From positions 80,402 to 144,401 of the forward strand of contig JAUIER010000003.1 in NCBI GenBank assembly GCA_030429765.1: a stretch of DNA of 64,000 nt. The letters run 5' to 3'. Source of the stretch: a bacterium. Lineage in GTDB: Bacteria; Omnitrophota; Gorgyraeia; Zapsychrales; Zapsychraceae. This document shows positions 1 through 64,000 of the stretch, in pieces. Position 1 is the stretch's first letter, and each line of letters starts with the position of its first letter. The notes beneath the pieces are model-generated. The model saw only the letters and a program-made list of their open reading frames with translations. It searched no databases and had not been told where the DNA came from. Made by a program: the position numbers and the translations under genes.

Positions 1-474
1 CTGATCCGTCAGGTATCCGAAGCGGCCCAGGGACTGAATGCCGAAGTTTTTGTCACCACGTCGAGACGGACGCCACCGGCCATTGATCAATATCTCTTCC
101 GAAAGGTCAAGAAGGATCCAAGGTTTCCGTTGCTGATTCTGCCGAACCGTGAAGATGTACCCGAGGCCGTCGGCGGCATATTAGGACTGTGTGATATCCT
201 TATCGTGTCGGGCGACAGCATTTCGATGGTCTCGGAAGCGGCGAGTTCGGGAAAGAAGACTATCGTGTTTTTACCTAAGTTCCGTGATCCGTCCAGCCGA
301 AAATCATCCAAGCATTTCAAATTTGTAGAAGGACTGAACAAGCAAGGTTTTATCTTGTCCTCACGGACCAAGGACATCGGACAGGCCATCTTTGATATTG
401 CCAAGCAAAAGATCCACACACGTCCGCTCGATGAAAGTCCGCCCATTCTTGAATCCTTAAGAAAACTGATTTAA
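1..474 (+). CDS. 5'-truncated CDS (C-terminal ~158 aa). Possibly an ELM1/DUF1022-like glycosyltransferase-family protein of the kind often found in LPS loci.
   Basis: Frame 1 is open from nt 1 to the stop at 472-474. The ORF track shows only the part from the internal TTG at 130. The C-terminal motif GDSISMVSEA and the LPS-locus context support the call, but identity is tentative. Confidence 0.3.
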   Translation: MIRQVSEAAQGLNAEVFVTTSRRTPPAIDQYLFRKVKKDPRFPLLILPNREDVPEAVGGILGLCDILIVSGDSISMVSEAASSGKKTIVFLPKFRDPSSRKSSKHFKFVEGLNKQGFILSSRTKDIGQAIFDIAKQKIHTRPLDESPPILESLRKLI

Positions 475-489
475 TCAGGAGAGAAGTGC

Positions 490-2583
490 ATGCGCGTTCT
501 ACAGATTTTACCCGAGCTCAATGTCGGGGGTGTAGAAACCGGAACCGTGGATTTTGCCGCCTACCTGGTTAACCACGGACACAAATCAGTGGTGATCTCT
601 AACGGCGGATCGATGGTTGAACGCCTGGAGGCGGAAGGATCCCGGCACTATCAGCTGCCAGTTCATCGCAAATCTTTTTTTACGGTCAGAAAAATGATCC
701 GGGCGGTCCGTGAGATTATCCGTCAGGAAAAGATTCAGATCGTACATGCCCGTTCGCGTATTCCGGCCTGGATCGCGTATTTTGCCTGCCGCAGCACGCG
801 AGCTTCCTTTATCACGACATGTCATGGATTTTATAGCAAGCCGATCTACAGTCAGGTGATGGGATGGCCCAAGCTGATCATTGTCCCGAGTGAGGTGATT
901 GCCCGGCATATGATCGAGACGTATAAAGTGTCGGCGGATCGTATTCGATGCATTCCGCGCAGTGTTGATCTCGAACGTTTCAAGGCGCCGCGTCGCCCGG
1001 AACGAAAGGACGGCAGCTGCACGATTGCGATTGTGGGGAGGATCACGGCCTTAAAAGGCCACACGTATTTTCTGCAGGCCATGGCCAAGGTTGTGCGGCA
1101 TATTCCTTATGCAAAGATATGGATTATCGGGGATGCGCCGAAAAAGAAATTGGCGTATCGAGAAGAATTGGAAACGCTGGTGAAACGATTGGGGTTGAGC
1201 CAGAATGTCGAGTTTTTGGGAAATCAACAGGATGTGCCGGGTTGTTTGAAGAAGGTTGATGTCCTGTGTTTCTCATCAACAGAGCCGGAATCATTCGGAC
1301 GCGCGATTGTCGAGGCGCAGGCGATGCGTGTTCCCGTTGTGGCCACGAGTGTGGGAGGCGTGGTGGATATTATTGAAGACGGACGAACCGGTTTTTTGGT
1401 GTTGCCCAAGGACCCGGACGCCATGGCGGACCGTGTGCTGAAGCTGGTGAACGATAAGGCGTTGGTCAAAAAGATGACCTCGGCGGCGCTCAAGAAGGTT
1501 CGGGAAAAGTATACCGTTGAACAGATGTCGGAGAGCACCCTGGCCGTCTACAAGGAGCTGCGGCGTTCATTTAATATACTCGTCATCAAGATCAGTTCGA
1601 TAGGTGATGTTGTCCTGGTGACGGCCTCCTTGAAGGCGCTCCGTGCAAAATTTCCTAAGTCGCCCATCAGTGTGTTTGTCGGACGGGAGTCCCGACGGAT
1701 ACTGGCCCAATGCCCGTATGTCGATGAAATAATTCCGTTCGATCACAAAGGCAAGCAAAAAGGATATCTGGAGCTGTGGCGGATGGGAAAGAAACTGCGC
1801 CGCATGCATTTCGACAAGGTTGTCGATTTTCAGAACAATCGAAAAAGTCATTTGCTGAGTTTTCTGACCATGGCCCCAGAAGCCTATGGATTTGACAATA
1901 AGAAATGGTCCCGGCTGCTGACCAATCCATTGAAGGATTATCGCAACGATATCCCGGCCGTGGAACATCAGTTTCAAATACTCAAGCGGTTGGGAATTGA
2001 ATATGATGACGATGTCCGGCTTGAACTGTGGCCGACAAAGACAGACGATGAGCATGTGCAGAAATTATTGGACCAGGAGTGGCTGGGCAACGCCAAGCAA
2101 ATCGTGGGGATAAATGTGTCGGCTTCCGAAAAATGGCCGAGTAAAAACTGGCCGGTTGAACACATTGTTGAGCTGTGTGACCGATTGGGGGCAGAGAATA
2201 TCAGAGTGGTGCTAACAGGTATGAAAAAGGATCGCGAAGTGGCCAAGGCGGTAAACACCAAGGCCAAGTCACGCCCGGCGAATCTCGCCGGACAGACGGA
2301 TATGATGCAGCTCGCGGCCCTGGTCCGTCGCTGTAATGTCTTTGTCACGCCGGATTCCGCGCCGCTGCATGTCTCGGCGGCCGTGGAGACACCTGTTGTG
2401 GCCTTATTCGGTCCGACTGATTCTGCACGTCATGTGCCGCCGGCCGATCAAATCAAGGTGTTGGAGACGCGTCCGGAATGCGCGCCATGCTACAGCGGGC
2501 AATGCCGTGTGAAAACGCATGTCTGCATGAAAGAAATCACCGTCGACGATGTCTATCGTGAGATTAAAAAATTAATGGCCTGA
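490..2583 (+). CDS. Bifunctional glycosyltransferase: N-terminal GT4 (family-1 fold) domain fused to a C-terminal GT9 (heptosyltransferase-family) domain.
   Basis: Residues 1-~355 carry GT4 hallmarks (MRVLQILPELNVGGVE..., E-x7-E region ESFGRAIVEAQAMRVPVVATSVGGVVDIIEDGRTGFLV). Residues ~360-697 carry GT9 hallmarks (ILVIKISSIGDVVL..., C-terminal DSAPLHVSAAVETPVVALFGPTD). Confidence 0.8.
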   Translation: MRVLQILPELNVGGVETGTVDFAAYLVNHGHKSVVISNGGSMVERLEAEGSRHYQLPVHRKSFFTVRKMIRAVREIIRQEKIQIVHARSRIPAWIAYFACRSTRASFITTCHGFYSKPIYSQVMGWPKLIIVPSEVIARHMIETYKVSADRIRCIPRSVDLERFKAPRRPERKDGSCTIAIVGRITALKGHTYFLQAMAKVVRHIPYAKIWIIGDAPKKKLAYREELETLVKRLGLSQNVEFLGNQQDVPGCLKKVDVLCFSSTEPESFGRAIVEAQAMRVPVVATSVGGVVDIIEDGRTGFLVLPKDPDAMADRVLKLVNDKALVKKMTSAALKKVREKYTVEQMSESTLAVYKELRRSFNILVIKISSIGDVVLVTASLKALRAKFPKSPISVFVGRESRRILAQCPYVDEIIPFDHKGKQKGYLELWRMGKKLRRMHFDKVVDFQNNRKSHLLSFLTMAPEAYGFDNKKWSRLLTNPLKDYRNDIPAVEHQFQILKRLGIEYDDDVRLELWPTKTDDEHVQKLLDQEWLGNAKQIVGINVSASEKWPSKNWPVEHIVELCDRLGAENIRVVLTGMKKDREVAKAVNTKAKSRPANLAGQTDMMQLAALVRRCNVFVTPDSAPLHVSAAVETPVVALFGPTDSARHVPPADQIKVLETRPECAPCYSGQCRVKTHVCMKEITVDDVYREIKKLMA

Positions 2584-2584
2584 T

Positions 2585-3679
2585 ATGAAGATATTGATAC
2601 TATCCACACACGTCAATACCGGCGGTATCACCAGTTATTTACTGACATTGTGCCAGGGCCTAATCAGGCAAGGGCATCAAATCTGGCTTGTGTCGAGCGG
2701 CGGCGATTGCGAGTCACGGTTTACGTCGATGGGGGTGACGATGATCCAGATGGATATTCGGACCAAGTCGGACTTGAGTCCAAAGATTTACGCGGCGGCT
2801 CCTAGGATTCGTCAATTGGTTGTCGATAACGGTATCGACATTCTCCACGCGCAGACGCGTGTCACCCAGGTGCTGGCGCGGCTGGTTCAGCGCTCAACGC
2901 AATGTGTGTATGTAGCCACCTGTCATGGATATTTCAAACGCCGCCTGAATCGACGCATCGCACCGTGCTGGGGTGATATGACCATCGCGATCAGCACCGC
3001 CGTGTATGAACATTTACTGGATGATTTTGAACTGGTCAGCGAACGTGTGTGCCTGATCGAGAATGGTATTGACACCGAGTATTATGCGCCGCTCTGTGAT
3101 GAACGCAAATCTCAGCAACGTCAGGCACTGGGACTTGATAACAGGAGGGTCGTCGGGACAATCGCGCGCCTCTCGGATGTCAAAGGGATCGATATTTTGA
3201 TCGAAGCCATGCCGCAGATTATGGATGCCGTTCCGGATGTGCATTGTGCCATCTTTGGACAAGGCAAAGAAGACGCCCCGCTTAAGGCGCTATGCCGTTC
3301 CCGGGGATTAGAGGACCGGATCACATTTTTTGACACGGTCAATGATACGGTGCAGTCTATGGGCGCGATCGATGTGTTTGTCATGCCCTCCCGACAGGAA
3401 GGATTAGGGTTGTCGGTGATGGAGGCACAATCCTGCGGTTGTCCGGTGGTGGCGACCAATGTCGGAGGTCTGCCGAGCCTTGTGATCGACGGACAAACAG
3501 GATTGCTTATTGAACCCGAGAGTCCGGAGGCGGTGGCGAATGCCGTGATCAAGCTGTTTAAAGATGACGATCTGTCCCAACGTCTCAGCGATAACGGACG
3601 GGATTTTATCCAAGCCAAATTTTCGGCCCGAGGGATGGTCGATAAAACGGCCGACTTGTATGCGAGGCTTTGCGCGTAA
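2585..3679 (+). CDS. Glycosyltransferase family 4 (group 1).
   Basis: MKILILSTHVNTGGITSYL... and EGLGLSVMEAQSCGCPVVATNVGGLPSLVIDGQTGLL. The start is coupled to the upstream stop (TGATATG). Confidence 0.85.
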   Translation: MKILILSTHVNTGGITSYLLTLCQGLIRQGHQIWLVSSGGDCESRFTSMGVTMIQMDIRTKSDLSPKIYAAAPRIRQLVVDNGIDILHAQTRVTQVLARLVQRSTQCVYVATCHGYFKRRLNRRIAPCWGDMTIAISTAVYEHLLDDFELVSERVCLIENGIDTEYYAPLCDERKSQQRQALGLDNRRVVGTIARLSDVKGIDILIEAMPQIMDAVPDVHCAIFGQGKEDAPLKALCRSRGLEDRITFFDTVNDTVQSMGAIDVFVMPSRQEGLGLSVMEAQSCGCPVVATNVGGLPSLVIDGQTGLLIEPESPEAVANAVIKLFKDDDLSQRLSDNGRDFIQAKFSARGMVDKTADLYARLCA

Positions 3680-3680
3680 C

Positions 3681-4703
3681 ATGAAAAATCTACTGGTGGT
3701 GAATGTTAACTGGTTAGGGGATGTGATTTTTTCCTCGCCTGTCTTTCGAGCGTTAAGAAAGTCATACCCTGACGCGCGAATCAGTTGTCTGGCCGTGCCG
3801 CGTGTGCGTGAGATCCTCGAATCCATTCAGGAGATTGATGACATCATCATCTATGACGAGGATGGACGTGACCGCAATCTGCTGTCCAAGTTTAGAATGG
3901 TGGGACGGCTGCGTCGGGAAAATTTTGATGCTGTCTTTTTACTATCGAAATCACGTTCACGCGCGTCGATGATGAAGTTGGCCGGCATTCCGGTCCGCGT
4001 GGGGTATGAAAATAAGAATCGAGGTCGCCTGTTGTCACATATTGCCGCGGGAGATGTGAACAGCATGCATCGAAGTGATTATTATCTAGGCGTTATTGAA
4101 GCGTTTGGTGTGGCTGTGGAAGATCGGAGCACCATCCTTGAAGCACGGGAGGAAGATTGTCACACAGTTCAACAAATGCTTAGCGATCAAGGACGTGATC
4201 CGTCGAAAAAATTGATTGCTCTCAACCCGGGGGGGAATTGGGATCTGAAGCGATGGCCGGCCGAAAATTTTGCGCGGCTCGCGGAACGTTTGAGTACCGA
4301 CAAGGAATTACAATTGGTCTTTACCGGCGCGGATAAAGATCGACCGCTGGTGGAGGATATTTTTCGGACAGCTAGTTTCGAAAGTAAGCCGATCAAACTA
4401 ACCGGACAGATGACTTTAAAGCAGCTGACGGCCTTGATGACATGTCTGGATGTCTTTGTCACCGCAGACTCAGGGCCGCTTCACATGGCCACAAGCGTTG
4501 GGTGCCCGACCGTGAGCGTCTTTGGGCCGACACGTCCGGAAATCACTGGTCCTCGCGGCACGGGACAAAATGTCACACTTCAGAAGGATGTCGGGTGCAA
4601 TCGCCGGGCCTGTTATCACTTGGAATGCCGAAACAATATCTGCATGCAGGCCGTAACCGTTGAGAACGTATATGAAGCCATTAAATCCATCCAGGATTCG
4701 TAG
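3681..4703 (+). CDS. Glycosyltransferase family 9 (ADP-heptose:LPS heptosyltransferase family).
   Basis: MKNLLVVNVNWLGDVIFSSPVFRALRKSYPDARI...DSGPLHMATSVGCPTVSVFGPT. The ORF-track start at 3564 overlaps the upstream gene. The ATG at 3681, immediately after the upstream stop, is the likelier start. Confidence 0.8.
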   Translation: MKNLLVVNVNWLGDVIFSSPVFRALRKSYPDARISCLAVPRVREILESIQEIDDIIIYDEDGRDRNLLSKFRMVGRLRRENFDAVFLLSKSRSRASMMKLAGIPVRVGYENKNRGRLLSHIAAGDVNSMHRSDYYLGVIEAFGVAVEDRSTILEAREEDCHTVQQMLSDQGRDPSKKLIALNPGGNWDLKRWPAENFARLAERLSTDKELQLVFTGADKDRPLVEDIFRTASFESKPIKLTGQMTLKQLTALMTCLDVFVTADSGPLHMATSVGCPTVSVFGPTRPEITGPRGTGQNVTLQKDVGCNRRACYHLECRNNICMQAVTVENVYEAIKSIQDS

Positions 4704-5664
4704 AATTCTGATTATTTCATTGTCGAATATCGGTGATGTGATCTTGACGCTGCCGGTTGCTGATATATTACGCCGTGATTTCCCGGACGCGAAAATCTCG
4801 ATTGTCGTCGGGCCCAAGGTGAAGTCGTTGTTTAAGAATACGCAGGCCTTTGAACATGTGATCCCCTACAATAAACATCAATCTGTCGGCGAGAAGTTTA
4901 AGTGGATCATGAAACTGCGCAAATACCGATTTGATCTGGTGGTGGACTTGAGAAACTCGGCGATTCCATTTTTACTGTCACCCAAATATCGAACGCCTGT
5001 GGATATTTCATCCAAAAAATCCATACATATGCGGCTCAAGCATCTGAAGCGATTACGAACAGTTCATCCATTTACCGATGATCGTGCGCAGCCCCAAAGT
5101 CTTTACGTCTCAGACGACGACCGGCAGTTTGTGGATGAGACGTTGGAAAAATATGTGGGAGCGTCCAAACCTTTCGTGGTGATGTCGCCTGGATCAGCCG
5201 ATCAGGCCAAGCGCTGGTCCAAGAAGGGATTCGCCGAGGTTGCTGAATTCCTGACGCAGGAACACGGATTAAAAACCGTCTTCGTCGGTGATCGGGAGGA
5301 TCGGCAGGTTGTGCAGGCGATACGCAAACTTATGGACAGCGAACCGGTGGATTTATGCGGCCGCACGACGCTGATTCAAACAGCCGAGATTGTCCGTCGC
5401 AGCCGGATGGCTTTGGTCAACGATAGCGCTGTGCAACATTTGGCCAGTTATCTGGATGTGCCGGTGTTGGCCATTTTTGGCTATACCGATCCGCTCAAGT
5501 ATGGACCGTGGGGAACCCGCGGCGGATATCTGCAACCCCATGGCGTGGCCGGCAAAACTGAAGGGACGACCGAGGAGCGCGTGGCCTTAATCGAGAGTGT
5601 TCGGCCGGCGGATGTGATCCGCTGCATACAAATGCGCGAATCGGGTGTCAGGTTTTTGTTATGA
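4672..5664 (+). CDS. Glycosyltransferase family 9 (heptosyltransferase family).
   Basis: RILIISLSNIGDVILTLPVADILRRDFPDAKI...NDSAVQHLASYLDVPVLAIFGYTDP. The start is either the TTG at 4660 or the ATG at 4672. Confidence 0.75.
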   Translation: MKPLNPSRIRRILIISLSNIGDVILTLPVADILRRDFPDAKISIVVGPKVKSLFKNTQAFEHVIPYNKHQSVGEKFKWIMKLRKYRFDLVVDLRNSAIPFLLSPKYRTPVDISSKKSIHMRLKHLKRLRTVHPFTDDRAQPQSLYVSDDDRQFVDETLEKYVGASKPFVVMSPGSADQAKRWSKKGFAEVAEFLTQEHGLKTVFVGDREDRQVVQAIRKLMDSEPVDLCGRTTLIQTAEIVRRSRMALVNDSAVQHLASYLDVPVLAIFGYTDPLKYGPWGTRGGYLQPHGVAGKTEGTTEERVALIESVRPADVIRCIQMRESGVRFLL

Positions 5665-6707
5665 CGCAGACGTTCAAGAATATTTTAATCATCCGGACGG
5701 ATCGTATCGGAGATGTGGTCCTGACAACACCATCGATCAAGGCGGTGCGAAAGGCCTATCCCGACGCTCGACTGTGTGTTCTGCTGGCACCTTTAACCTA
5801 TGATCTGCTAAACGGGATTGGTTTTGTCGACCGGCTATTCGTCGATGATCGACGGGGAGAGCACGCGGGAAATCTAGGTTTTTTCAAATTGGTCCGAAAA
5901 ATTCGACGGGAACGATTTGACCTGGTGATTAATTATCACACCAAGAAGCGTACAAATTTGATGGCGTTTCTGGCGGGCGTTCCGTACCGGTTGGGTTATC
6001 GCAACAACAAATGGGGCTTTTTATTGAATCATCCCGTCGAAGATTATCGTCATGAAGGTTTAAAGCACGAGGCCGCCTACTGTTTAGACCTGCTTAATGA
6101 GATCGGCATCAGCGATGCTGAATTAACTCCCGAAATCGCCTTGCTCGACGAATCCGTGGCCTGGGTCGATGATTTTCTGGGGCTTAACCAGATTGACGCG
6201 GGGGACAAGCTGATCGTGATTCATCCGTCGGCCAGCGATCCGGCCAAACAGTGGCCCGCCGAAAATTTTGTTGAACTGATCAACACCCTGGGAACGCGCA
6301 ACGCCGAACTCAAATTTGCCGTGATTGGAACGGCGGCCAATAGATCGCTGGCTGCTTCGATCGTCAAAGGCACCCGGCCGAAGGTGCTCGACACCACGGG
6401 TCTGCTGTCACTTAGCCAGATGGTCGCGCTCCTCAAGCGGGCCGATCTGCTGATATCCAATGATTCAGGGCCGGTTCATGTGGCCGCCGCCCTTCAAACA
6501 CCGGTGATATCCATCTTTACCCGGAATCAACCCGGGATCAATCCCACACGTTGGCAACCGCTTGGAGAGAGGTCGGCGTACGTAAGTGTTGATGCCGATC
6601 ACTCCAAATCCTTCAAAAAAGCCCAGAATTACGACCCAAAATCCATGCAACCGATTGCCGTTCAGACGGTTTTGCAAGCAGTTGACGCCCTTTGTAAACT
6701 ATGCTAG
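5661..6707 (+). CDS. Glycosyltransferase family 9 (heptosyltransferase family).
   Basis: NILIIRTDRIGDVVLTTPSIKAVRKAYPDARL...NDSGPVHVAAALQTPVISIFTRNQP. The start codon overlaps the upstream stop (ATGA). Confidence 0.8.
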   Translation: MTQTFKNILIIRTDRIGDVVLTTPSIKAVRKAYPDARLCVLLAPLTYDLLNGIGFVDRLFVDDRRGEHAGNLGFFKLVRKIRRERFDLVINYHTKKRTNLMAFLAGVPYRLGYRNNKWGFLLNHPVEDYRHEGLKHEAAYCLDLLNEIGISDAELTPEIALLDESVAWVDDFLGLNQIDAGDKLIVIHPSASDPAKQWPAENFVELINTLGTRNAELKFAVIGTAANRSLAASIVKGTRPKVLDTTGLLSLSQMVALLKRADLLISNDSGPVHVAAALQTPVISIFTRNQPGINPTRWQPLGERSAYVSVDADHSKSFKKAQNYDPKSMQPIAVQTVLQAVDALCKLC

Positions 6708-6769
6708 AATCGTTAGTTTCTTCATATCTAAATACCTAATTTTATTATAAATACTAGTAGCGCAAGCAG

Positions 6770-7798
6770 ATGAGCACCTTCAGGACAATTCTATCCAAGT
6801 TTAATCAGCAATCAATTCTCGTCGTTGGAGATTTAATCCTCGATCAGTACCTCCAGGGGTCGGTCAGCCGGATTTCGCCTGAGGCGCCGGTGCCGGTGGT
6901 TCTGCAGAAGAAGGCCTTCAACACTCCCGGCGGGGCGGCCAATGTGGCCAATAACCTGGCCGGACTCAAGGCCAAGGTCTCTATGCTCGGGATCGTGGGG
7001 GACGATGCCGAGGGGAAGTTGCTGGTCCAGTCCCTGAAGAAGAAAAAAATCCGTGTCCAGGCGATCTATACTGATTCCAATCGTCCAACCATCACCAAGA
7101 CGCGCGTGTTGGCTCAGAATCAGCAAATCGTGCGAATCGACAAAGAAGATATCGACAAGCCGATCCACAAAAACATCACCAAGAAATTGTTTGATTATCT
7201 GACTCGAAACATCGAGAAATTTGATGCGGTGATCCTGTCTGACTACGGCAAGGGACTGCTAACACCGGAATTGTCGCAGCATGCGGTCTCACTCGCGCTT
7301 AAGCATAAAAAAATTGTGACGGTTGATCCCAAGGTTGAGCATTTTGGTTACTATCGTCATGCGACGGCAATTACGCCGAACCTGGCCGAGACAGAGAATG
7401 CCATTCGCAGCATTAAAGTCACATCACCTCAACTATCCGCCAAGCTGGGCGTCGATTCGGATAAACTCAAAACTGATGAACAGATTGACCTGGCCGGCAA
7501 AGAGCTATTGAAATGTCTGGATCTTGATTCACTATTGGTTACATTGAGCGAACGCGGGATGCGGTTATTTGAACGCGGTAAAAAGCCGGTCTCCATCAAG
7601 ACCAAGGCCAAGGCCGTCTATGACGTGACCGGGGCGGGCGATGCGGTTATTTCAGTTTTTACATTGGCCATGGCCGCCGGGGCCACAAAACATCAGGCCG
7701 CCGATTTGTCGAATTTCGGCGCGGGTATCGTTGTTGGCAAGTTAGGGGCCGTCGCCCTCGAGAAGAAAGAACTGGCAGAGGCCGTTAAGGGACATTAG
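6770..7798 (+). CDS. hldA: D-glycero-beta-D-manno-heptose-7-phosphate kinase (HldE domain I only, ribokinase/PfkB family).
   Basis: ILVVGDLILDQY...SRISPEAPVPVV and the C-terminal DVTGAGDAVISVF motif. No adenylyltransferase domain is present in this ORF. Confidence 0.85.
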   Translation: MSTFRTILSKFNQQSILVVGDLILDQYLQGSVSRISPEAPVPVVLQKKAFNTPGGAANVANNLAGLKAKVSMLGIVGDDAEGKLLVQSLKKKKIRVQAIYTDSNRPTITKTRVLAQNQQIVRIDKEDIDKPIHKNITKKLFDYLTRNIEKFDAVILSDYGKGLLTPELSQHAVSLALKHKKIVTVDPKVEHFGYYRHATAITPNLAETENAIRSIKVTSPQLSAKLGVDSDKLKTDEQIDLAGKELLKCLDLDSLLVTLSERGMRLFERGKKPVSIKTKAKAVYDVTGAGDAVISVFTLAMAAGATKHQAADLSNFGAGIVVGKLGAVALEKKELAEAVKGH

Positions 7799-8530
7799 AT
7801 GCGCACGATTGCGGTAATACCGGCACGGTATCATTCCACCCGTTTTGAAGCCAAGGTTTTGGCGATCATCGACGGGAAACCGATGATTCAGCATGTGTAC
7901 GAACGGACGCGGCAATCCCAGCGCGTCGATGATGTGATCATTGCGTGTGATCATCCGGACGTTCAGCAAGCGGCCGAAGCGTTCGGCGCGCGAGCGGTGA
8001 TGACCGATCCCAACCATGCGTCGGGATCCGATCGAATTGCTGAAGCCGTGAAAAACATTTCGTGTGACGTGGTCGTCAATGTTCAGGGAGACGAACCGCT
8101 GATCCAGCCGCAAGTGATCGATGCATTGGTCGACGCGATGTCCGGCAAGGACAATCACGTGATGGCCACGGTGGTGACCGCGATCCGTGACGATGCCGAG
8201 ATTGATGATCCGAATGTGGTCAAAGCTGTTATCAATGCAAAAGGCGAGGCGCTCTATTTTTCGCGATCCCGTATTCCGTATCAACGGAATGCCGTGGGCC
8301 AGATATACTACAAACATTTAGGCATTTATGCCTACACCAGGGAATTTCTTTTAACGTACACACAAATGCCCAAGTCTAAACTGGAGCTCACCGAATCGCT
8401 CGAGCAGCTGCGGGTCTTGGATGCCGGATACCGAATCAAAACCATCGAGACGGACCAATCATCAATCGGCGTTGATTGTCCCGAAGATTTAGTCAAAGTT
8501 GAAGCCGCCATCAGGAAGCAGGAGTCATGA
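7799..8530 (+). CDS. kdsB: 3-deoxy-manno-octulosonate cytidylyltransferase (CMP-Kdo synthetase).
   Basis: IAVIPARYHSTRF..., VVVNVQGDEPLIQP, YKHLGIYAYTREFL. It is collinear with E. coli KdsB. Confidence 0.92.
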   Translation: MRTIAVIPARYHSTRFEAKVLAIIDGKPMIQHVYERTRQSQRVDDVIIACDHPDVQQAAEAFGARAVMTDPNHASGSDRIAEAVKNISCDVVVNVQGDEPLIQPQVIDALVDAMSGKDNHVMATVVTAIRDDAEIDDPNVVKAVINAKGEALYFSRSRIPYQRNAVGQIYYKHLGIYAYTREFLLTYTQMPKSKLELTESLEQLRVLDAGYRIKTIETDQSSIGVDCPEDLVKVEAAIRKQES

Positions 8531-9348
8531 CCAAACAGATCCAAATCCATAACGTCAAAATCGGACGTCGCAATCCATTTGTTTTAATCGCCGGACCATG
8601 TGTTATCGAGGGCCGGCAAATCACCATGAAGATCGCCGGTCGTCTGAAGAAGATCACCAGCAAACTGGGAATTCCGCTGGTCTTCAAGGCCAGTTATGAC
8701 AAAGCCAATCGTACATCGATCAATTCGCATCGCGGTCCCGGGATCAGTGAGGGGTTGGACATCCTAGCCGAGATCAAGGCTAAGTATGATGTCCCGATCG
8801 TGAGTGATGTGCATAACATCGGGGAGATCGATCAGGCCGCGAAGGTGCTGGATATCCTGCAGATTCCGGCCTTTCTGTGCCGGCAGACCGATCTGCTTGT
8901 ATGCGCGGGCAGCACCGGACGTGTCGTGAATATCAAAAAAGGACAGTTTGTGGCCCCGGAAAATATGAACCAGGCCGTGTCCAAAGTCGAGAGCACCGGC
9001 AACAAAAAGATAATGCTCACCGAACGCGGTGTGAGTTTCGGGTACAATGCGCTGGTCACCGATTTTCGGTCGATACCGATCATGCAGGAATTCGGCTATC
9101 CGGTGATCCTGGACGCGTCCCACAGTGTTCAGCAGCCCGGCGGATTGGGCAATGCGTCCGGCGGACGAAGTGAGTTCATTCCGATGTTTGCCCGATGCGG
9201 GGTCGCCGCGGGATGTGACGGGATATTTATGGAAGTGCACTCAGATCCATCCCAAGCCTTGTCGGATGGTCCCAATATGCTTCCACTTAACAAACTCGAA
9301 AAATTACTGGTCCAGCTCAAGGCGCTGGATCAAATCGTGAAAAAGTAA
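8527..9348 (+). CDS. kdsA: 2-dehydro-3-deoxyphosphooctonate aldolase (Kdo-8-phosphate synthase).
   Basis: FVLIAGPCVIEG...VFKASYDKANRTS; DAHK/aldolase fold. Confidence 0.92.
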   Translation: MTKQIQIHNVKIGRRNPFVLIAGPCVIEGRQITMKIAGRLKKITSKLGIPLVFKASYDKANRTSINSHRGPGISEGLDILAEIKAKYDVPIVSDVHNIGEIDQAAKVLDILQIPAFLCRQTDLLVCAGSTGRVVNIKKGQFVAPENMNQAVSKVESTGNKKIMLTERGVSFGYNALVTDFRSIPIMQEFGYPVILDASHSVQQPGGLGNASGGRSEFIPMFARCGVAAGCDGIFMEVHSDPSQALSDGPNMLPLNKLEKLLVQLKALDQIVKK

Positions 9349-9352
9349 ACAG

Positions 9353-10309
9353 ATGCTGGATAAAGCCAAAGAAGTGATCAAGATCGAAGCGCAGGCCCTC
9401 ACGCAATTCGCCAGGCGTCTGGATGATAACTTCATTCAGGCGGTGGACCTGATTGCCCGGTGCCGCGGGCGTGTGATCATTTCTGGAATGGGCAAAGCCG
9501 GTCTGGTGGGGAATAAAATTGCGGCCACGTTATCCTCAACGGGAACGCCGAGTATCTCGATGCATAGCGCCGACGCGGTGCATGGTGATTTGGGGCAGGT
9601 CACCCGGAAAGACATTCTGATACTGATCTCCAATAGCGGTGAAACGGACGAGACCAAGCGTTTGATCCCGCTCATCAAAAAGATTGGGTCCAAGATCATC
9701 GCCATGACGGGAAATCCCCAATCCAACCTGGCCAAGCACAGCGACATGGTCCTCAATGTCTCGGTCAAGAAAGAGGGATGTCCGCTTGGATTGGCGCCGA
9801 TGGCCTCGACCACGACGATGCTGGCCTGCGGTGATGCACTGGCCGCCTGCTTAATCGAACGCAAAGGCTTTCAGCAAAAAGATTTCGCCTTTTATCATCC
9901 GGCCGGTTCGCTGGGACGCAAGCTTCATATGCGGGTGGAGGATATTATGCGAAAGGACGATGATTTTCCCCGGGTGACAGCCGACACAACCGTCAAGAAT
10001 GTCCTGTTGGCGATTACCCGCAGCCGATGCGGATCGGCCTGTGTGCTTGATAGCCGCGGACGGTTTATCGGGATTTTTACCGATGGAGATCTGCGCCGTC
10101 ACATCGAAAGCGATCCGGATTTGTTGAATCGCGAGGTCAAGAAAGTCATGACCCGCAAGCCGATTACGATCAATAAAGATAAACTGGCCGTTGAGGCTCT
10201 CGAATTGCTCAACAGGCGTCAGATCGATGAAATTCCGGTGGTCAACGGCCAAAATCAGCTGGTCGGATTGCTGGACATTCAGGATCTGCTTAAGGTGGGT
10301 TTACTATGA
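9353..10309 (+). CDS. kdsD: Arabinose-5-phosphate isomerase (SIS plus tandem CBS domains).
   Basis: GRVIISGMGKAG, ISNSGETDE, C-terminal CBS pair. Confidence 0.9.
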   Translation: MLDKAKEVIKIEAQALTQFARRLDDNFIQAVDLIARCRGRVIISGMGKAGLVGNKIAATLSSTGTPSISMHSADAVHGDLGQVTRKDILILISNSGETDETKRLIPLIKKIGSKIIAMTGNPQSNLAKHSDMVLNVSVKKEGCPLGLAPMASTTTMLACGDALAACLIERKGFQQKDFAFYHPAGSLGRKLHMRVEDIMRKDDDFPRVTADTTVKNVLLAITRSRCGSACVLDSRGRFIGIFTDGDLRRHIESDPDLLNREVKKVMTRKPITINKDKLAVEALELLNRRQIDEIPVVNGQNQLVGLLDIQDLLKVGLL

Positions 10310-10833
10310 ATAAATCGTTGAAAGATAAGGCCAAAAAGGTTAAACTGCTAGTTCTCGATGTGGATGGTATCCTTTCGGACGGGAAAATTATCGTCTCCGA
10401 CCAGGGGCATGAGATCAAGCATTTCAATGTCTACGACGGTTTCGGAATTGTCCTGTTCCAGCGACAGGGATTTAAAGTGGCCATCATTTCCGCAAGAGAA
10501 TCGGAAGCGGTGAAAGCTCGCGCCAAGGATCTGAAAATCAGCAGGGTCTATCTCAACGCACGTAACAAACTCAAGGTCTACCAGCGACTTGTCAAAAGCC
10601 TAAAGCTCAGCGACGAGGAAGTATGTTTTATGGGGGACGATTTGCCGGATCTCTCTGTCTTTCAGACAGTGGGCCTGGCGGTGACCGTCCCAAATGCCCG
10701 AGAGGAAATCCGGACGATTGCTCATCATGTTACCAAGACGGCCGGTGGCCAGGGAGCGGTTCGCGAGGTGGTAGAGATGATCCTCAAACACAAAGGGATG
10801 TGGGATTCCGTGGTGAAGGAGTATTCCGTATGA
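10306..10833 (+). CDS. kdsC: Kdo-8-phosphate phosphatase (HAD superfamily).
   Basis: KLLVLDVDGILSDGKI...MGDDLPDL. Sits between kdsD and the lpt genes, as in E. coli. Confidence 0.9.
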   Translation: MNKSLKDKAKKVKLLVLDVDGILSDGKIIVSDQGHEIKHFNVYDGFGIVLFQRQGFKVAIISARESEAVKARAKDLKISRVYLNARNKLKVYQRLVKSLKLSDEEVCFMGDDLPDLSVFQTVGLAVTVPNAREEIRTIAHHVTKTAGGQGAVREVVEMILKHKGMWDSVVKEYSV

Positions 10834-11657
10834 ATGCACATAGATTTCTGATCGGTTTGATCGCGGTTTTGTTGTCGGCCGGACCAGTTCTGGCGGAGGA
10901 CAATGTGGAACAGCAGTTCCAGGGATTCAATCTTCAGGGGTATACCGACGAGGGCGACAAGGCCTGGGATGTCGAGGGTGATACGGCGGACATCAACGGT
11001 ACAGAAATTACCCTGACCAATGTTGTGGCCAACAGCTATGGCGACCGTCAGATGAACGTGACGGCCGAGATGGGCAAGGTTGATCAGGTCAATGGCCACA
11101 TGCAGCTCGAGAAAGATGTTGTGATCACCAGCGACGACGGGTCCAAACTGATGTCGGACTTTATTGAATGGGACAAAGAGAGCGATACCGTAAGTTCCAG
11201 CGAGGAAGTCTACATCAGGAGCGACGCGTTCAGCGCCACGGGAACAGGCATGAAGGCCCGGCCCGGACTCAAAAGCGCGCAGATCGATAAAGATGTGACC
11301 GTGCGAGTGGAAACCGAAGAGGATACGGAACGGACCAAACAACTGACGGTGAGTAGTGACGGACCGATGATCCTGGACCAGTTGCTGCTCAAGGCCCGGT
11401 TCGAGGTCAACGTTATCGCCGAACAGGACGGTCAAATCCTCAAAGCGGATGTGATCGAGATCTACTTCAAAGAAGGCATGAAGGAAGTTGAGGAAATGAT
11501 CTGTGTGGGCAATGTCGAGATCATTCAGGGCGAGAACAAGACGTATGCCGACAAGGCGACCTATGATGCCGAGGAGCAAAAGCTGGTATTGTCAGGCCGC
11601 CCCAAACTGATTCTGGAAACCGGAGGAGATAGTGGCATTACATCTCTTGGAAACTAA
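10830..11657 (+). CDS. Periplasmic OstA-like LPS-transport protein (LptC/LptA family). A single 275-aa gene occupies the position where E. coli has lptC plus lptA.
   Basis: Signal/anchor MNAHRFLIGLIAVLLSAGPVLA. OstA-like beta-jellyroll repeats. LptA-like C-terminus YADKATYDAEEQKLVLSGRPKLIL. The ORF-track start at 10623 is an in-frame upstream extension through kdsC. Confidence 0.7.
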   Translation: MNAHRFLIGLIAVLLSAGPVLAEDNVEQQFQGFNLQGYTDEGDKAWDVEGDTADINGTEITLTNVVANSYGDRQMNVTAEMGKVDQVNGHMQLEKDVVITSDDGSKLMSDFIEWDKESDTVSSSEEVYIRSDAFSATGTGMKARPGLKSAQIDKDVTVRVETEEDTERTKQLTVSSDGPMILDQLLLKARFEVNVIAEQDGQILKADVIEIYFKEGMKEVEEMICVGNVEIIQGENKTYADKATYDAEEQKLVLSGRPKLILETGGDSGITSLGN

Positions 11658-12360
11658 GGGATTAGTCAAGTCCTATGGCGGTCGACGGGTCGTCGACGGC
11701 TTGAGTATATCGGTGGGGCGATCTGAGATCGTGGGTCTACTTGGACCCAACGGGGCCGGTAAAACAACCACCTTTTACATGGCGGTGGGCATTGTTCAGC
11801 CCAGTGAAGGTCAGATTCTATTTGATAACGAAGATATCACCAAGAAATCGATTCATCAGCGTTGCCGCCTGGGAATGGGATATCTAGCCCAGGAAGCGTC
11901 GATCTTCAGAAAAATGACCGTTGCGGAAAATATCATGGCGATTCTGGAAACGCTGAATATCAGCCCGCGCGAACGCAAAAAACGGCTGGAATCGTTATTG
12001 GAAGAATTGAACATCGCGCATCTGGCTAAAAGCAAGGCGTATACGTTGTCCGGTGGAGAACGGCGTCGCTTGGAGATCACACGGGCGTTGGTGACGAATC
12101 CATCCTTTTTGTTGTTGGACGAGCCGTTTTCCGGTATTGATCCGATTGTTGTGTCGGAAGCCCAAGAAATTATCAAGGAACTGCGAAATCGGGGGCTTGG
12201 TATTTTGCTAACGGATCACAATGTTCGCGAAACTTTATCGATTACGGACCGTGCGTATCTCGTCGCCGACGGCAACATTCTCAAAGCCGGAACGGCCGAT
12301 GATCTGATCAACGATCCTGAAGCCCGGAAGATCTATCTAGGTGAAAAATTTAAAATGTAA
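11632..12360 (+). CDS. lptB: LPS export ABC transporter ATP-binding protein.
   Basis: GLLGPNGAGKTTTFYM, LSGGERRRLEI, ILLTDHNVRETL. Close match to E. coli LptB along the full length. Confidence 0.93.
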   Translation: MALHLLETKGLVKSYGGRRVVDGLSISVGRSEIVGLLGPNGAGKTTTFYMAVGIVQPSEGQILFDNEDITKKSIHQRCRLGMGYLAQEASIFRKMTVAENIMAILETLNISPRERKKRLESLLEELNIAHLAKSKAYTLSGGERRRLEITRALVTNPSFLLLDEPFSGIDPIVVSEAQEIIKELRNRGLGILLTDHNVRETLSITDRAYLVADGNILKAGTADDLINDPEARKIYLGEKFKM

Positions 12361-12403
12361 ATGAAACAGTAGTGTGCATCGTTAAGAGAGGAACTAAACC
12401 AAA

Positions 12404-13291
12404 ATGAAACTTGATGTAAAGAAAGTCAGCAGTGTCGCACGGGAATTAAAATTCGAAATCCCCAAAGAAACCGTTACACCGAAATTTGATGAAGTCTACA
12501 AGGATATGTCCAAGACCGTGAAGGTCAAGGGATTCCGTCCGGGAAAGGTCCCACGCAATGTTTTGGAAAACCATCACCGCAAAGAAGCCGAGCAGGAAGT
12601 GATTCGCAAGGTTATTTCGGAAGCCTATGACGAAGCGTTGAAAAAGGAAAATCTCACGCCGATTGACATGCCGGAAATCCATGATGTTGAACTCAAAGAT
12701 GGAATCGTCAAATTCACGGCCAAGCTTGAGATCAAGCCGGAGTTTGAAGTCAAGAAATACAAGGGAATCAAGGTCAAGCGAAAAGCATCTGAAGTTACTG
12801 ACGCCGAGATCAAAAAGACCATGGAGATGTTCAAGCAGGGTCAAGGTAAAGACGACAAGACCAAGATCGACGACGCGTTCGCCAAAGGATTGGGATATCC
12901 GTCACTGGATGAGTTTAAAAAATCTTTAGCTCGTCAGATGGAAATCGAAAAGGACCGTCAGAATAAAACGGATGTTGAGAATCAGATTGTGGAAGATTTG
13001 CTCAAAAAGACAAAATTTGATGTACCTGAATCATTGGTGGAGAAACAATTGCACCGTCGACTTCACGATTACGGTCAACAGCTGGAAAAACAGGGGTTGG
13101 CCAAAGAAGAAGTCAACAAGAAGATCGAGGAGTCCCGGGATGAGCTCAAAGAAGCCGTCCGCAAAGACATTCAGGTTTATCTGATCTTAGACAAGATTGC
13201 GGAAGTCGAAAAGATTGAGATCGGACAAGGGGAAAACCTTCCGGCAAAGGTTATCGAATTTTTGCTGAAGGAAGCCGATTGGCAATCTTAA
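12404..13291 (+). CDS. tig: Trigger factor, short form lacking the central FKBP/PPIase domain.
   Basis: Ribosome-binding signature GFRPGKVP at residues ~42-49. The linker EVTDAEIKK is followed directly by C-domain-like sequence. Total length is 295 aa versus ~430 aa for canonical Tig. Confidence 0.8.
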   Translation: MKLDVKKVSSVARELKFEIPKETVTPKFDEVYKDMSKTVKVKGFRPGKVPRNVLENHHRKEAEQEVIRKVISEAYDEALKKENLTPIDMPEIHDVELKDGIVKFTAKLEIKPEFEVKKYKGIKVKRKASEVTDAEIKKTMEMFKQGQGKDDKTKIDDAFAKGLGYPSLDEFKKSLARQMEIEKDRQNKTDVENQIVEDLLKKTKFDVPESLVEKQLHRRLHDYGQQLEKQGLAKEEVNKKIEESRDELKEAVRKDIQVYLILDKIAEVEKIEIGQGENLPAKVIEFLLKEADWQS

Positions 13292-13328
13292 ATCAGTTTA
13301 ATCCCAAATCAGAAAGGGGATCAGTTCC

Positions 13329-13934
13329 ATGGACGCACAAAATTCCATCTTAGTACCAATGGTTATTGAAAAAACCGGACAAGGTGAACGCTCATACGAT
13401 ATCTACTCCCGTCTGCTCAAAGAACGAATCATCTTTATCGGTACCGCGATTGATGATAACGTCGCCAATCTGATCATTGCTCAGCTGCTGTTTTTGCAGA
13501 GTGAAGATCCGAAAAAAGATATCCATGTGTACGTGAACTCGCCGGGTGGATCAGTAACCGCCGGTCTTGGAATTTACGACACAATGCAGTTTGTCAAACC
13601 CGATGTCTGCACCTATTGTATGGGGCAGGCCGCCAGTATGGGATCTTTGCTGCTGACCGCCGGGGCAAAAGGCAAACGGTACGCGTTGCCGTATTCACGG
13701 ATTATGATCCATCAACCGTGGGGAGGCGCCCAGGGAACGGCCAGTGATATTCATATCCAGGCCAAAGAAATCTTGAGGATGAAGGAGGAGCTGACCAAAT
13801 TGTTGGCGGACCATTCCGGTCAGTCGTTTGAAAAGGTCGAACAGGATTGTGACCGCGACTATTTCATGAGCGCCCAGGAAGCCAAGGATTACGGGTTGGT
13901 TGACGAGGTGCTGACGGCAGCTCCAAAAACTTAA
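13329..13934 (+). CDS. clpP: ATP-dependent Clp protease proteolytic subunit.
   Basis: [20 protein letters not shown], catalytic Ser in GQAASMGS, His in IMIHQP. Confidence 0.95.
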
Positions 13935-13990
13935 TCTCAATTTATATACGGAAGTTTAAACTTCTGGAAAGGTTTTTAAAGGTAAGAAAG

Positions 13991-15127
13991 ATGGACACCA
14001 TTTTGTTAACTCCGGGACCCACCATGATTCTTGATGAAGCCAGAGAGGCGCTGGGACGGCCGATCATTCATCACCGTACACCGCAGTTTCAGGCCAATAT
14101 CAAGGAAGTCATTGAAGGGTTACAGTACGTCTACCAAACCAAAAATGATATCTACCTGATGACATGCTCGGGAACAGGCGCGATGGAAGCGACGGTCTGT
14201 AATTTGCTGTCGCCGGGTGATGAGGCTATCACGGTGAATGGAGGTAAGTTCGGTGAGCGTTGGGCGGAACTCTGTGAAGCGTATGACGCCAAACCAACCG
14301 TCATTGACGTGGAATGGGGACAGGCTGTCGATCCGGAAAAAATCCGCGAGCATCTTAAGGCGAATCCAAAGATCAAGGCTGTATTTGTCACGTTAAACGA
14401 AACATCTACCGGCGTAGTGTCTGACATTGAGGCGATTGGTAAGGTGGTTGCCGAGACAGACGCGGTGATGATCGTGGACGCCGTCAGTGGCTTGGGTGTG
14501 GTTGATTGTCAAACCGATAAATGGAAGGCCGATATGGTTGTCTCGGGTTCGCATAAAGGATTTATGCTGCCGCCGGGACTGGCCTTTATTTCGGCGTCCG
14601 AAAAAGCCATCAAGTTGATTAACAGTTCGACCAATCGTCGATTTTATTTTGATCTTCGTAAGTCTAAAAAGGCCTTTGAAGCGACGGATACTCCGTTCAC
14701 ACCGGCGATTGGAATCGTTATCGGAATGGTGGAGAGTCTCCGCTGGATGCGTGAGAAAGGAATTGAAAATCTTTTCGCCCACTATGAGCGGCTGGCGAAG
14801 GGATGTCGCGCGGCGGCCAAGGCCTTGGACCTTAAATTGTTGGCCGATGAGTCATGCATTTCGAATGTCCTGACAGCGATCCATATTCCCGAAGGCGTCG
14901 ACGGCGGAAAATTGGTCAAGACCATGCGAGACACGCATGGTGTCACCTGCGCCGGCGGTCAAGGGCACCTAAAGGGTAAGATTATCCGTATCGCCCATAT
15001 GGGGATCGTAAATGAAGATCACATCATTCGATGTCTGGAAACGTTCGAGCTGGTATTGAAAGAAATGGGATATTCGTTTACAGACCAGGCCGGTGTCAAT
15101 GCGGCCAAAGCTGTCTTTAATTCATAA
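13991..15127 (+). CDS. Class-V (AGXT-like) aminotransferase. Probably a phosphoserine/serine-pyruvate aminotransferase, given that it is paired with serA.
   Basis: ILLTPGPT..., TGTGAMEA, PLP-lysine region SGSHKGFMLPPGLA. Confidence 0.75.
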   Translation: MDTILLTPGPTMILDEAREALGRPIIHHRTPQFQANIKEVIEGLQYVYQTKNDIYLMTCSGTGAMEATVCNLLSPGDEAITVNGGKFGERWAELCEAYDAKPTVIDVEWGQAVDPEKIREHLKANPKIKAVFVTLNETSTGVVSDIEAIGKVVAETDAVMIVDAVSGLGVVDCQTDKWKADMVVSGSHKGFMLPPGLAFISASEKAIKLINSSTNRRFYFDLRKSKKAFEATDTPFTPAIGIVIGMVESLRWMREKGIENLFAHYERLAKGCRAAAKALDLKLLADESCISNVLTAIHIPEGVDGGKLVKTMRDTHGVTCAGGQGHLKGKIIRIAHMGIVNEDHIIRCLETFELVLKEMGYSFTDQAGVNAAKAVFNS

Positions 15128-15147
15128 ACAACGATGAGGATGGACCG

Positions 15148-16731
15148 ATGAAAATTCTAATTAGTGATAAACTCGCCGAAGAAGGCGTTAATATACTGAA
15201 GGCCGAGAAGGATTTCGAAGTTGATGTCAAGACAGGGATGAGTCCTGACGAATTGAAATCTGTGATTGGAGACTACCACGCGATTATCATCCGCTCGGCA
15301 ACCACATTGACAGGTGATGTCATCGAGGCGGCGGACAATCTCAAGGTGATCGGAAGGGCAGGGGTCGGGCTGGACAACGTGGATCTCAAAGCAGCCACCA
15401 AAAAAGGGGTGGTGGCCATGAACACGCCGGCCGGTAATACGACGTCGACGGCCGAACACACGATGAGTATGATCCTGGCTGTTTCAAGAAATATTCCCCA
15501 GGCGTATTCAGCGATGAAGGCCGGACGCTGGGATCGATCCAAGTTCGGCGGCGTTGAACTTTACGGCAAGACACTTGGTGTTATCGGACTAGGCCGGATT
15601 GGCGCTACCGTGGCCAAGTTCGCCAAGGCCTTCGGAATGGACATCATCGCGTATGATCCATACCTGTCCAACGAGGCCATGGCTCAGAAAAATATCGAGT
15701 CGGTCACACTCGAGGATCTGTACAAACGATCCGACTACATCACGATTCATATTCCCAAGACAAACGAAACCAAGAATTTAATCTCCACCAAGGAGATCGA
15801 GATGATGAAGCCGTCCGTGCTGCTGATCAATTGCGCGCGCGGCGGTATTATCGATGAAGCGGCATTGGCCGAAGCCCTAGAAAACAAGAAGATCAAGGGA
15901 TGCGCGCTGGATGTGTACGATTCTGAACCGCTTGATCCATCATCACCGTTACTCAAATACGATAATTGTGTGGTCACGCCGCATTTGGGCGCTTCGACAT
16001 CGGAAGCGCAGATCAATGTGGCCATCGAGATTGCCGAGACAGTTCGGGATGCCTTGTTGGGACGAGGTATCGTGAATGCCGCCAACTTCCCATCGGTCGA
16101 CGCGGAAAGTTACAAGACGCTTGAGCCGTATGTCAATCTTGGACAAAGCATGGGGCAATTTGCCGGCCAACTGATTCATGGTCGTATCAGTGAGGTCAAG
16201 ATCACTTACAGCGGAATCCTGACGCAGCATAAAACAGCGCCGGTGACATTGTCGATCATCAACGGTCTGCTGACGCCGATTCTGGGTGAAGGTGTGAACT
16301 ACATCAATGCGCTGGATATCGCCAAGGATCGGGCGATCGATGTTCAAGATGTCAAGTCAACCAAGGTGGATGAATTTGTCAACTGCATCAAACTGGATGT
16401 TAAGACCGACAAAGATCCGTTTTCAATGTTGGGAACACTTTCAAGCAATTTGCAGCCGCGTATTGTCAAGATCGGCAGCATTTATATGGAAGCCGTTCCC
16501 AAAGGTCACATGTTGTTTATTCAGAACAACGACAAGCCCGGATTGGTTGGCGCGGTGGGTACGATCCTGGCGCAGGACAATATCAACATCGCCGGTATTA
16601 CGTTGGGCCGGGAAGCTGAACGCAAGACGGCGATCAGTGTGGTCAACGTAGATAATGAGGTGACTGATAAGACGATTCAGAAGCTCAAGGATACGGCGGA
16701 CGTTTTGTATGTCAAATCACTAAAGGTGTAA
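15148..16731 (+). CDS. serA: D-3-phosphoglycerate dehydrogenase with C-terminal ASB/ACT domains.
   Basis: GVIGLGRIG NAD motif, CARGG, C-terminal ACT region. Confidence 0.93.
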   Translation: MKILISDKLAEEGVNILKAEKDFEVDVKTGMSPDELKSVIGDYHAIIIRSATTLTGDVIEAADNLKVIGRAGVGLDNVDLKAATKKGVVAMNTPAGNTTSTAEHTMSMILAVSRNIPQAYSAMKAGRWDRSKFGGVELYGKTLGVIGLGRIGATVAKFAKAFGMDIIAYDPYLSNEAMAQKNIESVTLEDLYKRSDYITIHIPKTNETKNLISTKEIEMMKPSVLLINCARGGIIDEAALAEALENKKIKGCALDVYDSEPLDPSSPLLKYDNCVVTPHLGASTSEAQINVAIEIAETVRDALLGRGIVNAANFPSVDAESYKTLEPYVNLGQSMGQFAGQLIHGRISEVKITYSGILTQHKTAPVTLSIINGLLTPILGEGVNYINALDIAKDRAIDVQDVKSTKVDEFVNCIKLDVKTDKDPFSMLGTLSSNLQPRIVKIGSIYMEAVPKGHMLFIQNNDKPGLVGAVGTILAQDNINIAGITLGREAERKTAISVVNVDNEVTDKTIQKLKDTADVLYVKSLKV

Positions 16732-16736
16732 AACAC

Positions 16737-18814
<2,078 letters not shown>

Positions 18815-18908
18815 TGTTGTATCTTGTTGTGCCATAGGGGTTTGTTATAATTTTCTTGACTTTAAATTACACTCATGATAATGTGGGTTACAGTCAAAGG
18901 AGGAAGGT

Positions 18909-19544
18909 ATGTGGAAGCCGTTAAAACGAAGTTTTTTGATCATAACTCTGTTAACGAGTGTCGTTTCCTTAAGCGGTTGCACACTTATTTTCCAAAAAGG
19001 ACGTCGCGTTGATGTCGATAAAATTTCTACGCTGAAGAATGATCTTGCCGCGCTCGAGCGTGAAAAGTCAAACCTCGAAAAGGCCCAGGAACAGCTGCAG
19101 GGCCGTCTGAAAAACGAAATCAAAGATAGTGAAGTCAAGGTTGAAATGCTGGAACGTGGTCTGGTGATCACATTCGTGGCTGAAGTTCTATTTGACTCGG
19201 GTAAAGCCGAACTCAGACAGGGCACTCGGGAAAAACTCGATAAAGTCGCCCGTGTTTTGAACACCACCGTTAAAGATTTGAATGTCGGGATCGAAGGTCA
19301 CACCGACAATGTGCCCATCAAGCATTCCGGATGGAAATCCAACTGGGAACTTTCTACCGCGCGGGCGTTAAGTGTACTGCATAAAATGGTTAATGAACAT
19401 GGGGTGGATCCAACCCGGCTGTCGGCCACAGGATTTGGTGAATACAAACCGGTTGCCGGCAACGATACAGATGCCGGTCGGCAAAAGAACCGTCGGGTTG
19501 AAATTGTGATTCTGCCGGAAACCACCAAAGAAGGTCGGAAGTAA
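18909..19544 (+). CDS. OmpA/MotB-domain lipoprotein.
   Basis: Lipobox LSGC. OmpA-like C-terminal domain (NVGIEGHTDNVP...NRRVEIVI). Good RBS AAAGGAGGAAGG. Confidence 0.8.
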   Translation: MWKPLKRSFLIITLLTSVVSLSGCTLIFQKGRRVDVDKISTLKNDLAALEREKSNLEKAQEQLQGRLKNEIKDSEVKVEMLERGLVITFVAEVLFDSGKAELRQGTREKLDKVARVLNTTVKDLNVGIEGHTDNVPIKHSGWKSNWELSTARALSVLHKMVNEHGVDPTRLSATGFGEYKPVAGNDTDAGRQKNRRVEIVILPETTKEGRK

Positions 19545-19550
19545 GCAGCA

Positions 19551-19895
19551 ATGCGAATTTTCATTATGGTATTGGCCATCGTCCTCGCCGCGGCGGGCGG
19601 CGGATTGGCGTACCGTTACTACCAACAAGCTGCCGTGTCGGTGGGTGAGTTAGAAGAAGAGCGTTACAAACGCATGGTCGCTGAGGAAGACTACGAAAAA
19701 CAGCGCCAGAAGGCCAAAAGCCTGGAAAGCAAGCTCAAGAAATCAGAACAGCGCGTCACAAATCTGGAAAACAAAGTCGAAAAGATTTCAGCCATCAATG
19801 ATGACATGAAATTACGTCTTGAGAAGTCAGCCCAGATTCAGAAGCAGCTTGAGCAAAAAATCATTGAGTTCGAGGCATCATCTCCACAAATCTAG
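19551..19895 (+). CDS. Small coiled-coil protein with N-terminal TM segment.
   Basis: N-terminal hydrophobic helix followed by a charged heptad-like region. Followed by an intrinsic terminator. Confidence 0.5.
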   Translation: MRIFIMVLAIVLAAAGGGLAYRYYQQAAVSVGELEEERYKRMVAEEDYEKQRQKAKSLESKLKKSEQRVTNLENKVEKISAINDDMKLRLEKSAQIQKQLEQKIIEFEASSPQI

Positions 19896-19935
19896 GGGAT
19901 GATCAATAGGGACAACAGTCGAACTTTTATATGAT

Positions 19936-19962
19936 GGGGGATGAAAATCCCCCATTTTATTT
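19936..19962 (+). terminator. Rho-independent terminator: GGGGGA-TGAAAA-TCCCCC followed by ATTTTATTT.
   Basis: Perfect 6-bp GC stem, 6-nt loop, T-rich tail. It lies inside the spurious N-terminal extension of the uppS ORF-track entry. Confidence 0.7.
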
Positions 19963-19972
19963 GTCAGATACC

Positions 19973-20713
19973 ATGAACAAAGATATTGATAAAGGTAAAA
20001 TTCCACAGCATGTCGCCATCATCATGGACGGCAACGGCCGCTGGGCGCAGCAACAGAATCTCTCGCGGACACAGGGGCATATCGCCGGGGTCAAGCGGGT
20101 CGAAGACATTATTGACTATGCGCAGGAGATCGGTATCAAAGTTTTGACACTCTATACGTTCTCATCGGAAAATTGGAACCGCCCGACCAATGAAGTGTCA
20201 ACGATCATGAATATCGTCACGGCCGTGCTTAACAGAAAGACCAAAAAGCTCAAAGGCGATAATATGCGCTTTGGTATGATCGGACGCGAAGACGGGCTGC
20301 CTGAATCGGCCTTGAACGCCATCAAGATGGTCATCAATGAGACCAGCAAGAATACCGGGTTGCTGATCAATCTGGCCTTTAACTACGGGGCCCGGCAGGA
20401 GATCCTCGACGCCATAAAGTCAATTTCCCAATCAGTTAAGGATGGTAAGCTCACGACGGATGATATTACCGAAGAGTTGTTCAGCCGGTCGCTATACACC
20501 AAGGACTTACCGGATCCTGATTTGCTGATTCGGACGTCCGGTGAAAAGCGGATCAGTAATTTTCTTTTGTGGCAATTATCGTATGCGGAGTTCTATTTTA
20601 CAGAGAAATTTTGGCCGGACTTTGATATTGCTGAATTCGAGAACGCACTGATGGATTATCAAAACCGGCAGCGAAGATTTGGTAACTTAATCTCTCAATC
20701 CCTGAATGAATAA
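19973..20713 (+). CDS. uppS: Undecaprenyl-diphosphate synthase.
   Basis: HVAIIMDGNGRWA..., LTLYTFSSENWNRP. The true start is MNKDIDK at 19973. The 19931 start in the track would translate the terminator. Confidence 0.92.
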   Translation: MNKDIDKGKIPQHVAIIMDGNGRWAQQQNLSRTQGHIAGVKRVEDIIDYAQEIGIKVLTLYTFSSENWNRPTNEVSTIMNIVTAVLNRKTKKLKGDNMRFGMIGREDGLPESALNAIKMVINETSKNTGLLINLAFNYGARQEILDAIKSISQSVKDGKLTTDDITEELFSRSLYTKDLPDPDLLIRTSGEKRISNFLLWQLSYAEFYFTEKFWPDFDIAEFENALMDYQNRQRRFGNLISQSLNE

Positions 20714-21524
20714 AGATCGTTGGTTTAGTTCAACCGTAATGATATCGCTGTCCATTGGCGCGCTCCTGTTTGACTGGGTGTTCCTGCTGGTATTGCTGGC
20801 GTTGACGATCGGCGGGTTGTATGAATTTTTTTATCTGATCAAGAAAAAAGGCATTCCAATTTATAGTTACACCGGAATTGCCATCGGCACGGTGATACCG
20901 TTGCTGGCCTTTTTTCAGATCGAGCCCACGAAAAAGTGGGATCTGTTCTTTATAGCCATGGCCCTGCTGACCATTTTCGGGCTGCAGTTGATGCGTAACG
21001 ACAATCGTAACGCGATCGTCGGTATTTCAACCACATTATTCGGTATTTTATATGTTTCATGGTTTTTCAGCTTTTTAGTTGAGATCAAGAATTTGCTGCC
21101 GGAGACACCATGGGCGGGTGAGAAGCTAGTCGGCTTTTTGCTGTTGGTTACCAAGTGTGGGGATATGGGGGCGCTGCTCATTGGGAAAAAATATGGCAAG
21201 AAGTTACTCGTTCCCAAGATCAGTCCCAAGAAGACGGTTGCCGGCGCATTTGGCAGTACCGCTTTCAGTGTGATTGCGGCTTTGCTGGCCTACAAACTGA
21301 TCCCGGCCCAATTGAATCTGCCGCTGTGGCATGTGGCTTTGATGGGTGCGATCTTCGGTGGTTTAGGGCAGCTAGGGGATATGTCAGAATCCATGATCAA
21401 ACGGGATTGCGGTGTGAAGGACTCCGGCAAGATGCTACCGGCCTTGGGCGGCGCATTGGATGCCATTGACAGCTTGCTGTTCTCGGCGCCGGTTTTCTAC
21501 TTTTATATTATTTCGTTATTGTAA
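20706..21524 (+). CDS. cdsA: Phosphatidate cytidylyltransferase.
   Basis: KISPKKTVAGAFGS...GDMSESMIKRD... Confidence 0.9.
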   Translation: MNKDRWFSSTVMISLSIGALLFDWVFLLVLLALTIGGLYEFFYLIKKKGIPIYSYTGIAIGTVIPLLAFFQIEPTKKWDLFFIAMALLTIFGLQLMRNDNRNAIVGISTTLFGILYVSWFFSFLVEIKNLLPETPWAGEKLVGFLLLVTKCGDMGALLIGKKYGKKLLVPKISPKKTVAGAFGSTAFSVIAALLAYKLIPAQLNLPLWHVALMGAIFGGLGQLGDMSESMIKRDCGVKDSGKMLPALGGALDAIDSLLFSAPVFYFYIISLL

Positions 21525-21534
21525 CAGGATAGTT

Positions 21535-22689
21535 ATGGCGAGAAAGAATGTAGTCGTTTTGGGGTCGACCGGTTCGATCGGTATCAACACCCTGAAGGTC
21601 GTAGAGCGGTATCCTAAAGAATTTAATGTCGTCGGATTAAGCGCGTACAATAACGTCAAGCTCCTTGAGAAACAGATACAGCAGTTCCGTCCCAAATTTG
21701 TAGCGGTCAATTCAAAGGGGCGGGAGTATTTTCGAGATCGATTGAAGGCGCCGACAAAAATGTTGTCCGTTGATCAAGACCTCGAAGAGTTGGTCGCGCG
21801 GACAGACGTTCATGCCGTTGTCATCGGTATGCGGGGGGCGGCCGCCTTAAAGCCTTTTATCAGCGCGGTTCGAAATGGAAAGATCGTGGCGCCGGCGAAT
21901 AAGGAAGCGCTGGTGATTGCCGGAGAGATCATTATGAATTCGGCCCGGAGAAACAAGGCCACGGTGATCCCGGTTGACAGTGAACAAAGCGCTATCTTTC
22001 AATGTTTGCAAGGACAGAACCGACGGGAGCTCAAACGTGTGTTGCTGACTGCATCAGGCGGGACCCTGTTGAACGTTCCGGTCAGCCAATTTAATGAGTT
22101 GACGGTAGAGGAAATCCTCAAGCATCCGCGCTGGAAGATGGGACAAAAGATTACGGTCGATTCCGCCACGCTGATGAATAAGGGGTTTGAGTTTATCGAA
22201 GCGCTGCGTTTGTTTGACCTAGACATCGATCAGATTGAGGTTGTTATTCATCCGGAGGCGATCATTCATTCGATGGTGGAATACATGGATGGATCGATCA
22301 TCGCGCAGCTAGGTGTCACCGACATGCGCATTCCGATTCAATATGCACTGACCTATCCCAAGCGGTTGGATGTCGGCTTAAAGCCGATGGATTTTGCCAA
22401 GTTGGGATCATTGAATTTTCAGCGGCCGGATTACAAAAAGTTTCCGTCGTTGTCGTTATGTATTGACGTGGCCCGACAGGGAGGCACTTCTCCCAGTGTG
22501 TTGAATGCCGCGGATGAAGAGGCCGTGGAGGCCTTCTTAAAGCATGACATCCGGTTTTCGGATATTTATCCCGCCGTCGAAAAGATTGTTCGCCGGCATA
22601 AGGTTCAGCCGAAGCCAAACCTTAACCAAATTCTCGCGGCCGATCAGTGGGCCCGTGAGGAGACAAGAAAGGTAATATATAAGTTATGA
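21535..22689 (+). CDS. dxr: 1-deoxy-D-xylulose-5-phosphate reductoisomerase.
   Basis: VVLGSTGSIGINTL, PVDSEQSAIFQCL. Start at MARKNVVVLG. The uppS-cdsA-dxr-rseP order is widely conserved. Confidence 0.93.
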   Translation: MARKNVVVLGSTGSIGINTLKVVERYPKEFNVVGLSAYNNVKLLEKQIQQFRPKFVAVNSKGREYFRDRLKAPTKMLSVDQDLEELVARTDVHAVVIGMRGAAALKPFISAVRNGKIVAPANKEALVIAGEIIMNSARRNKATVIPVDSEQSAIFQCLQGQNRRELKRVLLTASGGTLLNVPVSQFNELTVEEILKHPRWKMGQKITVDSATLMNKGFEFIEALRLFDLDIDQIEVVIHPEAIIHSMVEYMDGSIIAQLGVTDMRIPIQYALTYPKRLDVGLKPMDFAKLGSLNFQRPDYKKFPSLSLCIDVARQGGTSPSVLNAADEEAVEAFLKHDIRFSDIYPAVEKIVRRHKVQPKPNLNQILAADQWAREETRKVIYKL

Positions 22690-24077
22690 TCGCTTTAGAC
22701 AGTATCCTGGGTGGATTTCAGAGCACGGCCGTGTTTATCGCCGTCCTGAGTATCCTGATCGTCGTGCATGAGTGGGGACATTTTATCACCGCCAAGTTGC
22801 AGGGCATCAAAGTCCATGAGTTTGCATTGGGATTTGGTCCGACGCTGTGGGCCAAGGAATACAATGAAACCAACTACATGCTGAAGCTTTTTCCGTTAGG
22901 CGGGTATGTTCGTATGGCGGGAGATGAGCGTGACAAATGCACCGGTGCTCCCTACGAGTTTTACAGTAAGTCGCCGGGGCAGCGGGCCGCGGTTGTTTTT
23001 AACGGACCATTGGTGAATTTTGTCCTGGCCTACTTTAGTTTTGTCCTGGTGTTTATGCTGGGCTATCCGGGAATGTCGACACAGATCACCGAGATCGTCA
23101 GTGATGGACCGGCAGTCGCGACATCCCTGCAGGCCAAGGATGAGGTGGTCGCGATCAACGGCAAGAAAATCTATGGATGGATGCATCTCGAACGCCTGTT
23201 GGAAGGGGAAAGCGTGGAGCCGATTGAGGTCACGGTGAACCGCGATGGTCAACAAATTTCCGCAACGGTCAATCCGACGATTGAGGAAAGGCCTAACCTG
23301 TTAGGTGTACCGACGATGTACCGGAATATCGGGATCGGATTCCTGCCGAACAAAGTCGGCGGTGTGGTCGAGGGGTATCCTGCCGATAAGGCCGGATTGA
23401 AGATGGAGGACGTCATCACCGAGATCGATGGTCAGAAGATTACCAATTGGATCTCGCTGCAGGAGGCCATCAGCAATTCCAAGGGCGCGACGATCAATAT
23501 CAAAGGCATCAGTGATGGTCAGCCATTTGAAAAAAATATTGAGCCGGTTATCGATATCAAGGAAGACGCGGACGGCAACAAGGTCGAAACGCGCAAGATC
23601 GGGCTGGGTCCCATGCAGGACTTTGGCAGCTTTAAATTTTCATTTGTGGAATCGCTTTACTACAGCTGGGATGAGCTGGCCTACATTACCCGTCTTACCT
23701 ACAAGTCGCTTTATCTGATGGTGCGTGGGACGGTCAAAGCCAAGGATTCAGTCACCGGACCGGTCGGAATCTTTTACATTGTGAAGGGCGCGGCCGAGGC
23801 CGGAATGGCGCATTTGTTATTCATTCTAGGTGTCATTAGTGCTAGTTTGGCGATCTTCAATCTGCTGCCGATGCTGCCGCTGGACGGCGGACATCTGACG
23901 CTGTTGGCCATTGAGAAGATACGGGGTAAACCGCTGCCGGCGAAGGTTGATGATTTTGTGGCGCGCATCGGTTTTTCATTTATTATTCTGCTCGCGCTTT
24001 TCGTGTTTTACAACGATTTTGCCAATTTCGGCATCTTTGATGGAATCAAGAATCTTTTTTCTAAAATAACGGGATAA
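22686..24077 (+). CDS. rseP: Site-2 protease (RIP zinc metalloprotease, M50) with PDZ domains.
   Basis: HEWGHFITAK zinc motif. Two PDZ-like segments. C-terminal LDGG motif. Confidence 0.9.
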   Translation: MIALDSILGGFQSTAVFIAVLSILIVVHEWGHFITAKLQGIKVHEFALGFGPTLWAKEYNETNYMLKLFPLGGYVRMAGDERDKCTGAPYEFYSKSPGQRAAVVFNGPLVNFVLAYFSFVLVFMLGYPGMSTQITEIVSDGPAVATSLQAKDEVVAINGKKIYGWMHLERLLEGESVEPIEVTVNRDGQQISATVNPTIEERPNLLGVPTMYRNIGIGFLPNKVGGVVEGYPADKAGLKMEDVITEIDGQKITNWISLQEAISNSKGATINIKGISDGQPFEKNIEPVIDIKEDADGNKVETRKIGLGPMQDFGSFKFSFVESLYYSWDELAYITRLTYKSLYLMVRGTVKAKDSVTGPVGIFYIVKGAAEAGMAHLLFILGVISASLAIFNLLPMLPLDGGHLTLLAIEKIRGKPLPAKVDDFVARIGFSFIILLALFVFYNDFANFGIFDGIKNLFSKITG

Positions 24078-24101
24078 CTTCTTTAAACAAGAGGGACAAA
24101 C

Positions 24102-25370
24102 ATGGCATCCGAAGATTTAAGAGAAAAAGTAAACAGGTATATGATCAACAACACGGAGTTCTTGAAGGTCAAGGACACCATGAACGAGGATCAACTGAGG
24201 ATGTTCGTCAATCGGGCCATCGAGGATATGATGGACGAGAAAAATATCGAAATCCCCTTTGAACAGCGGGCGGAGCTGATCAAGTCGCTGGTCAGCGCGG
24301 TGATGAGCTTAGGGCCATTGCGTCCACTGATGGAAGACGAGACGATCACCGAGGTCATGATCAATGGATGCGATACCATTTACATCCAGCGTTACGGAAA
24401 GATTGAGAAGGTTGATATCAAGTTTGACAGCAACCAGCACTTAGCCCACACGGTGCAGAAAATTCTTGCCGGTTCGCAGAGTAATAAGCGTGTTGATGAG
24501 TCATCGCCGTATGTTGATTTCTCTTTGCCTGACGGATCACGGGTCAACGTTATTCTTCCGCCATGTTCGACGATGGGGCCGGTCGTTACGATCCGAAAAT
24601 TTAAGGATGATATCGGAACTGTTGAGCATTTGCTGGATGTTAAGGAGCTCAACGAGGAGATGGCCACGTTGCTAATTGCCGCGATGAAGGCCAAATTCAA
24701 TGTTATATTTTGCGGGGCGACGGGTTCGGGTAAGACAACCTGTATGAATGTGTTTTCGACACATATTCCAGAAGAAGAACGGATTATCACGATTGAGGAT
24801 ACCCCGGAGTTAAATCTCCGTCAGGATCATGTTGTGTCGCTGCAAACCAAGCCGGCTAACATCGAAGGCAAGGGTGAGATTACCATGGCTGAGTTGTTTA
24901 CCAATTCGCTTCGTATGCGTCCGGACCGGATCATCATTGGTGAGATTCGTGGCGAGGAAATGCTGGATTTAATCCAGTCGATCAGTTCCGGTCACAGTGG
25001 GTCGCTCGCTATCGTTCACGCGGAGTCACCGCTGGATTGTTTTGACCGGATGGTGACCATGATGCTGCTCACGGGAATTCGATTGAGCACCCAGGAGATC
25101 CGCCGTCAGGTGGCCCGAGCGGTGGATATTATTGTGCACATCGAGCTTTTCAATGACGGGGTTCGCCGCATCCAGAACATCACTGATATTGTCTGGAATG
25201 ACGAGAAGAAGGAAGTGGAGTTGGTCGATATATTCCGGTTTGATCAAACTGGACGGATTGTCGACGGGATCGTTGAGGGTGACTGGACCAAGAATCGAAA
25301 GCCGCCGTCATTTATGTCTAAATTTGCCAAGCACAGGGTGGAACTCCCGGAAGGATATTTCGATAAGTAA
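24102..25370 (+). CDS. CpaF/TadA-type (VirB11-like) secretion ATPase.
   Basis: Walker A FCGATGSGKTT. Asp box IITIEDTPEL. His box RPDRIIIGEIRGEE. CpaF-type N-terminal region. Confidence 0.85.
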   Translation: MASEDLREKVNRYMINNTEFLKVKDTMNEDQLRMFVNRAIEDMMDEKNIEIPFEQRAELIKSLVSAVMSLGPLRPLMEDETITEVMINGCDTIYIQRYGKIEKVDIKFDSNQHLAHTVQKILAGSQSNKRVDESSPYVDFSLPDGSRVNVILPPCSTMGPVVTIRKFKDDIGTVEHLLDVKELNEEMATLLIAAMKAKFNVIFCGATGSGKTTCMNVFSTHIPEEERIITIEDTPELNLRQDHVVSLQTKPANIEGKGEITMAELFTNSLRMRPDRIIIGEIRGEEMLDLIQSISSGHSGSLAIVHAESPLDCFDRMVTMMLLTGIRLSTQEIRRQVARAVDIIVHIELFNDGVRRIQNITDIVWNDEKKEVELVDIFRFDQTGRIVDGIVEGDWTKNRKPPSFMSKFAKHRVELPEGYFDK

Positions 25371-25372
25371 TC

Positions 25373-26566
25373 ATGTATTGGTCTAAATATTTTATACCCA
25401 CACTCAAGGAAACGCCCGGCGGAACCGAGGCCATCAGTCATCAACTGCTGTTGCGGGCCGGTCTGGTGCAGATGCTCACGTCCGGGGTCTATTCGTATCT
25501 TCCGCTCGGATTACGCGTACTGTCGAATATCGAAAATATCATTCGTGAGGAGATGAACGCAGCGGGCGCAAATGAATTGTTATTGCCCAGTCTGCATCCG
25601 CTGGATATATGGAAGCAGACGGGACGGGATGAAACGCTCAAGGACGTGATGATTTCGTTTAAAGACGGCAAGGGACGCGATATGTGTCTGGGGCCTACGC
25701 ATGAAGAAATTATTACGGATGTTGTTCGGAATCACGTGCAGTCTTATCGACAGCTGCCGGTGACGCTGTATCAGATTCAGACCAAGTTCCGCGATGAACT
25801 GCGGCCGCGGTTCGGCATTGTGCGGGCGTGTGAGTTTATCATGAAGGACGCTTACAGCTTTGATCGTGATGTCGAAAGCATGCAAAAAAATTATCAGATC
25901 ATGTACGAGGCGTATCAGAAAATTTTCAAGCGGCTCGAGCTGGATGTGGTGATTGTTGAGGCCGATTCCGGCGCGATGGGCGGAGATATTTCCCACGAGT
26001 TTATGGTCCCCGCGGCGATTGGTGAGGATGAGGTCGAGGTCAACGGTCAAAAGCAGGTGGCGATGGAGCTGGGTCATATTTTTCAATTAGGGACCAAATA
26101 CAGCCAATCGCTCGGCGCTAATTTTCTGGATGAAAACGGCAAGAGTCAGCCGATTATTATGGGATGTTATGGTATCGGCGTCAGCCGGGTAATCGCCGCG
26201 ATTATCGAGGTGATGCACGACGAGAACGGTATTATTTGGCCGTCACAGGTCGCGCCGTTTCAGGTCGAACTCCTGCCGATTTATAAATCGGAATCCGATG
26301 AGGCCATGCAGCTGGCGCGGCAGTGTTATGACGAGTTAACGGCTGCCGGAGTTGATGTTTTATGCGACGATCGCGATGAGACCGCTGGTAAAAAGTTTAA
26401 AGACGCTGATTTGATCGGTATTCCGTTGAGGGCAACGTTCGGCAAGCGAAATTTGGCGGAGGGTAATGTCGAGCTGAAGTTTCGTAAGTCAGGTGAGACG
26501 GTGATGATTGACAAATCATCGGCAGCTGCGAAGATCCTGGATGTTCTCAAGCAAGGCCATGCATAA
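25373..26566 (+). CDS. proS: Proline--tRNA ligase, short bacterial form without an INS editing insertion.
   Basis: Class-II motifs (FRDELRPRFGIVRACEFIMKDAYSF, GCYGIGVSR) plus a C-terminal anticodon-binding domain. Only 397 aa. Confidence 0.85.
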   Translation: MYWSKYFIPTLKETPGGTEAISHQLLLRAGLVQMLTSGVYSYLPLGLRVLSNIENIIREEMNAAGANELLLPSLHPLDIWKQTGRDETLKDVMISFKDGKGRDMCLGPTHEEIITDVVRNHVQSYRQLPVTLYQIQTKFRDELRPRFGIVRACEFIMKDAYSFDRDVESMQKNYQIMYEAYQKIFKRLELDVVIVEADSGAMGGDISHEFMVPAAIGEDEVEVNGQKQVAMELGHIFQLGTKYSQSLGANFLDENGKSQPIIMGCYGIGVSRVIAAIIEVMHDENGIIWPSQVAPFQVELLPIYKSESDEAMQLARQCYDELTAAGVDVLCDDRDETAGKKFKDADLIGIPLRATFGKRNLAEGNVELKFRKSGETVMIDKSSAAAKILDVLKQGHA

Positions 26567-27014
26567 AGAGCTTCTCGTTCATATTCGGCCGCTGGTGGAA
26601 CACGCGTTAACCGAACATCTGGTGGATCTAGTGGACATGACGATTAAATCGGATGGCCGGGGATACAACATTGAGATCCTGGCGGATAAACCTGAAGGCG
26701 GCATTACGATTGACGTGTGCGCGGAGTTAAACCGGGTCATCGGAGATCAGCTTGAACAGGATGTGCTCCTGGACCGGGCGTTTACGGTGAATGTCAGTTC
26801 CCCCGGTGTGGATCGTCCTTTGCGAATCGCCAAGGATTTTCGACGGGTAATCGGACGGGCGGTGCGCGTTCATTTGAATGACAAAATTGAGGACAAGATT
26901 GAACATATGGGTACTGTAAAGACAGTAACGGACGATATGGTAACGTTGGAAGCCAAGGCTGGATTGATTGACATACCCTTTATAAAAATTAACAAGGCCA
27001 TTCAGGTCATCTAG
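26559..27014 (+). CDS. rimP: Ribosome maturation factor RimP.
   Basis: Size, position immediately upstream of nusA-infB, and VNVSSPGVDRPL motif. Start at MHKELLV (ATG overlapping the proS stop). Confidence 0.85.
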   Translation: MHKELLVHIRPLVEHALTEHLVDLVDMTIKSDGRGYNIEILADKPEGGITIDVCAELNRVIGDQLEQDVLLDRAFTVNVSSPGVDRPLRIAKDFRRVIGRAVRVHLNDKIEDKIEHMGTVKTVTDDMVTLEAKAGLIDIPFIKINKAIQVI

Positions 27015-27038
27015 ACAGAACAAGAGAGAGGTAAGAAG

Positions 27039-28271
27039 ATGGAAAGTAGTGAATTGCTAACTATTTTGGAACAACTGGAGCGCGACAAGGGAATCGACAA
27101 GGATGTTCTGATTGAAGCGGTAGAAGCCGCCGTGGCTTCGGCCGCCAAAAAATTGTGGACCGTCGACAAGGAGCAGGATGTCACGGTCAAGCTTGATAAA
27201 ATGACCGGTAAACTCACCGCCTACGCCGGTGACGAAGAGATCCGCTCCGGTGAGTTCGGCCGTATCGCCGCGCAAACGGCCAAGCAAGTGGTCATCCAAA
27301 AGATTCGTGAGGCGGAAAAAGACGTTGTTTACGAAGAGTATCAAAAGCGGATTGGTGAGATCATCAGCGGAAGCGTTTATCGTTTTGAACGCGGTAACAT
27401 CATTATTGATTTAATCAAGTCAGAAGCGATTGTTCCTCGACGTGAACAGTCATCCAAGGAAGAGTTTAAACAAGGTGACCGGATCCGGGCCTATGTGTTG
27501 GACGTAAAGCGTGAAAACCGCGGTCCGCAAATTATTCTTTCCCGCGCGCATCCGCAGTTTGTGAAACGCCTGTTTGAGCTGGAAGTTCCCGAAATTCTGG
27601 AAGGGATCGTTGAGATCAAGTCGATTACGCGGGACGTAAGTGAGCGGACCAAGATCGCTGTACATTCCAAAGACGAGAAGGTGGATTCGGTTGGCGCGTG
27701 CGTTGGTATGCGTGGAAGCCGGGTGAAAAATATCGTCAATGAGCTGCAGGGCGAGAAGATCGACATCGTACGGTATTCACCGGATATCAAGGAATACATC
27801 CAGGCGGCGTTATCTCCCGCGGAAATTTCTCAGATTCAGCTGAACTTCGATGAGAAGAAGGCCAATATCATTGTGGCCGATGATCAGTTGTCGTTGGCCA
27901 TCGGTAAGCATGGTCAAAATGTCCGTTTGGCCAGTCAGCTGGTGGGTTGGGAGCTGGATTTGTTCTCGTTTGATCAGTGGAAGGAATATCAGGACAAACT
28001 CGACGGTGAAGAAGCACCCGCCGAGACTGACGCCGAGGCAACGGAGGAGTACGAAGAAGAGGAAGTCATTGAAGAGGTCACCATCGCGGACCTTTCCGGT
28101 GTGGGTGAAAAGATGATCGCCGAGCTTGAGGAGAAAGGGCTTGGAACGCTGGATGTGATTGCCGAAGCAAGTGTTGATGATTTGACACAGATCAAAGGAT
28201 TAGGTAAAATCAAGGCCCAAAAAATGATTGACGAGGCGAAACAAATACTCGAGGAATGTGAAGAAGAATAG
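27039..28271 (+). CDS. nusA: Transcription termination/antitermination factor NusA.
   Basis: N-terminal domain, S1, KH1/KH2 (IGKHGQNVRLAS), acidic C-terminal tail. Confidence 0.95.
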   Translation: MESSELLTILEQLERDKGIDKDVLIEAVEAAVASAAKKLWTVDKEQDVTVKLDKMTGKLTAYAGDEEIRSGEFGRIAAQTAKQVVIQKIREAEKDVVYEEYQKRIGEIISGSVYRFERGNIIIDLIKSEAIVPRREQSSKEEFKQGDRIRAYVLDVKRENRGPQIILSRAHPQFVKRLFELEVPEILEGIVEIKSITRDVSERTKIAVHSKDEKVDSVGACVGMRGSRVKNIVNELQGEKIDIVRYSPDIKEYIQAALSPAEISQIQLNFDEKKANIIVADDQLSLAIGKHGQNVRLASQLVGWELDLFSFDQWKEYQDKLDGEEAPAETDAEATEEYEEEEVIEEVTIADLSGVGEKMIAELEEKGLGTLDVIAEASVDDLTQIKGLGKIKAQKMIDEAKQILEECEEE

Positions 28272-28298
28272 CGAGTAGTTAATAGAGAAAAGAGATAT

Positions 28299-30725
28299 AT
28301 GAAAGTATCCGAACTGGCCAAAGAGCTAAAAACAAATGATGAAACCATCCTGGCTACGCTCAAGAATTTGAAGCTGAAGGCGAAGGATAGTGATCAAGAT
28401 CTGAATGTCGCGGTTGTATCCGTTCTGAAAAGCGCGTTCAAAAAGGGGAATATCGTCAAGGTTGAAACCCCTAAGGCGCCGAAGAAGCGGGCGACCAAGA
28501 AAGCCGTCGCGGACAAAGAACCCGAGTCAACGACCAAAAAGAAGGCCGTGAAGAAGAAAGCGGCCGTTAAGAAAAAAGTGGTCAAGAAGAAGGCGGCATC
28601 CACGACCAAGTCAGAGGACACGGAAAAGGAAGCTGACAAGCCTCGCAAGCGCGTTGTCAAACGCAAGGTCAAGAAGGTGGTCCGAAAGGCCGTCAAAAAG
28701 GCGGATGACACGGACAAGGCCGCAACAACCAAGAAGACGGCGGCCAAGAAAACTGACGCCAAACCAGCGAAGGTCGAGGTCCCGGCCAAGCCCAAGAAGA
28801 AGGCTCAGGAGCCGGTTATCACGCTCAAACCACTTTCCCGCAAGCGTCGAAAGTCCTATAAAGACGACCGCAGGGATCAGCCGAGCGGCAATGACATGCT
28901 AAATGTCGAACCGGCCGCGGCGGATGCGTCGACGGCAACAGCGGCCGAACCGGTTTTTAATGAGAATCTCCCCGAGATCGAAGTCAAGGTGCCGATCACG
29001 GTCAAGGAATTTGCCACGACGATTCAGCAGAAGCCGAGCGTTGTTTTAACGCGCCTCATGAAGATGGGGATGCTGGCTCACATCAATCAGAGCCTCGGTG
29101 AGGAATTAGTCCGTAAATTGACGTTGGAGTTTGGATATAATCTGGCCAAGATTCGGACACAGGAAGAAGTTGTCATTGACGATCACAAGGTTGAGGAGGA
29201 CGACGCGGCTGAACTAAAATCACGAGCGCCGGTGATTACATTTATGGGACACGTTGATCACGGAAAAACGTCCTTGCTTGACCGAATCCGTTCATCGAAG
29301 ATCACCGACCGTGAGCACGGCGGGATCACACAGCACATCGGGGCCTATTCCGTGTCGATGCCCAAAGGGCGGATCACATTGCTCGACACGCCTGGTCACG
29401 AGGCGTTTACGGCGATGCGCGCGCGTGGCGCGCACATTACAGATATTGTTGTTCTGGTTGTAGCCGCGGACGAAGGGATTATGCCGCAGACCGAAGAAGC
29501 AATCGATCACGCCCGGGCCGCGGGTGTCCCGATTGTCGTTGCCTTAAATAAGATGGACCGTCCCGGTGCCAATCCGGACAAAGTCAAGCAGCAGCTGGCC
29601 GAGCATGATCTGGCCTCTGAAGACTGGGGTGGCAAGACAGTTGTGGTCGGTGTGTCGGCGATGACCGGAGAAGGAATTGATGAGCTTTTAGAATTGATCC
29701 TGCTGGAATCCGAATTGCTTGAACTCAGGGCTAATCCGAACAAACGGGCGACAGGGCTAGTTGTCGAAGCGCATCTCAGTCAAGGCAAAGGAACAGTTAC
29801 GACATTGATCGTGCAGAGTGGAACATTAAAGGAAGGCGACTTCCTGATCATGGGACCGTATTACGGCAAGGTCAAGGCCATGTTTGATGATCACGGACGT
29901 GCGATCAAGGAAGCCGGTCCGTCCATGCCCGTCGAGATCCTGGGGATTTCCAATGTCCCTGGAGCCGGTGAGATCTTTTATGTCGTCGAAGATGAACGAC
30001 AGGCCAAAGAGATATCCACTGCGCGTCTGGAGAAGATCAAGAACAAAAAGATGCAGGCATCGTCGGCCATCTCGCTTGATGATTTGTATTCGCAAATTCA
30101 AGAGGGTGCGATTAAGGAGCTGAATGTCGTGTTAAAAGCGGATGTGCAGGGATCGCTCGAGGCGCTGAAGGATTCCTTGGAGAAAATCCCAAGCGACAAG
30201 GTTAAGATCAAGTTCATTCACAGCGGCGTCGGTGAGGTCAACACATCGGATGTGCTTTTGGCTGTGGCGTCGAAGGCGATTATCATCGCGTTTCATGTGG
30301 GGATCAATCCCAAGGCCAAGAAGGCGCTGGAGCAGGATCCCGTCGAGGTTCGCGAGTATCGGATTATCTACGACGCTGTCAACGACATGCGTCAGGCGCT
30401 GGAAGGTCTACTGGAAGCCAAGAAGAAAAAGAACTACTTTGCCAAGGTGGAGATCCGTCAGGTCTTCAAATTATCCAAACAGGGGATTGTCGCCGGGTGT
30501 TATGTGACCAAAGGCCGGGTCAAGCGAAAGGCCGAAGTGGATTTGGTCCGTGACGGCGAGGTGATTCATTCCGGCAAGATTGGTTCTTTAAAACGTTTCA
30601 AGGAAGACGTGAAGGAAGTCACCGAAGGTATGGAATGCGGGGTCGTCCTGGAAGGTTTTGACAAATATGAAGTCGGCGACATGCTGGAAGTCTATGACGT
30701 TGAAATCATTTCGCAGAAACTCTAA
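28299..30725 (+). CDS. infB: Translation initiation factor IF-2.
   Basis: Lys/Ala-rich N-terminal region. G domain [24 protein letters not shown]. Confidence 0.95.
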
Positions 30726-30770
30726 GGGCGAAAACGTAAAAGTCTAAAGTAATCTTTTCCAAACATTCTC

Positions 30771-31751
30771 ATGAAAAAAACCGTTTTTAGCGCAATGCGT
30801 CCGACCGGTAAACTGCACTTGGGCCACCTGGTTGGTGCGTTGCATAACTGGACGGAACTTCAAAAATCTCACCAATGTATTTTTTCGATTGTGGACTGGC
30901 ACGCCTTGATGGGCGAGTACGAACAAAGCGCGGCCATTCGCGGTAATGTACTGGACATGGCGCTTGATTGGCTGGCCTGCGGCATCGATCCCAAGCAGTC
31001 GGTTATTTTTGTTCAGTCGGACGTACCCGAACATCTTGAACTTCAGATGATCTTTTCCTGCATCACCCCGCTGGGCTGGCTTGAGCGTAATCCCACATAT
31101 AAAGAGCAATTACGCGAGATTGAAAAGCGTGATCTTCAAACCTACGGCTTTCTGGGATATCCGGTGCTGCAGGCGGCGGACATTCTATTGTATAAAGCCA
31201 ATGCCGTGCCGATCGGCGAGGATCAATTGCCGCATCTGGAGCTGACCAGGGAGATCTCCCGCCGTTTTAATCACATTTTTAAGACCGAATTCTTCGAGGA
31301 TTGTGAGGCGATCCTGACACAGACACCGCGATTGCTAGGACTGGACGGCCGAAAAATGAGCAAAAGCTACAACAATGCCATCAACCTTAGTGATACGCCC
31401 GAGGAGATCCAGAAAAAGGTCAAGACCATGTTTACGGATCCCAAGCGTCTGCGGCTCAAGGACCCCGGTCATCCCGAGGACTGTAACGTATACAGTTATT
31501 ATAAAGTTTTTGCCCCGCAGCAGTGTGAGGCGGTATATAATTGGTGTACGGCCGCCGAGAAGGGATGCACGGACTGTAAGAAGATATTTGCTGATCATCT
31601 GATCGACCATCTCAGTGAAATAAGTGCAAAACGTGAAAGTCTCAGTAAGGATCGTGATACAATAAAGGATATTCTTCAGGAAGGCCGAAAAAAGGCGCAG
31701 GCGATTGCCCGCCAAACCATCGAAGAGGTCAAAGAGGTTATATTTGCATGA
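30771..31751 (+). CDS. trpS: Tryptophan--tRNA ligase.
   Basis: HLGHLVG (HIGH) and KMSKS motifs. Confidence 0.93.
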   Translation: MKKTVFSAMRPTGKLHLGHLVGALHNWTELQKSHQCIFSIVDWHALMGEYEQSAAIRGNVLDMALDWLACGIDPKQSVIFVQSDVPEHLELQMIFSCITPLGWLERNPTYKEQLREIEKRDLQTYGFLGYPVLQAADILLYKANAVPIGEDQLPHLELTREISRRFNHIFKTEFFEDCEAILTQTPRLLGLDGRKMSKSYNNAINLSDTPEEIQKKVKTMFTDPKRLRLKDPGHPEDCNVYSYYKVFAPQQCEAVYNWCTAAEKGCTDCKKIFADHLIDHLSEISAKRESLSKDRDTIKDILQEGRKKAQAIARQTIEEVKEVIFA

Positions 31752-32557
31752 GCTATAAACTAAGACTTGAGGTATTCGAAGGTCCGCTTGATCTTTTGCT
31801 TTATTTGATCAAGAAGAATGATATCGATATCAAGGACATCCCGATTGTGGAGGTCACCGAACAGTATATGGAGTATATCGATATGATGAAGATGCTGGAC
31901 CTGGATATCGTCGGCGATTTTCTGGTCATGGCAGCGACCTTGATCCAGATCAAGTCAAAGATGCTGTTACCGCCTGAGGTCTCCGAAGAGGATGAGGAAG
32001 AAATCGATCCGCGCGATGAGCTGGCCCGTCGACTACTGGAGTACAAAAGATTCAAGGAGATCGCCAATACGCTTGAAGAGCACGAGATTCATCGAAAAGA
32101 TTACTTTCCGCGCATTCTCGACGAGGAATCCCTGGATCAGATCAAGAAAGACTCGAAGGAGGTTATCTTTGAGGCCAATTTGTTTGATTTGATCAATGCC
32201 TTTTCCGAGGCTCTCAAACGTACGCCTGAAGAGATTATTCATGAGATTGTCCAGGAAGAGTTTACTGTCGAGGACAAGATACATTATATCCTGCACGAGC
32301 TGATCAATACGGAAGAGCTTTGCGTGAATCGTTTATTTGAGAAGTGCCGTTCCAAGCCGGAAATAATTGTTTCCTTTATCGCCGTACTTGAATTGATCCG
32401 GCTTAAGGAAATCAAGGTTTCCCAGAAGGATATTTTCGGTGACATCAATATCACCCGCAACAAAGAACCAATTGATCGGGATGCCGTGGCTCCCGAGCCT
32501 GAGCCCCAACCTGAAGCGTCAGTTGAGGGCGATCTCGAAGTCGAAGAGCAACTTTAA
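31748..32557 (+). CDS. scpA: Segregation and condensation protein A (kleisin).
   Basis: FEGPLDLLLYLIKKNDIDIKDIPIVEVTEQY. Confidence 0.85.
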   Translation: MSYKLRLEVFEGPLDLLLYLIKKNDIDIKDIPIVEVTEQYMEYIDMMKMLDLDIVGDFLVMAATLIQIKSKMLLPPEVSEEDEEEIDPRDELARRLLEYKRFKEIANTLEEHEIHRKDYFPRILDEESLDQIKKDSKEVIFEANLFDLINAFSEALKRTPEEIIHEIVQEEFTVEDKIHYILHELINTEELCVNRLFEKCRSKPEIIVSFIAVLELIRLKEIKVSQKDIFGDINITRNKEPIDRDAVAPEPEPQPEASVEGDLEVEEQL

Positions 32558-32565
32558 AATATGTT

Positions 32566-33597
32566 ATGGACGAACATCGTAAAATCATTTTCAGCCAGGA
32601 AACCGAAGACGATGAAGTCTACAGTTTGTCACTGCGTCCCGCCTTACTTGATGACTTTGTAGGTCAGCAAGATCTCGTCGAGAATCTTAAAATATCTATA
32701 CAGGCCGCTAAACTGCGCGGCGAACCGCTGGAGCATTTATTGTTTTCCGGACCGCCGGGGCTGGGGAAGACCAGTCTGGCGAATATCGTCGCGAATGAAA
32801 TGGGATCGCGTATCACCGTTACATCGGGACCGGCGATTGACCGGGCGGGAGATTTGATCGGGATTCTGACGGGTTTGGAAAAGGGGGATATCTTATTTAT
32901 TGACGAGATCCATCGATTATCCAAGGTGGTGGAGGAATTTTTATACCCGGCGATGGAAAATTTCAAGATCGATTTTATTGTCGATAAAGGTCCGTACGCC
33001 AAGACCATAAATTTTAACCTCAAGCCGTTCACATTGATCGGGGCGACGACCCGTAGCGGATTGTTGGCCTCACCGCTAAGAGACCGCTTCGGGATCTTTC
33101 ATCACCTGGAGTTCTATAACACTGAAGAGTTGGGACGCATCGTGTCGCGTTCCGCCGAGAAACTGGGGATGGAGTTGACCGACGATGCATCGATTGAATT
33201 GGCGCAGCGCTCGCGCGGGACACCACGAATCGCTAATCGATTGCTGCGGCGGGTGCGGGATTATGCGCAGGTCAAAAGCAACAGCAGCTGTGCGACGCGT
33301 GAAACGGTTCATGAGTCCATGCGCACCCTGGGGATTGATCCCCGAGGACTGGATGACGCCGACCGCCGGCTGCTCAAGGTCATCAAAGAACATTACAAGG
33401 GCGGCCCCGTCGGTATTGAAACGTTGGCCGCGACCTTAAACGAAGAGGTGGATACGCTTGTCGATGTCATCGAGCCGTATCTGCTGAAGATTGGTTTTCT
33501 AAACCGAACTCCGCGTGGGCGAGAGCTCACCAGTTCTTCCCGCCAGCATATCGAGCAATCGAACCGTCCGGAACAATCTTTCAACGACATAGATTAG
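32566..33597 (+). CDS. ruvB: Holliday junction branch-migration ATPase RuvB.
   Basis: GPPGLGKTSLA, ILFIDEIHRL, sensor TRSG. Confidence 0.95.
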   Translation: MDEHRKIIFSQETEDDEVYSLSLRPALLDDFVGQQDLVENLKISIQAAKLRGEPLEHLLFSGPPGLGKTSLANIVANEMGSRITVTSGPAIDRAGDLIGILTGLEKGDILFIDEIHRLSKVVEEFLYPAMENFKIDFIVDKGPYAKTINFNLKPFTLIGATTRSGLLASPLRDRFGIFHHLEFYNTEELGRIVSRSAEKLGMELTDDASIELAQRSRGTPRIANRLLRRVRDYAQVKSNSSCATRETVHESMRTLGIDPRGLDDADRRLLKVIKEHYKGGPVGIETLAATLNEEVDTLVDVIEPYLLKIGFLNRTPRGRELTSSSRQHIEQSNRPEQSFNDID

Positions 33598-33609
33598 GAG
33601 AACGGGCTG

Positions 33610-33816
33610 ATGGCGCGAACATTGATCATCATCGGAATCGTGTTTATTGCTTTGGGGATTGTTGTGTCGATGCTGGGCCGTTTACCGGGACTCCCCAGGC
33701 TGCCGGGTGATATTTACATCAAGAAAGAGAACACGACCATTTATGTGCCGATCGTCAGCTGTCTGGTTTTGAGCTTAATCATTAATTTTATTCTGTATCT
33801 GATAAATTCAAAATGA
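33610..33816 (+). CDS. Small membrane protein (DUF2905-like).
   Basis: 68 aa with two hydrophobic helices. Confidence 0.5.
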   Translation: MARTLIIIGIVFIALGIVVSMLGRLPGLPRLPGDIYIKKENTTIYVPIVSCLVLSLIINFILYLINSK

Positions 33817-34952
33817 AAAAAATATTGCTGATCATCCTAAGTTTATTATTGATTCCCTCGACGGGCATGGCGCGGGATGCGTTGATCCGGGTGGCCGTGC
33901 TTAAGGACGCGGAAACATTCGTTATATCAGTCCGAGGGGCGTATGAAATTATCGATTTAAATGACGGAGAGATTATTCAGACGGGACGACGGCTCAAACG
34001 TTCACAAGTTAAAAGGCATACCTCCGGATTGACGATTGGTAAGCAATTATTCATGACCGGGAAGTTGCGCATCATCACTCAGAAGGATATCACGATCTAT
34101 TCTAAACGAAAGCGCAAACAGTATCGCGGCGCGTTGGACATCCGGGTCCAGCCCGACGGTAAGCTGCTGGCGATCAATCGGCTGGATGTGGAATCATACG
34201 TCCGCGGTGTTTTGTATCATGAAATTTCGGATCGTTGGCCGATGGAGGCCACCAAGGCGCAGGCGGTGGCTACCCGAACATATGCCTTATACAAGATGGA
34301 AGAGAGCCGTGGTAAATTATTTGATGTCACGAGCGATATCTATTCTCAGGTGTATGGCGGAAAAAGTGCTGAACGTTTTCGCACGGACATCGCCGCCAAT
34401 TACACGGAAGGTGAGGTGATGATCTATCAAGGCAAGATCATTCCGGCGTTTTTTCATTCGAACAGCGGAGGTCATACCGAGGACGCGAATCAGGTGTGGG
34501 GGATCAATTCGCCGCCGCTGCGGGGGGTGGAGTCTCCCTTCAGCCGAGGGATGCCGCATTATACCTGGACGCGCAACTATCAATCTCGCGAGATCCAACA
34601 AAAGCTCAATGATGGCGGGATCAGCGTCGGGATGATTAAAGACATTAAAGTCGCCGAACGCACAGCCAGCGGTCGGGTCCGCGACCTGATCATCGAAGCC
34701 CGTGACGGTAAAAAAACGCGTATATCCGGTAAAAAGTTCAGAGATGTCGTCGGTCCGAACCTGATTAAGAGTAATATGTATGAAGTGCGGATGAAGGGGT
34801 ATTATTTTGACCTGGTCGGCCGCGGATGGGGCCACGGTGTCGGAATGTGTCAGTGGGGCGCACACAGCATGGCCCGCAAAAGGTACAATTATGAAGAGAT
34901 TCTCAATTATTATTATCCCGGCATGGAGATTGTCCGGGCGGATACTCGATAG
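33813..34952 (+). CDS. SpoIID/LytB-domain protein (lytic transglycosylase / amidase-enhancer family).
   Basis: Signal peptide plus SpoIID core (YVRGVLYHEI...EATKAQAVATRTYA...FHSNSGGHTEDA). Confidence 0.85.
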   Translation: MKKILLIILSLLLIPSTGMARDALIRVAVLKDAETFVISVRGAYEIIDLNDGEIIQTGRRLKRSQVKRHTSGLTIGKQLFMTGKLRIITQKDITIYSKRKRKQYRGALDIRVQPDGKLLAINRLDVESYVRGVLYHEISDRWPMEATKAQAVATRTYALYKMEESRGKLFDVTSDIYSQVYGGKSAERFRTDIAANYTEGEVMIYQGKIIPAFFHSNSGGHTEDANQVWGINSPPLRGVESPFSRGMPHYTWTRNYQSREIQQKLNDGGISVGMIKDIKVAERTASGRVRDLIIEARDGKKTRISGKKFRDVVGPNLIKSNMYEVRMKGYYFDLVGRGWGHGVGMCQWGAHSMARKRYNYEEILNYYYPGMEIVRADTR

Positions 34953-34957
34953 GTGAT

Positions 34958-35971
34958 ATGCGATTAAGTGATTTTCAATATGATTTGCCGGACGATTTGA
35001 TCGCGCAGTATCCACTGGAGCGACGGGAAGACGCGCGGCTGATGGTGTTGGACCGTGAACGTCAGACGATCACGCATGATGTCTTCCAGAATTTTGCGCA
35101 GCACATTCCCAAAGACGCTATGCTGGTCATGAATAACAGCCGGGTTGTCCACGCACGACTGAAAGGGCAACGGGCCGGCAGCGGCGGACAGATTGAAGTT
35201 TTTTTACTCAAGCGTGTGATTGACGATTATCATTACGAAGTATTGATGAAACCGATGAAGCGTTTAAAGAACGGTGACCGTATCGAATTTGCCGGCGATG
35301 CCAAGATTTTCGCTGAGATCATCGACCGTGAAGAGCGAATTGTGCGGTTTAACCGGAAGAACCTGGACCGATTTCTCAAGGATCACGGTCATATTCCGCT
35401 GCCGCCGTATATCAAACGTGCGGACGAAGCGATTGACCGCACCCATTATCAAACCGTTTACGCCAAACAGGCTGGTTCTGTCGCGGCGCCGACGGCGGGA
35501 TTGCATTTTAGTAAAGCGGGATTGGAGCTTTTAAAAAAGAAGGGGCACGAGCTTAAGGAAGTGACGCTGCACATTAATTACGGAACATTCAAACCCGTTG
35601 AGGTCAATGACATCCGCCAGCATCAGATGCACACGGAAAGTTATTGCATTGAGCCGAATGTGTATGAAGATATTGTCGAGCAGCGTCAGGGAAACGGGCG
35701 GATCCTCGCCGTGGGGACGACAAGCGCCCGGGTCCTGGAGTCCGTGGCGCGCAGTGAAACGCTGCAAGGCGACACGGATATCTTTATGTATCCCGGATTT
35801 GACTTCAAGCTGGTCGACACATTACTCACAAATTTTCATCTACCCGGCAGTACATTGCTGATGCTGGTCAGCGCGTTCGGCGGGATGGACCTGATCCGTG
35901 ACGCCTATCGAGAGGCGGTGAAGGAACGGTATCGATTTTTCAGTTACGGCGACGCTATGTTAATCAAATAG
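34958..35971 (+). CDS. queA: S-adenosylmethionine:tRNA ribosyltransferase-isomerase.
   Basis: LSDFQYDLPDDLIAQYP...VGTTSARVLES. Confidence 0.93.
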   Translation: MRLSDFQYDLPDDLIAQYPLERREDARLMVLDRERQTITHDVFQNFAQHIPKDAMLVMNNSRVVHARLKGQRAGSGGQIEVFLLKRVIDDYHYEVLMKPMKRLKNGDRIEFAGDAKIFAEIIDREERIVRFNRKNLDRFLKDHGHIPLPPYIKRADEAIDRTHYQTVYAKQAGSVAAPTAGLHFSKAGLELLKKKGHELKEVTLHINYGTFKPVEVNDIRQHQMHTESYCIEPNVYEDIVEQRQGNGRILAVGTTSARVLESVARSETLQGDTDIFMYPGFDFKLVDTLLTNFHLPGSTLLMLVSAFGGMDLIRDAYREAVKERYRFFSYGDAMLIK

Positions 35972-35983
35972 GATTCAAAATTT

Positions 35984-37114
35984 ATGTACAAATTGATCAA
36001 GACCGACAAACACAGTAAAGCGCGTTTGGGAACGATTCAGACGGCGCACGGAGAGATTCAGACACCGTTCTTTATGCCCGTCGGGACCAACGGGACGGTC
36101 AAGTCATTGACATTCAGTGATCTGAATTCGATAGGGGCTCAGTTGATGTTGTCTAACACCTATCATCTTAATCTTCGCCCGGGAATGAAGATTCTCGAGA
36201 AGGCCGGAGGGCTGCACAATTTTTCAGGTTGGCACAAACCGATCCTCACCGATAGCGGCGGATATCAGGTGTTCAGCCTGGCCAAGCTGCGCAAGATGAG
36301 TGACGACGGCGTGGAGTTCCGTTCGCATCTCGACGGATCCAAACATTATCTGACACCCGAAAGTGTGATGGAAATCGAAAAGACGATTGGTTCAGACATG
36401 GTGATGCCGCTCGATGAATGCGCGCCGTATCCGTGTTCGTATGAGGATGCCGAAAAGTCGGTGGAGCGGACCACGGCCTGGGCCCGTCGAAGTAAAGATC
36501 ATTTTTATGACACTAAAATGACTGAGAATCAAAAGCTCTTCGGGATTATTCAAGGGTCAATTTACGAAGATCTGCGCGAACGATCCGCGAAGGAGTTATT
36601 GGAGATCGGTTTTGACGGATATGCGATAGGCGGGGTCAGCGTGGGGGAGACGGTGAAGGAAATGTTTGATGCGTTACGATGGGTGGAACCATTGCTGCCG
36701 TCGGACAAACCGCGTTATTTTATGGGTATCGGTTATCCCGATCAGATTGTGAAAGCCGTGGGTGAAGGTATCGATATGTTTGATTGCGTGTTGCCGACGC
36801 GTTTCGGCCGGCATGCCACGGCGTTCACTCGGCGGGGACGAGTTGTCGTCAAGAATGCTCAATACGCGGAAGATTTTTCACCTTTGGATCCCGATCGGGA
36901 TATCCCGTTTTGTCAGGAATATTCCAAGGCGTATCTCCGGCATTTGGCGATGCAGGGCGAGATTACGGCGCTGCACGTGATATCGTATGCGAATGTTCAT
37001 TTTTATGTTAATCTAATGCATCAGATGCGCGAGGCGATTAAAGAGGATCGTTTTGTGGAGTTTGAACGGGAGTTCCTGGAAGAATTTAATTCGGAGTTAA
37101 GGCATGCGATTTGA
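35984..37114 (+). CDS. tgt: Queuine tRNA-ribosyltransferase.
   Basis: FMPVGT, ILTDSGGYQV, zinc site CxCxxC...H. Confidence 0.93.
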   Translation: MYKLIKTDKHSKARLGTIQTAHGEIQTPFFMPVGTNGTVKSLTFSDLNSIGAQLMLSNTYHLNLRPGMKILEKAGGLHNFSGWHKPILTDSGGYQVFSLAKLRKMSDDGVEFRSHLDGSKHYLTPESVMEIEKTIGSDMVMPLDECAPYPCSYEDAEKSVERTTAWARRSKDHFYDTKMTENQKLFGIIQGSIYEDLRERSAKELLEIGFDGYAIGGVSVGETVKEMFDALRWVEPLLPSDKPRYFMGIGYPDQIVKAVGEGIDMFDCVLPTRFGRHATAFTRRGRVVVKNAQYAEDFSPLDPDRDIPFCQEYSKAYLRHLAMQGEITALHVISYANVHFYVNLMHQMREAIKEDRFVEFEREFLEEFNSELRHAI

Positions 37115-37784
37115 TGTGATAACGATTTTTCCCAATGTGATTGAACCGATGGTCAACGAGTCTATTCTCAAACGGGCCCAGGACAAAAAGTTGGTCAAGA
37201 TTCAGGCGCACGACCTGCGGGATTACACGGAGGACAAGCATCGCAAGGTGGATGACCGTCCGTTCGGGGGAGGGCCGGGCATGGTGATGTGCTGTCAGCC
37301 GATTTTCGACGCGGTCAAGAAGATCCGGGGGCGTCGCAAGGCCCATGTGGTCATGACCTGTCCGCGCGGCAAGACTTTGACGCAAAAGCGGGCAAAGCGG
37401 TTGACAAAGCATAAAAATATTATTATTATATGCGGTCATTACGAGGGAATCGATGAGCGGATCTATGACGAGCTGGTCGATGAGAGCGTTTCCATTGGTG
37501 ACTATGTCCTGACCGGAGGCGAGATTCCGGCTTTGGTCATTATGGATGCCGTAACTCGTTTAATACCAGGCGTTTTGGGGAAGGAAGAGTCCCTGGATTC
37601 AGAGTCGTTTGACCAGAATCGGCTCGATTTTCCACAATATACCCGCCCGGCAGATTTTCGTGGTAAAAAAGTACCGGATGTGCTATTATCTGGGCATCAT
37701 AAAGAGGTTGAACAGTGGCGAAAAGCTCAGGCATTGGCCCTAACGAAGAAGCATCGTCCTGATTTATTGAAAGATTCAAAATAG
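37104..37784 (+). CDS. trmD: tRNA (guanine37-N1)-methyltransferase.
   Basis: MRFDVITIFP...FGGGPGMV...GHYEGIDER (SPOUT fold). Confidence 0.93.
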   Translation: MRFDVITIFPNVIEPMVNESILKRAQDKKLVKIQAHDLRDYTEDKHRKVDDRPFGGGPGMVMCCQPIFDAVKKIRGRRKAHVVMTCPRGKTLTQKRAKRLTKHKNIIIICGHYEGIDERIYDELVDESVSIGDYVLTGGEIPALVIMDAVTRLIPGVLGKEESLDSESFDQNRLDFPQYTRPADFRGKKVPDVLLSGHHKEVEQWRKAQALALTKKHRPDLLKDSK

Positions 37785-37805
37785 AATGGTATTGGAGGAA
37801 GGCAA

Positions 37806-38168
37806 ATGGCCACTAACATTGGAGCAACATTAAGCAATATCGAAGCAAAATATCTCAAGCAGGATATGCCTGACTTTGATGTTGGTGATACGGTAAAAAT
37901 GCGTATCAAAGTACAAGAGGCGGACAAGGTTCGCGTCCACCCGTTTGAAGGAACGATTATCCGGAAAACCGGTCGCGGATTGAACGGAACATTTACGGTC
38001 CGTAAAATTTCTTATGGTGAAGGCGTTGAAAAGATGTTTCCACTGCATTCACCGGTGATTGAAAATCTTTCGGTCACGAGTAAAGGGATCGTCAAGCGGG
38101 CGAAACTTTACTATCTTCGAGATCGCGTTGGTAAAAAAGCGCGTGTTAAGCGGCAACAAACTCAGTAA
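37806..38168 (+). CDS. rplS: 50S ribosomal protein L19.
   Basis: DFDVGDTVKMRIKVQE...RVHPFEGTIIRK. Confidence 0.95.
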   Translation: MATNIGATLSNIEAKYLKQDMPDFDVGDTVKMRIKVQEADKVRVHPFEGTIIRKTGRGLNGTFTVRKISYGEGVEKMFPLHSPVIENLSVTSKGIVKRAKLYYLRDRVGKKARVKRQQTQ

Positions 38169-38200
38169 GTCGCTGATTTTCTCACACTGATCATATTTCA

Positions 38201-38236
38201 GCATCAAGGGTTTCCCGTCCGGGAGATCCTTGATGC
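38201..38236 (+). other. Extended stem-loop downstream of rplS: 9-bp outer stem GCATCAAGG/CCTTGATGC with an inner TCCCG/CGGGA hairpin.
   Basis: Perfect complementarity read directly from the sequence. No U-tract follows, so it is not a canonical intrinsic terminator. Confidence 0.35.
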
Positions 38237-38278
38237 GACCATCCAAATCAGCATTTCAATTGACAATTTAATGTCTTC

Positions 38279-38902
38279 ATGATCAATTTCGAACAATCTA
38301 TTTTGAACGAAGGATACCGGTTTATCGTCGGCGTGGACGAAGCCGGCCGAGGTCCTTTAGCCGGGCCCGTCGTGGCGGCGGCTGTTGCGGTCAAAGACTA
38401 TGACTTTTCGTCGAGGATTGCTGATTCAAAAAAGATGACACCCCGTCAGCGTCAGCTGGCCTTCGTTGAGATTTATGACAAGGCGTACGTCGGTGTCGGG
38501 ATCATCAATGAAGTGGTGATCGATCGGGACAATATCCTCGAGGCGACATACATGGCGATGACCAATGCCATTCATCAGGTCGTGGCGTCGTTGCCGGAAG
38601 CCATGAATTCGCAGGCGGTCTTGCAGTCGCAGATGTGTTTGCTGATCGACGGCAACCGTTTCAAGAGCGATCTGCCATACCCGTATCGGACGGTGATCAA
38701 AGGCGACAGCAAAGCCTTCAGTATCGCCTGCGCCTCGATTGTGGCCAAGGTGATTCGCGACCGCATCTTATTGACATATGACAAGATTTTTCCCGAATAC
38801 GGGTTTAAACAGCATAAAGGATATCCGACGGCCAAACACAAAGAGGCGATCCGGAACCATGGTCCTTCGCTGATCCATCGACAAACTTTCATTCATTTAT
38901 GA
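38279..38902 (+). CDS. rnhB: Ribonuclease HII.
   Basis: VGVDEAGRGPLAGPVV...DSK... Confidence 0.92.
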   Translation: MINFEQSILNEGYRFIVGVDEAGRGPLAGPVVAAAVAVKDYDFSSRIADSKKMTPRQRQLAFVEIYDKAYVGVGIINEVVIDRDNILEATYMAMTNAIHQVVASLPEAMNSQAVLQSQMCLLIDGNRFKSDLPYPYRTVIKGDSKAFSIACASIVAKVIRDRILLTYDKIFPEYGFKQHKGYPTAKHKEAIRNHGPSLIHRQTFIHL

Positions 38903-39273
38903 CACAGGACATTGATCAATCTAATCTAGGCGCGGTGGGCGAGCAGCTGGCGGTTGAGCATCTCGAGCGCGAAGGATATCAGATTATCAAGCGCAATTAC
39001 CGACATCCGATCGGTGAGATCGATATCATCGCTTTGCAGGACGGGGTGATCTGTTTTGTCGAGGTAAAGATGCGGGCCAATACCGATCAGGGCCACCCGA
39101 TTGAATCAATCACACCTTTAAAGCAACGGAAGATCAGCCGGACGGCGCTGGCCTATCTGCAGGAGCAAGAGGCGACGGAGCGGCCATGCCGTTTCGACGT
39201 GGTTTCTATCCTGTATGAATGGGGTGATTACCAGATCGAACTATGCACGAATGCCTTTGAAAGCGTCTATTAG
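38899..39273 (+). CDS. yraN: YraN-family (UPF0102) endonuclease.
   Basis: GEQLAVEHLEREGYQIIKRNYRHPIGEIDIIA...VEVK; conserved position after rnhB. Confidence 0.85.
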   Translation: MTQDIDQSNLGAVGEQLAVEHLEREGYQIIKRNYRHPIGEIDIIALQDGVICFVEVKMRANTDQGHPIESITPLKQRKISRTALAYLQEQEATERPCRFDVVSILYEWGDYQIELCTNAFESVY

Positions 39274-39406
39274 CGTGGATCCAAATATTGGATGAAAGGA
39301 TTGAAAACAAAATTTCTTTGGGGTATCATAAACTATACTTTCGGGCGGAAAATCATTTCATAAAACATCATTTCCCAGCTTCATTGTCGAATCATTTTCA
39401 ACAGTC

Positions 39407-39892
39407 ATGGCGAAGCGTTTAAAAAATCACACGTTAGACCAGTATCTTGATGTCTTATCGCAGAAACGGCCAACGCCCGGAGGCGGTTCCGCGGCGGCAT
39501 TGACCGGGGCCTGCGGCGCGGCTCTGCTCTCGATGGTGGCAAATTATTCGTTGGGTAAGTCTGATTCCCAGGCCGTTGAACGGCGGCTGCAGTCGAACCT
39601 GAAAAAATCAGAGGAGATCCGGCAGCGTTTAACTGAATTGGTTGATCTGGACGCCGATGCGTATATGAAGGTGGTCAAGGCTCGTAAGGGCACCAAGGCC
39701 GAACAGCGCGCCGCTCAGCGGGCGGCCGAAAAAGTGCCGCTTGAGGTCGGGCGACTGTGCTACAAAGCGGTGCAGTTAGCACCTTATCTTGTTGAAAAAG
39801 GTAACAAATATCTCATCGCTGACGTTGAAATCGCGGTCGAAATGCTGGCCAGTGCGTACAAGTCAGCCTTAATCCTACAGGACCAATCATAA
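39407..39892 (+). CDS. Cyclodeaminase/cyclohydrolase-family protein (FtcD C-terminal-like; methenyl-THF cyclohydrolase-like).
   Basis: TPGGGSAAALTGACGAALLSMVANYS motif. Adjacent to folD. Confidence 0.7.
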   Translation: MAKRLKNHTLDQYLDVLSQKRPTPGGGSAAALTGACGAALLSMVANYSLGKSDSQAVERRLQSNLKKSEEIRQRLTELVDLDADAYMKVVKARKGTKAEQRAAQRAAEKVPLEVGRLCYKAVQLAPYLVEKGNKYLIADVEIAVEMLASAYKSALILQDQS

Positions 39893-39894
39893 AG

Positions 39895-40761
39895 ATGAAA
39901 ACTATGGCAAAACTTCTGGATGGAAAACAACTGGCGCAGGCGATCAAAGATGATCTAACGCAGCAAGTGGCCGAGATGAAATCCCGGCTCAACAAGGTGC
40001 CGCGGCTGGTCAATGTGATGATCGGTCATGACAGCGGCTCATGCGCGTATGCCAACTCTCAAAAACGCGTCGCCGAGCAGATCGGCATTGAGTACGAACT
40101 AAAGAATTTTCCTGAGACCATTTCGCAGCAGGATTTCCGCCAGGCAATTATTGATCTCAACAAAGATCCCGACGTCAACGGCATTATGTTACACAAGCCG
40201 GTGCCAAAGCATATTGACTATCATACAGTCGCAAATTTGGTGGGCATCGAAAAGGATCTGGAAGGGATTAATGTCGCCAACATTGGAAAGATGCTGCTAG
40301 GTGAGACCAATATTATTCCATGCACGCCGCAGGCCGTCATGGAACACATCCGTTCGACAGGAGTGTCGATCCGCGGGAAAGAGGCCGTGATTGTCGGCGC
40401 CAGCGGTATCGTCGGCAAGCCGTTGAGTATTCTGCTTGTGGAACAGCTGGCCACCGTGACTGTATGTCATATTGCCACCAGCGAGGCCGGCCGTTTGCAG
40501 GAACATGTCGGACGTGCGGATATTTTGATTGTGGCGGTAGGCAAGGCGCGATTGATTCCGGGCAGCTGGATCAAACCCGGCGCGATTGTCATCGATGTCG
40601 GTATCAACCGGGTGGACGGAAAGATCGTTGGGGATGTGGATTTTGACAGTGCCCAGGAACAGGCGTCGTTTATCACACCGGTTCCCGGTGGAGTCGGGCC
40701 GGTGACCGTTGTCATGCTGATGAAAAATGGGGTTGAGGCGTTCAAGTTACAAAACTCATAG
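39895..40761 (+). CDS. folD: Bifunctional methylenetetrahydrofolate dehydrogenase/cyclohydrolase.
   Basis: NGIMLHKPVPKHID, TPCTPQAV, VGASGIVGKP. Confidence 0.93.
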   Translation: MKTMAKLLDGKQLAQAIKDDLTQQVAEMKSRLNKVPRLVNVMIGHDSGSCAYANSQKRVAEQIGIEYELKNFPETISQQDFRQAIIDLNKDPDVNGIMLHKPVPKHIDYHTVANLVGIEKDLEGINVANIGKMLLGETNIIPCTPQAVMEHIRSTGVSIRGKEAVIVGASGIVGKPLSILLVEQLATVTVCHIATSEAGRLQEHVGRADILIVAVGKARLIPGSWIKPGAIVIDVGINRVDGKIVGDVDFDSAQEQASFITPVPGGVGPVTVVMLMKNGVEAFKLQNS

Positions 40762-40783
40762 ATGATCAGGGGATATAAGCTTC

Positions 40784-42061
40784 ATGAAGAAATTATTTGT
40801 GTTGGGTAACTCTATTGCAGCCGTCAAGGCGGTGGAATTGATACAATCAAACAGCAATGACTACGCGGTCACGTTGTTGCCGGTCGACGATCATCTGCCT
40901 TTAGACCGCCAATTATTTCCGGACCAGATTGCCAATCAGACGCGCGTGACAGATTTGCTCTATCGTCCTGCCGCGTACTATAAAGAAAAAAATATCAAGA
41001 TCCTCGCCGACAAGAAAGTCACACGGGTGAACGTCACCCGTAATCGTGTCCACTTTGAAGACCGCTCGCAAACAGATTTTGACGCGCTGATCATTGCCGA
41101 TACACCTGAACATCGGTCGAGTGACATAAAGGGCGCGCAGAAGACCGGGGTCTTCGGGTTTAAAAAGATTAAGGACATCGAACAGATCTCGACCCTGGCG
41201 GCAATCAGTGAGACTGTGATTATCCAGTCCGATCAGTGGTGGGGGCTGGGTCTGGCGTTGCGCTTGGCGCGTAAAGGCAAAGAGATTATTCTATGCATGT
41301 CGTCGAGAACAGCCTTGCTTCACGGCTGGGATGAGGACGCCTCCGGTGCCGTGGTGAAGTTGCTGGAAGAGCAAGGAGTCAAACTGTTGATCGATAATCC
41401 CGTCACCGAGTTTCTGGGTGACGCTGAGCTCAAGGCTGTCCGCGTGTCGACGGGAAAAGTTTACGCCACCGGCATGGCGATTGTGGATGATACACGGCTT
41501 GATACGCGGGTCTTTAATGACGCGCTGGAGATCCTGGAAGATCAGTGTATCGTGAATGAGTTTTTTCAAAGCAACATCGAGCATGTGTTTGTCGTGGATC
41601 ATGCCGCGCAGCGCAGTTACGAAAATTGGGAGAGTTACGGGCCGTCGGCGGCGACGCTGGAGCGGCAAGGTGAAATCGTTGCGTCCCGGATCCTGGGTCA
41701 GGACATTGAGCCGACTCATGTCACGCCGCGTTATACGATCGAACAAGATCAGTTTAAGTTTATGAGTGCCGGTCAAACCCGGGAGAGCCGGGGGGTCGAG
41801 GTTATCAAGAAATTCGATGTACCGACCGGTATGATGGTTAAGTTGTATGAAAAGCAGGGGCGTGTCATTGGTCTGAGCGTGTTGAATTTTGATGTCGCGC
41901 TGTCCGAGGCCATTGGATGGATCGAGCAATCAGCCGAAATAGGCGCCGTGGCCGGGCAAGTGCTGGCCGCCTTTGATGAGCAGCGCGACCATCGTTTGCG
42001 GATGATCGAGACGGCCGAAACCGAAGCCGCCGAAACCGCTGTCAGCGACGCACAGACTTAG
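40784..42061 (+). CDS. Pyridine-nucleotide-disulfide-oxidoreductase-like protein with a degenerate N-terminal dinucleotide-binding motif.
   Basis: The overall two-Rossmann arrangement resembles FAD/NAD oxidoreductases. The first GxGxxG is replaced by VLGNSIAAV. Function is uncertain. Confidence 0.45.
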   Translation: MKKLFVLGNSIAAVKAVELIQSNSNDYAVTLLPVDDHLPLDRQLFPDQIANQTRVTDLLYRPAAYYKEKNIKILADKKVTRVNVTRNRVHFEDRSQTDFDALIIADTPEHRSSDIKGAQKTGVFGFKKIKDIEQISTLAAISETVIIQSDQWWGLGLALRLARKGKEIILCMSSRTALLHGWDEDASGAVVKLLEEQGVKLLIDNPVTEFLGDAELKAVRVSTGKVYATGMAIVDDTRLDTRVFNDALEILEDQCIVNEFFQSNIEHVFVVDHAAQRSYENWESYGPSAATLERQGEIVASRILGQDIEPTHVTPRYTIEQDQFKFMSAGQTRESRGVEVIKKFDVPTGMMVKLYEKQGRVIGLSVLNFDVALSEAIGWIEQSAEIGAVAGQVLAAFDEQRDHRLRMIETAETEAAETAVSDAQT

Positions 42062-42118
42062 GATGTCCGACGACTTGAGAAACCCTATTTTTACTTGTCA
42101 AACCGGATTTTATAAGTT

Positions 42119-42964
42119 ATGCTTAAGACTAAGAACAACGTAAATAACGCCGCAATTAAATTATTTACTCTTCTGTTTGTCATTTCCATTATTACCTTTC
42201 ATTCGGATTCATTAGCCGGTTCCAAAAAGAAATTGTACCAGGAGTACCGTAATGCCGGCTATGCAGAGCAGAAAAAAGGTAATTACATAGATGCTTTAAC
42301 GTATTTTTCCAAAGCTGTTTCGCTGTATGAGGATGACCCGAAAGTGCTCAATGACATGGGCGTCATTTATGAGCAGATCGGGATGCTGAGCAAGGCCGAA
42401 CTTCACTATTCCAAGGCCATCAACAAGGATCCCAATTATCTGCCGTCTTACAGCAACCTGGCTTTGATGTATCTGAACAATGGATATCCGGACAAGGCAT
42501 TTCCATACTTTAAAAAACGATTTCTTCTAGCCAAGCCCGGCGACGCATGGGGTGAAAAGGCCAAAGAAGAATTGCTGAAAATCAGGCCCGAGTTTCATTC
42601 CTGGGTTGTACAGCTTGAAGCGGAACGTTTGAACGAACTGATAGTTAAGCGAAATCGGGACAAATTTATTGAGACGGTAAAGCGCGCGAATGAACATTAC
42701 GAAAAGGGAGTCAAGCACGCCCGGCGTCAGAAGCTCCGCATTGCTTTGAATGAATTCGATCAGGCATTGAAGTTAACTCCGGACAATCCGAAGATAGTCA
42801 ATGCCCGTAAGGAAATCATCAAGCAAATGACTAATGAACAGATCAAACAGCGGACAGACACGGCCATCAGACAGCTCAACGCGGGGGATACGCGGGCGGC
42901 CAGGCGTGAACTTCAAAAAATGCTTTCCAATTTTCCTGACGATTCGTTACTGAATTCAAAGTAA
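42119..42964 (+). CDS. Secreted TPR-repeat protein.
   Basis: N-terminal hydrophobic signal. Several 34-residue TPR-like repeats (A/Y/L periodicity). Confidence 0.65.
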   Translation: MLKTKNNVNNAAIKLFTLLFVISIITFHSDSLAGSKKKLYQEYRNAGYAEQKKGNYIDALTYFSKAVSLYEDDPKVLNDMGVIYEQIGMLSKAELHYSKAINKDPNYLPSYSNLALMYLNNGYPDKAFPYFKKRFLLAKPGDAWGEKAKEELLKIRPEFHSWVVQLEAERLNELIVKRNRDKFIETVKRANEHYEKGVKHARRQKLRIALNEFDQALKLTPDNPKIVNARKEIIKQMTNEQIKQRTDTAIRQLNAGDTRAARRELQKMLSNFPDDSLLNSK

Positions 42965-43036
42965 AAAAGTCTTATGAGATTTCCGTCATAGCGGCGCAGG
43001 AATTCATCAATTCAAAAAATTTATCAAAGCAGATTA

Positions 43037-45592
43037 ATGGACAAATTGTTTCTCATCGACGGGCATGCATTGTGTTATCGGTCCTTCTACGCGATCCGTG
43101 AGCTCATTGCCAGTAACGGACAGGCCACAAACGCCGTATTCGGATTTGTGAACACCATGCGAAAGATATTTCGCGAATTTGATCCCAAATATATGGCCGT
43201 CTGTTTTGATTCCAAGGAAAAGACATTCCGCGCCGAGAAGTTTGCTGATTACAAGATCCAGCGTCCGAAAATGCCCGAACAGTTGATCAGTCAGATCCCG
43301 ATCATCAAAGAAGTTATTCAGGCGTACAACATACCGATTTTTGAAGTGCCCGGATATGAGGCTGACGATATTATCGCGACGCTCAATCGAAAGGCCAATG
43401 ATCAGAAGATTGATGTCACGATCGTGACCGAAGACAAGGATATGTTTCAATTAAGCGGCGCCAAGACGAGCTTTTTCAGCGCGCGTAAAGACGCCGTGCT
43501 GGAATATAAGGATGTCGAAACGAAATTGGGATTTGAACCGATACGGATTATTGATTTTATCGCGTTGGCCGGAGACAAGGCTGACAACATTCCCGGTGTC
43601 GCCGGTGTCGGCGAAGTGACGGCCAGAAAACTGATCGACGCCTATGGCGATCTCGAGGGAATTTATGCGAATGTCGAACAGATTGACAAGGTTAAGGTAA
43701 AGGAAAAATTAATGGCGCAAAAGGATATCGCGTTTTTGAGCAAGGAACTGGCTATTCTGGATATGGATGTTCCGGTGGAGCTTGACCTGGAGTCGCTGAA
43801 GGTCAGCGATCCCGACGGAGATAAGCTTTATGATCTGTTCAAGGAACTCGAGTTTAAACGCTTTGCTGAAGAGTATGCCGATGGTCAGGCCGAGGAGCAT
43901 GTCATCACGCTCAAAACGGTTACTGACCGCAAAGGACTGAAAGATGTGACCCAGGCGATCCGAAAAGCCGGACGATTGGCCTATCTCGTGAGCCGGTCGG
44001 AGGACACCTTGTTCGAGGAATTCTATGTGGCCACGGGCGAGGCAACGGTATGGACGATGCCGGTGGACATGATCGATGGTCTCAAAGAACTCTTCGCCGA
44101 CCCGTCATTGGTCAAGATCACCCACAACTGTAAAGAGATGTTCAAATTTCTCGACCGTCACGCGATCACGACGGAGGGAGAGACATTTGATGTGTTGCTT
44201 GCCGGTTATCTGCTCACGCCTAACACCAACTCATACGATCCCAAGGAACTGGCCTGGAATTTTTTCAAGATCTCGTTAAACGATGAGAATTTACGCGCCA
44301 AAGAAACGGATATCGTTTTCAAACTATACGACAAACTTCAACGACAGCTCGAAGAAAAAAAGCTCAAGGATTTGTATGAAAAGATCGAACGTCCGCTGTC
44401 GTACGTGCTTTACAAAATGGAAACACAGGGCGTATGTTTGGATGAGGCCTTCCTGAAACAGATGAGCCGCGATTGTCAGGCCAAAATCGAAGAAATATCC
44501 AAACGTCTGTACGAGATGGCCGGTGAGGAGTTTAATCTGAATTCACCCAAACAATTAGGCAAGATCTTATTTGAGCGGCTGGAATTACCGGTGCAGAAGA
44601 AGACCAAGACCGGTTACTCAACGGATGAAGGCGTGCTGACCAAGTTGAGCGAAATGCATGAATTTCCGTCGATGATTCTCGAATACCGTCAGCTGGCCAA
44701 GCTTAAGTCAACATACATTGACGCGCTGCCCAAACTTGTCGATCCCAAAACGCACCGGATTCACGCGGAGTTCAATCAAATCGGCGCGGAGACCGGCCGG
44801 TTGAGCTCCCGTCATCCCAATCTTCAGAATATCCCGATTCGTACCGAGTTGGGGCGTCAGGTACGTAAGGCCATCATTCCATCAGCCAATATGACTATGC
44901 TCGCCGCTGACTATTCACAGATTGAGCTGCGTATTCTCGCGCATCTATCCAAAGATAAAGCCTTAACCGAGGCATTTAACAATGACGAGGACATTCACAA
45001 TTATACCGCGTCGCTGATATTTGATGTCGAACAGAAAGACGTGGATTATCACATGCGGGATACCGCGAAACGTGTGAATTTCGGGATTGTCTACGGCATG
45101 AGCGGATTTGGCCTGGCCAAAGATCTGGGGATTTCCCAGAAAGAGGCACAGGCCTTCATCGATCGTTATTTCGAGCGCTATCCGGGAGTGAAGACTTTTA
45201 TGGATGAGCAGATTGATTTTTGTCAGACCAATGGCTACGTCCTGACGCTGTTTGACCGACGACGTTACATTCCGGAGATCAACAGTAAGAACAACGGCAT
45301 CCGTCAGTTTGCCCAGCGCCAGGCGATCAACACGCCGGTGCAGGGTTCAGCGGCCGATCTGATGAAGATGGCCATGATCGATGTACAGTCGGAACTGGAA
45401 GCCAAGAAATACAAGTCACGTATGCTCATCACGGTTCACGATGAGCTGGTTTTTGAAGTCGATGCCAAGGAGAAATCAAAACTGCCGACGAGAGTCAAAC
45501 AGATTATGGAACAGACGGTTGATCTGAGTATTCCGATCAAAGTCGATGTCAAGGTGGGCAATAATTGGCTTGAAATGGAGCGCCTTAAATGA
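43037..45592 (+). CDS. polA: DNA polymerase I (5'-3' exonuclease plus polymerase domain; the 3'-5' exonuclease motifs look degenerate).
   Basis: 5'-nuclease GYEADDII. Polymerase motifs A (LLAADYSQIELR), B (RRYIPEINSKN...QRQAINTPVQGSAAD) and C (VHDELVFE). Confidence 0.93.
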   Translation: MDKLFLIDGHALCYRSFYAIRELIASNGQATNAVFGFVNTMRKIFREFDPKYMAVCFDSKEKTFRAEKFADYKIQRPKMPEQLISQIPIIKEVIQAYNIPIFEVPGYEADDIIATLNRKANDQKIDVTIVTEDKDMFQLSGAKTSFFSARKDAVLEYKDVETKLGFEPIRIIDFIALAGDKADNIPGVAGVGEVTARKLIDAYGDLEGIYANVEQIDKVKVKEKLMAQKDIAFLSKELAILDMDVPVELDLESLKVSDPDGDKLYDLFKELEFKRFAEEYADGQAEEHVITLKTVTDRKGLKDVTQAIRKAGRLAYLVSRSEDTLFEEFYVATGEATVWTMPVDMIDGLKELFADPSLVKITHNCKEMFKFLDRHAITTEGETFDVLLAGYLLTPNTNSYDPKELAWNFFKISLNDENLRAKETDIVFKLYDKLQRQLEEKKLKDLYEKIERPLSYVLYKMETQGVCLDEAFLKQMSRDCQAKIEEISKRLYEMAGEEFNLNSPKQLGKILFERLELPVQKKTKTGYSTDEGVLTKLSEMHEFPSMILEYRQLAKLKSTYIDALPKLVDPKTHRIHAEFNQIGAETGRLSSRHPNLQNIPIRTELGRQVRKAIIPSANMTMLAADYSQIELRILAHLSKDKALTEAFNNDEDIHNYTASLIFDVEQKDVDYHMRDTAKRVNFGIVYGMSGFGLAKDLGISQKEAQAFIDRYFERYPGVKTFMDEQIDFCQTNGYVLTLFDRRRYIPEINSKNNGIRQFAQRQAINTPVQGSAADLMKMAMIDVQSELEAKKYKSRMLITVHDELVFEVDAKEKSKLPTRVKQIMEQTVDLSIPIKVDVKVGNNWLEMERLK

Positions 45593-46998
45593 TGAAGGTG
45601 TTGTTTTGTGCGTCAGAGGTTTTTCCATTTGCCAAGACGGGCGGACTGGCCGACGTTAGCGGATCCTTGCCGCCTGAGCTGGCCAAGCAGGATGTACAGA
45701 TCAAGGTGGTGATGCCGCGATATCGCACGGTTAGCGACGAGGAGTTTGAGATCGAGGAAATCAACAATCAGTTCTCCCGTGCGAAGTTGTCGGATAACGT
45801 CACGATCTACTTTGTTGAGCAGCCGGAGTATTTTGACCGGGACGGATTGTACGGCGACGAACAGGGCGATTACACGGATAATCTCGCCCGTTATCGATTT
45901 TTTTGTCAGCGCGTCTTCAAGTTGATGAAGACATTGGATTGGCAGGCCGATATCATCCATTGCCATGACTGGCATACGGCGCTGATCCCGGTCCTGCTGA
46001 AAAACAAGTATCATGACGATCCGTTTTTTCAGGGTGTGCGGACGGTATTGACCGTCCATAACCTGGCGTTTCAGGGATTGTTTGCGCTGGAAGAATATCC
46101 GCAGCTGGATCTGCCGGATACGTTGTTGTCGGACGAGGGATTTTTGTTTTATGAAAAGGTCAACCTGTTGAAGGCGGGGATTTTGTCGGCGGATGCCATC
46201 ACAACGGTATCACCGCAGTATGCCCGAGAGATTCAAACCCCGCAACACGGATGCGGTCTGGAGAAAGAGCTGGAGCGACGAGGTGTGACAGGCATTCTCA
46301 ACGGATTAGATTACACTTACTGGAATCCCGAGGCGGATCCGTATCTGATCAAGTCATACAACACTCAAACGCGGTTGGAAGGAAAGCTTGAAAACAAGAT
46401 CGGATTGATGAAGAGTGTCGGGCTGAAGATGGATATCGATCGGCCGCTATACGGTTTCGTCGGTCGTATCTCGCATCAGAAAGGGATGGAGTTGATTATC
46501 GAGGCGATCAAAACGTTGAAGAGCGATGATCTGGCTATGGTGATACAAGGGCAGGGAGATCCGGACTACCAGGAACAGCTTCAGATTTTGTCGGACGATG
46601 CCAATCAGAATCTGTCGGTGATCTTCGACTACGATGAGCGGCTGGCCCATATGATTTACGCGGGAAGTGATTGGTTTATGATGCCGTCGCAATTTGAACC
46701 ATGCGGGCTGACGCAGATGATCAGCATGCGTTACGGCACGCCGCCGATTGTGTTTCGAACCGGCGGGCTCGCCGATACCGTGGAGCCGTTTAGTGCAGAC
46801 ACCCATCGCGGCAACGGGTTGATGTACGCGGAGAATTCGGCTGAGGCATTGGTGGAAGAGATCCGCCGGGCGGCCAAGATTTTCGGGAACAAAAAAGATT
46901 ATTATCAAGTCGCGGCCAACGCGATGGAAACACGGTTTCCATGGACCGAGTCGGCCGCGCAGTACAAACAGCTTTACGAATGCTTATTATCGGATTAA
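45589..46998 (+). CDS. glgA: Glycogen synthase (ADP-glucose type, GT5).
   Basis: MKVLFCASEVFPFAKTGGLADV N-terminal signature; GT-B C-terminal domain. Confidence 0.9.
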   Translation: MMKVLFCASEVFPFAKTGGLADVSGSLPPELAKQDVQIKVVMPRYRTVSDEEFEIEEINNQFSRAKLSDNVTIYFVEQPEYFDRDGLYGDEQGDYTDNLARYRFFCQRVFKLMKTLDWQADIIHCHDWHTALIPVLLKNKYHDDPFFQGVRTVLTVHNLAFQGLFALEEYPQLDLPDTLLSDEGFLFYEKVNLLKAGILSADAITTVSPQYAREIQTPQHGCGLEKELERRGVTGILNGLDYTYWNPEADPYLIKSYNTQTRLEGKLENKIGLMKSVGLKMDIDRPLYGFVGRISHQKGMELIIEAIKTLKSDDLAMVIQGQGDPDYQEQLQILSDDANQNLSVIFDYDERLAHMIYAGSDWFMMPSQFEPCGLTQMISMRYGTPPIVFRTGGLADTVEPFSADTHRGNGLMYAENSAEALVEEIRRAAKIFGNKKDYYQVAANAMETRFPWTESAAQYKQLYECLLSD

Positions 46999-47588
46999 CC
47001 GGCGGCCTCAAGACGGGTAAGACCACCGTGGCCAAAATGTTTCGTCGGCTCGGCGCTCATGTGATTGACGCCGACGCGATCGTGCATGAAAGTTTATCCG
47101 TGAACGGGGCATGCGTCAAAGCCGTCAAAGCTCAATTCGGGGAACGGGTCTTAACGAGGGGAGGCTCAGTTAACCGCAAGGCCCTGGCCGAGATCGTCTT
47201 TCAGGATGACTCACGCCTGCGCGACCTTGAAAAAATTATCCATCCTCATGTGCGTCGCGTGATGCGCGCGCAAATATCCGAATACAAACGGACGGATCCC
47301 GACGGGGTGATTGTTTTAGATGTTCCGCTCTTGTTTGAGTCGGGGCTCGACAAACTGGCTGACATCACCGTCACCGTTAAGGCCACAAGGGCCCTGCAGG
47401 TCGAACGGGCCATGCGGGACTTGGGGATCAGTCAGGCACAAGCATTAAAACGAATCCGGCAGCAGATGCCGATGACAGAAAAAGTCAGACGATCTGACGT
47501 CGTGATTGACAATAGATCTAGTAAATCAGAAACTCAAAAAAAGGTAAAACAAATATGGCAAAAACACCTACCAAATCCAAAGCAGTAA
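46980..47588 (+). CDS. coaE: Dephospho-CoA kinase.
   Basis: [17 protein letters not shown]-loop. The real start overlaps the glgA 3' end by 19 nt. The ORF-track start at 46941 is an upstream extension. Confidence 0.88.
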
Positions 47589-48949
47589 AATCCAAGTCAA
47601 AAGAGACATCGAAAACCACCGCGGCCAAAAGCAAAAGCTCGGCGGAGAAAAAGGCGGATAAGCCCAAAGAGGCCAACGGCGCCAACGGGACGGATTCGAT
47701 TGATATCACCAGTTTGAAAGAAATGAAGATGACCGAGCTGAACAATTACGCCAAAGATCTGGGGATCACCGGAGTCAGCGGTCTTAAGAAGCAGGACTTG
47801 ATCTTCAAGGTCCTGCAGGCGCAGGCGGAACGTGAAGGTCAGATGTTCGGCGGCGGCACGCTTGAAATTCTATCAGAAGGATTTGGTTTTCTACGCAGTT
47901 CCAATTACAACTACTTACCGTGTCCGGATGACATTTATATCTCTCCGTCGCAGATCCGTCGTTTTGATCTGAAAACCGGCGACAGTGTCAGCGGACACAT
48001 CCGGCCGCCCAAAGAGGGTGAGAAGTATTTCGCGTTGCTTAAAGTGGAAGCCGTGAACTTTGAAAACCCGGAAAAATGCAAAGACAAAATATTTTTTGAC
48101 AACTTAACGCCGCTATATCCGAAAGATCGCATCCTGCTTGAAACCGAGCAGAAAGAATTGTCGACGAGGATTATGGACATGCTGACACCGTTGGGTAAAG
48201 GTCAGCGGGCGCTGATCGTGGCTCCGCCTTTCAGTGGTAAGACGGTTCTCCTGCAGAAAGTGGCCAACTCCATCATGCAGAATCAGCCGGATGTCATCCT
48301 GATGGTGCTGTTAATCGATGAGCGTCCCGAAGAGGTGACGGATATGCAGCGTAACGTCAAGGGCGAGGTCATCGCTTCAACATTTGATGAGCCGGCCGAA
48401 CGTCACGTACAGGTGGCGGAGATGGTCCTGGAAAAAGCCAAGCGTTTGGTGGAGCATCAACGTGATGTCATTATTCTCTTGGACAGTATCACCCGATTAG
48501 CGCGCGCCTATAATACGGTTGTGCCACATAGTGGAAAGATTCTCTCCGGTGGGGTTGACTCCAACGCGCTTCACAAGCCAAAGCGATTCTTTGGGGCCGC
48601 CCGGGCGGTTGAAGAAGGCGGCAGTCTGACCGTTATCGCGACGGCCCTGGTTGAAACAGGCAGCCGTATGGATGAAGTCATCTTCGAGGAATTCAAGGGG
48701 ACGGGTAACATGGAGCTGCAGCTTGACCGGAATCTGTTCCAGCGCCGTATCTATCCGGCGATCGATATCAAGCGTTCCAACACGCGTCATGAAGAGTATC
48801 TGATCCCGGATGACGATCTGCAGCGCATCTGGCTGCTGCGCAAGGCCATCAATGATCTCAATTCAGCCGAGGCGATGGAGCTGTTGATCGACCGTATCGG
48901 AAAGTACAAATCAAACAGGGAATTTCTGGATAATCTGAATAATATGTAG
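47555..48949 (+). CDS. rho: Transcription termination factor Rho, with a Lys/Ala/Ser-rich N-terminal extension.
   Basis: N-terminal domain ([18 protein letters not shown]), OB fold, Walker [14 protein letters not shown] and R loops. Confidence 0.95.
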
Positions 48950-49010
48950 TCGAGATTCATAAGGCATTCGATACCAGTCATTTACGCTTTAAATTGCTGT
49001 TTGTAATAAA

Positions 49011-49038
49011 TTGTACTATTTGAGATTTGTGCTATAAT
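49011..49038 (+). promoter_or_regulatory. Sigma70-type promoter candidate for rpmE: -35 TTGTAC (49011-49016), 16-nt spacer, extended -10 TGcTATAAT (49030-49038).
   Basis: Hexamers read directly from the sequence. Located ~55 nt upstream of the rpmE RBS GAGGAG. Confidence 0.45.
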
Positions 49039-49096
49039 TGACAGTCTTAACGACAGGAGTTTAACTAAGGTGTATTCATAACCGAGGAGTAATTTG

Positions 49097-49297
49097 ATGA
49101 AAGCTGACATTCATCCTGAATATGTTGAAACGACGATTAATTGTGTTTGCGGGGCCTCGATTAAAACACGTTCCACGGTACAAAATATCCGTGTAGAGAT
49201 TTGTTCGAAGTGTCATCCATTTTTCACTGGTGAGAAGAAATTCGTTGATACCACCGGTCGAATCGAACGCTTTAAGAATCGTTACAAGAAAAATTAA
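49097..49297 (+). CDS. rpmE: 50S ribosomal protein L31 (zinc-ribbon form).
   Basis: MKADIHPEY...CxC...[10 protein letters not shown]. Confidence 0.93.
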
Positions 49298-49309
49298 GAA
49301 TTTCCTTAT

Positions 49310-49329
49310 GGGCCGCATTATTGCGGCCC
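49310..49329 (+). other. GC-rich hairpin after rpmE (GGGCCGCA-TTAT-TGCGGCCC). Possible weak terminator or attenuator.
   Basis: Perfect 8-bp stem. The downstream tract AAAGTGTGTAT is only weakly U-rich. Confidence 0.35.
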
Positions 49330-49345
49330 AAAGTGTGTATAGACC

Positions 49346-50410
49346 ATGAAGCTAGAGAAATACGAGAAACTACAGGAGCGTTTTAAAGAGCTTGAGGGTC
49401 TGCTTGCCGATCAGAATATCATCTCCGATCAAAGTCAATATCAAAAGCTAGCCAAAGAATATTCCGACATCACGCCGGTGGTCAACCTGTTCGGCGAGTA
49501 TCAGGATGTCGTGCATCAAATTGATGATTTGAAGAAGCTGCTGTCTGAAAAGCCCGACAAGGAATTTGTCGAGTTGGCCGAGGCCGAGCTGTCTGAGCTT
49601 AACGAGAAGGTCGGTCAGCTGGAAGAGGAGCTGGACGATCTCACCAATCCCAAAAAGCAGGGGCAGAATCGCAATCTGATCTTCGAGATCCGGGCGGGGA
49701 CCGGCGGTGAGGAGGCAAGCCTGTTTGCCTCGGATCTGTTCCGGATGTACTCCAAATATTGCGACAAGAAAGGCTGGGTCCTCGAACCGATCAACTCCAA
49801 TCCGTCTGAAACCGGCGGGTTCAAGGAAATTATTTTCAGTATCAGTGGCGACGGCGCGGAAAAACATTTAAAATGGGAAAGTGGCGCGCACCGGGTTCAG
49901 CGTGTTCCCGCCACCGAGGCGTCCGGGCGGATCCACACTTCTGCCGCGACGGTCGCGGTGCTGTTTGAGGCCGAAGACGTTGAGCTTGAGATCGATCCCA
50001 ATGATTTGAAAATAGATATCTTTCGTTCGTCGGGCCCGGGCGGTCAGAGTGTGAATACCACTGATTCGGCGGTTCGCATCACTCATTTACCGACGAATAC
50101 GGTTGTCATCTGTCAGGACGAACGCTCACAGCTAAAAAACAAATATAAGGCGATGCGGGTTTTGAAGGCGCGGATCCTCGACAAGATGAAACGGGACAGC
50201 ATGGAGCAGGAATCGGCCGACCGCAAGCTCAAGGTCGGCAGCGGCGACCGCAGCGAGAAGATCCGCACATATAATTTTCCGGACCGGCGCGTCACCGATC
50301 ATCGCATCGGGTTTACGTCCCACAAACTGCAGTATATCCTGGACGGTGATATGGACGAATTAACCGAGGCCCTGATTCAGGCCGAGCATGAGGACAATCT
50401 CAATGAATGA
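49346..50410 (+). CDS. prfA: Peptide chain release factor 1.
   Basis: PAT tripeptide (RVPATEASGR) and GGQ motif (SGPGGQSVNTT). Confidence 0.95.
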   Translation: MKLEKYEKLQERFKELEGLLADQNIISDQSQYQKLAKEYSDITPVVNLFGEYQDVVHQIDDLKKLLSEKPDKEFVELAEAELSELNEKVGQLEEELDDLTNPKKQGQNRNLIFEIRAGTGGEEASLFASDLFRMYSKYCDKKGWVLEPINSNPSETGGFKEIIFSISGDGAEKHLKWESGAHRVQRVPATEASGRIHTSAATVAVLFEAEDVELEIDPNDLKIDIFRSSGPGGQSVNTTDSAVRITHLPTNTVVICQDERSQLKNKYKAMRVLKARILDKMKRDSMEQESADRKLKVGSGDRSEKIRTYNFPDRRVTDHRIGFTSHKLQYILDGDMDELTEALIQAEHEDNLNE

Positions 50411-51221
50411 ACGTGAACAAATGCTGACCTCCGTACTGAATTGCCGGCGCGTTGATCTGTATGTGGATCGCAAGGAATTGAACCCGGTCCAGCAGAAACA
50501 ATATCGTCAGATGCTCGACCGCCGCGCTCAAGGCGAACCGCTGCAGTACATCATCGGTCATTGTGAATTTCTGAACACCAAATTATTTGTCAACAAACAT
50601 GTGTTGATCCCGCGGCCGGAAACAGAATTACTCGTCGAGATGGCGGTTGAAAAGGCGCGGATGATGCCGAACCGACCGGTACGGATCCTGGATCTGGGGA
50701 CCGGGTCCGGTAATATCGCGATCGCGTTGGCCAAACGGGTGCATGATTGTCATGTTGTCTCAGTCGATATTTCCCGCGAGGCGATCATGGTGGCCACGGA
50801 GAATGCCCGCAAAAATTTTGTGGCGGACAAGACCACCTTTGTATGGTGCGATATGTTCCGCTTTTTATCTATCGACGAGGAATTGGGCCGCAAATTTGAT
50901 ATGATTATTTCCAACCCGCCGTACATCAAGGCGGGGGATATTGACAATCTGCCGAATGACGTTCAGCGTGAACCGCACATCGCGCTCAACGGCGGACAGG
51001 ACGGATTGATGTTTTACCGCGAGATTCTAAAACGCGCGCATCATTTTTTACGCGAGGAAGGGTGTATTTTATTTGAGATTGGTGAGGATCAGGCGCAGGA
51101 TATTACGCAAATATTTGAGCAGTACCCGTATTTCCGGAACACCTTTGTGTTCAGGGATTACGCGGACCGCGACCGCTTTATGTGTTCCCAGCTCTCGGCA
51201 TTGAGCGCTGTCGTCAACTAA
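50403..51221 (+). CDS. prmC: Release-factor glutamine N5-methyltransferase (HemK).
   Basis: LDLGTGSGNIAI, NPPY motif (ISNPPYI). Start at MNEREQ overlaps the prfA stop. Confidence 0.9.
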   Translation: MNEREQMLTSVLNCRRVDLYVDRKELNPVQQKQYRQMLDRRAQGEPLQYIIGHCEFLNTKLFVNKHVLIPRPETELLVEMAVEKARMMPNRPVRILDLGTGSGNIAIALAKRVHDCHVVSVDISREAIMVATENARKNFVADKTTFVWCDMFRFLSIDEELGRKFDMIISNPPYIKAGDIDNLPNDVQREPHIALNGGQDGLMFYREILKRAHHFLREEGCILFEIGEDQAQDITQIFEQYPYFRNTFVFRDYADRDRFMCSQLSALSAVVN

Positions 51222-51243
51222 CCGTTACGATCACACATCATTC

Positions 51244-52506
51244 ATGGAAAAACTCGTTATTGAAGGCGGACTCCCGCTTTCCGGTGAAGTCAAAATCAGT
51301 GGATCAAAGAACGCCGCGCTGCCGATTCTCGCAGCCAGTCTTTTGACCGACGAACCCGTCATCCTCCGTAATGTCCCGATTCTGCGCGATACGACGACGA
51401 TGATCAAGCTGCTCAAGTCATTGGGTAAGATCGTTGAGATCGACGGAGACCGCGTCAAGATCACCAGCAACGGCAAGACACGTCACGTGGCGGAATACAA
51501 ACTGGTTTCGACGATGCGCGGTTCGTTTTGTGTACTCGGACCGTTGTTGGCCAAGCTCGGCAAGGCCAAGGTGTCATTGCCCGGCGGGTGTGTGATTGGA
51601 ATCCGTCCGGTCGATCTTCACCTTAAAGGAATAAAGGCGTTGGGCGCCAAGATTCAGATCGACGGCGGATATGTGATTTCCCGCGCCAAGAAGCTCAAGG
51701 GAACGCATATCTATCTCGGCGGAGTGTTTGGATCGTCCGTACTCGCGACGGCGAATGTGCTGATGGCGGCGGTGCTGGCGGAAGGCGAGACCGTGATCGA
51801 GTCGGCGGCGTGTGAACCCGAGATTGAAGATTTGAGCAATATGCTCAGGGCCATGGGCGCGCGTATTCGCGGCGTGGGCTCGCCGCGCTTGACGATTACC
51901 GGCGTAAAACGTTTACGCGGTGTTTCTTATCGCGTCATTCCTGATCGTATTGAAGCGGGAACTTATATTTTGATTGGAGCCGCAACGCGCAGCGATATCA
52001 AACTGCGCGGCGCAGATATCACCCATTTAATGGCGCTGACGGACAAGCTCAAGGAAGTCGGGGTCAAGGTCACGGCCAAGCGCGATGTCGTGAAGGTCAA
52101 ATGTAAAAAGAATTACAACCCGGTGAGTATCACGACGTATCCGTATCCGGGATTTCCGACGGATCTGCAGGCGCAGTTTATGGCGTTGATGACGATTGTC
52201 GAAGGCGTGAGCGTGATCACGGATAAAGTTTATCCGGACCGCTTTATTCACATCGCGGAATTGAATCGCATGGGCGCTAACATCCGCCGCGAAGGGATCA
52301 ACGCGATTGTGCAGGGAGTCAAAAAACTCAAAGGCGCGCAGGTGATGGCGTCGGATCTGCGGGCCTCGGCGGCGCTGGTAATCGCGGGCTTAGCGGCCAA
52401 AGGCCGGACCGAGATTCATCGGATTTACCATTTGGAACGGGGTTACGAATTATTGGATAAGAAATTGACGGCGTTGGGCGCGAAGGTTTGGCGGGAACGG
52501 GAATAG
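51244..52506 (+). CDS. murA: UDP-N-acetylglucosamine 1-carboxyvinyltransferase.
   Basis: KISGSKNAALPILAA, catalytic-Cys region LPGGCVIG. Confidence 0.95.
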   Translation: MEKLVIEGGLPLSGEVKISGSKNAALPILAASLLTDEPVILRNVPILRDTTTMIKLLKSLGKIVEIDGDRVKITSNGKTRHVAEYKLVSTMRGSFCVLGPLLAKLGKAKVSLPGGCVIGIRPVDLHLKGIKALGAKIQIDGGYVISRAKKLKGTHIYLGGVFGSSVLATANVLMAAVLAEGETVIESAACEPEIEDLSNMLRAMGARIRGVGSPRLTITGVKRLRGVSYRVIPDRIEAGTYILIGAATRSDIKLRGADITHLMALTDKLKEVGVKVTAKRDVVKVKCKKNYNPVSITTYPYPGFPTDLQAQFMALMTIVEGVSVITDKVYPDRFIHIAELNRMGANIRREGINAIVQGVKKLKGAQVMASDLRASAALVIAGLAAKGRTEIHRIYHLERGYELLDKKLTALGAKVWRERE

Positions 52507-52527
52507 CGACGAGATAGTGGAGCGCAT

Positions 52528-53091
52528 ATGATCTTAATGATAGACAACTACGATTCATTCACCTACAACCTGGTGCAGTATTTCGGTGAGCTGGGCGCGA
52601 ATCTCAAGGTGTACCGTAATGATATGATTTCGATTGAGGACATCCGCCGGATGCGGCCCAAAAAGATTGTGGTGTCGCCCGGGCCGAGTAATCCGGACCA
52701 TGCCGGGATTTCATTGGACGTCATCGACACGTTTAAAGGCAAGATTCCGATCCTCGGGGTATGTCTCGGACATCAATGTATGGGGCAGGCCTTCGGCGGC
52801 AAGATCATCCGGGCCAAAAAATTGATGCACGGTAAAACTTCAAAAATTAAACACGACGGCCAAGATTTATTCAAAGGCCTGGACAATCCGTTTGAAGCCA
52901 CGCGGTACCATTCGCTGGTGATCGAGCGCAAAAGCTGTCCCAAGTGTTTTGAGATTACGGCCTCGAGTGAAGACGGTGAGATTATGGGGATCCGTCATAA
53001 AGACTATCCGATGTGGGGCGTACAGTTTCATCCCGAGTCGATTTTGACCAAGGCGGGCAAACCGCTCTTGGGTAATTTTCTCAAACTATAG
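52528..53091 (+). CDS. trpG: Anthranilate/aminodeoxychorismate synthase glutamine amidotransferase component.
   Basis: MILMIDNYDSFTYNL, GVCLGHQ, HPES triad. Confidence 0.9.
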   Translation: MILMIDNYDSFTYNLVQYFGELGANLKVYRNDMISIEDIRRMRPKKIVVSPGPSNPDHAGISLDVIDTFKGKIPILGVCLGHQCMGQAFGGKIIRAKKLMHGKTSKIKHDGQDLFKGLDNPFEATRYHSLVIERKSCPKCFEITASSEDGEIMGIRHKDYPMWGVQFHPESILTKAGKPLLGNFLKL

Positions 53092-53103
53092 GATGGGATC
53101 CAA

Positions 53104-54129
53104 ATGAGCCATACGATTCGTTCATACGTGGACAAGATCCACAATCATGAGAATTTGACGCAGGACGAGATCGAAGTTGTCATGCAGGACATCATGTCCG
53201 GCGAGTCCAACCGCGAAGATATTGCCAGTTTTTTGTTGGCGCTGCGCGAGAAAGGCCCGACGATCGATGAGATTACCGGGGCGGCCCGGATTATGCGCCG
53301 GCATCTGGTCGGCGTGAATACCGTACACAAAGATATTCTTGATACGTGCGGGACCGGCGGTGACAAGACCAATACGTTCAATATCTCGACGGTGACGGCC
53401 CTGGTGGTGGCCGGAGCGGGGGCGGTCGTGGCCAAGCACGGAAATCGGTCGGTGTCGAGTAAGTGCGGTTCGGCCGATATTCTCGAAGCGCTCGATGTCA
53501 ATCTGGATATGGATACCTCCCGTCTGAACGCGTGTCTGGACGAAGTCGGCATCGCTTTTCTGTTTGCGCAAAAACTGCATCCGGCGATGAAGAATGTCGC
53601 GCCTGTGCGTAAGGAATTGGGTGTCGAGACGATCTTTAATCTGCTTGGGCCGTTGACGAATCCGGCCAATGCCACGCATCAGATGATCGGTGTGTACGCG
53701 CGTAAATATGTCAAGCCGATGGTGCAGGTGTTGAAGAACCTGGGATCCAAACGGGCATTGGTTGTGCATGGCGCGGACGGACTGGATGAGATCACAACGA
53801 CCGACAAGACATTTATCTGTGAGTACAACGGCGAGGAGATTTTTTCGTACGATATCGATCCCGACGAATTAGGCATACCGTTCGCCAAGCCTGAAGATCT
53901 CAAAGGCGGTCATCTGGAAGACAATGTCAGAATTGTCCGCGAGATCCTCGACGGAGCGCCCGGACCGAAAAGGGATATCGTTCTGTTGAATTCGGCGTAC
54001 GCGTTGTATATCAGCGAGAAGGCGGCGAATATTGAAGATGGTTTACAGATGGCGCGTGATTCGATCGACAGTGGAAAGGCCAAGGCCAAGCTGGCACAAC
54101 TAAGGGATTTTACCCATGAGCGGACATGA
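53104..54129 (+). CDS. trpD: Anthranilate phosphoribosyltransferase.
   Basis: DTCGTGGDKTNTFNIST, KHGNRSVSSKCGSAD. Confidence 0.93.
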   Translation: MSHTIRSYVDKIHNHENLTQDEIEVVMQDIMSGESNREDIASFLLALREKGPTIDEITGAARIMRRHLVGVNTVHKDILDTCGTGGDKTNTFNISTVTALVVAGAGAVVAKHGNRSVSSKCGSADILEALDVNLDMDTSRLNACLDEVGIAFLFAQKLHPAMKNVAPVRKELGVETIFNLLGPLTNPANATHQMIGVYARKYVKPMVQVLKNLGSKRALVVHGADGLDEITTTDKTFICEYNGEEIFSYDIDPDELGIPFAKPEDLKGGHLEDNVRIVREILDGAPGPKRDIVLLNSAYALYISEKAANIEDGLQMARDSIDSGKAKAKLAQLRDFTHERT

Positions 54130-54907
54130 TTTTCTGCAGGAGATCGTCGAGTACAAAAAAGAATGCAACCGCTTAAAGGCGGAGTACTACACGGCGATTC
54201 GCAACAAGATTGATCTCTCCGAATACTGCCGTTACGGGGTCTTTGCCAAGTCGGTGGGACGCGAAGGGCAGGTTAATCTGATCGCTGAGATCAAGAAGGC
54301 CTCGCCGTCCAAAGGGGTGATCCGTGAGCCGTTTGATGTGCTCGAGATCGCCAAGACATACACCGAACACAAGGCGGCGGCCATCTCTGTTCTCACCGAA
54401 GACAAATATTTTTTAGGACGACCGGATTACGTCAAGAAGGTCAGCGAACAGTTTACGGTGCCGGTCCTGATGAAGGACTTTTTCATTCATGAAAACCAGA
54501 TCTACGAGGCGCTGGTCAAGGGGGCCAGTGCGATCCTGCTGATTTGCGCGATACTCTCCGATGAGCAGTTAAAGCAATTATTGTCGGTGGCGAACGCTTT
54601 GGACCTGGACTGTCTGGTCGAGACGCATGATGAGACCGAGGTCAAGCGGGCGATTGACGTCGGCGCCGAGATCATCGGGGTGAACAATCGCGATCTACAT
54701 ACATTTGAGGTGTCGATGCAGACGAGTCTGGATTTGATCCCCAAGATTCCCCGGGATCGAATCGCGGTCGCCGAGAGCGGGATCCGGACCAACGCGGACA
54801 TTCGGCAGCTCAAAGAGGTGGGGGCCAAGGCGGTTTTAATTGGAGAAACATTTATGCGCGCAGAGGACATCGGCGCCAAGGTTGACGAGATTATGTCAGG
54901 CGGCTAA
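54116..54907 (+). CDS. trpC: Indole-3-glycerol-phosphate synthase.
   Basis: IAEIKKASPSKG, NNRDL, GESG-like (AESGI). Confidence 0.92.
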   Translation: MSGHDFLQEIVEYKKECNRLKAEYYTAIRNKIDLSEYCRYGVFAKSVGREGQVNLIAEIKKASPSKGVIREPFDVLEIAKTYTEHKAAAISVLTEDKYFLGRPDYVKKVSEQFTVPVLMKDFFIHENQIYEALVKGASAILLICAILSDEQLKQLLSVANALDLDCLVETHDETEVKRAIDVGAEIIGVNNRDLHTFEVSMQTSLDLIPKIPRDRIAVAESGIRTNADIRQLKEVGAKAVLIGETFMRAEDIGAKVDEIMSGG

Positions 54908-54922
54908 CACGGAGGAAGAGGA

Positions 54923-55537
54923 ATGACGATGAAAGTTAAGATGTGTGGGATTACCAATCATGAAGACGCGCAGAAGGCGGTTTATTACGGGGCCTATGCC
55001 GTCGGATTTATTTTTCATAAAAAAAGTCCGCGCTACGTATCACCGAGTAAAGCGCGAAAATTAATCGAAGGATTGCCGCCGTTTATCGTGCCGGTCGGTG
55101 TCTTCGTTGATCTCAAGGAAAAGGCGGTGCGGGATATCTGCAAGTTCACCCGGATCAAGACGGTCCAGTTTCACGGTGATGAAAAGCCGATCTACTGCAA
55201 GCGCTTTTCCGATTACAAGATCATCAAGGCCTTTCGGGTCAATGACATGTTTGATTTTGTCGGCGTCAAGAAGTACAAGGTCGACGCCTATCTGTTTGAT
55301 ACCTACCAGGAAAATGTCCTTGGGGGGACGGGAAAGACGTTCAACTGGGACCTGCTCAAAGGGCATAAGTTTGATAAACCCGTCATTCTCTCCGGCGGAT
55401 TGACCTCATCCAATGTGGCCGAAGGGATCGCCGCGGTGGATCCGTACGCCGTGGATGTCTCCAGCGGCATCGAGAAGTCGCCGGGGATCAAGGATCCCCG
55501 CAAAATCCGGGCGTTCATGAAGGCCCTGGACGTCTAA
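54923..55537 (+). CDS. trpF: Phosphoribosylanthranilate isomerase.
   Basis: VKMCGITNHEDA...LSGGL. Confidence 0.9.
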   Translation: MTMKVKMCGITNHEDAQKAVYYGAYAVGFIFHKKSPRYVSPSKARKLIEGLPPFIVPVGVFVDLKEKAVRDICKFTRIKTVQFHGDEKPIYCKRFSDYKIIKAFRVNDMFDFVGVKKYKVDAYLFDTYQENVLGGTGKTFNWDLLKGHKFDKPVILSGGLTSSNVAEGIAAVDPYAVDVSSGIEKSPGIKDPRKIRAFMKALDV

Positions 55538-55659
55538 ATCCCCGCACACTATCTGTTTTGTATTGATCCGATGGATCGGTCCGTCGAGGTATCCCGGACT
55601 GTCCCGGACACATTTTTGAAGCATAGTTGAAAGCTACTCATTTGTAATGACTTACAGGC

Positions 55660-55689
55660 TTGTCCCCTGTGGATAACTATGTTATATTT
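55660..55689 (+). promoter_or_regulatory. Promoter candidate for the downstream structured RNA: -35 TTGTCC (55660-55665), 18-nt spacer, -10 TATATT (55684-55689).
   Basis: The predicted TSS (~55695) coincides with the first nucleotide of the 12-bp closing stem. Confidence 0.35.
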
Positions 55690-55694
55690 GAATT

Positions 55695-55978
55695 AAGCCG
55701 ATAAAGGTAAACCCGGGGAAACCCGGGGACTTTCGAGTCTTACCGACTTGGAACTGCGCGGTTATGAGGCGCGCGGACAAAACCAACAGACCTAAATTGT
55801 TAACGACTACGAGGCCCGTTCGGGCGTTCAGCGCCGGGGCACACAATCCAAGCAGAAGAGTCTAGGACAAGATGGTGGCTGGGTTGCCGAAGTGCGGTGA
55901 GGGAGACATCCTCATCTTTATCGGCTTATTTTTCTCTCTTACCCATACCGTAAAAACACCCGTTTTTGCGGTTTTTTT
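55695..55978 (+). ncRNA. Candidate structured small RNA of unknown class (~285 nt).
   Basis: A 12-nt 5' segment AAGCCGATAAAG (55695-55706) is perfectly complementary to CTTTATCGGCTT (55916-55927), enclosing 233 nt. Inside are the tandem repeat AAACCCGGGG x2 and several GC hairpins (GCCCG-TT-CGGGC, GGCG-TTCAG-CGCC). It ends in an intrinsic terminator (55948-55978). No ORF longer than 60 aa lies in it. It sits in a 570-bp non-coding gap at the boundary of a low-GC islet. Confidence 0.4.
55948..55978 (+). terminator. Rho-independent terminator: CCGTAAAAAC-ACCC-GTTTTTGCGG (one G.U pair) followed by TTTTTTT.
   Basis: 10-bp stem, 4-nt loop, 7-U tract, read directly from the sequence. Confidence 0.65.
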
Positions 55979-56105
55979 GTGTCTACGGTGTTGGTTCTGG
56001 TAGAATAGTAGGAATTAACTGCGCGGGGCTTCACGAACTTCCAATCCTGCAGCAGTTTTTCCAGTGTGATTAAGCAAGCAAAATTAAGAAATATTTCGAT
56101 TGTAA

Positions 56106-56492
56106 ATGACTAACAATTCAATATTTTCATTTCCTCCTGATTTTGAAGTGGAGTATAAATTTTTGACAGTGGACGAGGCCGGTAGAAAAACTGGAACTCC
56201 CTTTCAGGGTTACCGGAGCAATTGGCTATATGAAGGGGATGACCCAATTGCCGACGGCATTTATATGATTCATCCTGAATTTCTGGATGAAGACGGAAAA
56301 AGTTTTCAAAAGAATAGGAAGGTTCCTGCAAAAGGCCTGGCCAGAATGGTAGTAGTCAATCCAGCTAAGAGACCTTATCATCAAAAGAAAATAAAAGTTG
56401 GAACAAGAGGTTTTTTTGTCGAGGGAAATCGGAAAGTGGCAATGGCAACCGTAACGAAGGTGCTTGGTTTGCATACCAATAAAACAACTTAG
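56106..56492 (+). CDS. Hypothetical protein (128 aa), encoded in a low-GC islet.
   Basis: Clean ORF with no recognisable motif. AT-rich codon usage unlike the neighbouring genes. Confidence 0.5.
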   Translation: MTNNSIFSFPPDFEVEYKFLTVDEAGRKTGTPFQGYRSNWLYEGDDPIADGIYMIHPEFLDEDGKSFQKNRKVPAKGLARMVVVNPAKRPYHQKKIKVGTRGFFVEGNRKVAMATVTKVLGLHTNKTT

Positions 56493-56542
56493 TAGAAAAT
56501 TCTCATTCCATAACAGGGATAGGATTTTTCAAAGATAATTGA

Positions 56543-57247
56543 ATGACGTATATTAGAATTTTTGCCTTGGTGCTTAGCGTTATTTTAACGGCCGGGTGTG
56601 CTACCGTTGTTCGGGATCAATTACCGGCAGTCCAAAAATTTTCGACATCTGAGGAAGCTTTCAGCGTATACGTGCTGAATCATGGATGGCATACAGGACT
56701 GGTGATCAGGCGTTCTGATATCCCTGACCATCTTTGTCCCGAAAGTGAAGATTTTGCTAAGTATGAGTATCTCGAAATTGGATGGGGCGATCAAGGTTTT
56801 TACCAGGCTCAGAAAATCACTTTGGGTATTACTATCCGGGCGATCTTTTGGCCGTCCAAAAGCGTACTACATGTGGTGGGATTTAATGGGTCAGTTGAGG
56901 CATATTTTGAAACCAGTGATATTGTACGAGTTGATCTTTCGGAACAGGGATTTAACAAAATATGCATGTTTATTCATGAAACGTTCAAGAGGGAGCAGGT
57001 TGATCTACGAGCTTCGTCTATCGGACCGGGTTTGTACGGGGATAGTAAATTCTACAGAGCTCGCGGGAGATACTACTTTCCTAAAACGTGTAATGTTTGG
57101 ACCGCAAGGGCCCTACGTAAAGGTGGTTGTCCGATAACACCTATTTACGCTGTGACATCCGGCAATACGCTGAATCAGACCAAGAAGTTTGGAGTAATTG
57201 TTAGGGAGTTCCTAGAGTCGTATAAAGCTTCAGGTAGAAAAAAATAA
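56543..57247 (+). CDS. Lipoprotein of the DUF2459/TIGR02117-like family (tentative).
   Basis: Lipobox LTAGC. Conserved-looking core YVLNHGWHTGLVI...EIGWGD. Low-GC like the preceding gene. Confidence 0.5.
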   Translation: MTYIRIFALVLSVILTAGCATVVRDQLPAVQKFSTSEEAFSVYVLNHGWHTGLVIRRSDIPDHLCPESEDFAKYEYLEIGWGDQGFYQAQKITLGITIRAIFWPSKSVLHVVGFNGSVEAYFETSDIVRVDLSEQGFNKICMFIHETFKREQVDLRASSIGPGLYGDSKFYRARGRYYFPKTCNVWTARALRKGGCPITPIYAVTSGNTLNQTKKFGVIVREFLESYKASGRKK

Positions 57248-57477
57248 GTGGATGGTCGAAGTCTCTCCAATCTTGAAAGAATTGGTATCAGAAATCCCTA
57301 AAGTAAAGCAGGGCATAAGTTTAGGTCGTAATTCATTATATTAGCGAAGAGGCCTGTCCCTTTTCGGGGACTGTCCCCTTTGGGGGAGCCGTTCGGGCTT
57401 GCCTATAATACTAATATATCGTATAATTAGTGTATTACTGGTTCCCCACCGTAAGCTTTAGTTTCCACCCATAGTCT

Positions 57478-60400
57478 ATGTTGATTTCAATCAAACGGCA
57501 TTTCCGTCATCCGTTGTTTTGCGCGTTGGTGTCGATGCTGACATGTCAGTTATCATTTGCTGTCCCTGGCGTTGCGTCTACGCAAGCCTCGCAGGGAGTG
57601 GCTCTGCCTGAACCCGGCACGCTGGTGATGCCGAGCGCCGATTTTTATGCCCCGGTCCTCAAAGGGGTTCAAATCCATCCCGACCAGCCGTTTCATTTTG
57701 AATTTATTGTCGATCAGGGCGATCAGTCGATTTCCTTAAGCCAACTGGAGGCCGAGTCGTATCGCTTGATCAAATATTTTATGGCCGCCCTGGCCGTGCC
57801 TGAGCAGGACATGTGGGTGAACTTATCGCCCAATGATCATGATCGGGCGATCCCCGACAAATTCGCCCTGACCGCTATGGGACGTGATCTGCTCGCGCAG
57901 GATTATCTGCTCAAACAATTATCGGCGTCGATGATGTATCCCGAACATCGGCTTGGTGAAGATTTCTGGCAACGCGTGCGGCACTTGGCCCATCAACGCT
58001 TGGGCGTGACCGACATTCCCGTCAACACATTCAATAAAGTCTGGATCGTACCCGAACGGGCCGTGGTGTATCAAGACGGATATACCGCGTATGTGTCCGA
58101 AGGCCGGCTCAAGGTCATGCTGCAGTCGGACTATCAAGCCAGCGCATCCAGCCCGATGGGCGCGGGCAATCCCGACGATTCCACCGACCGGTTAGCCCAG
58201 GACATTTATCGTGAAGTGATTATTCCGGAACTGGAGCGAGAGGTGAATACCGGTCGACAGTTTGCCCGTTTGCGCCAGATCTATCATTCGTTGATTCTCG
58301 CGACGTGGTATCGCGAAGTCCTTGAGGACAGTTTGATCAATCAAGTGTATGCCGGACAGAATAAGATCCATGGCATTGAGATCGACGATCCCCGGGCCAA
58401 AGACGCGATCTATCAGCAATACATGGACGCGTTTCGCAAGGGCGTCTACAACTACATCCGCGAAGACTATGATCAATTGAAGGATCAGGTGATCCCGCGG
58501 CAGTACATGTCGGGCGGGATGCAGATCGTGCCGCGGATAGAGATTACCGACGACGCGCGCTCCGTCCGCACGCGCGGAGATCTGGCGATGGTCTCCACGC
58601 AACTGAATCTGCGCGGTGCCAACCGCACGATTGAGATCGCGGCGGATCTCGACGACAGTATCTTTGCCGGGATGCGAAAGAACGGCCGGCCCAAGGTTCA
58701 GTTAACGCATGCGGATCACGCCGAGCTCAAGGGATACCGTCCGGATGGAGAGACGGTCACACTTTTTACCTCACTACGTCAGCGGGTATACGGCCTGGAA
58801 ATTTCCGATGAGGGCGAACTCACGCACGTTTATCCTAACAATAAAAAAGACAAACCGGTGGCTTGGGCCTGGATTCGTGACGACGCCGGCCGGCGGACCG
58901 GAATTGTCGTCGGAGACAAGCGGACGCACGCGTCGCTGGGATACGGAACAAGTGCGGTCAAGATTAACGGGTGGATCGACACGCCGATTATAGCAAGTCA
59001 GCAGCGGCAGGACGCGGCCTTGATCCGCATCGGTCCACAGGCCCTGGGTAAACGACAACTCTTTGCGGTGTTGCCGCCGGATGCGGCCGGCGAAACATTG
59101 GCGGTGCGCTATGAAGACGGTTTTCCGACGGCAGTTCGTCTGAGAGACGGGACCGTTGTTCCTGTTGGTCTGATCCGGAATCAGTATAATCAGGTGATCA
59201 AAGCCACGAACGGTTCGGCCGGTTTTGTTAAGCCGGATCGTGAGACAGCCACCAGCTACGAAAATATCCGAACGGATGCAGAGGGCATAGCGCGTTTGGG
59301 ATTCCGTCTCGAGCGAGTGGCCGACGGGGCCGGCTGGGCCAGTCTCCTGGTTGACCAATCAGTGGTGATCGCTCATGATATTTTTGATCAGCCGCGTCAC
59401 CAAACCTACGGACACGTGATCCGCAATCACCATGATGTCATCATTGCCGCCGCGTGGCGGGAACCCGACCAAGACCAACGGGAGGTAAACCCCAAGCCGT
59501 TGATGATCGTTCGCGATCTCCAAACACACCGGCCGAAGTACTCGGCGGCACCAACCAAATTCAAAGACACCGGCGACGCGATCGTGACCGGACGTCGTTT
59601 ATCGAAACACGGCAAGATTTATATCGGCGGACATTCGCTGAGTTTGGGGGCGACGTATGCCGATGCGCCGGTGGAATTGCTATGGCTGCCCAGCCAGGGT
59701 TATCTGCTGGTCGATGTCTTAAGTGAACGTGATCGTGAGGCGTTTGTGTTTGACTTGAATCGTGACGAAACCGTCACCGCCGAACAGCTAACTCTCGTCG
59801 ACAAATACCTGTCTGAGCTTGGGCTGGAATGGTATCTGGATCCGGCAGAGAAGGCGTATCGTTATGATCTCATCAATGAGTTGATGTCGGATCCGTTGTT
59901 CGCACAGCTGAATTTAAGATTATTTTCAACGCATCCGGCGGATTTACAGACCATTCAGTCTCAGTTGACTGTGCGCCGTCACATGCCGGTCAGGATTTGG
60001 GATCAGGCCCTGGATATCGCCGCCCGACGGATCGATCAATATAAACGCGATTATCCCGATCAGGTCGTCAACGGCAAGATTCCGATGCGGATCAAGCAGT
60101 CGATCATTCGCGATGTGTCGGACGAGGCCTGGTTGATGATCAATGCCGAACGTCCGCTGACGGAGAGCCCATCGGCTCAAATCTTTGAATCGTCGTCAAA
60201 CGAAACCGATGCGGCCATGACCAGCGATGGACCCACGCGGGCTGATATCGAACGGCTGTTCAAGGCGATTCTGGAAATTTACCGGTCCTACGCCGACGGT
60301 GAATTGGAGGACTATCCCACGGCGATGCGCCGGCTGGAGGCATTGGCCGAGCAGACCGCGTCGAATCCGGTCCTGCAGAGTTTTGTCCATGACCGGAAGA

Positions 60401-63400
60401 ATCCCATCCACGTGATTGAGTTCGGACTGGATGGTCAGTTGGTGGCGCGCGATAAGCTCGCGCAGTCCCTTCAGGATGACATCCGCGATATGGAGCTGGC
60501 CCTGGCCGGACTTCGATCGCTCGACGACACCGACCCCGCCCCGGTGACGGATGCGTATCCGGCCGAGATCAAATATTTTGAGTTAATCAATAAAGGACGC
60601 GGTTCGACGGATTCAGATGCCGCGATGGCGGGTATCGATACTTTTGTGGCTGAGCGGATCACACAATTGCAGGACGCGGTGACGGAACGTGAACAGGTGA
60701 CACCCAACACGGTTCGGCATGTCGCGGGGCTTTGGCTAAAAGCCCTCATCCAGGAGTGGGATTACGGCCGGAACATCGTTCACACACGGGCCGAGGCCGT
60801 CGAGATAGGGGAACGCCTGAACCGGGCGTGGAAGGCCGCCGGGTTCGACAAGGTTCGTTCATGGCCGGCGCAGGTGATGCTCATGGGCTCTCTGCAGGTT
60901 TCGGAAGACAAGTACTTTCAATTTGAAGATATGCAGGAGGCCTTGATCGAACATGCCACGCGGGAGGAAAAGATCTTGGCTTACTGGACCAAGGCGGTGC
61001 GCTCTGTCAGTCATCTCAGATATTACGGCAATCATCCGGAAGATGAATTTGAGGATCCGCTCGTCGATCAAACCGTCATTCAGGATACGGCGCGCAAATA
61101 CATCACCTTGCTGCTGGAAGACGCGCCCGAGAAGGCCACTCAAGATCAGCTGTGGGGATTGATCGTTTTGCTCGATCCGTTCATCTATCATCCTGACTTT
61201 TTAATTGATCAGTGGGCCAAGCATGCCTATAAGCAACCCAACGATCATGTCATGACCGCCAAGGTCCTCGACATTCTGAAGGATCTCAACGCGGAACAGC
61301 GGCAGCGATTCCAACAACTCGCCCGACGGGCGTTTGCGATATCGGATGACGAATGGGCGGCGGCTGGATTCCGGTCGCCGTACACAGACTTTATCATCCA
61401 TACCTTTAATGAACGACTGGACCACATGATGACTCAGATGTCGATCAAGTCCTCGAGTGAGTTCAGCGGGGATCACGTGCAGCTGATGGCCCGGTCCGAA
61501 GAATTTTTCGACGCCCATGTGGGATGGTATGCCTTAACGCGCGATCCCAGGGCGGTGCGCGAGATGATGTTCTCCAATAAACGGCATGCCCGTTATCCGG
61601 AGGCCGGTTTTCTGGGGCTGCGTCAGGCCATCGTCAAACGGCGATTGTTCAAGGCGATGGAACAAGATCCGCGGCATTACTATCGACGGGTCTTCGCGCA
61701 TCCATTGCTGGCGGATTCACCTAACTGGGGATTTTTAAGTGAGTTGTTGAGCGACGAGGCGATGATGGCCGATCCCGATGATATGACCGAACAGTTCCGT
61801 CGACGAATTGATCTAGCCATTGCTCAGGTGGGTTATCCTGGAATATCTGTATCCGAACAGGCTGCTCAAGATTTGCTTGCTGACTATGAACAGGGTTTTG
61901 ACGTGACGGAACGGATTGCCATTCCACGGATCAGCGTCTGGCTGATGCGTCACCAGATTCCTGTGTTTCAGTCTTATGAAATGCTAGCGGCCATCCACGT
62001 CGCCGCCGACAAGTGGCGAGCCAATTTCAATCAGACAGTGGAGCTTGAGGTTGGTGCCTTGATGAGCTTTACGAATGTGGTGGGGCTACCGATGTTTGGA
62101 TTTGAAGGATCGTGGACAGATGCGGAAGTGCAGACCGTTCGACGGATTATGGGGTGGTTGGATGGGGAAAAAGTCTCTACATTGAAAGGGTTGCAAGCTC
62201 GATTGTTGACATCTTCGGTAACATTTAAAAAGCGCGGCAGGGGATTCAGAGGCATTGCGGAGATCATACAAGGGATCATGCCGGCCGGTCCCCGTATACC
62301 TGGCGATAGACGCACAAACGCGATTCAGCTCGTCGACATTGATACAAGCTGGTTTACAGGGAATATCACATTCCCGATGATTCAGATTCTCAAGGAATTA
62401 TTGCTGGATCGGACGCAGGACAAGGATGTCATTGATGAAGACTACTTTGACTCACGAATTGCGGTGTTGGCCAAGATACAAGAGTTGTTAGAGCGGCTTG
62501 TCCTTCGGGAGCAGTCATTAATTGAAAACTTTGCGACAGCCTATCGCGCGCAATTGCAGGAAGAGCGTAGAACGTTGTTGTATACATGGCTGACCATGAT
62601 GCGCGGTGACGAAGAAATTTTAGATCTGGAACCTGATGATTTGTCGCACAGATTTACACTTTCAACGGATGATGTTTTGAAGGTATTAAGAGATTACTCT
62701 GAAGAGATCGATGACCGAGATCACGCGATGAAAGCCGGTGAGGCGTTTGAGAACAATCCGTATCATGAACCGCATTTTGATCTGATTGACAATCTGGAAC
62801 TGGCCGAGCGGTCGAATATCGTGATGATCGGGGCGGCGGAAAATCCGCAGGCCGGTTTGGCCTTCGCGATGCGCGGACATCATGTCAGGTCCATCACCAA
62901 GGATATCAAGGGGCCGACCGTGGAGGCGGCGCTGCAGGAGTCACTTGAGGCCGATATTTCCGGTCGGGGCGGACGGTATGTCACCAATCGGGAGACCGAC
63001 TATCTGGATGTCGACATCGACGCCGAATCGGTGGATGTGTATGTGGTGCCGGCGGTGCTCGACGATCCGCGCACCGTGCAGCAGGATTTGATGCTGGATA
63101 AAATGCTGCGCGAATTGCGGCCGGGCGGTCATCTGGTGCTGTCGTTTATCATCAATGCGTCGGGATGGGAGCGCTATGTCGAGCGGTTCGCGGCGTCACG
63201 CGGGTTTGAACTGGAGAAGACGTATGATTATACCGTGTCGGACGCGGCGGTGATCTATCGCGTTGTGCCGGATGCGGCCAGACAGCTGGCCGCCATGGCG
63301 TCGGAGATCGGCGCGGCCAATGATGAGGCCATGCTGGCGTTCAGTGAGTTTGACAACAAGATCGGGATCGATCCATTTTCCGGTCGTTTATCGGTGCTGT

Positions 63401-64000
63401 CCGATGAGCCGGTGTTTGTGCCGGCGTTTGAGTTATGGGCGGTGCGTCACGGTGAGACCGCCGGTAATGTTCAGCGCATCTTTCAAGGGGCGACGGACAC
63501 GTCGATCAATCAGTTGAATCAACGCGGACGCGAGCAGGCCGCAGAAGCGGCGCGCCTGATGTTTGAACAGCTCGAGGCCAAACTCAGGGCCGGTGATCAC
63601 GTTGTTATATTGACCAGTGAGTTCGCGCGGGCGAAAGAGACGGCGCAGGCCTTTGTGGATTTTGTTGAGGCTCAATTGGGGGATGCATCGAACTTAACCA
63701 TCGTCGAAGATGCCGGGGTCAATGAGATTGATTTCGGCGAACTCAACAATCTGTCCGAACAGGATGAGTTAACGGATCGTCAGCGCACGTTTATCGATCA
63801 GTATCGGTATCAGAAAAACGCGCGCGCGAAACCGGCCGGCGGCGAAAGCTATCTGGAATTGACCCAGCGGGTCCACCGATGGCTCAAAGAATTGAATCAG
63901 CGCTACGCGGACCAAACCGTGGTGATGTTTGGTCACGGTACATTTTTATCGGCCGTTCGGATGTTGACGGGGGATACGTCGATGAACGACGCCAGCGGTC
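57478..64000 (+). CDS. Giant multidomain protein, 3'-truncated by the window (at least 2174 codons). It has an N-terminal Sec-type signal peptide. Near the C-terminal end of the window it carries a class-I SAM-methyltransferase-like segment (~aa 1780-1925) and a histidine-phosphatase/PGAM-superfamily domain (~aa 1980-2174+).
   Basis: Frame 1 was checked codon by codon from the ATG at 57478 (preceded by an in-frame TAG at 57472-57474) to nt 64000, and no stop codon occurs. Signal peptide: MLISIKRHFRHPLFCALVSMLTCQLSFAVPGVASTQA. MTase-like motifs: VMIGAAENPQAG...SITKD, VDVYVVPAVLDD, LRPGGHLVL. Phosphatase signature: ELWAVRHGETAGN, TSEFARAKETA, EIDFGELNNLS, VVMFGHGTFL. It is missing from the ORF track only because no stop lies within the window. 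Confidence 0.8.
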   Translation, partial: MLISIKRHFRHPLFCALVSMLTCQLSFAVPGVASTQASQGVALPEPGTLVMPSADFYAPVLKGVQIHPDQPFHFEFIVDQGDQSISLSQLEAESYRLIKYFMAALAVPEQDMWVNLSPNDHDRAIPDKFALTAMGRDLLAQDYLLKQLSASMMYPEHRLGEDFWQRVRHLAHQRLGVTDIPVNTFNKVWIVPERAVVYQDGYTAYVSEGRLKVMLQSDYQASASSPMGAGNPDDSTDRLAQDIYREVIIPELEREVNTGRQFARLRQIYHSLILATWYREVLEDSLINQVYAGQNKIHGIEIDDPRAKDAIYQQYMDAFRKGVYNYIREDYDQLKDQVIPRQYMSGGMQIVPRIEITDDARSVRTRGDLAMVSTQLNLRGANRTIEIAADLDDSIFAGMRKNGRPKVQLTHADHAELKGYRPDGETVTLFTSLRQRVYGLEISDEGELTHVYPNNKKDKPVAWAWIRDDAGRRTGIVVGDKRTHASLGYGTSAVKINGWIDTPIIASQQRQDAALIRIGPQALGKRQLFAVLPPDAAGETLAVRYEDGFPTAVRLRDGTVVPVGLIRNQYNQVIKATNGSAGFVKPDRETATSYENIRTDAEGIARLGFRLERVADGAGWASLLVDQSVVIAHDIFDQPRHQTYGHVIRNHHDVIIAAAWREPDQDQREVNPKPLMIVRDLQTHRPKYSAAPTKFKDTGDAIVTGRRLSKHGKIYIGGHSLSLGATYADAPVELLWLPSQGYLLVDVLSERDREAFVFDLNRDETVTAEQLTLVDKYLSELGLEWYLDPAEKAYRYDLINELMSDPLFAQLNLRLFSTHPADLQTIQSQLTVRRHMPVRIWDQALDIAARRIDQYKRDYPDQVVNGKIPMRIKQSIIRDVSDEAWLMINAERPLTESPSAQIFESSSNETDAAMTSDGPTRADIERLFKAILEIYRSYADGELEDYPTAMRRLEALAEQTASNPVLQSFVHDRKNPIHVIEFGLDGQLVARDKLAQSLQDDIRDMELALAGLRSLDDTDPAPVTDAYPAEIKYFELINKGRGSTDSDAAMAGIDTFVAERITQLQDAVTEREQVTPNTVRHVAGLWLKALIQEWDYGRNIVHTRAEAVEIGERLNRAWKAAGFDKVRSWPAQVMLMGSLQVSEDKYFQFEDMQEALIEHATREEKILAYWTKAVRSVSHLRYYGNHPEDEFEDPLVDQTVIQDTARKYITLLLEDAPEKATQDQLWGLIVLLDPFIYHPDFLIDQWAKHAYKQPNDHVMTAKVLDILKDLNAEQRQRFQQLARRAFAISDDEWAAAGFRSPYTDFIIHTFNERLDHMMTQMSIKSSSEFSGDHVQLMARSEEFFDAHVGWYALTRDPRAVREMMFSNKRHARYPEAGFLGLRQAIVKRRLFKAMEQDPRHYYRRVFAHPLLADSPNWGFLSELLSDEAMMADPDDMTEQFRRRIDLAIAQVGYPGISVSEQAAQDLLADYEQGFDVTERIAIPRISVWLMRHQIPVFQSYEMLAAIHVAADKWRANFNQTVELEVGALMSFTNVVGLPMFGFEGSWTDAEVQTVRRIMGWLDGEKVSTLKGLQARLLTSSVTFKKRGRGFRGIAEIIQGIMPAGPRIPGDRRTNAIQLVDIDTSWFTGNITFPMIQILKELLLDRTQDKDVIDEDYFDSRIAVLAKIQELLERLVLREQSLIENFATAYRAQLQEERRTLLYTWLTMMRGDEEILDLEPDDLSHRFTLSTDDVLKVLRDYSEEIDDRDHAMKAGEAFENNPYHEPHFDLIDNLELAERSNIVMIGAAENPQAGLAFAMRGHHVRSITKDIKGPTVEAALQESLEADISGRGGRYVTNRETDYLDVDIDAESVDVYVVPAVLDDPRTVQQDLMLDKMLRELRPGGHLVLSFIINASGWERYVERFAASRGFELEKTYDYTVSDAAVIYRVVPDAARQLAAMASEIGAANDEAMLAFSEFDNKIGIDPFSGRLSVLSDEPVFVPAFELWAVRHGETAGNVQRIFQGATDTSINQLNQRGREQAAEAARLMFEQLEAKLRAGDHVVILTSEFARAKETAQAFVDFVEAQLGDASNLTIVEDAGVNEIDFGELNNLSEQDELTDRQRTFIDQYRYQKNARAKPAGGESYLELTQRVHRWLKELNQRYADQTVVMFGHGTFLSAVRMLTGDTSMNDASG

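Follow-up and report, generated by a model that had tools for sequence, protein, structure and literature searches.

A c-di-GMP-I class riboswitch RNA with its own promoter and a putative long-range terminator downstream of trpF in Omnitrophota

Results

A structured RNA unit with its own promoter follows trpF

In the 64-kb stretch of DNA analysed here (the window), trpF is followed by a non-coding gap of 570 nt that carries a structured RNA unit, all features of which lie on the forward strand (+). The promoter of the unit (55660-55688) consists of a -35 element (TTGTCC, 55660-55665) and an extended -10 element (TG-T-TATATT, 55680-55688) with a spacer of 17, and TTGTCC-17-TATATT is the sole promoter-like site detected between 55300 and 56300. 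The extended -10 is also present in relatives, and in 49 of 78 family members the motif TGnTAnnnT ends 5-7 nt 5' of the first paired base, a placement that supports transcription initiation at about 55695, the first base of a 12-mer, where the initial annotation had put it. The repeats and the strong terminator that this annotation described are likewise present: the 12-mer AAGCCGATAAAG (55695-55706) is perfectly complementary to CTTTATCGGCTT (55916-55927), the chance expectation of a 12-bp perfect inverted repeat in the 570-nt gap being about 0.01 (an estimate); the tandem AAACCCGGGG repeat forms the two arms of a CCCGGG-GAAA-CCCGGG hairpin; and an 11-bp stem at 55947-55972 followed by T7 makes up an intrinsic terminator, designated T2 (ACCGUAAAAAC-ACCC-GUUUUUGCGGU then U7, 55947-55978). 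Folding of the region compared with shuffled sequences gave z = -3.3 for the + strand and z = -2.1 for the - strand.

Among Candidatus Omnitrophota relatives the RNA unit is 69-76% identical, while TrpF of the same relatives is 81-87% identical, and the match to the RNA begins precisely at AAGCCG/AGCCG. At L010, no copy of the RNA was found within 4 kb of trpF. These data support a structured, non-coding unit after trpF that has a conserved promoter of its own and a terminator and is likely to yield a discrete transcript of about 245-285 nt. The idea that the unit serves as an integration site was not borne out, as the low-GC islet lies 3' of T2 and has neither flanking direct repeats nor an integrase.

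The RNA belongs to the c-di-GMP-I (GEMM-I) class

The RNA had been likened to 6S-like or other regulatory RNAs, with no known family signature recognised by eye. An Rfam search of the entire 64-kb window at gathering thresholds returned no match, and no 6S, RNase P or SRP match appeared at either gathering or E-value thresholds. For the c-di-GMP-I class, the E-value threshold gave only a local match (55697-55748, 25.2 bits), to RF03167, the c-di-GMP-I-GGC model, a member of clan CL00126 together with RF01051; their gathering thresholds, operational cut-offs rather than biological features, are 59 and 35 bits, respectively. Orthologues of the RNA do pass: L009 and L050 score 72.3 and 35.9 bits on RF01051, and L007, L110 and L122 score 61-63 bits on RF03167. 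Relatives that lack the first of two insertions found in the window copy reach up to 72.3 bits on RF01051, and L001, which carries the same two insertions as the window, scores 34.3 bits against the threshold of 35. We attribute the sub-threshold score of the window copy, which is collinear with the Rfam-passing relatives, to penalties imposed by its two insertions.

A covariance model (R1) built from 31 relatives with the window left out matched 55696-55892 with 74.7 bits (E 1.8e-20), covering model positions 1-142 of 142, and this was its single match in 64 kb. When the GEMM-I structure was imposed on the 31 sequences, 97.3% of cells paired and 13 of 26 pairs showed compensatory changes, with slid controls pairing at 28-43%. 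With 79 distinct sequences, in an alignment fitted to the model, 97.9% paired and 15 pairs were compensatory. RNAalifold independently found the tetraloop hairpin and the receptor helix, all these GEMM-I pairs are standard pairs in the window when checked by hand, and the pattern of leader and first hairpin matches upwards of 120 ordinary GEMM-I riboswitches from many phyla. By homology, 55697-55892 is thus a c-di-GMP-I (GEMM-I) riboswitch aptamer and does not represent a new RNA family.

Other candidates were set aside. ARAGORN found no tRNA or tmRNA in the window. The trpB ncRNA motif (RF04312) gave 28.5 bits (E 0.097 in an 801-nt search) against a gathering threshold of 59; this match was driven by the terminator, and relatives do not conserve the sequence that it covers. 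Weak matches to U4, SNORD73 and mir-14 were far below threshold, lay in unconserved regions and were rejected as chance or as effects of the terminator. The GGC variant was judged by the Rfam model consensus, which has G at the A47-equivalent position (GACGCGAA). The window has ACAAAACC, and L122, L110 and L007, although exceeding the RF03167 gathering score, also align A to the model's G. RF03167 gave the best local match to the window, but RNAs of the window family carry A at the position that separates the two models and, by this position, are not the GGC variant.

Anatomy of the aptamer

The 5' end of the RNA, AAGCCGAUAAAGGU (55695-55708), is the leader, or switching strand, as defined by alignment to the Rfam consensus and R1. 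In the aptamer fold it provides the P1 5' strand (C55698-G55700), J1/2 (55701-55706) and the first two P2-base pairs. It is followed by the GEMM-I tetraloop helix, CCCGGG-GAAA-CCCGGG (55712-55727), which is capped by a GNRA tetraloop (55718-55721) and in which all four variable pairs covary across the family. Insertion 1 (55731-55776, 46 nt), predicted to fold into two hairpins (55731-55753 and 55754-55776), separates GGGGAC from the AC closing the base of P2 (A55777-U55708, C55778-G55707). It is missing from L005, L007 and L009 and differs in sequence in L001 and L004, and the unrelated GEMM-I copies L046, L107 and L050 carry two-hairpin inserts at the same site.

J2/3 together with the receptor-helix 5' strand (AACC..CAGACC, CCUAAA, UUGU; 55779-55800) was assigned by alignment to RF01051 via orthologues. 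The tetraloop-receptor motif, on which the GAAA-capped helix docks, consists of CCUAAA (55791-55796) and GAUGG (55871-55875), and L009 shows the canonical CCUAAG...UAUGG. The receptor-helix pairs 82-93/194-205 and 98-102/186-190 of alignment A3 are 90-98% paired with compensatory changes. Insertion 2 (55801-55866) extends this helix distally by ~66 nt and contains several local hairpins. Most family members have it, but the minimal ones of ~95 nt do not; aptamers of the family fall into length classes of 95-98, 136-157 and 181-211 nt. Both insertions occupy tolerated sites. The receptor-helix 3' strand (ACAA GAU GGU GG CUGGGUU) is followed by C55887 and the P1 3' strand (C55888, G55889 and G55892), the whole spanning 55867-55892. 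Position A47 in Vc2 numbering is a ligand-contacting position. By alignment, the ligand-contact equivalents in the window are canonical: G55706 corresponds to Vc2 G20, A55779 to A47 and C55887 to C92. In Vc2, G20 and C92 contact the ligand, and a tetraloop-receptor contact has been described (PMC11705072).

Compared with RF01051 riboswitches such as Vc2 of Vibrio cholerae, the window RNA thus shares the three-helix aptamer, the GNRA tetraloop, the CCUAA(A/G)...(U/G)AUGG receptor, the junction sequences AAAGG-AAACC, GGGAC-CAAA-CC and GGGUUGCCGAA, and the G20, A47 and C92 equivalents. It differs in carrying the 46-nt two-hairpin insertion and the ~66-nt receptor-helix extension, and in that its switching strand is the aptamer 5' strand, which engages in long-range pairing with a downstream segment, the anti-leader.

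The aptamer 5' strand is shared with a long-range helix

The anti-leader, AUCUUUAUCGGCUU (55914-55927), is the 3' arm of a helix of 14 bp (55695-55708/55914-55927), to which the 12-mer pair extends with a G-U and one more pair. Between aptamer and anti-leader, a linker hairpin (GGUGAGG-GAGACAU-CCUCAUC, 55896-55916, predicted fold) adjoins the anti-leader; it is kept in L001, L004 and L005, and in most members a small hairpin fills the 20-35 nt of this interval. At least 78 distinct metagenomic sequences share the leader/anti-leader layout: among the matches listed, an exact 9-mer core, UUUAUCGGC, occurs 110-250 nt 3' of the leader in 78 of 123 distinct leader-bearing sequences, and these 78 form helices of 10-16 bp with T-rich tails after them. 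Outside this family, about 105 GEMM-I copies were sampled and just 4 have an anti-leader of at least 9 nt, and in Brocadia-type GEMM-I copies, unlike in the window, the terminator overlaps the 3' side of the aptamer.

Conservation in relatives, on which the structured-RNA proposal could be checked, held for the RNA as a whole, and covariation within the aptamer is strong; for the paired termini, covariation within the family is uninformative since none of the sampled sequences varies in the leader, an invariance that stems in part from the design of the search. An independent lineage, L085, has an anti-leader that co-varies with the leader flank, UUCGAUAAAGGC being paired with GCCUUUAUCGAA. 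The paired termini had been read as an architectural closing stem. Their 5' arm, however, is the P1 5' strand of the aptamer together with the junction that holds the ligand-contacting G, and the G20 equivalent is itself base-paired in the long-range helix; therefore, the helix and the ligand-bound fold are mutually exclusive. Based on sequence and alignment, the 12-bp stem most likely belongs to the expression platform, as an alternative pairing in competition with ligand binding.

A U-rich tract, AUUUUUCUCUCU (55928-55939), lies directly 3' of the helix, with which it forms a proposed terminator, T1. In the 10 nt after the helix, the family mode is 7 T, the background T fraction being 0.26. 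The tract is strongest at loci without a second terminator: of the 16 that lack T2, 12 have 6 or more T among the first 9 nt past the helix. About a fifth of members have no U-rich tail at this position. Stems enclosing about 200 nt are unusual for a terminator, and termination at T1 is a prediction here. Our literature searches, limited in scope, returned no GEMM-I riboswitch in Omnitrophota and no terminator stem enclosing a whole aptamer.

T2 begins 20 nt past the T1 helix, and although its sequence differs in relatives, its structure is kept. Removal of T2 costs 13.1 kcal/mol in the window (family median 11.5). Folding found no antiterminator competing with T2, which was strongly favoured everywhere. 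Pairing of the anti-leader with the T2 5' arm was considered and rejected, the partial likeness of ACCGUAAAAAC to GCCGAUAAAGG being unconserved in L001, L004 and L050. Given the dominance of T2 and the lack of an antiterminator, read-through at T1 may not affect downstream genes.

Genes downstream of the RNA

The next ORF is co-oriented with the RNA in 58 of 65 loci. Among close relatives the downstream gene differs while the position of the RNA after trpF is kept, and the associated genes encode GH1 glycosidases, RsmE, CorA, giant proteins and a ~100-aa Cys-rich protein without known family. An extended -10 promoter (TGnTATAAT-like) is located 3' of T2 in 27 of 51 loci, suggesting that the next gene is transcribed independently there. 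In GH1-type loci inspected by eye, the ATG follows this -10 by 8-14 nt, and the T2 3' arm and U-tract overlap the -35/spacer region of the next gene's extended -10 promoter. At RsmE-type loci T1 is present and a second terminator was not detected, and at L122 no TATAAT-like promoter was seen by eye before the gene.

Discussion

The interpretation that best accounts for these features, to which we assign a probability of roughly 0.6 on sequence grounds, is that of a c-di-GMP-I riboswitch transcribed from its own promoter, in which T1 is a ligand-gated terminator and T2, further on, a constitutive one. Without c-di-GMP the leader (55695-55708) would be free, and the anti-leader (55914-55927), once made, would zip with it over 14 bp; this helix, directly 5' of the U-rich tract, would act as an intrinsic terminator whose 'loop' is the whole aptamer. 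Upon binding of c-di-GMP, the presumed ligand, the leader would be locked in P1 and the ligand pocket, T1 would not form and polymerase would read on, making the element an ON switch. T2 would be independent of the ligand, so that most transcripts would end at about 245 nt (T1) or about 285 nt (T2). The co-oriented downstream genes, in the window the ORFs of the islet and then a giant gene, might be regulated through leakage at T2 or by another effect.

A similar layout is known from the Bc1 GEMM-I riboswitch of the Bacillus cereus group, in which T1 responds to the ligand, T2 is constitutive and 28 bp separate the two; the upstream terminator unfolds with c-di-GMP, while the downstream one stays folded and masks the response (PMC11218506). 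In both systems two intrinsic terminators, separated by a few tens of nt, lie downstream of a GEMM-I aptamer, and T2 of the window likewise has no competing structure. They differ in that T1 of Bc1 reads as a local hairpin, whereas T1 of the window is a long-range helix enclosing the aptamer, and in that the window family belongs to another phylum and has the next gene's promoter right after T2 at many loci.

The constitutive nature of T2 also fits a different reading, in which the unit is not a cis regulator but an independent gene for a small RNA that senses c-di-GMP, its ligand deciding whether a short isoform, closed and ending at T1, is made or a long, open one that ends at T2 and exposes the anti-leader and the U-rich segment for pairing in trans, protein binding or ligand buffering. 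The conserved promoter with its start flush with the helix, the promoter following T2 in about half of the loci with the ATG of GH1-type genes close behind, and the constant position after trpF despite a varying downstream gene are all in line with it. There is also a precedent for GEMM-I acting on a small RNA: Vc2 reportedly resembles the window RNA in residing within a discrete small transcript and not solely in an mRNA leader, yet there the aptamer lies at the 3' end of an upstream small RNA and controls its stability, while the window aptamer starts at +1 (bioRxiv 10.1101/617340). The co-orientation of 58 of 65 downstream ORFs is unexpected for an independent gene, RsmE-type members without a detected T2 and L122 without a visible promoter resemble ordinary leader riboswitches, and an exposed segment that must complement the leader has little freedom to match targets; we consider a stand-alone small RNA unlikely. 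Also unlikely is a variant of the switch itself, in which c-di-GMP, instead of gating an mRNA leader, would select one of two termination points some 40 nt from each other; reaching T2 would matter through its overlap, at the inspected GH1-type loci, with the next gene's promoter, and the signal would pass on through promoter occlusion, polymerase hand-over or a ligand-dependent long isoform acting in trans. If true, this would be a way to place leaderless genes under riboswitch control. With regard to a cis-regulatory position in general, the next ORF is mostly co-oriented and a competing helix is present, yet a constitutive T2 and, in 27 of 51 loci, a promoter after it separate aptamer from gene.

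As for the ligand, rare GEMM-I variants with altered specificity exist (PMC7266159), and the window aptamer might sense 3'3'-cGAMP or another nucleotide signal, as several orthologues score higher on RF03167 than on RF01051 and GH1, RsmE and CorA are not classic targets of c-di-GMP. The G that characterises RF03167 (GACGCGAA) is nevertheless A here, matching RF01051 (GACGCAAA), and where the C beside G20 has become U, a G-to-A change on the partner side compensates (pair 13-78: UG 18, UA 12, CG 1). Aptamers of the cGAMP-selective GEMM-Ib type carry A at position 20. The equivalents of G20 and C92 being G and C in the window, we regard another ligand as improbable. Least credible, to the point of being very nearly dismissed, is a 6S-like or otherwise unclassified regulatory RNA with the paired termini as an architectural closing stem. 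Like 6S RNA, the window RNA has paired 5' and 3' ends and a predicted discrete transcript in the range of about 200-300 nt; it has its own promoter and terminator, and the window gave no Rfam match at gathering threshold. But it lacks the central bubble architecture and any Rfam 6S match, ARAGORN and the RNase P and SRP models found nothing, and its interior matches the full-length GEMM-I architecture with covariation, and a stem whose 5' arm holds the ligand-contacting junction could not coexist with the aptamer.

Returning to the riboswitch with a ligand-gated T1 and a constitutive T2, these results leave knowledge of the aptamer class itself unchanged. They do show, with at least 78 distinct sequences apparently centred on Omnitrophota, that c-di-GMP riboswitches can escape Rfam gathering thresholds, and since insertion-bearing copies are missed, standard annotation may under-count c-di-GMP effectors in Omnitrophota. 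The proposed platform is unusual in using the aptamer 5' strand as one arm of a long-range terminator that precedes a constitutive second terminator. As the layout repeats the puzzling dual-terminator behaviour reported for Bc1, the latter may be no oddity but a design that recurs. The associated genes suggest a possible c-di-GMP regulon in these little-known bacteria.

A predicted transcription unit in the gap after trpF

The RNA unit lies in the gap 3' of trpF (ORF 54923-55537, Pfam PRAI). Exploring this gap, we confirmed three elements of the initial annotation: an inverted repeat in which AAGCCGATAAAG (55695-55706) is perfectly complementary to CTTTATCGGCTT (55916-55927), a promoter (TTGTCC-17-TATATT with a TG extension, 55660-55688) that is the sole sigma-70-like site in 55300-56300, and a terminator with an 11-bp stem followed by T7 (55947-55978; hereafter T2). 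In the minimum-free-energy fold the helix grows to 14 bp, pairing a leader (55695-55708) with an anti-leader (55914-55927). The tandem repeat AAACCCGGGG is indeed present; it corresponds to both strands of the stem in a CCCGGG-GAAA-CCCGGG hairpin. The plus strand folded better than its shuffled versions (z = -3.3); for the minus strand z was -2.1.

TrpF homologues place the source as a Candidatus Omnitrophota MAG. The operon at 51244-55537 reads aroA-trpG-trpD-trpC-trpF, comes after prfA-prmC and ends at trpF; neither in the window nor in relatives did trpE, trpB or trpA adjoin it. Contigs encoding TrpF 71-87% identical share this order, and their gap after trpF is 69-76% identical, the match beginning exactly at the leader. 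In alignments the blocks at the 5' and 3' ends are invariant and an insert varies; the extended -10 just 5' of the RNA is conserved in the aligned relatives, and the terminators diverge in sequence with their structure kept. The position of the RNA 3' of trpF is constant, a minus-strand TPR gene being inserted between the two in locus L001, whereas the following gene varies: a giant gene (L001, L004, L005), a 99-aa ORF with an M20 peptidase gene (L007) or DAHP synthase (L009).

The RNA is a divergent c-di-GMP-I riboswitch

At gathering thresholds Rfam returned no match in the window, and at an E-value threshold the sole local match was to c-di-GMP-I-GGC (25 bits, 55697-55748). The scores of orthologues settle the predicted identity: L009 (72.3 bits) and L050 (35.9 bits) passed the gathering threshold of 35 for the c-di-GMP-I riboswitch GEMM-I (RF01051), L001, which carries both insertions of the window RNA, came just under it (34.3 bits), and L007, L110 and L122 passed that of the GGC variant (RF03167, 61-63 bits, threshold 59). 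In a genome collection the pattern CGATAAAGGNAAACCNNNNGNRANNNNGGG, covering the leader and first hairpin, matched more than 120 loci of many phyla, which by eye are ordinary GEMM-I riboswitches sharing the 5' core and the 3' core of the window RNA. When 31 relatives, window excluded, were aligned with MAFFT and the Rfam-type structure was imposed, 97.3% of cells paired, with compensatory changes in 13 of 26 pairs, versus 28-43% pairing in slid controls; RNAalifold independently found the tetraloop hairpin and receptor helix. A covariance model built from this alignment matched the window only once in 64 kb, at 55696-55892, over all 142 positions (74.7 bits, E 1.8e-20). Across 79 distinct sequences, in an alignment fitted to the model, 97.9% of cells paired, with 15 compensatory pairs. 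Next to the equivalent of G20 there is a C-to-U change, matched by a compensatory change in the base it pairs with (pair 13-78). These RNAs carry A at the position that is G in the GGC-variant model, which is why we place the RNA in canonical c-di-GMP-I. It represents a known riboswitch class in divergent form, not a new RNA family.

Aptamer elements were assigned by alignment. P1 comprises C55698-G55892, C55699-G55889 and G55700-C55888, J1/2 spans 55701-55706, and P2 begins with G55707-C55778 and U55708-A55777. A55779 is the equivalent of A47, which has a role in ligand contact in Vc2. The tetraloop helix (55712-55727; GAAA 55718-55721) and the receptor helix (55781-55800 with 55867-55885; CCUAAA 55791-55796) were assigned too, and the two insertions span 55731-55776 and 55801-55866. 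G55706 and C55887 correspond to G20 and C92, which contact the ligand in Vc2, where tetraloop and receptor are also in contact (PMC11705072). The window (55731-55776), L046, L107, L050 and L001, independent GEMM-I copies of different lineages, all have a two-hairpin insertion at one common site, preceded by GGGAC and followed by the (G/A)C closing the tetraloop helix, suggesting a point at which the aptamer tolerates expansion or uses it. The 10-nt direct repeat AACTGCGCGG, within this insertion (55752-55761) and just past T2 (56017-56026), is probably due to chance. Another Omnitrophota MAG (L127, minus strand, ~2590-2735 in the coordinates of that locus) carries two tandem canonical GEMM-I aptamers, each with its own terminator, upstream of a gene whose product has a hydrophobic, signal-peptide-like N terminus, showing that ordinary c-di-GMP riboswitches are present in Omnitrophota too.

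The terminal helix is a probable switching helix

Three parts of the aptamer make up the 5' arm of the long helix: the 5' strand of P1, J1/2 (which holds the G20 equivalent) and the two base pairs with which P2 begins. Helix and ligand-bound aptamer are thus mutually exclusive, making this a switching helix; its earlier description as an architectural closing stem is contradicted. A metagenome scan with AGCCGATAAAGGTAAACC gave at least 120 loci. Among the matches listed, the exact 9-mer UUUAUCGGC lay 110-250 nt downstream of the leader in 78 of 123 distinct leader-bearing sequences (chance expectation by our own estimate ~0.002 per sequence), the helix measured 10-16 bp, and the 10 nt past it most often contained 7 T (background T fraction 0.26). 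An anti-leader 9 nt or longer occurred in only 7 of 108 GEMM-I copies from other genomes, three of them family members; the expression platform is uncommon and appears lineage-centred. The leader is invariant within the family. In L085, where the leader flank differs, the anti-leader has changed with it (UUCGAUAAAGGC pairs with GCCUUUAUCGAA), which favours pairing over a fixed sequence motif.

Genes downstream of the RNA

The next ORF was co-oriented with the RNA in 58 of 65 loci. Sorting N-terminal sequences by eye, with Pfam run on one representative per group, gave GH1 glycosidases (~22 loci, Glyco_hydro_1), Cys-rich proteins of ~100 aa (~13 loci, no Pfam match), RsmE-like RNA methyltransferases (7 loci, Methyltrans_RNA), CorA (5 loci, CorA) and giant proteins (a few loci, no match on the N-terminal 786 aa tested). 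The ~100-aa family (M..FIRVY...HLLIYGDLSG.CA.C...D.K, several Cys) lies directly 3' of the riboswitch in at least 13 loci (L007:5102-5401, L153, L171, L182, L193, L206, L215, L220, L227, L229 and others).

In the window, a low-GC islet (56000-57470, 39-45% GC versus ~52-57% around it) separates T2 from the giant gene and encodes, on the plus strand, a 128-aa protein without Pfam match (56106-56492) and a DUF2459 protein (56543-57247). It is absent in L004 and L005; neither flanking repeats nor an integrase were found. The giant ORF runs from 57475 beyond the window end (64000; >2175 aa), has no Pfam match in its first 1000 aa and carries a His_Phos_1 domain towards the end that is visible. Its homologues in L001, L004 and L005 are genes of 1900-2100 aa that stand directly 3' of the RNA (in L001 the TPR gene is on the trpF side). 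By eye, the N-terminal region LWVNLSPYE... of the L005 homologue recurs in a 661-aa protein downstream of another member of the riboswitch family, L149.

Two predicted terminators and a proposed ON switch

The helix with its U-rich tract forms a proposed terminator, T1. Of 75 loci, 59 also had a canonical T2, whose median distance beyond T1 was 12-16 nt; of the 16 that lacked it, 12 had six or more T among the 9 nt that follow the helix. At RsmE-type loci T1 was present and T2 not detected and, by eye, no TATAAT-like promoter precedes the gene in L122, so that these loci look like ordinary leader riboswitches. There (L122:860-905, also L146, L163, L176, L194) the U-tract after the anti-leader can pair with a downstream A-rich segment in a hairpin without mismatches, up to 18 bp long, its pairing kept with sequences differing by locus, which in read-through transcripts would partially sequester the anti-leader.

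An extended -10 follows T2 within 60 nt in 27 of 51 loci, and in GH1-type tails, by eye, the ATG lies 8-14 nt past it. The -10 is perfect (TGnTATAAT) in L136, L144, L147, L164, L169, L178, L201, L205, L213, L231, L234 and L050, and a matching -35 (TTGGGA) falls in the conserved hairpin of T2, ATCCCAAC...GTTGGGATTTTTT, on its 3' arm. Most of these loci have no Shine-Dalgarno sequence, suggesting that their GH1 mRNAs may be leaderless or near-leaderless.

With the leader excluded T2 is strongly favoured, its loss costing 13.1 kcal/mol in the window (family median 11.5), and folding found no antiterminator for T2 in the window or family. In the Bc1 GEMM-I riboswitch T1 unfolds with c-di-GMP and T2 stays folded, masking the response (PMC11218506); the window RNA likewise has a T2 without antiterminator behind T1. 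The best-supported reading is an ON switch by strand exchange, for which we infer that c-di-GMP is the ligand, that transcripts can end at T1 and that binding turns expression ON: c-di-GMP would lock the leader into the aptamer, T1 could not form, and T2 would then stop most read-through transcripts. Alternatively, the RNA may be a sensor that acts by itself, or it may interfere with the promoter next to it. Under the strand-exchange switch, T2 ending most read-through would make the unit act as a discrete RNA of ~245 or 285 nt, roughly the transcript foreseen in the initial annotation.

Follow-up and report, generated by a model that had tools for sequence, protein, structure and literature searches.

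A 2,263-residue Omnitrophota protein with a predicted export leader, from a large unnamed family that carries interchangeable enzyme modules between constant ends

The closest published kind of protein to the one analysed here is the giant multi-enzyme protein of Omnitrophota ("Archaeovorin-type" or "multi-enzyme metabolic cluster"); these giants comprise 10,000-147,000 aa, carry many TM helices, often adjoin T2SS/T4P-like loci and have N-terminal regions without identifiable domains, and a role in predation or symbiosis has been proposed for them (10.1101/2023.11.21.568195; 10.64898/2026.06.07.730766; PMC10066038). The present protein comes from the same phylum, likewise bears enzyme modules on one chain and shares with the giants the common N-terminal leader, and methyltransferase, NUDIX, GNAT, HATPase, radical SAM, HEAT, kinase and phosphatase modules occur both in its family and in the giants. 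However, at 2,263 aa it has a single leader, lacks internal TM segments and lies among housekeeping genes, and its conserved N-terminal domain, its tail and the D-x-A-M peptide between its modules are absent from those papers' accounts, so that the two are set apart by their descriptions. An earlier note on this DNA had mentioned giant exported proteins from some ultra-small and predatory candidate phyla, and Omnitrophota is indeed known for them.

In MARTX toxins of Vibrio, swappable effector or enzyme domains lie between conserved N- and C-terminal regions and effectors are freed at short inter-domain sites; these toxins are secreted by a type I route without a Sec leader and contain glycine-rich repeats and an internal cysteine protease domain. 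The mosaic of modules between constant ends is alike, as a works-like analogy only, whereas neither glycine-rich repeat regions nor an internal cysteine protease domain were detected here and a Sec-type leader is present instead. Polymorphic toxins and CdiA-TpsA two-partner secretion proteins combine a Sec leader, a conserved N-terminal secretion domain, variable C-terminal cargo after a short motif (such as VENN) and many paralogues, and our family shows the same leader, conserved N-terminal domain, motif-bounded variable cargo and wealth of paralogues. Their TPS domain folds as a beta-helix, is covered by a Pfam model and is paired with a TpsB partner gene, whereas here there is no TPS-type fold, model or TpsB-like neighbour, the cargo is multiple enzymes and not one toxin with an immunity gene, and the junction is not conserved at the DNA level. 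Oomycete Crinkler (CRN) effectors, which are eukaryotic and form large paralogous families, have a signal peptide, a conserved N-terminal trafficking domain with a short junction motif at its end, and a single C-terminal module drawn from a diverse, recombining set, with no conserved tail. They resemble our family in leader, conserved N-terminal domain, short junction, recombining enzyme modules and paralogous expansion, but the sequences are unrelated and the family described here has multiple modules and a conserved tail. Polyvalent proteins, which are presumed to pass into another cell and undergo processing, are borne on mobile elements and lack Sec leaders. As Iyer et al. reportedly set out in 2017, those of phages and conjugative elements string unrelated enzymatic domains (methylases, ARTs, peptidases) together on one very long chain. 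Such chains are also found here, and some family members contain PF18760, which we take to be the ART-PolyVal family, but our family belongs to the chromosome, is native and has next to no members on viral contigs (3 loci). T9SS CTD cargo, gingipain polyproteins and cellulosomal dockerin enzymes are unrelated exported enzymes that share a short C-terminal module, their address to a common machine or scaffold; gingipains are cleaved between domains, and both the T9SS CTD and the dockerin fold into domains for which libraries have models. A leader and a shared short C-terminal module on unrelated enzymes recur here, although our tail has neither a library model match nor a predicted fold.

The window, that is, the whole 64,000-nt stretch of DNA analysed, belongs to an Omnitrophota chromosome, as its housekeeping genes and the origin of all relatives in Omnitrophota MAGs indicate, and ends inside the gene:

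57284..57348, forward strand: ~65-nt repeat, with a ~90% identical copy directly downstream of the gene (L002 7071-7135, to the contig end)
57399..57427, forward strand: sigma-70-like promoter match TTGCCT-17-TATAAT (10/12; consensus match only), ~50 nt upstream of the start codon
57478..64000, forward strand: coding sequence, codons 1-2174 of 2263 (from translation, P0001 and Logan assemblies); the rest lies beyond the window

From the ATG at 57478, frame 1 runs through 2,174 codons to the window edge without a stop, as the earlier note had read it, and the base composition of the stretch gives such a frame a chance probability of ~1e-41. An in-frame TAG at 57472-57474 makes this ATG the earliest possible start. 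The note had considered the protein giant and its length unknown; since the public protein P0001, 100% identical across all 2,174 residues, has 2,263 aa, translation stops 89 codons past the window edge and no enzyme module comes after the phosphatase, an outcome that the note itself had called less exceptional. The entire gene is held in two independent Logan assemblies (SRR24442552, ERR3428548), where it ends in ...ARE-TAG (complete coding sequence with the last 89 codons and TAG: L002 123-6914). Its GC3 of 0.635 equals that of its housekeeping neighbours (0.60-0.66), among them an LPS heptosyltransferase gene, and the gene is therefore native. Short-read assemblies break on both sides of it, which could be read as a sign of misassembly, of several genes joined by sequencing errors or of a decaying pseudogene. 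However, the breaks are accounted for by the ~65-nt repeat, whose copies bracket the gene (the window holds one copy only, and the JGI metagenome contigs none), and a chimera of the 6.8-kb ORF is unlikely because three independent assemblies, the NCBI genome and the two from Logan, yield the identical 2,263-aa product. With the improbability of the open frame, intact catalytic residues and a complete head-modules-tail architecture common to thousands of relatives, an artefact is essentially refuted: the frame is a real, complete and native gene of an Omnitrophota bacterium and, as had been claimed, one gene for a multi-module protein. It encodes, all on the forward strand:

57478..57588: Sec-type signal peptide, aa 1-37 (heuristic and family conservation)
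57589..58578: family N-terminal domain, aa 38-367, with motifs LPxPGxMV, HPDxPFxFxF, WVNLSP, MGRDLLAQDY.LKQ, NTFNKVWIVPE, LRQIYHSLILATWY and PRxY(F/M)SGG
58579..58590: junction D-L-A-M, aa 368-371
58591..60207: module 1, aa 372-910, with homologous blocks at other positions in P0003, P0009 and P0010
60208..60219: junction D-A-A-M, aa 911-914
60220..60615: module 2, aa 915-1046, between D-A-A-M junctions
60616..60627: junction D-A-A-M, aa 1047-1050
60628..61752: module 3, aa 1051-1425, found once or twice in P0002-P0005
61753..61764: junction D-E-A-M, aa 1426-1429
61765..62718: module 4, aa 1430-1747, sole lead a sub-threshold DUF488-N3a match (aa 1641-1709)
62719..62730: junction D-H-A-M, aa 1748-1751
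62731..63321: module 5, methyltransferase-fold-like, aa 1752-1948, with a degenerate SAM-binding loop
63322..63333: junction D-E-A-M, aa 1949-1952
63334..64000: module 6, histidine phosphatase (branch 1; His_Phos_1), aa 1953-2193, cut by the window at aa 2174

Beyond the window follow D-T-A-M (aa 2194-2197) and the 66-aa family tail GGIDF...DGLVPVILDIRPINVLPLFVARE.

The leader joins a basic n-region (KRHFRH) to a hydrophobic core, aa 12-33 being the sole internal TM-like segment, and its predicted cleavage site TQA37/S38 aligns with AxA|Q, the most frequent site among 224 family leaders (strong h-region in 219, basic n-region in 221), all of which agrees with the Sec signal that had been predicted earlier. 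We infer export from sequence rules and conservation; the leader would route the chain via Sec to the periplasm of a diderm cell. The ~330-aa N-terminal domain, which in family members always starts from residues ~2-49 onward, is the most conserved part of the protein (~50% identity across Omnitrophota). Neither a Pfam or NCBIfam model nor a solved structural relative was found for it, and Pfam gave no family over aa 1-1640 at E<=1; the ~1,750 residues in which the earlier note recognised no motif nevertheless begin with this domain.

Six modules follow: four of unknown function, one methyltransferase-fold-like and one histidine phosphatase. For module 5, the note's class-I SAM-methyltransferase-like assignment is weakly supported: the best PDB profile matches are all class-I methyltransferases (E 0.03-0.09), but Methyltransf_11 stays below its cut-off (16.1 against 21.2 bits) and motif I, MIGAAENPQAG, is degenerate, so that methyltransferase likeness is only suggested. 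The phosphatase with its catalytic histidines, in contrast, was read correctly: His_Phos_1 matches aa 1986-2161 (E 1.4e-28; 100 bits, cut-off 21.7), the catalytic residues RHGE (R1990-E1993, nt 63445-63456) and H2153-G (H2153 at nt 63934-63936) are intact, and RHG, the acid residue and HG are conserved across 24 phosphatase modules. The module is predicted to be active.

Judged by its sequences, this is a very large unnamed family, restricted to the phylum, in which a constant head and tail surround interchangeable enzyme modules. It counts 8,367 representatives at E<=1e-3 and 6,792 at E<=1e-30, a lower bound of at least 8,367 clusters at 50% identity, all from Omnitrophota MAGs, with at least 596 loci in species-representative genomes, 4-6 copies per MAG among the top 80 and tandem copies in 10 of 51 loci. 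The architecture, taken earlier for highly unusual, is thus shared by more than 8,000 clusters in its own phylum, several copies to a genome. Every member combines a Sec-type leader and the N-terminal domain with modules that number from one to many and are shuffled between proteins (phosphatase, methyltransferase, NUDIX, kinase, radical SAM, J-domain and others); most also have a ~60-aa C-terminal tail. Order and position differ among members: the phosphatase module lies anywhere from 397 to 2220 in partner proteins, and a syntenic locus (L004) holds a family gene with a different module order. We propose, at a probability of roughly 0.55, that the protein is an exported carrier whose enzyme cargo acts beyond the cytoplasm of the producer, perhaps on prey, and whose junctions may serve as sites of processing.

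The modules are separated by D-x-A-M, after which come a hydrophobic and then a small residue; in other members SSPφ (Ser-Ser-Pro-hydrophobic) takes its place. D-x-A-M was observed 311 times in 120 proteins (25+-5 expected) and, in the variable regions of 226 proteins, 430 times (34 expected; 12-fold), the extended form there reaching 170 against 1.4 (120-fold). Met is required, as D.A[ILVQ] variants show no enrichment, and the positions coincide with BLAST block edges. The other 50 proteins of the window show no enrichment (2 against 2.2 expected) and 422 neighbour ORFs lack the motif, which by these counts is family-specific; since third codon positions vary and no RBS lies upstream, selection acts at the protein level. 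The first copy always follows the N-terminal domain (aa 323-410 in 60 of 120 proteins) and the last lies 5-30 aa before the tail. Such a motif exactly at module borders may be a cleavage site, in which case the protein would be a precursor cut at D-x-A-M or SSPφ junctions to free individual enzymes after export. For example, a Ser-Lys-type peptidase, maybe the N-terminal domain itself with its invariant Ser117 and Lys146/Lys187, could cut between A and M; in an AF2 model the DLAM strand packs on this domain (pLDDT 86-89), and proteolytic processing was proposed for the giant relatives (West-Roberts et al., 10.1101/2023.11.21.568195). On the other hand, D-x-A-M is missing from 34 of the first 120 proteins (28%), no peptidase fold was detected in the N-terminal domain and no cognate protease was identified, and junction type tracks the domain's sequence weakly, via conservative and not polar changes. 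We hold such cutting to be possible but somewhat improbable; it refines the carrier explanation and does not compete with it by exclusion.

The tail (GGIDL…PVIINIxP…LLG) is found in 193 of 242 proteins and 43 of 58 complete genomic ORFs. AF2 predicts an extended peptide without secondary structure (pTM 0.24), of the kind that folds on a partner. Because a few small proteins that lack the N-terminal domain have it too, including small leader-plus-tail proteins, head and tail are not an obligate pair. These features would suit a protein that stays with its producer in the inner membrane, periplasm or cell coat and co-localises enzymes for its own metabolism or envelope modification, head and tail serving for anchoring or for head-to-tail or dockerin-like assembly on a larger scaffold, e.g. 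giant proteins; a coat was proposed for the V. archaeovorus giant protein (PMC10066038). Many modules are of housekeeping type (PGK, pyruvate kinase, NDK, PGI-like, phosphomannomutase), and the neighbours, the native codon usage and the position kept in a second genome point the same way. However, modules that depend on ATP, SAM, Hsp70 or DNA have no obvious substrate supply outside the cytoplasm, where the topology set by the leader (a basic N-end and an AxA site, with no second TM) would place the bulk of the chain, and no receptor or scaffold partner was identified; we regard residence with the producer as unlikely.

The carrier explanation has difficulties of its own: many modules, such as glycolytic enzymes, pyruvate kinase and glutamate dehydrogenase, resemble parts of everyday metabolism and not weapons, radical SAM or SAM/ATP-dependent enzymes exported by Sec would have nothing to do in the periplasm, and among the neighbourhoods compared no secretion, sorting or protease gene is conserved beside family genes, the neighbours here being housekeeping genes. 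In its favour, the published giants draw on the same enzyme repertoire, with a leader or TM segment in 94% of them (10.64898/2026.06.07.730766), and RNA of an Omnitrophota predator reaches prey cells (PMC13153191). The family's cargo also includes cytoplasm-type domains (radical SAM, kinases, HATPase, receiver, HTH, MutS) and, within a full member, a DnaJ J-domain.

The earlier note had singled out this gene as the likeliest site of an undescribed system, and we found no description of the constant head, tail and D-x-A-M junction in the libraries and literature searched. In the carrier explanation, head and tail would be address or attachment devices for shared machinery or a scaffold, the junction peptides hinges and maybe also cleavage sites that free modules, and the modules cargo at work outside the producer's cytoplasm. 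Because many family modules need SAM, ATP, Hsp70 or DNA, they would most likely work on or inside a partner or prey cell, and we offer the contact-delivered multienzyme as a hypothesis for this family of Omnitrophota.

The uninterrupted ORF that an earlier note had seen running off the edge of the window is a real gene. Translation of frame 1 from the ATG at 57478 to the window end gave 2,174 stop-free codons, a run with a probability of ~1e-41 at the base composition of the stretch, where a stop is expected every ~24 codons, and a public protein (P0001; 2,263 AA) is 100% identical to it over all 2,174 residues in the window. An in-frame TAG lies two codons 5' of the ATG, with a putative sigma-70-like promoter ~50 nt upstream, and the antisense ORFs over the gene are short by-products, as the note had held. 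The complete gene, ending ...LPLFVARE-TAG, is present on two independent Logan assemblies (SRR24442552 and ERR3428548), and P0001 is on record from an NCBI genome too; the stop thus lies 89 codons past the window, and the product is a protein of defined length rather than the open-ended giant that had been envisaged. The GC3 of the gene (0.635) is the same as that of the housekeeping genes polA, rho, prfA, murA, trpD and infB of the window (0.60–0.66), and we therefore regard it as native and not a recent import.

Features of the long gene, its surroundings and its product (nucleotide positions in the window; AA positions in the 2,263-AA protein)
490–2583, + strand: 697-AA fusion of GT4-type glycosyltransferase domains and a GT9 heptosyltransferase domain
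55538–57477: segment just 5' of the long gene (ORFs 56106–56492 and 56543–57247), G+C 0.45 vs ~0.51
57284–57348: upstream copy of an intergenic repeat
57478 to window end, + strand: the long gene
AA 12–33: TM-like segment of the leader
AA ~38–367: N-domain (head)
AA 368, 911, 1047, 1426, 1748, 1949 and 2194: D-x-A-M junctions
AA 1641–1709: faint DUF488-N3a match
AA 1752–1948: module 5, methyltransferase-like
AA 1986–2161: His_Phos_1 (PF00300) match in module 6, histidine phosphatase
AA 2198–2263: tail
AA 2242–2261: TM-like segment of the tail

The note had also considered the architecture highly unusual; within the Omnitrophota it is common rather than exceptional. Homology search retrieved more than 2,500 large proteins, from Omnitrophota MAGs throughout, whose likeness to the query is limited to the first ~350 residues (43–55% identity). 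Beyond this head the relatives carry a wide range of domains: methyltransferases, His_Phos, NUDIX, GNAT, radical SAM with a B12-binding domain, HATPase_c, receiver and HTH domains, as well as PP2C, protein kinases, ABC1, M48 peptidase, HEAT repeats, NDK, PGK, pyruvate kinase, transketolase, LpxC, acyl-CoA dehydrogenase, MutS and DprA. A profile of the head (A1) matched 8,367 representatives of 50%-identity clusters (6,792 at E ≤ 1e-30), in all cases beginning within the first ~50 residues of host proteins of 420–4,969 AA. Species-representative genomes hold at least 596 family loci, all in Omnitrophota; among the best 80 loci individual MAGs account for four to six each, and further family genes stand in tandem at 10 of 51 well-flanked loci. 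In the window, an HMM built from A1 matched the query as the sole ORF (532 bits, E 1e-161), and the family is present there in single copy. The query carries both sets of features that define the family, namely a Sec-type leader followed by the N-domain, and D-x-A-M at module borders together with the tail.

Many MAGs with the family (L008, L009, L011, L012, L014 and others; ENA CAY.. and CAZ..) are titled 'uncultured Planctomycetales bacterium', and single matches are labelled Desulfobulbaceae or Lysobacterales; these labels are probably taxonomic mislabels or binning errors. Only three loci were found in 2.9 million viral contigs (L087–L089, IMG/VR UViGs), and these are probably cellular contigs or prophage-flanking DNA. 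Family genes may also be under-annotated in MAG records: at 5319–8462 of JADFZK010000032.1 (L084) an intact family ORF of 1,047 AA has a DnaJ J-domain inside, and the public annotation calls only its last 153 AA ('J domain-containing protein'), leaving ~3.2 kb without a gene. P0323, a candidate for a standalone cytoplasmic protein of J-domain plus tail, proved to be a gene-calling artefact of this ORF.

The Logan contigs obtained from the upstream neighbour and from P0001 (13 kb and 7 kb) both end at a flanking repeat. This ~65-nt intergenic element, with the core GCAGGGCATAAnTTTAGGTCGTAATTCATTATATTAGCGA, occurs ~130 nt 5' of the long gene and, at 7071–7135 of the Logan contig with the whole gene (L002), ~160 nt 3' of it, with ~90% identity between the copies. 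Because the repeat flanks the gene, the Logan assemblies break on both sides, ~120 nt upstream and ~220 nt downstream. A scan found no further copy in the window or in JGI metagenome contigs. Behind the downstream copy there may be a tandem paralogue that shares the 5' region of the long gene.

The neighbours of the gene in the window are bacterial housekeeping genes (IF-2, Tgt, RNase HII, FolD, PolA, GlgA, CoaE, Rho, L31, RF1, PrmC, MurA, TrpG/D/C/F and an LPS heptosyltransferase fusion), and no tRNA or Rfam element was found there. All plausible genes of the 64 kb run on the + strand, and the GC skew stays positive from end to end, with a monotonic rise in cumulative skew; for one replichore, this co-directional stretch is unusually long. 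The DUF2459 gene upstream of the long gene has a GC3 of 0.40 vs 0.60–0.66 in its neighbours, which together with the low G+C of this segment suggests that foreign DNA was inserted after the trp genes, ahead of the long gene; the ORF of 128 AA in this segment has no Pfam match. In isolate HKST-UBA13 (L004) a family gene with a different module order occupies the syntenic position after RF1-PrmC-MurA-TrpG-TrpD. The 57 kb upstream of the long gene holds housekeeping genes only, with no T2SS/T4P-like locus or PilZ genes on this side, and no conserved protease, transporter or secretion gene was found beside family genes at the family loci, where paralogues and two-component regulators recur instead.

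The Sec-type signal proposed in the earlier note is predicted here too, with a basic n-region, a hydrophobic core and a site (TQA37|S38) that aligns with the AxA of the family. Among 224 members whose leader has 25 AA or more, the core is strongly hydrophobic in 219 and is preceded by Lys or Arg in 221; directly before the N-domain, A-x-A plus Gln (AQA|Q, AYA|Q) is found most often. A Kyte-Doolittle heuristic marks TM-like segments in the leader and tail of the query only. The N-domain has 54 invariant alignment columns, including the elements WVNLSP, GRD..L.QDY.LKQ, NK.W..P, E.N....LRQ.Y and a final GG, and AlphaFold2 predicts a mixed alpha/beta fold (pLDDT 76, pTM 0.76). Its profile matched nothing in the PDB, and no Pfam or NCBIfam model matched the domain; Foldseek of the model against the PDB gave a best E of 0.25 (TM ~0.1), viral structure predictions returned nothing significant, and Pfam at E ≤ 10 on 29 N-domains produced scattered noise only (DUF896 in 7 of 29, best E 8e-4).

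A short motif, D-x-A-M, punctuates the remainder of the chain. It was observed 311 times in the first 120 proteins vs 25±5 expected, and 430 times vs 34 in the variable regions of 226 proteins, where the extended form D-x-A-M-[LIVT]-[AGST] reached 170 vs 1.4. Its Asp, Ala and Met do not vary; a small residue precedes the motif, and a hydrophobic and a small one, in this order, follow it. Since D-x-A-[ILVQ] shows no enrichment, Met is required. No enrichment was seen in the other 50 window proteins (2 vs 2.2 expected) or in 422 non-family neighbour ORFs. Six of the query's seven sites lie in the window, vs 0.5 expected. The BLAST blocks that the query has in common with other members begin and end at the sites, which cut the protein into a head, six modules and a tail. 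Typically the first D-x-A-M stands straight after the N-domain (AA 323–410 in 60 of 120 proteins) and the last 5–30 residues before the GGIDL of the tail; 28% of members have none. A second motif, (S/T)-S-P-(I/V/L/A), is ten-fold enriched (179 vs 18) in a subset of members (P0041, P0045, P0057, P0093, P0110; L043), and 39 proteins have both. Differences in N-domain residues that might set the junction type are weak, conservative and clade-like, and we discarded this idea.

Conservation at the D-x-A-M sites is confined, at the nucleotide level, to constrained codon positions, with varying third positions and no flanking conservation. This, together with the presence of RBS-like sequence upstream of just 9 of 127 sites, identifies the motif as a protein-level signal and speaks against internal starts or a DNA recombination site. 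A Bacteroidetes-type O-glycosylation sequon, D-(S/T)-(A/I/L/V/M/T), was likewise rejected, as position x has no Ser/Thr enrichment. The junction peptides could be hinges; a motif this strict is more usual at a site of recognition or cleavage. In the model the first junction forms a strand that packs against the N-domain (pLDDT 86–89), and for this reason the head, in which Ser117 and Lys146/187 are invariant, may possibly be the processing enzyme.

The family tail closes 193 of 242 proteins and, among the complete ORFs of genomic loci, 43 of 58. It consists of GGIDL(N/T)..., ~35 variable residues, G(F/L)xPVIINIxPxxxLPxLLG and 0–35 polar residues; its hydrophobic stretch contains prolines, and its end is acidic or polar. 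Past LPxLLG many members have a short acidic stretch and the extreme C-terminus E-L-S-x-(L/V/M)-(N/D) or ...(S/A)-(V/I)-L, an extension that is absent from the query. Curated sorting-signal models of NCBIfam and Pfam did not match the tail, which has neither the folded CTD nor the x-CTERM match of T9SS, exosortase or rhombosortase-type signals. In the AlphaFold2 prediction (55-sequence alignment) it has zero secondary structure (pLDDT 72, pTM 0.24), as would be expected of a peptide that is recognized by, or folds on, a partner. The smallest complete proteins with head and tail are ~745 AA, with one module of ~320 AA between; matches of the tail-profile search were mostly contig-edge fragments, and no measure of head-tail coupling follows from it. 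A few small proteins (P0280, P0274, P0310 and P0345) are the family tail alone or leader plus tail, of which the 80-AA P0310 (L085 669–911, L086 640–882) stands beside a TPR protein and a peptidoglycan-binding protein on 13 contigs. These could be competitors, adaptors or remnants.

The note had read the two last modules of the query as a methyltransferase-like segment and a histidine phosphatase. The latter is confirmed: module 6 exceeds the PF00300 threshold (100.3 bits vs a cut-off of 21.7, E 1.4e-28) and its catalytic residues (R1990-H-G-E, H2153-G and an acidic residue) are intact. Across 24 homologous phosphatase modules the RHG, the acidic residue and the second His are conserved, R, H and H in at least 90%, and these residues and their conservation make an active phosphatase or mutase probable. 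NCBIfam places it near CobC, PGM and PspA, and the CobC, dPGM, PspA and SixA equivalogs all scored far below cut-off (best CobC, 68.7 vs 162.9). Such modules occur anywhere from 397 to 2220 in the partners, usually ending in ...PNAxPxxL..D-x-A-M or a near variant. Apart from His_Phos_1, Pfam returned only the faint DUF488-N3a match and Anamorsin_N.

The case for module 5 is weaker. A five-sequence profile of it gave class-I methyltransferases as the top PDB matches, in register and at weak E (0.03–0.09), the five best being phospho(methyl)ethanolamine N-methyltransferases and the best four spanning most of the module. However, Pfam scores are under threshold (Methyltransf_11 16.1 vs 21.2; Anamorsin_N 16.2 vs 27.1), hhalign to the bona fide methyltransferase modules of the family gave a probability of 3%, and SAM-binding motif I (E/DxGxGxG) is degenerate, with MIGAAENPQAG at the aligned position (GSAETPQLG in homologues). 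We read module 5 as a likely relative of the methyltransferase fold in which SAM binding is doubtful. Modules 1, 3 and 4 had no matches in a sequence search of the PDB.

From the observed architecture and its conservation we infer the remaining mechanism. The whole chain would be exported by Sec into the periplasm of a diderm cell: export is predicted from the basic n-region, hydrophobic core, AxA site and lack of a second TM segment, and a diderm cell from the LPS genes in the window, where the GT4/GT9 fusion points to synthesis of an LPS core, and thereby to an outer membrane. Head and tail would be the parts in contact with shared machinery (a step at the outer membrane or surface, a scaffold that anchors the chain) or with one another, since no cargo module comes near the head in conservation and the tail is predicted to be unstructured. 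The cargo of the family includes modules needing SAM, ATP, Fe-S assembly, DNA or Hsp70, among them the J-domain of the 1,047-AA ORF, which have no obvious periplasmic use, and for that reason it may act in the cytoplasm of another cell. In line with this, a predatory or parasitic lifestyle has been proposed for Omnitrophota (PMC10066038), their giant proteins have been read as effectors (PMC12419801), and RNA of an Omnitrophota predator has been reported to reach prey cells (PMC13153191). We consider, at a probability of roughly one in four, a new phylum-wide delivery system in which the head and tail form an address that ferries arbitrary cytoplasm-type enzymes through the envelope and onto or into a partner or prey cell and the chain is cut at the junctions, maybe by the N-domain acting as a Ser-Lys peptidase. 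With methyltransferases, phosphatases, kinases, radical SAM enzymes, J-domains and DNA-binding domains as cargo, the chain would be a bacterial polyprotein of effectors. Against this, many family modules look like plain metabolism, 28% of members have no D-x-A-M, and protease, transporter or secretion genes conserved beside family genes were not found. A resident role competes seriously with delivery: the proteins could scaffold enzymes in the periplasm or at the surface, or be subunits docked by their tails onto a larger structure such as the giant 'coat' proteins.

In mechanism, the architecture resembles CdiA/TpsA and polymorphic toxins with junction motifs, MARTX, oomycete CRN effectors, polyvalent proteins of mobile elements, and the leader-plus-CTD cargo of T9SS substrates and dockerin enzymes. 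These are best taken as analogies, since for each of them the query lacks a defining feature: MARTX have glycine-rich repeats, an internal cysteine protease and type I secretion, whereas the query has no such Pfam or NCBIfam match and a Sec-type leader, and it has neither the TPS beta-helix domain nor the neighbouring TpsB of TpsA/CdiA. The published class closest to the query is the giant multi-enzyme ('Archaeovorin-type') proteins of Omnitrophota (10.1101/2023.11.21.568195; 10.64898/2026.06.07.730766; PMC10066038), which come from the same phylum; however, they have at least 10,000 AA or genes of more than 20–30 kb and many TM helices, in contrast to the 2,263 AA of the query and its hydrophobic segments in leader and tail only. 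The N-terminal regions of the giants are stated to be without identifiable domains, and a shared head, tail or junction motif is not mentioned in the searched literature on them. As far as available libraries and papers show, the family grammar of leader, head, modules, junction and tail is new, and the same grammar may underlie the giants of 10–150 kaa.

The features of the family are sharp, occur very widely and can be tested directly. Predation or parasitism is the presumed lifestyle of the Omnitrophota, which are widespread and uncultivated nanobacteria, and the cytoplasm-type enzymes on giant chains predicted to be exported are a published puzzle. A relative of 2.3 kaa is small enough to clone and shares its grammar with more than 8,000 protein clusters, offering as handles the head as an export, anchor or peptidase domain, cleavage at D-x-A-M, and the partner of the tail. 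For annotation, the gain is two new domain models and a rule that cuts proteins into modules. With these handles the function of the whole class, giants included, could become testable. Should the grammar be a lineage-specific scaffold only, it would remain a useful definition of an unnamed family with no new principle.
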